From IMG/VR virus record IMGVR_UViG_3300046832_001626: a DNA stretch of 20,000 nt; one strand, written 5' to 3'. The position numbers and the translations under genes were made by a program. Positions 1 through 20,000 of this stretch are shown here, piece by piece. Origin of the DNA: an uncultured virus (IMG/VR IMGVR_UViG_3300046832_001626). Lineage: Duplodnaviria > Heunggongvirae > Uroviricota > Caudoviricetes. The notes beneath the pieces are model-generated. The model was given only the letters and a program-made list of their open reading frames with translations. It was not told the DNA's origin and did not search any database. Numbering within the stretch: the first letter of the stretch is position 1; the number at the start of each line of letters is the position of its first letter.

Positions 1-1
1 G

Positions 2-295
2 GATCAGTTCAACACTTGGGCTGGCGTTTGTTATCTCACTCCAGATGCTCCGTTGTCGTCAGGTACAGCTCTTTATCGACATAAAGAAAGCGGAGAGTAT
101 GAGTTTATTCAACGCGAAAAAATTCATGATGGATATGATTATACAAAGTGGGAAATGACAGACTATGTTGCAAACAAATATAATCGTATCGTTTTATATC
201 GCGGAAATCTTTATCATGCATCATTAGATTATTTCGGAAGCAGTCTTCAAGACGGAAGACTATTTCAAACTTTCTTTTTCAATACTGAGTATTGA
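2..295 (+). CDS. 5'-truncated DUF6445-like / 2OG-Fe(II) oxygenase-like protein
   Basis: The frame is open from position 2 (DQFNTWAGVCYLTPDAPLSSGTALY...YNRIVLYRGNLYHAS...RLFQTFFF), so the gene starts upstream of the window. The WAGVxYLTP, distal His and R-x-x-Q-x-F pattern is typical of phage 2OG-Fe(II) oxygenase-like proteins. Confidence 0.7.
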   Translation, partial: DQFNTWAGVCYLTPDAPLSSGTALYRHKESGEYEFIQREKIHDGYDYTKWEMTDYVANKYNRIVLYRGNLYHASLDYFGSSLQDGRLFQTFFFNTEY

Positions 296-1047
296 TGAAA
301 ATTCTTCATGTAATTTTCTCGTGTAATCGGATTCGGTATCTGTTTCCGACTCTAGATTCACTCAAGAATTTAGATTATGGCGACCATCAGGTAGATCGTA
401 TTATCATCGACGACTATCCAAGAACGCGAAATGATGCAATCTTCGATCTTATCGAAAAACGTTATGGATTTAAAGTTTGGTATAATAAAGAAAACAAAGG
501 TCTCTCGGTAAACTGGACTGAGTTTTTCATTGCACTCAAAGGAATGAATTATGACTATATTCTTCATCAAGAAGATGATGTAGTATTAATTAATCCTAAT
601 CCTACAAGACTTGACGATTTAATCAGTGTTTTAGAATCCGATGAAAAGATGGCTTCAGTTGTCCTTCAACGTCAGCCATGGTATTTTCACGAAAAACCTT
701 CCTGTATCGAATCAAACGACGTTCAATTTGGGGAATACTATTATTCTAAAAATACAAAAACGTTTCCAATTATCTTTAGTTTGTATCGAAAGAGTATCAT
801 AGAATATCCATTTAGGGAATATTGGGGATTCAATATTAACGAGGGAATGATAATGGTTTATCTTGATCATTTTCATCAGATGTATAGTGCTCAATTAAAG
901 AATTCTGATGGAAGTAATATGATAAACCACATCGGCGAAGAATCCACTGGGAAACGAATTCTTGAGGGTGAGCCGAACTGGGAACAATTTGCTCACATGG
1001 ATCCAAACAAGACTTACACTTCTCGAGAGGGTAGATTGGTCGAATAA
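295..1047 (+). CDS. Glycosyltransferase family 2 (GT-A fold)
   Basis: N-terminal VIFSCNR, IIIDD, NKGLS and DxD-like YILHQEDD motifs. The ATG at 295 overlaps the upstream TGA (TGATG). Confidence 0.8.
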   Translation: MKILHVIFSCNRIRYLFPTLDSLKNLDYGDHQVDRIIIDDYPRTRNDAIFDLIEKRYGFKVWYNKENKGLSVNWTEFFIALKGMNYDYILHQEDDVVLINPNPTRLDDLISVLESDEKMASVVLQRQPWYFHEKPSCIESNDVQFGEYYYSKNTKTFPIIFSLYRKSIIEYPFREYWGFNINEGMIMVYLDHFHQMYSAQLKNSDGSNMINHIGEESTGKRILEGEPNWEQFAHMDPNKTYTSREGRLVE

Positions 1048-1054
1048 CTAAATA
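1047..1054 (+). promoter_or_regulatory. T4-type late promoter variant ACTAAATA upstream of gp13
   Basis: Matches the TAAATA core of TATAAATA and lies in the intergenic gap before the GAGG SD and gp13. Confidence 0.6.
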
Positions 1055-1077
1055 TAGAACTACATGTGAGGTTCTAA

Positions 1078-1839
1078 ATGGCAAAACCTACCAATAAATC
1101 CACTCTTAAAGACTTCTGCCTTCGAAATCTAGGCTTTCCAGTAATCGACATCAACGTAGATGACGACCAACTAGACGATCGAATCGACGACGCATTACAA
1201 ATGTTTCAAGACTATCATTACGATGGTACAGAGACAATGTATCTTGCCCACAAAGTCACGAATGCTGATATTCTAAACAAGTATATCACACTGTGTGACA
1301 ATATCATCGGCGTCTCAGAGGTTTTTCCATTCTCAGGAACTTCCGTAAGTTCCACTGGTGGCACAGAATTCAATATGTTCGATGTGAACTATCAGATTCG
1401 CCTCAACGATTTCTATAGCCTCTCAGCCTCGTCATACACCTATTATTTTATCGCTCGTCAGCATCTATCAACACTTGACATGATCATAACGGGACAGATT
1501 CCATACACCTATAACAAGAAAACCAATCGCCTTTATTTGTGGCAAGACTGGGACGGTAAATTAGATGCTGGCGACTTCATGCTCTTCAAAGCAAATCGAA
1601 TCGTTGATATTGATTCGTACGAAAGAATTTTCAACGATTCTTGGTTAAAAGAATACGTCACTGCGCTCTTCAAACGTCAGTGGGGTAACAATCTCAAGAA
1701 GTATGCGAATTATACCCTTCCTGGTGGATTAGTTGTCAACGGTCAGCAAATTTATGCCGAAGCAATGGACGACGTTCAAAGGCTTGAAGCAAAGCTCCGC
1801 GATGTCCATGAAGAACCACCAATGATGATAGTTGGCTAA
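1078..1839 (+). CDS. gp13: Neck protein gp13
   Basis: LKDFCLRNLGFPVIDINVDDDQLDDRIDDALQ and WLKEYVTALFKRQWGNNLKK...LPGG motifs; GAGG SD; first gene of the T4-like neck cluster. Confidence 0.95.
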   Translation: MAKPTNKSTLKDFCLRNLGFPVIDINVDDDQLDDRIDDALQMFQDYHYDGTETMYLAHKVTNADILNKYITLCDNIIGVSEVFPFSGTSVSSTGGTEFNMFDVNYQIRLNDFYSLSASSYTYYFIARQHLSTLDMIITGQIPYTYNKKTNRLYLWQDWDGKLDAGDFMLFKANRIVDIDSYERIFNDSWLKEYVTALFKRQWGNNLKKYANYTLPGGLVVNGQQIYAEAMDDVQRLEAKLRDVHEEPPMMIVG

Positions 1840-1840
1840 T

Positions 1841-2716
1841 ATGGCAGTCAGTGTTTATTTTAACAATCAAGGCGCAACTCGTGAGCAGATTCTCATCGAG
1901 GACATGATCATTGAATCTATCAAAAATCATGGAATCGATGTTTACTATTTGCCACGAGAATCTCACTCAGAACTAGATCGTTTGTTTGGTGATGATCCAG
2001 TAAAGAAATATACAAAAGCATTTAAGATTGACATGTATCTTGAGTCGTTTCAAGACTTCGAAGGCAATCAGGAATTCTTCTCGAAGTTTGGTTTGCAAAT
2101 TCAGAAAGAAGCGCGTGTTGCAGTTGCCCGCAGAACATTTGAGAGATATGTTCCATCAATTTTGCGCAATGTTCCAAAAGAAGGTGATTTGATTTTCATG
2201 CCTGTGCAACAAAAACTTCTTGAGATTCGATTCGTCGAAGAAGAAAAGAACTTCTTCCAGGCTGGTAAATTCGCGCCATACATGTACGGATTAAATCTAG
2301 AAGTCTTCAAATACAATGGTGAGATTATTGACACTGGCGTTCCAGAGGTTGATGCGGTCGCTGATTTGAGTGCATATGGAATTGAGTTCACATTGAACGC
2401 TGGCGGTAGCGGAACATATGACACGCATGAAATTGTCTATCAAGGCGCAACACTAGCAGCTGCTACAGCTAAAGGATATGTTTCAAGTTGGGATCTTCCA
2501 AATAGAAAACTTATCATTCGAAACATCAAAGGATCTTTTGCTGCGAATACAGTCATTAAAGGATCTGAAAGTAGTGCTCAATGGACGGTGACTAGCAGCG
2601 ATCCACAAGATAACGCTACGGATGATTTCGAAGAGAATGTATTGCTTGAAAACGAAGCAGACAATATCCTTGATTGGACTGAAACCAATCCATTTGGTAC
2701 ATCTGACGAGAACTAA
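1841..2716 (+). CDS. gp14: Neck protein gp14 (head closure)
   Basis: EDMIIESIKNHGIDVYYLPR, FFSKFG, PKEGDLIF and C-terminal ETNPFG motifs. The ATG at 1841 is preferred to the TTG at 1832. Confidence 0.93.
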   Translation: MAVSVYFNNQGATREQILIEDMIIESIKNHGIDVYYLPRESHSELDRLFGDDPVKKYTKAFKIDMYLESFQDFEGNQEFFSKFGLQIQKEARVAVARRTFERYVPSILRNVPKEGDLIFMPVQQKLLEIRFVEEEKNFFQAGKFAPYMYGLNLEVFKYNGEIIDTGVPEVDAVADLSAYGIEFTLNAGGSGTYDTHEIVYQGATLAAATAKGYVSSWDLPNRKLIIRNIKGSFAANTVIKGSESSAQWTVTSSDPQDNATDDFEENVLLENEADNILDWTETNPFGTSDEN

Positions 2717-2718
2717 TC

Positions 2719-3720
2719 ATGTTATCAGGTCAACACTTTTATCATAGAATTACTCGTAAGATGGTCGTGGCTTTTGGCACGATGTTCAATAACATCAAAT
2801 TGTATCGCTACAACCTTGCAGGTACACAAGAAATCGAACGAGTTATCGTTCCATTAAACTACATCACAAAAGAAAAATTCTATCAACGTATTACACAAGA
2901 CCCTAACTTGGATCGTCGTGTGCAGTTGACATTACCAAGAATGTCTTTTGAGATGACAAGTATCGCATATGATACATCGCGTAAAATTTCTCCATTTATG
3001 AATCAATATGGTGCACTGAATGATTCTGCGGTGAAGGCAGTCACGCTCGCACCATATAATTTTAGTTTTCAGTTGTACATTTATGTTCGTAATACTGAAG
3101 ACGGCACACAAATCATTGAGCAAATTTTACCATACTTCAATCCTGATTACACAATGACATTAGATCTAGTTGGTGTTGGTAATCCAGTTGATGTACCATT
3201 GATTCTGCAAAGCATTGACTATAATGCTGGTGGATCAGACGGTCCACCACAAGAGCTCCGCATGCTACAGTGGAATCTTGGATTCACAATGCGTGGATAT
3301 CTCTACGGTCCACAAAGTAACGTTAAAATTATTCGCAAATCAACAGCAAATACATATGCATATAATACTGGTGGCAACGAAGCGAAGAGTTTTGCGTTGT
3401 CAACAGGTGAAGGTGAATTTAAAATTGGCGAGCTTGTATATCAAGGTAGAAATATTAATGGCGCAACAGCAACTGGATTCATCTCTTCATGGAGCAACAC
3501 TTCAAATACTCTAGTTGTTTCAGATTTGTCTGGATCATTTGAAGTTGGTAAATTTATCACAGGTGCTGTTTCAAATGCATCTTATAATCTATCAACATAC
3601 AGATCAGCAACAGATTACCAGTTAAATAATATCACTGTTATTCCAGACCCATTGTCTGCAAACGTTGGAGATGCGTTTGGATTCGATGTGTCAATTGAAA
3701 CGGCACCAAACATTACATAA
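2719..3720 (+). CDS. gp15: Tail sheath stabilizer / completion protein gp15
   Basis: FYHRITRKMVVAFGTMFNNI, LPRMSFEM and QIIEQILPYFNP motifs; synteny. Confidence 0.93.
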   Translation: MLSGQHFYHRITRKMVVAFGTMFNNIKLYRYNLAGTQEIERVIVPLNYITKEKFYQRITQDPNLDRRVQLTLPRMSFEMTSIAYDTSRKISPFMNQYGALNDSAVKAVTLAPYNFSFQLYIYVRNTEDGTQIIEQILPYFNPDYTMTLDLVGVGNPVDVPLILQSIDYNAGGSDGPPQELRMLQWNLGFTMRGYLYGPQSNVKIIRKSTANTYAYNTGGNEAKSFALSTGEGEFKIGELVYQGRNINGATATGFISSWSNTSNTLVVSDLSGSFEVGKFITGAVSNASYNLSTYRSATDYQLNNITVIPDPLSANVGDAFGFDVSIETAPNIT

Positions 3721-3723
3721 TTT

Positions 3724-4134
3724 ATGAGCGAAACAGATAAAAATTTAGCAGAAATTTTAAACACTGATTATGTTCCTGCGGTAAAAGAGGAAAACAGAAG
3801 TGTTACTATTCATGAGCCAGATGGATCAGCTGTTAATCCTGACGCTAACTATTCTCGTGCTAATTATTATAACCTTATCGAAAAAGGTAACGAAGCTCTG
3901 GACGGCATTCTTGAAGTTGCGAAAGAATCGCAACACCCAAGAGCGTATGAAGTAGCAGCAAACATGATTAAGAATCTCTCTGATGTCACAGAGAAACTTA
4001 TGATTCTCCAAAAACAGCAATTAGAACTTCAACCAAAAGAAGTTGCCCCAACAAATATTACTGTAGACAAAGCAGTATTTGTTGGCTCTACTGCTGATTT
4101 GTTAAAGAAAATAAAGAATGAATCTTCAGACTAG
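3724..4134 (+). CDS. gp16: Terminase small subunit gp16
   Basis: YSRANYYNLIEKG, ESQHPRAYEVAANMIK and VFVGSTADL motifs; overlaps the start of gp17. Confidence 0.93.
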   Translation: MSETDKNLAEILNTDYVPAVKEENRSVTIHEPDGSAVNPDANYSRANYYNLIEKGNEALDGILEVAKESQHPRAYEVAANMIKNLSDVTEKLMILQKQQLELQPKEVAPTNITVDKAVFVGSTADLLKKIKNESSD

Positions 4135-5767
4135 AATCAAAAACTATCTTGGCAATCCGCATTTAAAGAAAATTAATATGCCATTGCAACTCACGGAAGA
4201 TGAAGTCCGTGAGTATGTAAAGTGTGCAGAAGATCCAATTTATTTTATTGAGCGATATGTAAAGATCATCACACTTGATAAGGGTTTTATCAACATCTCG
4301 CTTTATCCATTTCAGAAACAAGCCATTGAAGACATTAATCAAAACCGTCGTGTGATTCTAAAAGCTGGTCGTCAGCTTGGTAAGACGACGATGATTGTTG
4401 GTTATATTCTCTGGTATATTCTTTTCAATCAAGATAAATTCGTCGCAATTCTTGCCAACAAAGCACCAACTGCACGCGAAATTTTGAGTCGTATTAAAAT
4501 TGCTTATGAAGCATTGCCACTCTGGATCCAACAAGGTGTTAAGACTTGGAATAAAGGCGACATTGAATTAGAGAATAACTGCCGTGTAATGGCTACGTCT
4601 ACGGCATCCAGTGCAATTCGTGGCTTCTCTATCTCGTTACTATACCTCGACGAATTTGCATTCGTCCCGAGTAACATCGCAGAAGAATTCTTCACTTCCG
4701 TTTATCCTACGATTTCTTCTGGTACATCATCTAAGATTTTAATTTCTTCTACCCCAAATGGTATGAATCACTTTTATAAGATGTGGACCGAAGCCGTTGA
4801 AAATCAAAACGGATTCTTACATATTGAAGCCAACTGGAGACAGGTTCCAGAGCGCGATCAGAAATGGGCAGACGAGCAGCGAGCTGTTCTTGGAGAACAA
4901 AAGTATTTCCAGGAAGTTGAATGTGAATTCATGGGTTCGTCGGGAACTCTTATTTCAGCCAGCGGTCTAAAGTCTCTCGCCTTTGTGACTCCTCTAAACA
5001 AAACTGAAAGCGGAATCTCAATCTATCACCAACCCATCCCTGGAAAGAGTTATATGCTCGTCGCAGATACGAGTCGTGGAAAGGGTCTGGACTACTCGGC
5101 GTTCGTGGTTTTAGACATTTCTGAGATTCCATATAAAGTCGTCGCGACTTACAAGAATAACGATATAAGTCCACTCGTTTATCCTAGTATGATTAAAAAG
5201 ATTGGTGAATACTATAACAGCGCATATGCGCTCGTCGAAATTAATGATAATGGTCAGCAAGTTGTAGATTCTCTCTTTGATGATTATGAGTACGAGAATA
5301 TCCTTTCCAGTGTCGAAATGAAGAGTAAGATGGCTCTAACTTGGGGATATGGTAATAAATCAAATCGTGGAATTCGAACCACGAAGTCGGTAAAGCGTCT
5401 AGGATGCTCCGTTCTAAAGAATCTGATTGAATCTCAACAGATGATTATACAAGACTTTGAGATTATATCCGAACTTTCGACCTTTGTTACAAATGGAACC
5501 AGTTTCGAAGCTGCAAGCGGAAGCCACGATGACCTCGTTATGTGTTTAGTCTTATTCTCTTGGTGTACCAGTCAAAACTTCTTCTCAGAGTTGAGCGATA
5601 CAAACGTTAAAAAGAAACTTCACGAACAACAAATGCAACAAATTGAAGATGAAATGCTCCCTTTACCAATTGCATCTATTGGGGGAGATGAGCGATCCAA
5701 CTCTTTTGTACAAGACGGAGCTGTGTGGAACATCGTTCAAGACAGTAAATGGGGGACCTATAAATAA
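4118..5767 (+). CDS. gp17: Terminase large subunit gp17
   Basis: Adenine-binding LYPFQ, Walker A GRQLGKTT, Walker B LLYLDEFAF, ISSTPNG, and nuclease motifs ADTSRG and HDDLVM. Confidence 0.97.
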   Translation: MNLQTRIKNYLGNPHLKKINMPLQLTEDEVREYVKCAEDPIYFIERYVKIITLDKGFINISLYPFQKQAIEDINQNRRVILKAGRQLGKTTMIVGYILWYILFNQDKFVAILANKAPTAREILSRIKIAYEALPLWIQQGVKTWNKGDIELENNCRVMATSTASSAIRGFSISLLYLDEFAFVPSNIAEEFFTSVYPTISSGTSSKILISSTPNGMNHFYKMWTEAVENQNGFLHIEANWRQVPERDQKWADEQRAVLGEQKYFQEVECEFMGSSGTLISASGLKSLAFVTPLNKTESGISIYHQPIPGKSYMLVADTSRGKGLDYSAFVVLDISEIPYKVVATYKNNDISPLVYPSMIKKIGEYYNSAYALVEINDNGQQVVDSLFDDYEYENILSSVEMKSKMALTWGYGNKSNRGIRTTKSVKRLGCSVLKNLIESQQMIIQDFEIISELSTFVTNGTSFEAASGSHDDLVMCLVLFSWCTSQNFFSELSDTNVKKKLHEQQMQQIEDEMLPLPIASIGGDERSNSFVQDGAVWNIVQDSKWGTYK

Positions 5768-5797
5768 AAAACCTTAAAAACCCGAATTTACTAAATA
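5759..5797 (+). promoter_or_regulatory. Tandem late promoters upstream of gp18: TATAAATA (5759-5766) and ACTAAATA (5790-5797)
   Basis: An exact T4 late consensus plus a variant, ahead of the AGGAG SD of gp18. Confidence 0.7.
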
Positions 5798-5840
5798 ATT
5801 TCGTAGATTTTCTTAATTCTCCATTCATAGGAGCATAAAC

Positions 5841-7550
5841 ATGGCGTTTCAATTATCTCCTGGTGTTGTTACTTCTGAGATTGACTTAACAACTGCCGTT
5901 CCATCAACAGGAACAACTACTGGTGCATTTGCTGGAACATTTCAGTGGGGTCCAGCTGAATTTGCGACACAAATCGAAAATGAAGTTCGACTAGTAGAAG
6001 TTTTTGGCAAACCAGACAATAACACAGCAGTATCATTCTTCACCTGCGCAAACTTTCTAAACTACGGAAACGACCTTCGCGTCGTTCGCGCAGTGAACGG
6101 TTCAAACACGAGAACGGCAACAACATCAGGAAATACTACATTCTTAATCAAGAATGAAGATGAATACTTCACAAACTATTACAGTTCAAACACTGCAAAC
6201 GCAGGTGCATGGGTAGCAAGATATGCTGGCGCACTTGGCAACTCACTCAAAGTCAGTGTTTGGGCAAATACAAATCAAACGCACTTTGATGCATGGGCAT
6301 ACAAGAGTTACTTTGATAGTGTTCCAGGAACTTCTGCTTTCGTTTCTAGCGTTGGTGGTGCTAATGATGAAATGCACATCATTGTCGTAGACGAAGATGG
6401 TCTCTTCACAGGCACATCAGGAACAGTTCTTGAAACATTCCCATTCTTGTCAAAGGCTTCTGACGCAAAAGATAGCGTTGGCAATTCAAACTTTTACAAG
6501 GATGTGCTCTGGAGAAAATCAAAATATATCTATTGGACAGATCACCCAGATGCTGTTAACACGGCAATAACATGGGGTACAACTTCTGCAGGTAAGACAT
6601 TTGCTCAACTAGTTAATGTCTCTGCTGTTCATACCACATCACTCAGTGGTGGTGCAGACGGTGTTGTATTGGCTGGTAATGTTCAAACAGGTTATGGCAA
6701 GTTCATTGATGGTGATCTAATTGATGTATCACTTATCATGACTGGCGACGCCGAACCAGCAACTGCACTTTATGCAATCAACAGCGTAGCTGAAGTTCGC
6801 AAGGACTGCGTGGTATTCGTATCGCCGACTCTTGCAAATGTAACTTCTGCAACACCATCTGATTCTGTCGTAAATTATCGTAAGAATGCATTGTCAAATG
6901 TGTCTTCTTCATACGCTGTGATGGATAGCGGCTGGAAGTATCAATATGACAAGTACAACGACAAGTATCGTTGGATGCCACTCAACGGCGACGTTGCTGG
7001 TCTTTGTGTTCGCACAGACCTTGAAAGAGATGCATGGTATTCACCAGCTGGCTCTTCACGTGGTCAGATCAAGAACGTTATCAAACTTGCATACTATCCT
7101 GCAAAAGCAGACAGAGATACACTCTACAAGAACGGTATCAATCCTGTCGTGTCATTTGCTGGTGAGGGTACTATCCTATTTGGCGACAAGACAATGCTAT
7201 CAAAGCCAAGTGCATTTGACCGCATCAATGTTCGTCGCTTGTTTATCACGCTCGAAAAAGCGATCGCTCGTGCTGCCAAGGCACAACTCTTCGAATTCAA
7301 TGATGAATTTACAAGATCGCAATTCGTGTCAATTGTTGAACCATTTTTGAGAACGGTGAAGGGTCGTCGTGGAATCACAGACTTCAAGGTCGTATGTAAT
7401 GCGACAAACAACACGTCAGATGTAATTGATCGCAATGAGTTTGTCGGTGACATTTATGTCAAGCCAAACCGCAGCATCAACTTCATCCAGCTAAACTTTG
7501 TTGCAGTTCGTACTGGTGTATCATTTGATGAAGTCGTCGGAAGATTCTAA
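5841..7550 (+). CDS. gp18: Tail sheath protein gp18
   Basis: MAFQLSPGVVTSEIDLT, FQWGP, WYSPAG, FDRINVRRLF and FEFNDEFTR motifs. Confidence 0.97.
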   Translation: MAFQLSPGVVTSEIDLTTAVPSTGTTTGAFAGTFQWGPAEFATQIENEVRLVEVFGKPDNNTAVSFFTCANFLNYGNDLRVVRAVNGSNTRTATTSGNTTFLIKNEDEYFTNYYSSNTANAGAWVARYAGALGNSLKVSVWANTNQTHFDAWAYKSYFDSVPGTSAFVSSVGGANDEMHIIVVDEDGLFTGTSGTVLETFPFLSKASDAKDSVGNSNFYKDVLWRKSKYIYWTDHPDAVNTAITWGTTSAGKTFAQLVNVSAVHTTSLSGGADGVVLAGNVQTGYGKFIDGDLIDVSLIMTGDAEPATALYAINSVAEVRKDCVVFVSPTLANVTSATPSDSVVNYRKNALSNVSSSYAVMDSGWKYQYDKYNDKYRWMPLNGDVAGLCVRTDLERDAWYSPAGSSRGQIKNVIKLAYYPAKADRDTLYKNGINPVVSFAGEGTILFGDKTMLSKPSAFDRINVRRLFITLEKAIARAAKAQLFEFNDEFTRSQFVSIVEPFLRTVKGRRGITDFKVVCNATNNTSDVIDRNEFVGDIYVKPNRSINFIQLNFVAVRTGVSFDEVVGRF

Positions 7551-7556
7551 TAAATA
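7549..7556 (+). promoter_or_regulatory. Late promoter variant AATAAATA upstream of gp19
   Basis: TAAATA core in the gap before the AGGAG SD. Confidence 0.55.
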
Positions 7557-7577
7557 ATCTAAAGTCAGGAGAACGCA

Positions 7578-8090
7578 ATGCCTTTCAATATTACAGACTT
7601 TAAAGGAAATTTTTCATTCGACGGCGCACGCCCTAATCTGTTTGAAGTTAACATTCCAGTGTTTGATCAAAAACTAACTTTTACAGCAAAAACAGCACAA
7701 TTACCAGGTTCGACAATTGCAACAATTGAAGTTCCTTACTTTGGTAGAACAGTAAAAGTTGCTGGTAATAGAGTCTTCCCAGAGTGGACAATCACTGTCC
7801 TTAACGACGAAGATTTCGTTATCAGAAATCAATTGGAAGAATGGATGGGGAGAATGAACGGTCACGAAGGAAATCTTGCCGAATCATTCTATGCTGAATA
7901 TGCATTTGATGCAGAGGTCTATCAATACGGCAAACAAGGAAATATCATTAAGTCTTATACATTTATTGATATGTTCCCAACAGATATTTCACCTATTGAT
8001 GTCAGCTGGGATGCAAATGATACAATCGAAGAATATGCTGTAACATTCTCATATCAATACTGGACTTCGCCAGACGCGCTAACTCTATAA
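7578..8090 (+). CDS. gp19: Tail tube protein gp19
   Basis: GARPNLFEV, AQLPGS, KVAGNRVFPEWTITVLNDEDF and IEEYAVTFSYQYW motifs. Confidence 0.96.
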   Translation: MPFNITDFKGNFSFDGARPNLFEVNIPVFDQKLTFTAKTAQLPGSTIATIEVPYFGRTVKVAGNRVFPEWTITVLNDEDFVIRNQLEEWMGRMNGHEGNLAESFYAEYAFDAEVYQYGKQGNIIKSYTFIDMFPTDISPIDVSWDANDTIEEYAVTFSYQYWTSPDALTL

Positions 8091-8102
8091 TAAGAGTTCA
8101 GA

Positions 8103-8393
8103 ATGAGCAGCATCACTAATTTCATTCGCAAAATCAATAATATCACAAGTGCAGTTCGCTCAGTAACAGGAACTGTACGTGCTGTTAAAGATCTTAGAAA
8201 TCAGTTTCGTGGTAGAACACCATCAAGTGCATCGCGATCAACGCCGCAGATTCCTGGCACCACTCAGCCATCGTATCAATTTAAACCAATTGGACTTTCG
8301 CAAGTAAATTCCAGGAGTTCTGGTAGAAATGTGAATCCTAGACCTGTGAGACCTACTTCTGCGAAGCCTAAACCAGAACCAAAAATTCGATAA
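8103..8393 (+). CDS. Hypothetical small basic protein (96 aa)
   Basis: Fills the gp19-gp20 gap on the coding strand. Amphipathic N-terminus and a Pro/Ser/Arg-rich tail; only one D and one E. Confidence 0.65.
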   Translation: MSSITNFIRKINNITSAVRSVTGTVRAVKDLRNQFRGRTPSSASRSTPQIPGTTQPSYQFKPIGLSQVNSRSSGRNVNPRPVRPTSAKPKPEPKIR

Positions 8394-8433
8394 ATTTGTT
8401 ATTCAATTTGATTTTGTTATAATGGAGTAAAAT

Positions 8434-10092
8434 ATGGCAGGTATTAATTTATTTGGCTTTGAACTTGTACGCAAAAAGCCAGAAACAGATATCCAACCGC
8501 AAATCACGCCGCCAGTCAGTGATGATGGAGCGATGGAAATTGGCACTGGTGGATATTTTGGAACATATCTAGACCTTGAAGCCAGTTTTAAAAACGAAGC
8601 AGATCTGATCTCTCGTTATCGCGAAATGGCATTGCAACCAGAACTTGAATCCGCAGTCGACGAAATCATCAATGAGTCAATTGTGCACGATGAGTCTGGT
8701 AAATCAGTATCAATTATTCTTGATGATTTAGATCAGCCAGATGAAATCAAAGACGCAATTCGCGAAGAATTTAAAAACGTTATTAAACTTCTAAATTTTT
8801 CCAACGATGGTTCTGGTCTTTTCAGAGACTGGTATATTGACGGAAGATTATTTTTTCAAGTTTTAGTTGATAGAACACAACCACAACTTGGTATTCAAGA
8901 GCTCGTATATATTGATCCTCGAAAGATCAAAAAAGTTCGCACTGTAAATAAGAAAAAAGATCCACGTACTGGCGCTGAAGTTGTCGCTGGTATGCAAGAG
9001 TTTTATTTGTTTAATGACAAATCATCCACACAAGGCAATCAGACAGTCAGCAACATTGGCGACGGTGCAATCAAGATTGCAGTTGATGCAATCGTCAATG
9101 TGAATTCTGGTTTGTTAGATCCAAAACGTCAGATGGTTTTGGGTTATCTGCACAAAGCCATCAAGCCATTAAACCAATTACGCATGGTTGAAGATGCTGT
9201 TGTAATCTACCGTCTATCGCGTGCCCCAGAACGTCGCGTGTTCTATATTGACGTTGGTAACATGCCACGTATCAAGGCAGATCAATATCTCCGTGACTTC
9301 ATGACAAAGTTCCGCAACAAGGTTGTCTATGACTCAACAACTGGTGAAGTTAAAGACGATCGTAAGTTCATGTCAATCATGGAAGACTTCTGGATTCCAC
9401 GTCGCGGTGAAGGTAAGTCAACAGAAATCACGACGCTCCCACCAGGACAAAATCTTGGTGAGATGGCTGACGTTAAGTATTTTGAGCAGAAACTTTATAA
9501 GTCATTGAATATTCCAATCACTCGTTTGGAGCCAGGACAAGGCTTCATGCTTGGTCGTTCACAAGAAATTACACGTGATGAAGTGAAATTCAATAAATTT
9601 ATTGAAAAACTCCGTTCCAAATTTACAGTTCTATTCGATGAACTTATGGAACGTCAGCTTGCTCTCAAGGGTATTGCTTCTGTCGACGAATGGAAGGAAC
9701 TCCGCGAGAAGATTCACTATGACTTCCTCAAGGATAATAACTTCTCTGAGTTAAGAGATGCAGATCTAACAGCTGCTAGAATGCAACTTCTTATGCAGGT
9801 CGAACAGTTTACAGGAAGATATTTCTCAAAAGCATGGGTTCAGAAGAATGTTCTTCACTTGGATGAAGAAGAAATTGAACGGATTAAGACTCAAATTGAA
9901 GAAGAGCGCGTTGAAGAACAGCAAGACAATTTACGAAAAGCTGAAGATGAGGCGATTATGAATCAGCAATTAATGCAGATTCAGGCTCAATACGCTCCAC
10001 AACAACCTGAAATGGCTGCAGCAACGCCAGAAGAAGCGGCAGCTCTAGAGCAACAAGCTGCAGCAGAACAACAAGCTGCTGCGCAACAATAA
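8434..10092 (+). CDS. gp20: Portal vertex protein gp20
   Basis: WYIDGR, YLHKAIKPLNQLRMVEDAVVIYRLSRAPERRVFYIDVGNMP and EDFWIPRRGEGKSTEITTLP motifs. Confidence 0.98.
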   Translation: MAGINLFGFELVRKKPETDIQPQITPPVSDDGAMEIGTGGYFGTYLDLEASFKNEADLISRYREMALQPELESAVDEIINESIVHDESGKSVSIILDDLDQPDEIKDAIREEFKNVIKLLNFSNDGSGLFRDWYIDGRLFFQVLVDRTQPQLGIQELVYIDPRKIKKVRTVNKKKDPRTGAEVVAGMQEFYLFNDKSSTQGNQTVSNIGDGAIKIAVDAIVNVNSGLLDPKRQMVLGYLHKAIKPLNQLRMVEDAVVIYRLSRAPERRVFYIDVGNMPRIKADQYLRDFMTKFRNKVVYDSTTGEVKDDRKFMSIMEDFWIPRRGEGKSTEITTLPPGQNLGEMADVKYFEQKLYKSLNIPITRLEPGQGFMLGRSQEITRDEVKFNKFIEKLRSKFTVLFDELMERQLALKGIASVDEWKELREKIHYDFLKDNNFSELRDADLTAARMQLLMQVEQFTGRYFSKAWVQKNVLHLDEEEIERIKTQIEEERVEEQQDNLRKAEDEAIMNQQLMQIQAQYAPQQPEMAAATPEEAAALEQQAAAEQQAAAQQ

Positions 10093-10103
10093 ATATCTAA
10101 ATA
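10088..10103 (+). promoter_or_regulatory. Adjacent late promoter motifs AATAAATA and TCTAAATA
   Basis: Two TAAATA cores immediately before the GGAG SD of the 66-aa ORF. Confidence 0.55.
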
Positions 10104-10114
10104 TTGGAGATAAT

Positions 10115-10315
10115 ATGAATAGCGAATCATTATTAAATGCAATTTTCTCTAGTGATGTGGAAGCAGCCAGCGAAGCACTTAATGGTGCTCTCGCATCAAA
10201 GGTTGCTAACGCATTAGAAGTTAAAAAAGTTGAAATCGCTTCTAATTTAATTTCTGCTCCAACAGAAATGAGTTCAGCAGAAGTAGCAACAGAAACAGTA
10301 GATGCAACAGAATAA
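10115..10315 (+). CDS. Small acidic prohead core protein (gp67-like position)
   Basis: 66 aa, GGAG SD, directly after the portal. The ALASKVANALEVKKVEIA helix resembles small T4-like prohead core proteins. Confidence 0.7.
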   Translation: MNSESLLNAIFSSDVEAASEALNGALASKVANALEVKKVEIASNLISAPTEMSSAEVATETVDATE

Positions 10316-11312
10316 CGAAGAAAATACAGAAACATTAGAAGAAGCTCGTGAAAACACAGAATTAAAAAGAGTAGTTTCACAAAGAGTTTCTTATATTACA
10401 AATGCTCTGAGATTACCTGTCTCAGCAGGCACGAGTTCACGCGCAATTCTGAATTATCTTAAGACAACAAGAAGTAATCCAAAATCATCACAATATGATG
10501 TTCTTAAAAGACTATCAAAGCAGCATCGTGATGCAGTGACAATGGTTGGTGGAGTAGTTCCAATCAGTGCAATTGTGAATGCATCAGACAATCAGATTAA
10601 AAAAATTGTTCGTGATGTTGCAACAACAAGTAAAAAATCAGTAAAAAAATTAAACGAAGAATTATTAAACGAAGAATTTCAACCACCTGCAATGCTTATC
10701 TTAAAGAGACAAGCCATTCGTCAGTTTCCAAATGCACAAAGAGTAGCAATGTATACTGATAACAAATATGGTCTGTCATTTACTGTTCCTTATGATGCAA
10801 TGGGAAGAGGATTCACAAGCGTAAATTATGCTGGCATGCCATCTACTGGCATCGCACCAACATCAGCAAGATTAAACGAAGGTATTGTAAAGCAACAAAA
10901 TAAACAATCAAAAGGAAATTTTTTGAGACAACTTGGTGCACATGCTTATATCAAAGGATTATCAAATAATGACCCTTCAATTAAAAGAGTAGGCAGAGAA
11001 GTAACGCAAAATCCAGATATCTCATCAGAAAAAACTGCAGCATTATATCGCAATTTACCAGACATGAAAACGCCACAATCATTGCGTGATGATCATGCTG
11101 CAATGCATTTACAAGAAGAAGGTGATTATTCTATCCTTACATTTACAACTGGTGAAGAAGTTTATCTTGACCAAAATACAATCAATTCCTTACAAAATGT
11201 TTTTGAATCTTTAAGCCAAGAAAATCAAGATAAGATGGTCGACATGCTTTTAGAAAATGCAGATACATTTAATCGTATTATTCAATTTGTTGAGTTAATT
11301 AAAGATGAGTAA
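10302..11312 (+). CDS. Hypothetical prohead-region protein (336 aa)
   Basis: Long ORF overlapping both neighbours. Contains the PPAMLILKRQAIRQFP...RVAMY...FTVPY block and several L-x-E motifs. Confidence 0.75.
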   Translation: MQQNNEENTETLEEARENTELKRVVSQRVSYITNALRLPVSAGTSSRAILNYLKTTRSNPKSSQYDVLKRLSKQHRDAVTMVGGVVPISAIVNASDNQIKKIVRDVATTSKKSVKKLNEELLNEEFQPPAMLILKRQAIRQFPNAQRVAMYTDNKYGLSFTVPYDAMGRGFTSVNYAGMPSTGIAPTSARLNEGIVKQQNKQSKGNFLRQLGAHAYIKGLSNNDPSIKRVGREVTQNPDISSEKTAALYRNLPDMKTPQSLRDDHAAMHLQEEGDYSILTFTTGEEVYLDQNTINSLQNVFESLSQENQDKMVDMLLENADTFNRIIQFVELIKDE

Positions 11313-12213
11313 CGATATTAACGAAAAATATGAAGATCGTTATGGTTCCGATTATGAGGAAGGGAAAGGCGCAAACAGTCAAAATATCGAAAACAGAAAG
11401 TTTGGAATCAAATCAACAGACACACTCGCTGATAAAATTTTAAAGATGAAAAAGAAAGGCGCATTTGACGAAGAAAAGAAAGCTGAAATGCCAGAAATAA
11501 ATGATGAAGAAGATAATGATGGTGAGGATGAAGAGAATAATAAAGAACTTTTTGATCATGAAGAAGAAAAAAGAATCGCTTTGATGCAATACTTAAATCC
11601 AAGAATTTTAAAATCGCGAGAAAAGAAAGAATACATGTCGAAAGCAAACATTCAAGAAGGCATTGCTGCTAGATTGAACGAGATTGCTTCTGCTAAACTA
11701 GATCTTTATAAGAAAGCAATTGCTATCAACGCAACTGTTGATTTGAGCGAAGCTCGCCGTATGAGCGCAGCAGAGAAGTTGGGTCGTGCATTTGATCTAG
11801 AACAACAAAGAAGTGCATTAAGCCGTCAACGTGGTATTGAACTGCTGAAAACACCAGAATCAATTCGCGCCGCTCATGATGCGCTTCATTCGAAGTCTGC
11901 AACAGAAGAAGAATCCGAAGTTGATCAACTCGATGAAGCAAGTCGCAATCCAAACGTTATGCGTCAGGGTAGAACAAAGATTGTAAAGGCTCGTGTGCGC
12001 GGTGGTAAGGTACAAAGAAGAAAAAGACTTTCTGCTGTGAAAGGTTATACCATTCGTGGTGGTAAATTAAAACGTATGTCAATGGCTGAAAGACTTCGCA
12101 GAAAGCGTGGTCAACGTCGTGGTAAGATTAAAAGAAAGGCAAAGATGGCTCGTGCTCTTATGAAAAGAAAAAGATCAATGAGAAGAAGAGCCTCTCTTGG
12201 ATTAAAGGAATAG
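11305..12213 (+). CDS. Prohead core protein, gp68-like C-terminus with acidic N-terminal extension
   Basis: Immediately upstream of gp21. Extremely Arg/Lys-rich C-terminus (IVKARVRGGKVQRRKRLS...KRKRSMRRRASLGL) following QLDE. Confidence 0.7.
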   Translation: MSNDINEKYEDRYGSDYEEGKGANSQNIENRKFGIKSTDTLADKILKMKKKGAFDEEKKAEMPEINDEEDNDGEDEENNKELFDHEEEKRIALMQYLNPRILKSREKKEYMSKANIQEGIAARLNEIASAKLDLYKKAIAINATVDLSEARRMSAAEKLGRAFDLEQQRSALSRQRGIELLKTPESIRAAHDALHSKSATEEESEVDQLDEASRNPNVMRQGRTKIVKARVRGGKVQRRKRLSAVKGYTIRGGKLKRMSMAERLRRKRGQRRGKIKRKAKMARALMKRKRSMRRRASLGLKE

Positions 12214-12217
12214 AAAC

Positions 12218-12862
12218 ATGAAACTTATTACAGAAACAGTTGAAGAAGTAAAGTATATCACCGAAGAAAATAACGGTGTTAAGACACTTTATATTCAAGG
12301 TCCATTTCTTGTCGCTGAGACAAAGAACCGTAATGGACGTTCATATCCAGTTAGCGTTCTCGAAAACGAAGTAAATCGTTATATGAAGGAATATGTGGAT
12401 AAGAACCGTGCATTCGGCGAACTTGGTCACCCAGAGTCTCCTACGATTAATCTAGAGCGCGTCTCTCATATGATTACTAATATCACAAAGAACGGAAACG
12501 TCTTTGAAGGTAAAGCAAAAGTTCTTGATACGCCTATGGGTAAGATCGCAAAGAATCTTATGGAAGCAGGGGCTACTCTTGGAGTATCTTCACGCGGTAT
12601 GGGTTCTTTGAAGAATGTAAACGGTACAAATATCGTGCAACCAGACTTTTACCTGGCTACAGCAGCCGATATCGTTGCAGATCCTTCTGCTCCTGGTGCT
12701 TTTGTACAGGGAATCATGGAAGGAAAGGAGTGGATTTGGGATAACGGATTAGTACGAGAGCTTGATGTCAATGCATATTATGAAGAAATTAAGACAGCAA
12801 AACAAAAGCAGCTTGATGACATCTCTTTAAAGATCTTCGAGAACTTTTTGTCAAAGTTATAA
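12218..12862 (+). CDS. gp21: Prohead protease gp21
   Basis: MKLITE, KNRNGRSY, catalytic GELGHP and GVSSRGMGS, DIVADPSAP motifs. Confidence 0.97.
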   Translation: MKLITETVEEVKYITEENNGVKTLYIQGPFLVAETKNRNGRSYPVSVLENEVNRYMKEYVDKNRAFGELGHPESPTINLERVSHMITNITKNGNVFEGKAKVLDTPMGKIAKNLMEAGATLGVSSRGMGSLKNVNGTNIVQPDFYLATAADIVADPSAPGAFVQGIMEGKEWIWDNGLVRELDVNAYYEEIKTAKQKQLDDISLKIFENFLSKL

Positions 12863-12866
12863 GTTT

Positions 12867-12874
12867 TATAAATA
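12867..12874 (+). promoter_or_regulatory. T4 late promoter TATAAATA upstream of gp22
   Basis: Exact consensus in the intergenic gap, followed by an AGGAG SD. Confidence 0.8.
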
Positions 12875-12898
12875 ATAATACCTCGTCAGGAGTTATAA

Positions 12899-15800
12899 AT
12901 GGCGCATAAAACATTACATGAATCGGCAGCAGAAATTCTTGCAGCATCAGTTGCAGCTGCTGGCAAAGAACCAGTTCCAATGGCTACAGTTGCGCAGACT
13001 GCTGTTGACCTTGGCGGTGAAATGACTACAGGCGCAGTAACTCCTATTGGATCTGCAAGTTCAAGTCTTGTAAATGTTTCTCCAAAACCAGGTCGTCCAG
13101 GAGTGCCTGCTGAGCCAATGAAAACCGTGTCACCAATGTCTGGTGAGGGTGAAGCTGAAGAAGGCGACGAATCAGAAGAAATGGAATCTGAAGAAAAAGA
13201 CGAAAACGAGTTGATGGAAGAACTAATTCAAGAACACGGCGCAGAAATGGTTCTTGAAAGCCTCATCGCAGAATATGGTGATGAAAATGTATTCCATAGC
13301 ATTATGGAAGAATATACAGCTGAGTATGGTGAAGATCTAGTAAACGAGAAATTTGCAGAAACATTGTCTGAAGAAATTGGCGAAGACAATGTTATCAATC
13401 TAGTTGCCGAAAGCGTTATCGCAGAATTTGGTGAACTACAATTCACAGATGAAGAATTTGCTTCAATTCAAGAGCAATCACAAAACTTCATCACAGAAAT
13501 GCAAACACTTTCTGAGGAAGATTTCGATAACTATGTCGCAAATCTAACTGAAGAAGAATTAATTCAAGCAATTCAACTTTCTTCTCTCAACGAAGAATAT
13601 CTTGTTGAGTTCTTAAAGAAAATTGGTAAGGCACTCAAAAAGGGTGTAAAGGCTGTTGGTAAAGTTGCTGGTAAAGTTCTCAAAAATCCACTATTGAGCA
13701 CAGCACTATCATTTGCACTTCCAGGTGTTGGTGGTATCGCAGCAAAACTTGGTGGAAAACTCGCAAGTACTGCACTTGGTAAAGCTGTTTCAGGCATTGG
13801 TTCAAAGATTGCAGGTAGCGCACTCGGTAAAGCAGTAGGTGCTGGAGTTGGCAAACTCGGTTCAACAGTTCTTGGCAGAGGCGCATTGGCTGCTGGTAAA
13901 GAAGCACTCAAGGGCGGCGTGATGTCAAAATTGCAAGGTGGCAGTTTCAAACAAGGTGCTATCGGTGGTGCTGCTGGATCTATTGGCGGTGGACTCGGCG
14001 GTGCAGTAGCAGCGAGAACTGGCTCAAACACGCTAGGTAATTTGGTTGGCGACGTTGCTTCAACAAAACTTGCTGGCGGCAGATCTGCAGATATTAAAAA
14101 TACAGCATTAGGTTCAGTAAGCGGTGGTCTTAGCGCACTTGCTCAATCAAGAAGACAAGCAGCAGGTGGTGACGAAGGTGGTGCAGAAGATAATGTTGCC
14201 ACAGCAGCAGCGGATGATGAACCAGAAGAAAGAGTTGCTGCAGCTCCAAGACCGCAAACACCTCCAGCTGGAGCACAAAGATTACTTGCATTGCGCAACA
14301 GATTTGGTGCAGCCCGTAGTGTTGCCGAATCAGTAAAACAAAATGATTTTAATGTTCTTCTAGAAGAAATTGTCAATCAAACAAATCAAAACATTGAACA
14401 GCTTGATGATGATTCCTATGAAAACATTGTCAATGAATCAGATGCATTTGTTTCTGCTATTAATGAGTTGTCAGATGAAGAACTTGATAACTATTTCTCA
14501 GATTTAAATGAAGAACAACTAGTTTATGCTGTTTCTTTAATGAGTCTTGCAGAAGCAAGAACAGCACCTGCTCAAGCAAAACCAAGTGCTTGGAGCAAAC
14601 TCAAGAGCAGCAAACTCGCTAGAGCAGTACCCGTTCTTGGAACAGTTCTCGGCGCAGGTTATGCTGCCGATAGACTTCGTGCTGGAGATTATGTTGGCGC
14701 TGGATTAGGTGCAGCAAGTATGTTACCTGGTGCTGGATTAGCAGCTGTTGGCGCTGACATTGCCAGAGATTATATTCCTGGCATAAAATCAACACTTGGA
14801 TCAGAAGGTTCATTGCAGCAAGCAGCCAGCAAATCAAAAGTTGGTAAAGCAATTTCAAAGGCTACAGATCCAGTAGCACGTGTTGCATGGGATCCAGCTG
14901 CGGCAGCAATCGGCAAAGCACTATACAACGACAAAGGCGAAGCAAGATTAGCAAATGCCGCAGGGGCTGTACGTGATACCGCTTCAGCAGCTGCTAGAAA
15001 CGTCGCTGGAGCTGCTAGAAACGTTGCTGGTGGTGCAGCAAGAAGAGTTGCTTCTCTAGCATCTAATATGGTTCCAGCAGCAAGAGCTGCAACACCAGCT
15101 GCAAAACCTGCTGCTAAACCTGCAGCAAAGTCTGCTGCTAACCCAAAACAACAAGGTTCTGTTGGAGCAAATCTTGCATCATCAAGCGGTGGAATGTTTG
15201 CATCAAAATCAGATCGACTCAATCAATCAAAAGTTGATTCAGTTCTGGGTAAAGGTAAATTTAAAGCAGGTTCTGCAGAAGCAAATCTTGCATTACAACG
15301 TCACTTCAATAAAAAAGGCACAATGGGTGAATCAATGGAAATTGAACAAACAAACGAAGAAGAGTCACTACTTGAGCAAAATGCTCTTGAGTTTATCGAT
15401 CATCTTTCAACTCTTTCAGAGGAAGAAGCTGCAATCATCGTTGATCAATTATCAGATGAAGAAGCTGAGTACATTGATTCATTGATGGAAAGCAGATTAA
15501 ATCTATTAAGAGGCGGACGAGGTGCACGAGGTGCAGGCGGTAGAGGTAGAACACCAGCTGCCAGACCAGCTGCCAGACCAGCTGCCAGACCAGCTGGTGG
15601 AATCGGTAAAGGTAAAGCCGCTGCAGCAACTGCCGCTGGCGTTGCTGCTGGTTACGGCGCATCTAAAGCAGTAGATGCATTAACAGGTTCTAATGCTCCA
15701 GCAAAACCAGATAAACCAGTTAAACCATCTAAACCAGCTGCAATGAGCGATGAGCAAAAGTATGGTAAGATCGGCGCTGAGATTCGTAAATTGGATCCAG

Positions 15801-17065
15801 AAGCATATAAGAATAGACCAAAATCTGCACAAGGAAATATGGATCTTTTGAATCAACTAAGAGCCAAGAAAGCTGCTCCAGCAGCTGCAGCTCCAGCAGT
15901 TGAACCTGCTCAAGAACCAGCAGCACCTGAGCAAGCAGAAAACGATTACGGTAAATCTATGCTTGATCAACTTGATAAAGATGTTCAAGATATCCAATCA
16001 CAACAACCAGCAAAACCAGCACAAGCTGGTAAGGGTTTGATGAGAACCGCAACTGGTGAAAAGACACGTTTAAGAAAAGCAATTCCAAATGAACTTGCAG
16101 GTGTTGCAAATAAATTAGGAAATTTATTCAAGGCAAAAGAACTTGGCTGGAAACCAGGGACTGATCGCTCTGGAAAACCAAAAAATGAGGGACAGACAAT
16201 GTCAGAAGAACATGAAGAACAATATGAAATGATTGATGATTTAAATGACGGTTTGACTGATGAGCAAATTCAAGAACAAAGAAAGAACTCAATCAAAGAA
16301 ACAGTCAATCAATATAAAGGTAATATGAGAGAAGACGTTGATGCTCTATTCAACGGTGAATCACTCTCAGAAGATTTCCGTGTCAAAGCAACTTTGATCT
16401 TTGAATCAGCTGTAACATCACGTGTTGAAGCAATTCTAGAGCAAGTAATGGCTGACAACGAAGAAGTTCTTGCCAATGCATATGAAGATATGAAGGGCGA
16501 ACTAACTGAACAAGTTGATGAATATCTCAACTATGTTGTCGATCAGTGGATGGCACAAAATCAAGTTGCTATCGAAACAGGTTTACGTTCAGAACTCGCT
16601 GAAGACTTCATCTCTGGTCTACGCGCTCTATTCCAAGAACATTACATCGAAATTCCTGAAGAGAAGGTTGATGTTGCAGAAACACTTGCAACAGAACTTG
16701 CAGATCTAAGCACTCAAGCACAAGAATATATTGGGGCACAAGAACTCGCAATTGCCGATCTTCAAGAAGAACTTAACACTGTTAAGAAAGAAAAAGCAAT
16801 TAATAATTTCTGCGAAGGACTTACACTAGTTCAAGCAGAAAAAATGAAATCACTCGCAGAGAGTGTGGAGTTCACCGCAGAAGGTGATTTTGAAGAAAAA
16901 CTCGCTGTACTACGCGAGAACTACTTCCCAACTAAAGTACAAGTGAGAAGTGAGGTAAAGGAAATTCAGCAAGCAATGCTTAATGAAGAACCTGAAGTAG
17001 AACAAACAAACTCTGTCATGGCTCGTTATGTTAAATCAATCTCTAAAACGGCTCCAAAAGCCTAA
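12899..17065 (+). CDS. gp22: Prohead core scaffold gp22, greatly expanded (1388 aa) by an internal modular insertion
   Basis: Lies between gp21 and gp23. The C-terminal part from 16325 is canonical gp22 (EDVDALFNGESLSEDFRVKATLIFESAV, VDEYLNYVVDQWM, GLRSELAEDFISGLRALFQEHYIEIPEEKVDV, LRENYF, MARYV). One uninterrupted frame. Confidence 0.92.
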   Translation: MAHKTLHESAAEILAASVAAAGKEPVPMATVAQTAVDLGGEMTTGAVTPIGSASSSLVNVSPKPGRPGVPAEPMKTVSPMSGEGEAEEGDESEEMESEEKDENELMEELIQEHGAEMVLESLIAEYGDENVFHSIMEEYTAEYGEDLVNEKFAETLSEEIGEDNVINLVAESVIAEFGELQFTDEEFASIQEQSQNFITEMQTLSEEDFDNYVANLTEEELIQAIQLSSLNEEYLVEFLKKIGKALKKGVKAVGKVAGKVLKNPLLSTALSFALPGVGGIAAKLGGKLASTALGKAVSGIGSKIAGSALGKAVGAGVGKLGSTVLGRGALAAGKEALKGGVMSKLQGGSFKQGAIGGAAGSIGGGLGGAVAARTGSNTLGNLVGDVASTKLAGGRSADIKNTALGSVSGGLSALAQSRRQAAGGDEGGAEDNVATAAADDEPEERVAAAPRPQTPPAGAQRLLALRNRFGAARSVAESVKQNDFNVLLEEIVNQTNQNIEQLDDDSYENIVNESDAFVSAINELSDEELDNYFSDLNEEQLVYAVSLMSLAEARTAPAQAKPSAWSKLKSSKLARAVPVLGTVLGAGYAADRLRAGDYVGAGLGAASMLPGAGLAAVGADIARDYIPGIKSTLGSEGSLQQAASKSKVGKAISKATDPVARVAWDPAAAAIGKALYNDKGEARLANAAGAVRDTASAAARNVAGAARNVAGGAARRVASLASNMVPAARAATPAAKPAAKPAAKSAANPKQQGSVGANLASSSGGMFASKSDRLNQSKVDSVLGKGKFKAGSAEANLALQRHFNKKGTMGESMEIEQTNEEESLLEQNALEFIDHLSTLSEEEAAIIVDQLSDEEAEYIDSLMESRLNLLRGGRGARGAGGRGRTPAARPAARPAARPAGGIGKGKAAAATAAGVAAGYGASKAVDALTGSNAPAKPDKPVKPSKPAAMSDEQKYGKIGAEIRKLDPEAYKNRPKSAQGNMDLLNQLRAKKAAPAAAAPAVEPAQEPAAPEQAENDYGKSMLDQLDKDVQDIQSQQPAKPAQAGKGLMRTATGEKTRLRKAIPNELAGVANKLGNLFKAKELGWKPGTDRSGKPKNEGQTMSEEHEEQYEMIDDLNDGLTDEQIQEQRKNSIKETVNQYKGNMREDVDALFNGESLSEDFRVKATLIFESAVTSRVEAILEQVMADNEEVLANAYEDMKGELTEQVDEYLNYVVDQWMAQNQVAIETGLRSELAEDFISGLRALFQEHYIEIPEEKVDVAETLATELADLSTQAQEYIGAQELAIADLQEELNTVKKEKAINNFCEGLTLVQAEKMKSLAESVEFTAEGDFEEKLAVLRENYFPTKVQVRSEVKEIQQAMLNEEPEVEQTNSVMARYVKSISKTAPKA
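14990..15031 (+). repeat. 21-nt tandem repeat x2 (AARNVAG)
   Basis: gctgctagaaacgtcgctgga / gctgctagaaacgttgctggt. Confidence 0.85.
15554..15596 (+). repeat. Perfect 12-nt tandem repeat, about 3.5 copies (PAAR peptide repeat)
   Basis: ccagctgccaga x3 followed by ccagctg. Confidence 0.9.
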
Positions 17066-17090
17066 TTCAATTAACTGAGGAAACACTATC

Positions 17091-18428
17091 ATGTATATTA
17101 ACGAAACATATGCAAAGAAGTGGGCACCAGTTCTTGATCACCCAGAACTCCCAGGAATCAGCGACCCTTACAAGCGCGCAGTTACTGCACTCGTTCTAGA
17201 AAATCAAGAGCGTGCCCTACAAGAAGAATCACGTTCAATGCAAAACCTATGGGAAGCATCACCAGCTAATGCCATGGGAACAGCAGGAATCAGTGGTCTT
17301 TCAGGCGCAGCAAACTCTGGCGTTACAGGCTTCGATCCAGTTCTAATCGGACTCGTTCGTCGTTCTATGCCAAACCTAATGGCTTATGACATCTGCGGCG
17401 TTCAGCCAATGACAGGTCCAACAGGTTTGATCTTCGCAATGCGATCAGTGTTCGCAAGTGCATCTGCTCGCGCTGGTGAAGCACTATTCCAGGAAGCAAA
17501 CACTCACTCTGGTAATGGTACAGTGACTGCATTCAGCACAGCTGTCAACCCAGGTAATGCAAACAGCTCAATCTACGGTCTTGCAAACACAGGTCATGGC
17601 TTCACAACAGCCTATGCCGAAGATGCAACACTCGCATATATGGGCTTCCAGATCGATCGCGTTGCTGTTACAGCCAATTCACGTGGCTTGCAAGCATCAT
17701 ACACGCTCGAACTTGCACAAGACCTCAAGGCAGTTCACGGTCTCGACGCAGAAACAGAATTGACAAATATCTTGTCAACTGAAATTCTTGCTGAAATCAA
17801 CCGCGAAGTTGTTCGTACAATCTATGCAACAGCAAACGTCGGTGTAACTGGCGTAACGGCAAATGTTGTTAACCTTTCAAGCTCCGTAATCGGAGATGCA
17901 GGTGGCACATCTGGTCGTTGGCAGGTTGAGAAGTACAAGTCACTTCTATTCCGTATCGAACAAGCTGCAAACAAGATCGCAAAAGACACACGTCGCGGTA
18001 AGGGTAACATGATCATCGTTTCAACCGATGTTGCATCAGCTCTTGCAATGACAGGTCTTCTCGATTACAACTCAGCACTAACAAACAATACAAATCTCGT
18101 TGTAGACGATACAGGCAACACATTCGCTGGTGTGCTCTTCGGACGCATCAAAGTCTATGTTGACCCATATTCTGTCGCTGGCGCAGATTATGTTGTTGTT
18201 GGTTATAAGGGTGTAACACCTTATGACGCTGGCTTGTTCTACTGCCCATACGTCCCACTACAGATGGTACGTGCAGTTGATCCAACAACTTACCAGCCAA
18301 AGGTCGGCTTCAAGACACGTTATGGTCTCGTTGCAAACCCATTCGCAACAGCAGCTGGTCTTGGTGCTCTAACAGACGGTACAAACGTATACTACCGTAA
18401 GTTCCAAGTGTTGAATATCAACCAGTAA
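17091..18428 (+). CDS. gp23: Major capsid protein gp23
   Basis: KWAPVLDH, LENQE, DPVLIGLVRR, ICGVQPMTGPTGLIFAMR, ELAQDLKAVHGLDAE, YCPYVPL and GFKTRYG motifs. Probable maturation site LWE|A. Confidence 0.98.
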   Translation: MYINETYAKKWAPVLDHPELPGISDPYKRAVTALVLENQERALQEESRSMQNLWEASPANAMGTAGISGLSGAANSGVTGFDPVLIGLVRRSMPNLMAYDICGVQPMTGPTGLIFAMRSVFASASARAGEALFQEANTHSGNGTVTAFSTAVNPGNANSSIYGLANTGHGFTTAYAEDATLAYMGFQIDRVAVTANSRGLQASYTLELAQDLKAVHGLDAETELTNILSTEILAEINREVVRTIYATANVGVTGVTANVVNLSSSVIGDAGGTSGRWQVEKYKSLLFRIEQAANKIAKDTRRGKGNMIIVSTDVASALAMTGLLDYNSALTNNTNLVVDDTGNTFAGVLFGRIKVYVDPYSVAGADYVVVGYKGVTPYDAGLFYCPYVPLQMVRAVDPTTYQPKVGFKTRYGLVANPFATAAGLGALTDGTNVYYRKFQVLNINQ

Positions 18429-18469
18429 TAGTTTGCCAAACTTATAAAAATAATCAGGCAAAGTGACTC

Positions 18470-18500
18470 GGGGTGGATTCGAAAGAATCCACCCCTTTTT
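18470..18500 (+). terminator. Rho-independent terminator after gp23
   Basis: GGGGTGGATTC-GAAA-GAATCCACCCC (11-bp perfect stem, GNRA loop) followed by TTTTT. Confidence 0.93.
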
Positions 18501-18505
18501 ATTTC

Positions 18506-18513
18506 CCTAAATA
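18506..18513 (+). promoter_or_regulatory. Late promoter variant CCTAAATA upstream of gp3
   Basis: TAAATA core just past the terminator, positioned to restart transcription. Confidence 0.6.
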
Positions 18514-18541
18514 AAATTATATCGATCTACGGAATTACTAG

Positions 18542-19090
18542 ATGACAATTCTAACAAGAAATCCGATCAATACCGATTTGTTACAACCACACAAGTTTCA
18601 AATGGTATTTGATCGCATGCCAAATGTAACTTATTTTTGTCAAACTGCATCCCTTCCAGGAATCTCCTTGACTGAAGTTCAGAGATTCACGCCATTCATT
18701 GATGTTTTTCATCCAGGCGAAAAAGCAATTTATGATGCGTTTAATGTTCAGTTCCTGATTAACGAGGACATGAGCACATGGTTAGAGATGCACAATTGGA
18801 TTCGCGGTGCAACTTTTCCAACAGACTTTAAAGAATATCGTGATTTAGCAAGAAACACTAAATCTGGCTACGAGCAAAGCCTTGCTAACAACAGACGTCC
18901 AGTAGTTTACACTGACGGAACTCTAACAATTTACTCAAATAAAAATAATCCAAGGTTTCGCGTGAAGTTCCATGACATGTTTCCAACATATCTTGGTTCT
19001 CTAGAATTTAGCGTGACTGACAACGCCGAAACAACAATGACTTGTCAAGTATCTTTTAGATTTACTTGGTATGATGTAGAAATATTGTAG
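18542..19090 (+). CDS. gp3: Tail completion / tube terminator protein gp3-like
   Basis: LLQPHKFQM, VTYFCQTASLPGISL, FLINEDMSTWLEMHNWI, DGTLTI and DMFPTYLGSLEF motifs; gp23-gp3-uvsY-uvsW synteny as in T4-like cyanophages. Confidence 0.85.
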   Translation: MTILTRNPINTDLLQPHKFQMVFDRMPNVTYFCQTASLPGISLTEVQRFTPFIDVFHPGEKAIYDAFNVQFLINEDMSTWLEMHNWIRGATFPTDFKEYRDLARNTKSGYEQSLANNRRPVVYTDGTLTIYSNKNNPRFRVKFHDMFPTYLGSLEFSVTDNAETTMTCQVSFRFTWYDVEIL

Positions 19091-19113
19091 TTTCGTTCAA
19101 ACCAGACATAGTC

Positions 19114-19142
19114 ATTATAACGAACTAATCAACGATTGTCAA
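19114..19142 (-). promoter_or_regulatory. Consensus sigma70 promoter on the minus strand (antisense to gp3)
   Basis: The minus strand reads TTGACA (19142-19137), a 17-nt spacer, then TATAAT (19119-19114). Confidence 0.8.
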
Positions 19143-19154
19143 CTATTGTCTTGG

Positions 19155-19183
19155 TTGCTTTTTGAGTTGAATTATAGTATATT
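19155..19183 (+). promoter_or_regulatory. Sigma70-like promoter of uvsY
   Basis: TTGCTT (19155-19160), a 17-nt spacer, then TATATT (19178-19183). The ATG begins 7 nt downstream. Confidence 0.6.
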
Positions 19184-19189
19184 ATTGGC

Positions 19190-19639
19190 ATGAAAATAGA
19201 AACTCCACCGCTCGAAGAATTAATGTTGCAATGGGAAAGGGATTCCGAAGTTGATATTACGGAACCTGGAAAAGAAATTCTCCGCATCCCTTTGCTTCAT
19301 AACAAATACAACAAATACTTGTCACTCCACAATCTTGCTGCAAAGAGAGCAGGATTGGAGTATGACAAACTCAAGCGTATGAAATGGATGTACTACAACG
19401 GCAAGTTAGACCAAGATGAATTGGATAAACTTGGTTGGGAACCATTTCGCTTTACTCTCAAATCTGACATCCAAGTCTATCTTGATGGCGATGATGATCT
19501 TGCTAAACTCAAGCGCAAGAAAGCATACCATGAAGAGTCTGCTGCGTTCTGCACCAATGTCATGAAAGAACTTAACAATCGTACATGGCAGTTAAAAGAA
19601 TACATGGGATGGGAGAAGTTCATTCAAGGTGCTAGATGA
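19190..19639 (+). CDS. uvsY: Recombination mediator UvsY
   Basis: WERDSEVD, RIPLLHNKY, KWMYYNGK, YLDGDDDL and NNRTWQLKEYMGWEKF motifs. Confidence 0.92.
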   Translation: MKIETPPLEELMLQWERDSEVDITEPGKEILRIPLLHNKYNKYLSLHNLAAKRAGLEYDKLKRMKWMYYNGKLDQDELDKLGWEPFRFTLKSDIQVYLDGDDDLAKLKRKKAYHEESAAFCTNVMKELNNRTWQLKEYMGWEKFIQGAR

Positions 19640-20000
19640 TAATTGAGCACGTTGTCGTTGAGAAAACCGATAACATCTATGTTCAGGTTCATGCTGAAGA
19701 TTCCATTCTTCAGGAGATGTCTGAGTTCTTCACGTTCTCAACTCCAGGCTATCAATTCAGTCCAGCATTTCGAAATCGACACTGGGATGGTAAAATTCGT
19801 TTATTAAATTTACGAACAAAGCAAATATATGCAGGTCTTGTTGGCTATATAAAGACTTTCTGCAAGCAGCATAATTACACCATTGAGGTCTTAGATGAAG
19901 AAAAGGAAGTCTTTCCGATCGACACGAAGAACCTTGCAACTGCTCTCTCGCTTTCGATGGAGCCAAGAGATTATCAGTTACTTGCGTCTAGCGTCGGACT
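19636..20000 (+). CDS. uvsW: RNA-DNA/DNA helicase UvsW, 3'-truncated by the window edge (missing from the ORF track)
   Basis: ATGA overlap with the uvsY stop. Translates as MIIEHVVVEKTDNIYVQV...EMSEFFTFSTPGYQFSPAFRNRHWDGKIRLLN...MEPRDYQ, which matches the UvsW N-terminus. Confidence 0.92.
   Translation, partial: MIIEHVVVEKTDNIYVQVHAEDSILQEMSEFFTFSTPGYQFSPAFRNRHWDGKIRLLNLRTKQIYAGLVGYIKTFCKQHNYTIEVLDEEKEVFPIDTKNLATALSLSMEPRDYQLLASSVG

Follow-up and report, generated by a model that had tools for sequence, protein, structure and literature searches.

A giant T4-type gp22 scaffold with predicted protease-releasable cargo segments in uncultured phages

Scaffolds are taught as disposable parts of the head, and in the case of phage T4 the scaffold protein gp22 is 269 aa long. 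The T4 prohead protease gp21 cuts after L/I-X-E and, in the accessible part of the source, the head keeps only a 2.5-kDa fragment of gp22 but all of the internal proteins (IPs) (PMC9026906). In SPN3US, internal protein with a mass of over 40 MDa is released by a gp21-like protease, according to the accessible parts of the publications (PMC7411985, PMC10052503, PMC5694885). Here we analyze a stretch of 20,000 nucleotides (the window) from an uncultured T4-related lake virus of the Caudoviricetes (IMG/VR IMGVR_UViG_3300046832_001626), in which the scaffold is enlarged several-fold by three additional protein pieces, referred to below as cargos. Judged from its sequence, this giant gp22 would be a variation on T4 head maturation in which the cleavage is predicted.

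The giant gp22 gene and its surroundings

The gene occupies positions 12899..17065 on the plus strand, like all the features given below, and encodes a protein of 1388 aa (145.6 kDa). An earlier note, made from the letters of the window, had described a 1388-aa open reading frame with a gp22 C-terminus, and both parts of this description were confirmed: the reading frame is present, and the canonical T4-like scaffold domain lies at aa 1143-1380 (16325..17038; PF25623 T4_CASP, E 9e-62; phrog_237), with a score of 209 bits versus a Pfam cut-off of 27. The domain above the gathering score, together with the position between gp21 (PF03420) and gp23 (PF07068) in the head operon, identifies the protein as a T4-like gp22. 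The same note had called the N-terminus scaffold-like; the leader (aa 1-75, 12899..13123) is indeed common to the ~400-aa gp22s of the group, but these ~75 residues fall outside the Pfam model.

The presumed cutter is the gp21 prohead protease encoded upstream (12218..12862, 214 aa; PF03420, E 3e-34), which matches the T4 gp21 structure 5jbl (phmmer, E 6e-21). His71, Ser124 and Asp151, which we take to be its catalytic triad, are all present, and the Peptidase_S77 match with these residues marks it as a protease of the T4 gp21 type. Just 5' of gp22 lies TATAAATA (12867..12874), found by motif search and presumably a T4-type late promoter motif; the window contains two matches where 0.59 are expected, and 22 of 200 shuffles reach two. 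Downstream, the major capsid protein gp23 (PF07068) is encoded at 17091..18428.

A misassembly, a concern already raised in the earlier note, is refuted. A 12-bp tandem repeat near 15553-15594 does interrupt public contigs, as would suit a chimera or a collapsed repeat, but six IMG/VR contigs match the gene at 99.5-99.95% without gaps, L001 covers it entirely and intact, and read mapping with three DNA runs covered 30, 29 and 30 of 30 bins without joints or indels. In addition, 15 divergent full-size homologs are known, and we regard an artefact as having almost no probability left. One RNA run (0.06 of words present, 7/30 bins covered) gives no evidence of expression.

Acidic spacers, basic cargos and the L/I-x-E sites

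Sliding windows reproduced the alternation of acidic segments with basic Gly/Ala/Lys segments described in the earlier note. The leader is followed by an acidic block that includes the first spacer repeat (13124..13609, repeat 13466-13585); it has a net charge of -49, is helical in the AlphaFold model, contains many L/I-x-E and ends in LVE. Spacer 2 (14366..14554, repeat 14426-14545) ends in LAE and spacer repeat 3 (15371..15490) in LME. The spacers are acidic, as proposed, but they are more than linkers, since each is a copy of the same acidic helical repeat of ~40 aa (aa 190-229, 510-549 and 825-864). The spacer profile also fitted 14 stretches of P0136, which is an insect allergen repeat and was rejected as a false positive.

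Cargo 1 (13610..14365, aa 238-489, 24 kDa, pI 10.5) is conserved across the giant lineage and consists of a cationic amphipathic N-terminal helix (13610-13663), a hydrophobic PG hairpin, Gly-rich repeats, an acidic patch and an Arg-rich tail. Cargo 2 (14555..15376, aa 553-826, 27 kDa, pI 10.2) has a Gly-rich hydrophobic hairpin (14615-14773) and a 43-aa module (15179-15307), both common to P0001. Cargo 3 (15491..16276, aa 865-1126, 27 kDa, pI 9.5) has an Arg/Gly-rich start, the mobile three-helix module M4 (15734-15874) and a basic module (16019-16132). The cleavage sites proposed earlier, after LVE (before F), LAE (before A) and LME (before S), are located exactly at 13610, 14555 and 15491, so the cargo starts stand; the ends do not, because the released products, bounded by the next L/I-x-E sites, would be longer. 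Counted within the shorter segments of the earlier note, cargos 1 and 2 are Glu-poor as claimed (1 Glu in 187 aa and 4 in 259), but cargo 3 is only moderately so (11 in 233).

Comparison of the cargos with proteins of known function by Pfam, PHROG, ESM Atlas and Foldseek was blank or weak. The AlphaFold model of aa 98-489 has a mean pLDDT of 48 and gave no Foldseek match at E<=0.001, and in ESM Atlas aa 236-420 and 755-810 matched nothing but unnamed clusters below 0.9. The model of M4 is confident (pLDDT 87.6), and searching PDB and BFVD with it gave no significant match. The idea that M3/M4 resemble a DUF3597-like wall-binding domain was dropped, since Pfam lent it support in 0 of 23 M4 members and not in cargo 2. 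A hairpin of the cargos recurs in a cyanophage protein encoded beside the baseplate hub gene (34.6 bits, versus 5.3 for the best of 500 shuffles).

Our reading draws on the distribution of L/I-x-E. Across 21 giant proteins, whose sequences are related so that the counts are not independent, the motif stands at 44/44 spacer/cargo junctions; it should be noted that each junction was defined by the last [LIVM]-x-E near the spacer end, a rule that favours finding one, and that the middle spacer of P0001 was placed by eye. In the same set, also to be read as related sequences, the cargos contain 4 L/I-x-E in 11,242 residues where 35 are expected, versus 287 in the acidic blocks where 148 are expected. 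The three segments of the earlier note are likewise free of internal sites. In a subset of 10 proteins, one L/I-x-E was found versus 12.6 in local shuffles, none of 2000 being as low. The earlier note had attributed the sparing of the cargos to their low Glu content; this is the lesser factor, and what stands out is that L/I is avoided two positions ahead of the Glu that remain, with 3 among 227 unique contexts versus a mean of 16.5 at 13 other offsets (p 4e-5). No comparable depletion of L/I two residues upstream was found for Asp, Gln, Asn or Lys. At P3 of 362 cargo Glu there are only five Val and seven Met, and the protease of the window may accept residues other than L/I at this position. 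The gp23 leader ends in L-W-E (17247-17255), and 45 of 46 gp23 leaders have L-x-E, which by its sequence is an independent sign of the specificity of the protease.

As in precursors of the IP/Alt type, L/I-x-E directly precedes the predicted mature N-terminus and the mature part is site-free in 40/44 cargo cores, each of the other four containing one site. Three stretches of 252-274 aa without L/I-x-E are predicted in gp22, which would thus not be wholly reduced to small peptides. These patterns argue against the view that the inserts are disposable bulk that enlarges or charge-balances the prohead core, as a determinant of head size or shape, and is then cut at non-L/I sites or removed. Such bulk has a precedent in the T4 core proteins gp67 and gp68, which probably affect the size of the head and are degraded along with gp22, as far as the accessible text goes (PMC9026906); in the giant loci examined, the gp68-like protein is enlarged as well (285-478 aa), and much of the cargo sequence is low-complexity and was modelled without a confident structure. 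However, filler should keep or gain cut sites, whereas the cargos specifically lose them; cargo 1 is conserved with a defined amphipathic N-terminus, and folded or functional modules (M4, and LysM in one relative) are present. We consider disposable bulk unlikely.

The giant lineage, its mobile modules and a candidate internal start

By sequence comparison, the giants are one lineage with scaffolds of 948-1388 aa, their relatives having ~400 aa. In a first tree the giant label needed five changes, because five short or partial sequences within the giant clade were unlabelled; the single origin rests on relabelling these five afterwards in a 44-row subset and is therefore a post hoc result. In a full-length search, the matches reached only the C-terminal 17-19% of the protein (best 40 of 2310 records), and tblastn of cargo 1 against cultured phages gave no match. 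Comparison with the related gp22s answered a point raised in the earlier note: the giants carry 2 or 3 cargos of differing content, while L/I-x-E persists at every junction. The last cargo is hypervariable and mosaic, and in one relative it contains LysM; in 15 of 16 proteins scanned Pfam detected only T4_CASP, LysM being the one addition, and neither MuF nor recognisable enzymatic effector domains were found among the 16.

The same modules occur outside gp22. P0137, P0194 and P0195 carry them in another order and without a gp22 domain, P0137 and P0194 together with the spacer; the genomic context of the three was not recovered, the search with P0137 and P0194 returning only a short C-terminal motif. 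M4 was found in 65 non-gp22 loci, among them very basic small proteins encoded 3' of the major capsid gene in unrelated phages. Of 40 other proteins with the cargo-1 helix, 12 have it as their natural N-terminus; in the rest it is internal, and a Leu-Glu-Glu-type leader often precedes it there; on these matches, the amphipathic-helix module of the cargo-1 type is widespread.

Smaller cassettes were detected in 26/125 ordinary gp22s, and they gave no blastp match to the non-gp22 ORFs of the loci examined. Identical small cassettes in gp22s of different branches, the mosaic last cargo and the 99/125 relatives that manage without any would suit nearly neutral mobile sequence that recombination with internal-protein genes has gathered in a permissive linker and that is of no benefit to the phage. 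It is difficult to reconcile this with ~1000 extra residues on an abundant protein that the whole lineage retains in frame throughout, the junction motifs being conserved and the internal sites purged, and we find neutrality improbable, more so than disposable bulk.

A candidate internal ribosome-binding site with an in-frame ATG (Met1101) lies at 16187..16201 and predicts a short scaffold of 288 aa. An equivalent site is present at 12/12 distinct giant loci versus 3/40 short loci. Codon conservation alone is not exceptional at this site, because GAG is likewise the sole codon in 4/34 conserved Glu columns of the scaffold domain. Translation from a conserved internal ribosome site may yield a ~288-aa plain scaffold, and we lean slightly towards a role of this short form in supplying plain scaffold and limiting cargo copy number. 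The probable internal start was absent from the earlier interpretation.

Proposed maturation and comparison with known systems

The reading that we prefer, with a probability of roughly 0.7, is that internal-protein precursors were fused into the scaffold, so that they would be co-assembled, excised by gp21 and kept as basic proteins of 24-27 kDa. The fusion would have occurred in the linker of a T4-type scaffold: leader and C-terminal domain correspond to gp22, and between them stand two or three units of acidic spacer and basic cargo. The gp22 domain would build the long protein into the prohead core, where the acidic spacers may act as a counterweight to the basic cargos. Going by motif statistics and by the T4 precedent, gp21 would cut after L/I-x-E and shred the leader, the spacers and the scaffold domain, freeing three basic proteins that are site-free, too large to exit like small peptides and likely to stay with the packaged DNA. 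The later cargos would form a swappable slot for mobile modules. The fusion had been proposed in the earlier note; junction motifs, motif-free interiors, variable cargos and modules outside gp22 speak for it, but homology of the three cargos to IPI, IPII, IPIII or Alt was not found by Pfam or PHROG.

What would happen after release is less certain. Ejection of the cargos together with the DNA seems to us an even bet, and with somewhat less confidence we suggest that cargo 1, its amphipathic N-terminal helix freed, might act on the host membrane. Alternatively, after excision the cargos could stay in the head for good, as basic core proteins that neutralise or organise the packaged DNA, a view that agrees with the preferred reading up to cargo release and differs only at ejection. 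Their pI of 9.5-10.5, their Lys/Arg-rich and Ala/Pro-rich tracts and the presence of M4 in very basic small proteins would fit such a role; the amphipathic helix, the hydrophobic hairpins, the hairpin in the baseplate-hub neighbour and LysM point instead to the host envelope, and we judge permanent retention to be about as unlikely as disposable bulk, or slightly more so.

A wider version of the fusion reading is more tentative still. In a freshwater T4-like lineage, the scaffold could be a programmable cargo polyprotein, whose long form brings two or three proteins of ~25 kDa into the head while the short internal-start form sets the dose; excision by gp21 would unmask the cargo-1 helix, inactive behind its acidic spacer and membrane-acting after ejection, modules would pass between the last slot and the internal proteins of unrelated phages, and about one ordinary gp22 in five would follow the same strategy on a smaller scale with its small cassettes.

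If intact proteins are delivered, this would be a second T4-like route of head loading besides the capsid targeting sequence (CTS). The copy number could then reach that of the scaffold: 576 copies, each with 79 kDa of cargo, would amount to ~45 MDa, a mass similar to that ejected by giant phages as given in the accessible parts of the sources. Avoidance of L/I-x-E may serve as a sequence rule that predicts which parts of the head proteins of uncultured phages survive maturation, turning "hypothetical" low-complexity inserts, a large class, into testable injected proteins, including the widespread amphipathic-helix module.

In the case of lambda C/Nu3 and herpesvirus UL26/UL26.5, one gene yields a long fusion and a short scaffold through an in-frame internal start; the N-terminal partner there is the protease, whereas here it would be cargo and the internal start is predicted. 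The earlier note did not recognise the arrangement as described, and our literature search likewise found no description of such a cargo-bearing scaffold, the accessible parts of PMC6630229, PMC10892097 and PMC9024508 describing no such protein. The T4 prohead core is similar in its gene order gp20-67-68-21-22-23, its homologous protease and scaffold domain, its L/I-x-E code and its combination of removable acidic parts with retained mature parts (accessible text of PMC9026906 and PMC9958956). The retained proteins of T4 are, by the same texts, products of separate genes with a 10-aa CTS, and gp22 leaves a 2.5-kDa fragment, whereas the retained candidates here lie inside gp22, with predicted release by cuts on both sides, and stand-alone versions of them occur elsewhere; in this respect they depart from the T4 IP/Alt type.

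The ejection proteins of SPN3US and phiKZ share long propeptides with several Glu-specific sites, but in the accessible parts of the reports each gene yields a single mature product preceded by an N-terminal propeptide, and these proteins follow an A/S-x-E code and are not fused to a gp22 scaffold (PMC7411985, PMC10052503, PMC5694885). Podophage ejection proteins of the T7 gp14 type, internal proteins of ~200-250 aa with membrane-inserting hydrophobic helices (accessible part of PMC8954989), offer a functional analogy for cargo 1; no sequence homology to them was found, and T4-like phages, with their contractile tail, do not depend on an ejected tunnel in that manner. Finally, effectors fused to head proteins (MuF, portal, head protease) and polyvalent proteins resemble the giant gp22 in that passengers enter the head by fusion and vary in content. 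Their carriers, in the accessible part of the source, are not the gp22 scaffold and their passengers are recognisable enzymes (PMC9503650), whereas those of the giant gp22 consist mainly of low-complexity segments, basic or membrane-type, that a repeated protease-site spacer sets apart.

The giant gp22 gene and its lineage

The window spans neck and head genes of a T4-like phage, among which the portal, gp21, gp22 and gp23 were assigned by Pfam and PHROG, and gp13-gp19 carry names that we take from gene order. A glycosyltransferase family 2 gene (292-1047) lies immediately upstream of the neck genes, and a 96-aa basic, nearly Glu-free ORF without a match in Pfam or PHROG lies between gp19 and gp20 (8103-8393), as it also does in the viral loci L009, L013 and L017. 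The 1388-aa product of ORF 12899-17065 contains the T4 scaffold domain (aa 1143-1380) and, judged by domain and position, belongs among the gp22 proteins.

The giant gene is real. Six IMG/VR contigs match it at 99.5-99.95% identity without gaps, one of them spanning the entire gene, and 0.88-0.99 of its words are present in 23 DNA runs labelled lake water. Six of these runs were flagged as possible sources, and read coverage was taken from unflagged runs; in the read mapping that the earlier note had proposed, three of them gave coverage without joints or indels, and we give next to no weight to an artefact. A 12-bp tandem repeat at 15553-15594, where public contigs end, encodes the PAAR units of cargo 3.

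The alternation of acidic and basic segments described in the earlier note is visible in the composition, and its three L-x-E junctions lie where it had placed them; the predicted gp21 products (aa 238-489, 553-826 and 865-1126) are of 24-27 kDa, with a pI of 9.5-10.5. A search limited to proteins of 763-2429 aa, with 8000 candidates scored, returned 15 giant homologs of 948-1383 aa, all with the T4_CASP scaffold domain. The profile made from the window's three spacers detects a ~40-aa acidic repeat 33 times, with two copies per protein in the 15 homologs and three in the window; the diverged third spacer of the homolog P0001 was positioned by eye. Cargo number therefore varies, with three cargos in the window and P0001 and two in the others. 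Cargo 1, an amphipathic helix with Gly-rich repeats, is kept across 28 distinct giant sequences (profile matches: helix 25, Gly repeat 28); two loci (L020, L024) have an insertion ahead of a helix that has diverged, and a third (L023) is truncated. Nowhere in the protein is the helical hydrophobic moment higher than in the first 18 residues of this cargo (0.77; equalled by 0 of 5000 shuffles). Past the last spacer, recurring modules form a mosaic, which includes a LysM in the giant P0014 (E 8e-6).

Shorter proteins with the gp22 C-terminal domain gave 1321 matches, and the median for the Met-starting proteins among the best 120 of these is 406 aa (10-90%: 365-466). In a midpoint-rooted tree of this domain (44 rows), the giants cluster on one branch (support 100/99) together with five short or partial sequences whose labels were changed after a first tree; each protein of the sister group, P0019-P0021, has one spacer and no more than one small cassette.

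Predicted protease sites in spacers, cargos and cassettes

T4 gp21 cuts after L/I-X-E (PMC9026906). In 21 of the 28 giants, the seven near-identical or partial ones being left out, L/I-x-E was found at 44/44 spacer/cargo junctions, under a rule that took the last [LIVM]-x-E near the spacer end. Acidic blocks contain 287 such sites versus 148 expected, whereas cargo cores, trimmed 45 aa ahead of the next acidic block (11,242 aa, 362 Glu), contain four versus 35. With repeated contexts collapsed, 3/227 Glu are preceded by L/I at a distance of two residues, against a mean of 16.5 over 13 other offsets (p 4e-5, although kinship of the sequences makes p-values overstate independence). There is no comparable gap before Asp (24/395 versus a mean of 29), nor a deficit before Gln, Asn or Lys in the cargo cores. 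A 10-protein subset has one such site versus 12.6 in local shuffles, of which 0 of 2000 were that low. An L/I-x-E-type code for the protease of this group is separately supported by 46 distinct gp23 leaders (41 L-x-E and one M-x-E by pattern; the remaining four L-W-E by eye), and the His, Ser and Asp of the T4 enzyme are all in place in the aligned gp21 of the window.

Short gp22s contain 27 Glu-poor cassettes of 38-120 aa, in 26 of 125 distinct full-length proteins; 23 start at [LIV]-x-E, and none of the 27 has an internal L/I-x-E versus 7.8 expected, many cassettes being near-copies. Some are common to separate gp22 branches. A 117-aa cassette is shared at 95% identity by P0017 of the giant lineage and P0020 of the sister lineage; in P0017 it directly follows the Met matching the candidate internal start.

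The gp68-like core gene (11305-12213, 302 aa) is also enlarged: the giant-gp22 loci examined encode a product of 285-478 aa, versus 97-115 aa for the matching gene in five short-gp22 loci (L030, L031, L032, L048, L060). This protein and that of the preceding 336-aa ORF (10302-11312) may be cargo carriers too, because each has six L/I-x-E sites.

A candidate internal start and the proposed mechanism

In all 12 distinct giant loci examined, an in-frame ATG lies 7 bases past GAGG(A/G), a little upstream of the scaffold domain, and it is kept across four different peptide contexts; such a site occurs in the 90 aa ahead of the domain in 3/40 short-gp22 loci. Its score (-5.9 to -6.2) is as good as that of true starts, 7 of 10 genes in the window lying between -5.6 and -7.4; about 5% of the other internal Met reach such a score. 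Against it, 4 of 34 conserved Glu columns of the scaffold domain are likewise all GAG. The probable short scaffold form from this start would have 285-345 aa (288 in the window; one locus truncated). For T4 gp22, 576 copies are given (PMC9026906); at that number, by arithmetic, the long form alone would amount to 84 MDa, leaving 45 MDa of cargo, and a short form, if made, would ease the prohead load.

The most likely reading, to which we assign a probability of about 0.7 on sequence grounds, is that long gp22 would join the prohead by co-assembly via its gp22 domain, gp21 would excise the cargos, and the freed basic cargos would stay in the head. That they are instead a retained core protein neutralising DNA is unlikely, and slightly less so is disposable filler; that the cassettes are neutral is more unlikely still.

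Cargo modules elsewhere and known systems

Searched against 1.84 billion representatives, the profile of spacer 1 and helix gave 45 matches: three giants, P0137, one false positive and 40 further proteins. Of these 40, 12 begin with the helix as their native N-terminus, and many of the other 28, with weak PHROG matches of tape-measure type, have it behind a Leu-Glu-Glu-type leader. P0137 and its relatives P0194 and P0195 have cargo modules in altered order and no scaffold domain, and the first two also have an acidic block, spacer and L-V-E ahead of cargo 1. Searches for the genes of these three gave no genomic placement. The ~35-aa module at the C-terminus of P0137 and P0194 occurs in at least 80 viral loci (L163-L245), where it is part of Glu-punctuated proteins that are often encoded close to terminase, portal and head protease genes. 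The cargo 2 hairpin matches a cyanophage S-WAM2 protein, whose gene follows the baseplate hub gene (34.6 bits versus 5.3 for the best of 500 shuffles).

Module M4 of cargo 3, confidently predicted as three helices by a structure model, was found in 77 viral loci: 12 giant gp22s, four Glu-punctuated ~1650-aa proteins (one truncated) and 61 short basic proteins of unrelated phages, encoded a few genes behind the major capsid gene in the eight loci listed. The ~1650-aa proteins have starts that resemble the T4 capsid targeting sequence (CTS). Those of L090 (3092-8035), L091 and L129 (1647-1676 aa), with repeated L/V/I-x-E-punctuated modules including M4, are candidates for a stand-alone internal polyprotein of a large phage. 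The L093-L154 loci of unrelated phages (e.g. L146, 1944-2777) have clusters of small, very basic x-x-G-G-rich proteins downstream of the major capsid gene, in which M4 often begins directly past x-x-G-G, hinting at a different protease code. CTS-like starts also occur in a 261-aa protein of a related phage with an Alt-like ADP-ribosyltransferase match, between gp16 and gp17 (L045, 1060-1845), and in a 255-aa protein with a Glu site, a glycine-zipper segment and only a weak PHROG match, between the gp68-like gene and gp21 (L031, 8542-9309).

No description of a cargo-bearing gp22 was found in the mainly open-access literature searched; T4-like virion proteomes could bear on its novelty. Passenger fusions to MuF, portal and head protease proteins are known (PMC9503650), as are the long propeptides with multiple sites of SPN3US (PMC7411985, PMC10052503 and PMC5694885). 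Because of the T4 and SPN3US precedents, we put ejection of the cargos from the head at roughly even odds. More tentatively, cargo 1 might act on the membrane, given its amphipathic N-terminus and T7 gp14 as a functional analogue (PMC8954989). The giant gp22 would work like the T4 internal-protein system, but the separate genes and CTS of T4 are absent from it.

Follow-up and report, generated by a model that had tools for sequence, protein, structure and literature searches.

Why a T4-like phage should carry a prohead scaffold protein of 1388 residues, more than three times the usual length, is the question raised by the locus analysed here. The window, i.e., the whole 20,000-nucleotide stretch of an uncultured virus (IMG/VR IMGVR_UViG_3300046832_001626), is a head-gene block of a T4-like phage in which the genes run in the order portal, a weak gp67 match, two ORFs at core positions, gp21, the 1388-aa ORF and gp23; this is the T4-like order gp20-gp67-gp68-gp21-gp22-gp23, with the two core-position ORFs lacking a family assignment. 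The gene of the gp21 prohead protease, the presumed cutter (12218..12862, plus strand, as are all features of the long ORF given below; PF03420, E 3e-34; phrog_207), is followed by that of an expanded T4-like gp22 prohead scaffold (12899..17065; PF25623, E 9e-62; phrog_237, E 1e-69), lying between gp21 and gp23. Its gp22 domain is confined to aa1143-1380 (16325..17038), the canonical scaffold core recognised by PF25623, which scores 209 bits against a cut-off of 27. The protein is oversized because three acidic modules with likely cut sites alternate with long basic segments, and from this arrangement the scaffold probably doubles as a multi-passenger carrier into the head.

A search of 50,697 annotated phage records gave 2310 that match the 1388-aa ORF, none over more than 80% of its length, and the best 30 of these align to the gp22 core only. 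An assembly artefact was rejected, as the full-length ORF is present at 100% identity in two further contigs (L001 and L002). The gp22s of six short relatives measure 370-402 aa, the closest being that of L014 (402 aa), with a core ~65% identical to that of the long relative P0010. When 13 long and 6 short gp22 cores were placed in a tree, those of the long proteins grouped together to one side of a modestly supported branch (80/80). A single insertion of ~700-1000 residues between the usual gp22 N-terminus and the core, followed by variation, is thus probable.

Neighbouring genes of the window display related features. The ORF at 11305-12213, just before gp21, differs in length between genomes (302 aa in the window, against 100 aa for L014 and 478 aa for L013) and contains acidic stretches ending in [IL]-x-E followed by basic stretches. 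A 79-aa insert at 10881-11117, inside the ORF at 10302-11312, has L-x-E sites at its bounds and shares 40-42% identity with inserts that L010 and L013 carry one gene further on, in the ORF just before gp21; judging from this similarity, it is cargo moved between core genes. The whole head-core gene block seems to be expanding. Additionally, a 96-aa basic ORF (net +16) without a family match is located at 8103-8393, between the tail-tube and portal genes.

A preliminary description of this DNA had claimed three homologous acidic modules within one ORF, and all the segments it quoted are present in the ORF at 12899-17065. Module 1 (aa182-232), predicted to form three helices, occupies with a 5-residue extension 13442..13609, with predicted cuts after E232 and E237: the module proper (13442-13594) ends in L-N-E, and the second site, L-V-E, lies at aa237 (13609). 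Module 2 (aa502-552) is located at 14402..14554, with a predicted cut after E552, and module 3, of a short type (aa817-864), at 15347..15490, with a predicted cut after E864. The earlier coordinates and motif are amended here in detail: the starts given for modules 1 and 2 lie four codons ahead of the letters quoted, module 3 runs from 15347, and the spacer described as x6 is x7 in all three copies. Module 1 is preceded by a further acidic block (aa105-181; 13211..13441) with 7 more [IL]-x-E sites, modelled as helical at a pLDDT of ~60, and in the non-scaffold proteins P0013 and P0014 module 1 has a comparable block ahead of it.

The proposed repeat similarity survived composition-preserving shuffling. 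The score observed between modules 1 and 2 was reached in 0/20,000 shuffles, and by this comparison the two are homologous beyond doubt; their DNA has diverged as claimed, with identity at 81/153 bases and 22/51 third positions, and the duplication was thus not recent. Pairs including module 3 are weak (27/20,000 with module 1, 72/20,000 with module 2), and its tie to modules 1 and 2 is drawn through profiles of relatives only: against a profile built from 11 orthologues of module 1, module 3 scores only 9 bits (E 0.6), compared with 27 bits (E 1.4e-6) against one built from 10 short-type copies found in relatives; the module-1 and short-type profiles align to each other with an hhalign probability of 96% (E 2.5e-9). 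Module 1 was modelled by AlphaFold as three helices (pLDDT 80-88), and a model of aa103-424 was of low confidence beyond the module (mean pLDDT 51); when module 1 was predicted in complex with the N-terminal 63 aa of passenger 1, the basic segment that follows it, the score was 0.01, read as 'no answer'. Across 18 aligned module rows one Leu is invariant (18/18), and a hydrophobic pattern and fixed spacing are kept. A Pfam search of these rows returned no family matching more than 3/18 and none at E below 5e-4, PDB matches to the module were protein A B-domains, and the model of the module plus helix gave a best Z of 6.5 against the PDB, in the range of generic helical matches, and no match at E 0.001 in a viral fold library. 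These searches thus gave no clear match of the module to a Pfam family or solved fold. Before the gp22 core lies another acidic block (~16190-16280, aa1097-1126) with a conserved Leu-Thr-acid-Glu-Gln-Ile box, which scores below zero on the module profile and is possibly a degenerate fourth module.

T4 gp21 cuts after L/I-X-E (PMC9026906), shreds gp22, and trims propeptides from internal proteins that stay (PMC9026906, PMC9958956). As had been proposed, each of the three modules ends at a site of this type, an L-x-E directly before a basic segment. For a broader count, 60 module copies were collapsed to 31 at less than 60% identity; 5 false matches, the near-duplicates P0004 and P0063, and the cluster members P0030-P0062 had been left out beforehand, and P0029 (79 aa, uncertain) was retained. 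Reading up to the first K/R, 23 of these 31 non-redundant copies have as their final acidic residue the Glu of [IL]-x-E, usually before basic sequence, compared with a mean of 5.7 and a maximum of 14 in 10,000 shufflings; among comparable acidic-stretch ends in 68 other ORFs of the contig, 9/78 carry the motif. The association of modules with L-x-E/basic boundaries, on which the preliminary description had staked its reading, is present. Within the clade the motif end was found in 13/15 copies, and outside it in 10/16, a count that is partly circular since the profiles for distant copies end on L-x-E columns. A follower of net +2 or more stands after 23/31 modules, a figure that the boundary rule itself biases upward, and 6/31 (in P0019, P0022, P0029 and P0017) have no basic follower.

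Within the 1388-aa gp22, the listed [IL]-x-E sites all lie outside the three basic blocks, and an in-silico digest leaves the fragments 238-489 (+18), 553-826 (+17) and 865-1126 (+9). A site-free fragment of 232-319 aa, net +7 to +18, follows module 1 in 16/16 long gp22s, and positive site-free fragments of 60 aa or more were found in 0/6 short ones. With so little Glu in the three passengers, an absence of sites is what would be expected (probability of none 0.84, 0.76 and 0.38, respectively), and a test for Glu avoidance gave no significance (p 0.84 for the 1388-aa protein, 0.05 when related proteins were pooled).

Predicted passenger 1 (aa238-489; 13610..14365; net +18) opens with a conserved, Lys-rich, cationic amphipathic helix, followed by a Gly/Ala-rich, moderately hydrophobic stretch. 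Its first 18-mer has a net charge of +7 and a moment of 0.77 (99th percentile 0.53 over 20,164 contig windows), seven Lys/Phe positions of the helix are invariant in 7/7 rows, and the helix recurs in a non-scaffold protein. Predicted passenger 2 (aa553-826; 14555..15376; net +17) comprises a Gly/Ala-rich hydrophobic stretch and Ala/Pro/Lys repeats, and predicted passenger 3 (aa865-1126; 15491..16276; net +9) an Arg/Gly-rich start and a Pro/Ala/Lys-rich middle; both are poorly conserved, of low complexity, and vary widely among relatives. No significant family match was obtained for the passengers of the 1388-aa gp22, nor any Pfam match for the first 98 aa of passenger 2, and in one relative (P0016) passenger 2 matches LysM (26 bits, cut-off 21). 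A PT-TG lead for passenger 2 (atlas 0.77, all atlas matches being below 0.9) was dropped, having no Pfam confirmation.

The acidic spacers had also been likened to the propieces of antimicrobial peptides, in whose precursors an acidic propiece and a protease site precede a cationic amphipathic helix. On this account the module would mainly be a charge-neutralising propiece, masking a membrane-toxic cationic segment until cleavage, which we consider unlikely. The charges of the acidic and basic blocks do roughly balance (-36/+23, -22/+24, -19/+21), acidic and basic insert counts covary over 16 related gp22s (rho 0.73, the relatives not being independent), and the order of acidic spacer, protease site and cationic helix is reproduced by passenger 1, whose charge and moment, together with the mostly basic followers, speak for such a role. 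However, passengers 2 and 3 do not start in this way (moments of 0.24 and 0.43), leaving one match in three; 6/31 modules lack a basic follower, and some copies stand in tandem or C-terminally; the hydrophobic pattern and fixed spacing exceed what charge alone would need, and the followers are unrelated. The likeness also fails as to cargo size: the products are ~260-aa polypeptides and not short peptides, with no signal peptide, a capsid protease as the cutter, and no evidence of homology. Charge neutralisation may be a secondary role of the module.

The claim of a cassette that is reused together with its gp21-type site fared better, as the module recurs in unrelated proteins and mostly has the [IL]-x-E end described above, and sequence and profile searches, the latter as had been suggested, located it in at least 8 non-scaffold proteins. 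A search with aa180-600 returned 14 relatives, namely 12 long gp22s and the non-scaffold P0013 and P0014, which carry module 1 plus a passenger-1 homologue. All 16 long gp22s carry two or three copies, with three only in the 1388-aa gp22 and P0002, and two in the others. The module profile gave 17 matches among 1.84 billion representatives: 4 gp22s, one of P0013/P0014, 6 further non-scaffold proteins with 1-3 copies each, one short uncertain protein, and 5 judged false (P0020, P0021, P0023, P0024 and P0027, corresponding to MgtE_N, protein A B-domain and sigma70-like repeats). A second search added P0071 and further members of the P0025 family. P0018 and P0071 each contain two module-plus-basic units, P0019 and P0022 have the module in tandem without cargo, and elsewhere some copies are at the C-terminus. 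We infer that the non-scaffold carriers are phage head proteins. Neither the window's own 73.9-kb contig nor S-CRM01 yielded a further copy of the module, and three near-complete T4-like-motif contigs likewise gave none; no relatives of P0018 were found among annotated phages, and no loci were found for P0018 and P0019.

Two other motifs were observed in these carriers. In P0018 and P0071 a short Met-Thr-Phe-x-x-Phe-Leu motif, which may resemble the T4 capsid-targeting sequence, stands directly before a module. P0013 and P0014 end in a ~36-aa Asp/Asn-rich motif that is present in 88 viral-contig stretches, including L033-L112, and has PHROG matches with no assigned function.

A second acidic module, of 42 aa, was found in cyanophages (phrog_3708/phrog_22522), without a Pfam family or assigned function. 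It ends in I-x-E in 12/16 copies and has a basic follower in 11/16, and S-CRM01 carries four copies. This module is widespread (L127-L133; L134, which is S-CRM01 g291 and g292; L138-L143), with varied basic tails, sometimes alone or C-terminal. Both modules are acidic, have an [IL]-x-E-type end and share one cargo, as a single basic segment follows the gp22-type module in P0025/P0026 and the cyanophage module in the L127-L133 loci, on contigs of cyanophage type; the two profiles align at an hhalign probability of 15% (P 0.0017), with weak cross-scores above shuffles. Unlike the gp22-type module, the cyanophage one was not seen inside any gp22.

Equally unlikely in our view is a purely structural reading, in which the modules supply an enlarged scaffold with additional units for building the core or contacting the shell, and the basic segments, as flexible fillers or determinants of head size, are broken down or expelled and play no later part. 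In T4, gp22, gp67 and gp68 are fragmented by cleavage and have been connected with head size (PMC9026906); the cargo-free tandem modules of P0019 and P0022, the low complexity and variability of passengers 2 and 3, and the weakly gp67-like segment that the module follows in the P0025 family (hhalign 18%, E 0.0013) point in the same direction. Against this, site-free fragments of ~260 aa would be hard to clear via shell pores, the passenger 1 helix is conserved and also occurs outside scaffolds, and LysM was matched in one relative. Near-neutral accretion, in which core genes tolerate inserts, those flanked by Glu-rich helices are cut away and cassettes spread without specific function, would suit the swelling and insert swapping of neighbouring core genes and the variation in module number between 2 and 3, but is improbable given that 16/16 relatives retain ~700-1000 additional residues on a protein present in many copies, with module 1 and passenger 1 conserved.

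We rather favour, as fairly probable, the reading in which the module is an internal propeptide, and the scaffold a polyprotein from which gp21 would free three basic passengers of ~260 aa. This reading draws on the specificity of T4 gp21 and the [IL]-x-E ends of the modules, on the basic fragment common to all long gp22s, on the recurrence of the module in non-scaffold proteins, on the basic segment found after two different acidic modules, and on the LysM match in P0016. Counted against it are the modules lacking a basic follower, the poor conservation of passengers 2 and 3, the partly circular count outside the clade, the low Glu content of the passengers, the low-confidence model of passenger 1, and the 5/17 false profile matches. 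The acidic helical module of ~45-50 residues would bind the prohead core and hold the neighbouring basic segment there until gp21, presumably cutting at [IL]-x-E as in T4, releases it; the site-rich spacers and the gp22 core would then be shredded and leave, and the passengers would stay in the head. Fusion to gp22 would load the three passengers in step with the scaffold. The copy number of gp22 in T4 is ~580, and if it applied here the passengers would total roughly 45 MDa. Most speculatively, passenger 1, which combines an amphipathic helix and a Gly/Ala-rich stretch, might be ejected and act on the host membrane, and passengers 2 and 3 might bind DNA or represent variable ejection cargo. 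Doubtful at present is the fuller version, in which uncultured T4-like phages use the module as a portable, folded tag for targeting to the core, serial fusion makes a polyprotein of gp22, the core protein of highest abundance, and so loads hundreds of copies of membrane-active and DNA-binding ejection proteins, and passenger 1 breaches the host inner membrane during DNA entry.

According to PMC9958956, it is still a mystery how proteins are recruited to the prohead core of T4, and the structure of that core has yet to be resolved. A portable, repeated 50-residue module with its own cut site offers a small, testable candidate for a core-binding unit, and possibly a larger alternative to the T4 CTS for the loading of capsid cargo. 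If the internal-propeptide reading is right, many 'hypothetical' T4-like proteins made of an acidic module and a basic tail should be internal head proteins that undergo processing, and a scaffold should be able to serve as a cargo carrier as well.

With T4 gp22, the 1388-aa protein shares the core domain, the position between gp21 and gp23, and many [IL]-x-E sites; T4 gp22, however, is degraded to small peptides, whereas the present protein is predicted to leave three long basic fragments. The internal proteins of T4 are brought in by short propeptides and, once trimmed, are retained (PMC9026906 section 2.6, PMC9958956). The CTS on IPI-III and Alt, as described there, is like the module a reusable propeptide ending in a gp21 site with unrelated cargo next, but is 10-19 aa long, N-terminal, and present once per stand-alone protein (PMC9026906, PMC9958956); the module, a helical unit of 45-50 aa, is internal and repeated and forms part of the scaffold itself, and so differs from a CTS in size and position. 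The ejection proteins of SPN3US and phiKZ have propeptides of more than 100 aa with several cuts after Glu, and mature SPN3US gp47 has a predicted N-terminal membrane helix (PMC5694885 and PMC7411985); these belong to a different phage group, use an A/S-x-E motif and carry N-terminal propeptides on separate genes, the likeness drawn here being one of design. A literature search, with subscription papers mostly beyond reach, yielded no account of an expanded gp22 or its module. The parts are known in kind, and the internal, repeated and portable module inside gp22 is new in the literature searched; by analogy, the prohead-core-targeting propeptide of T4 and SPN3US is a better-documented precedent for it than the propiece of antimicrobial peptides.
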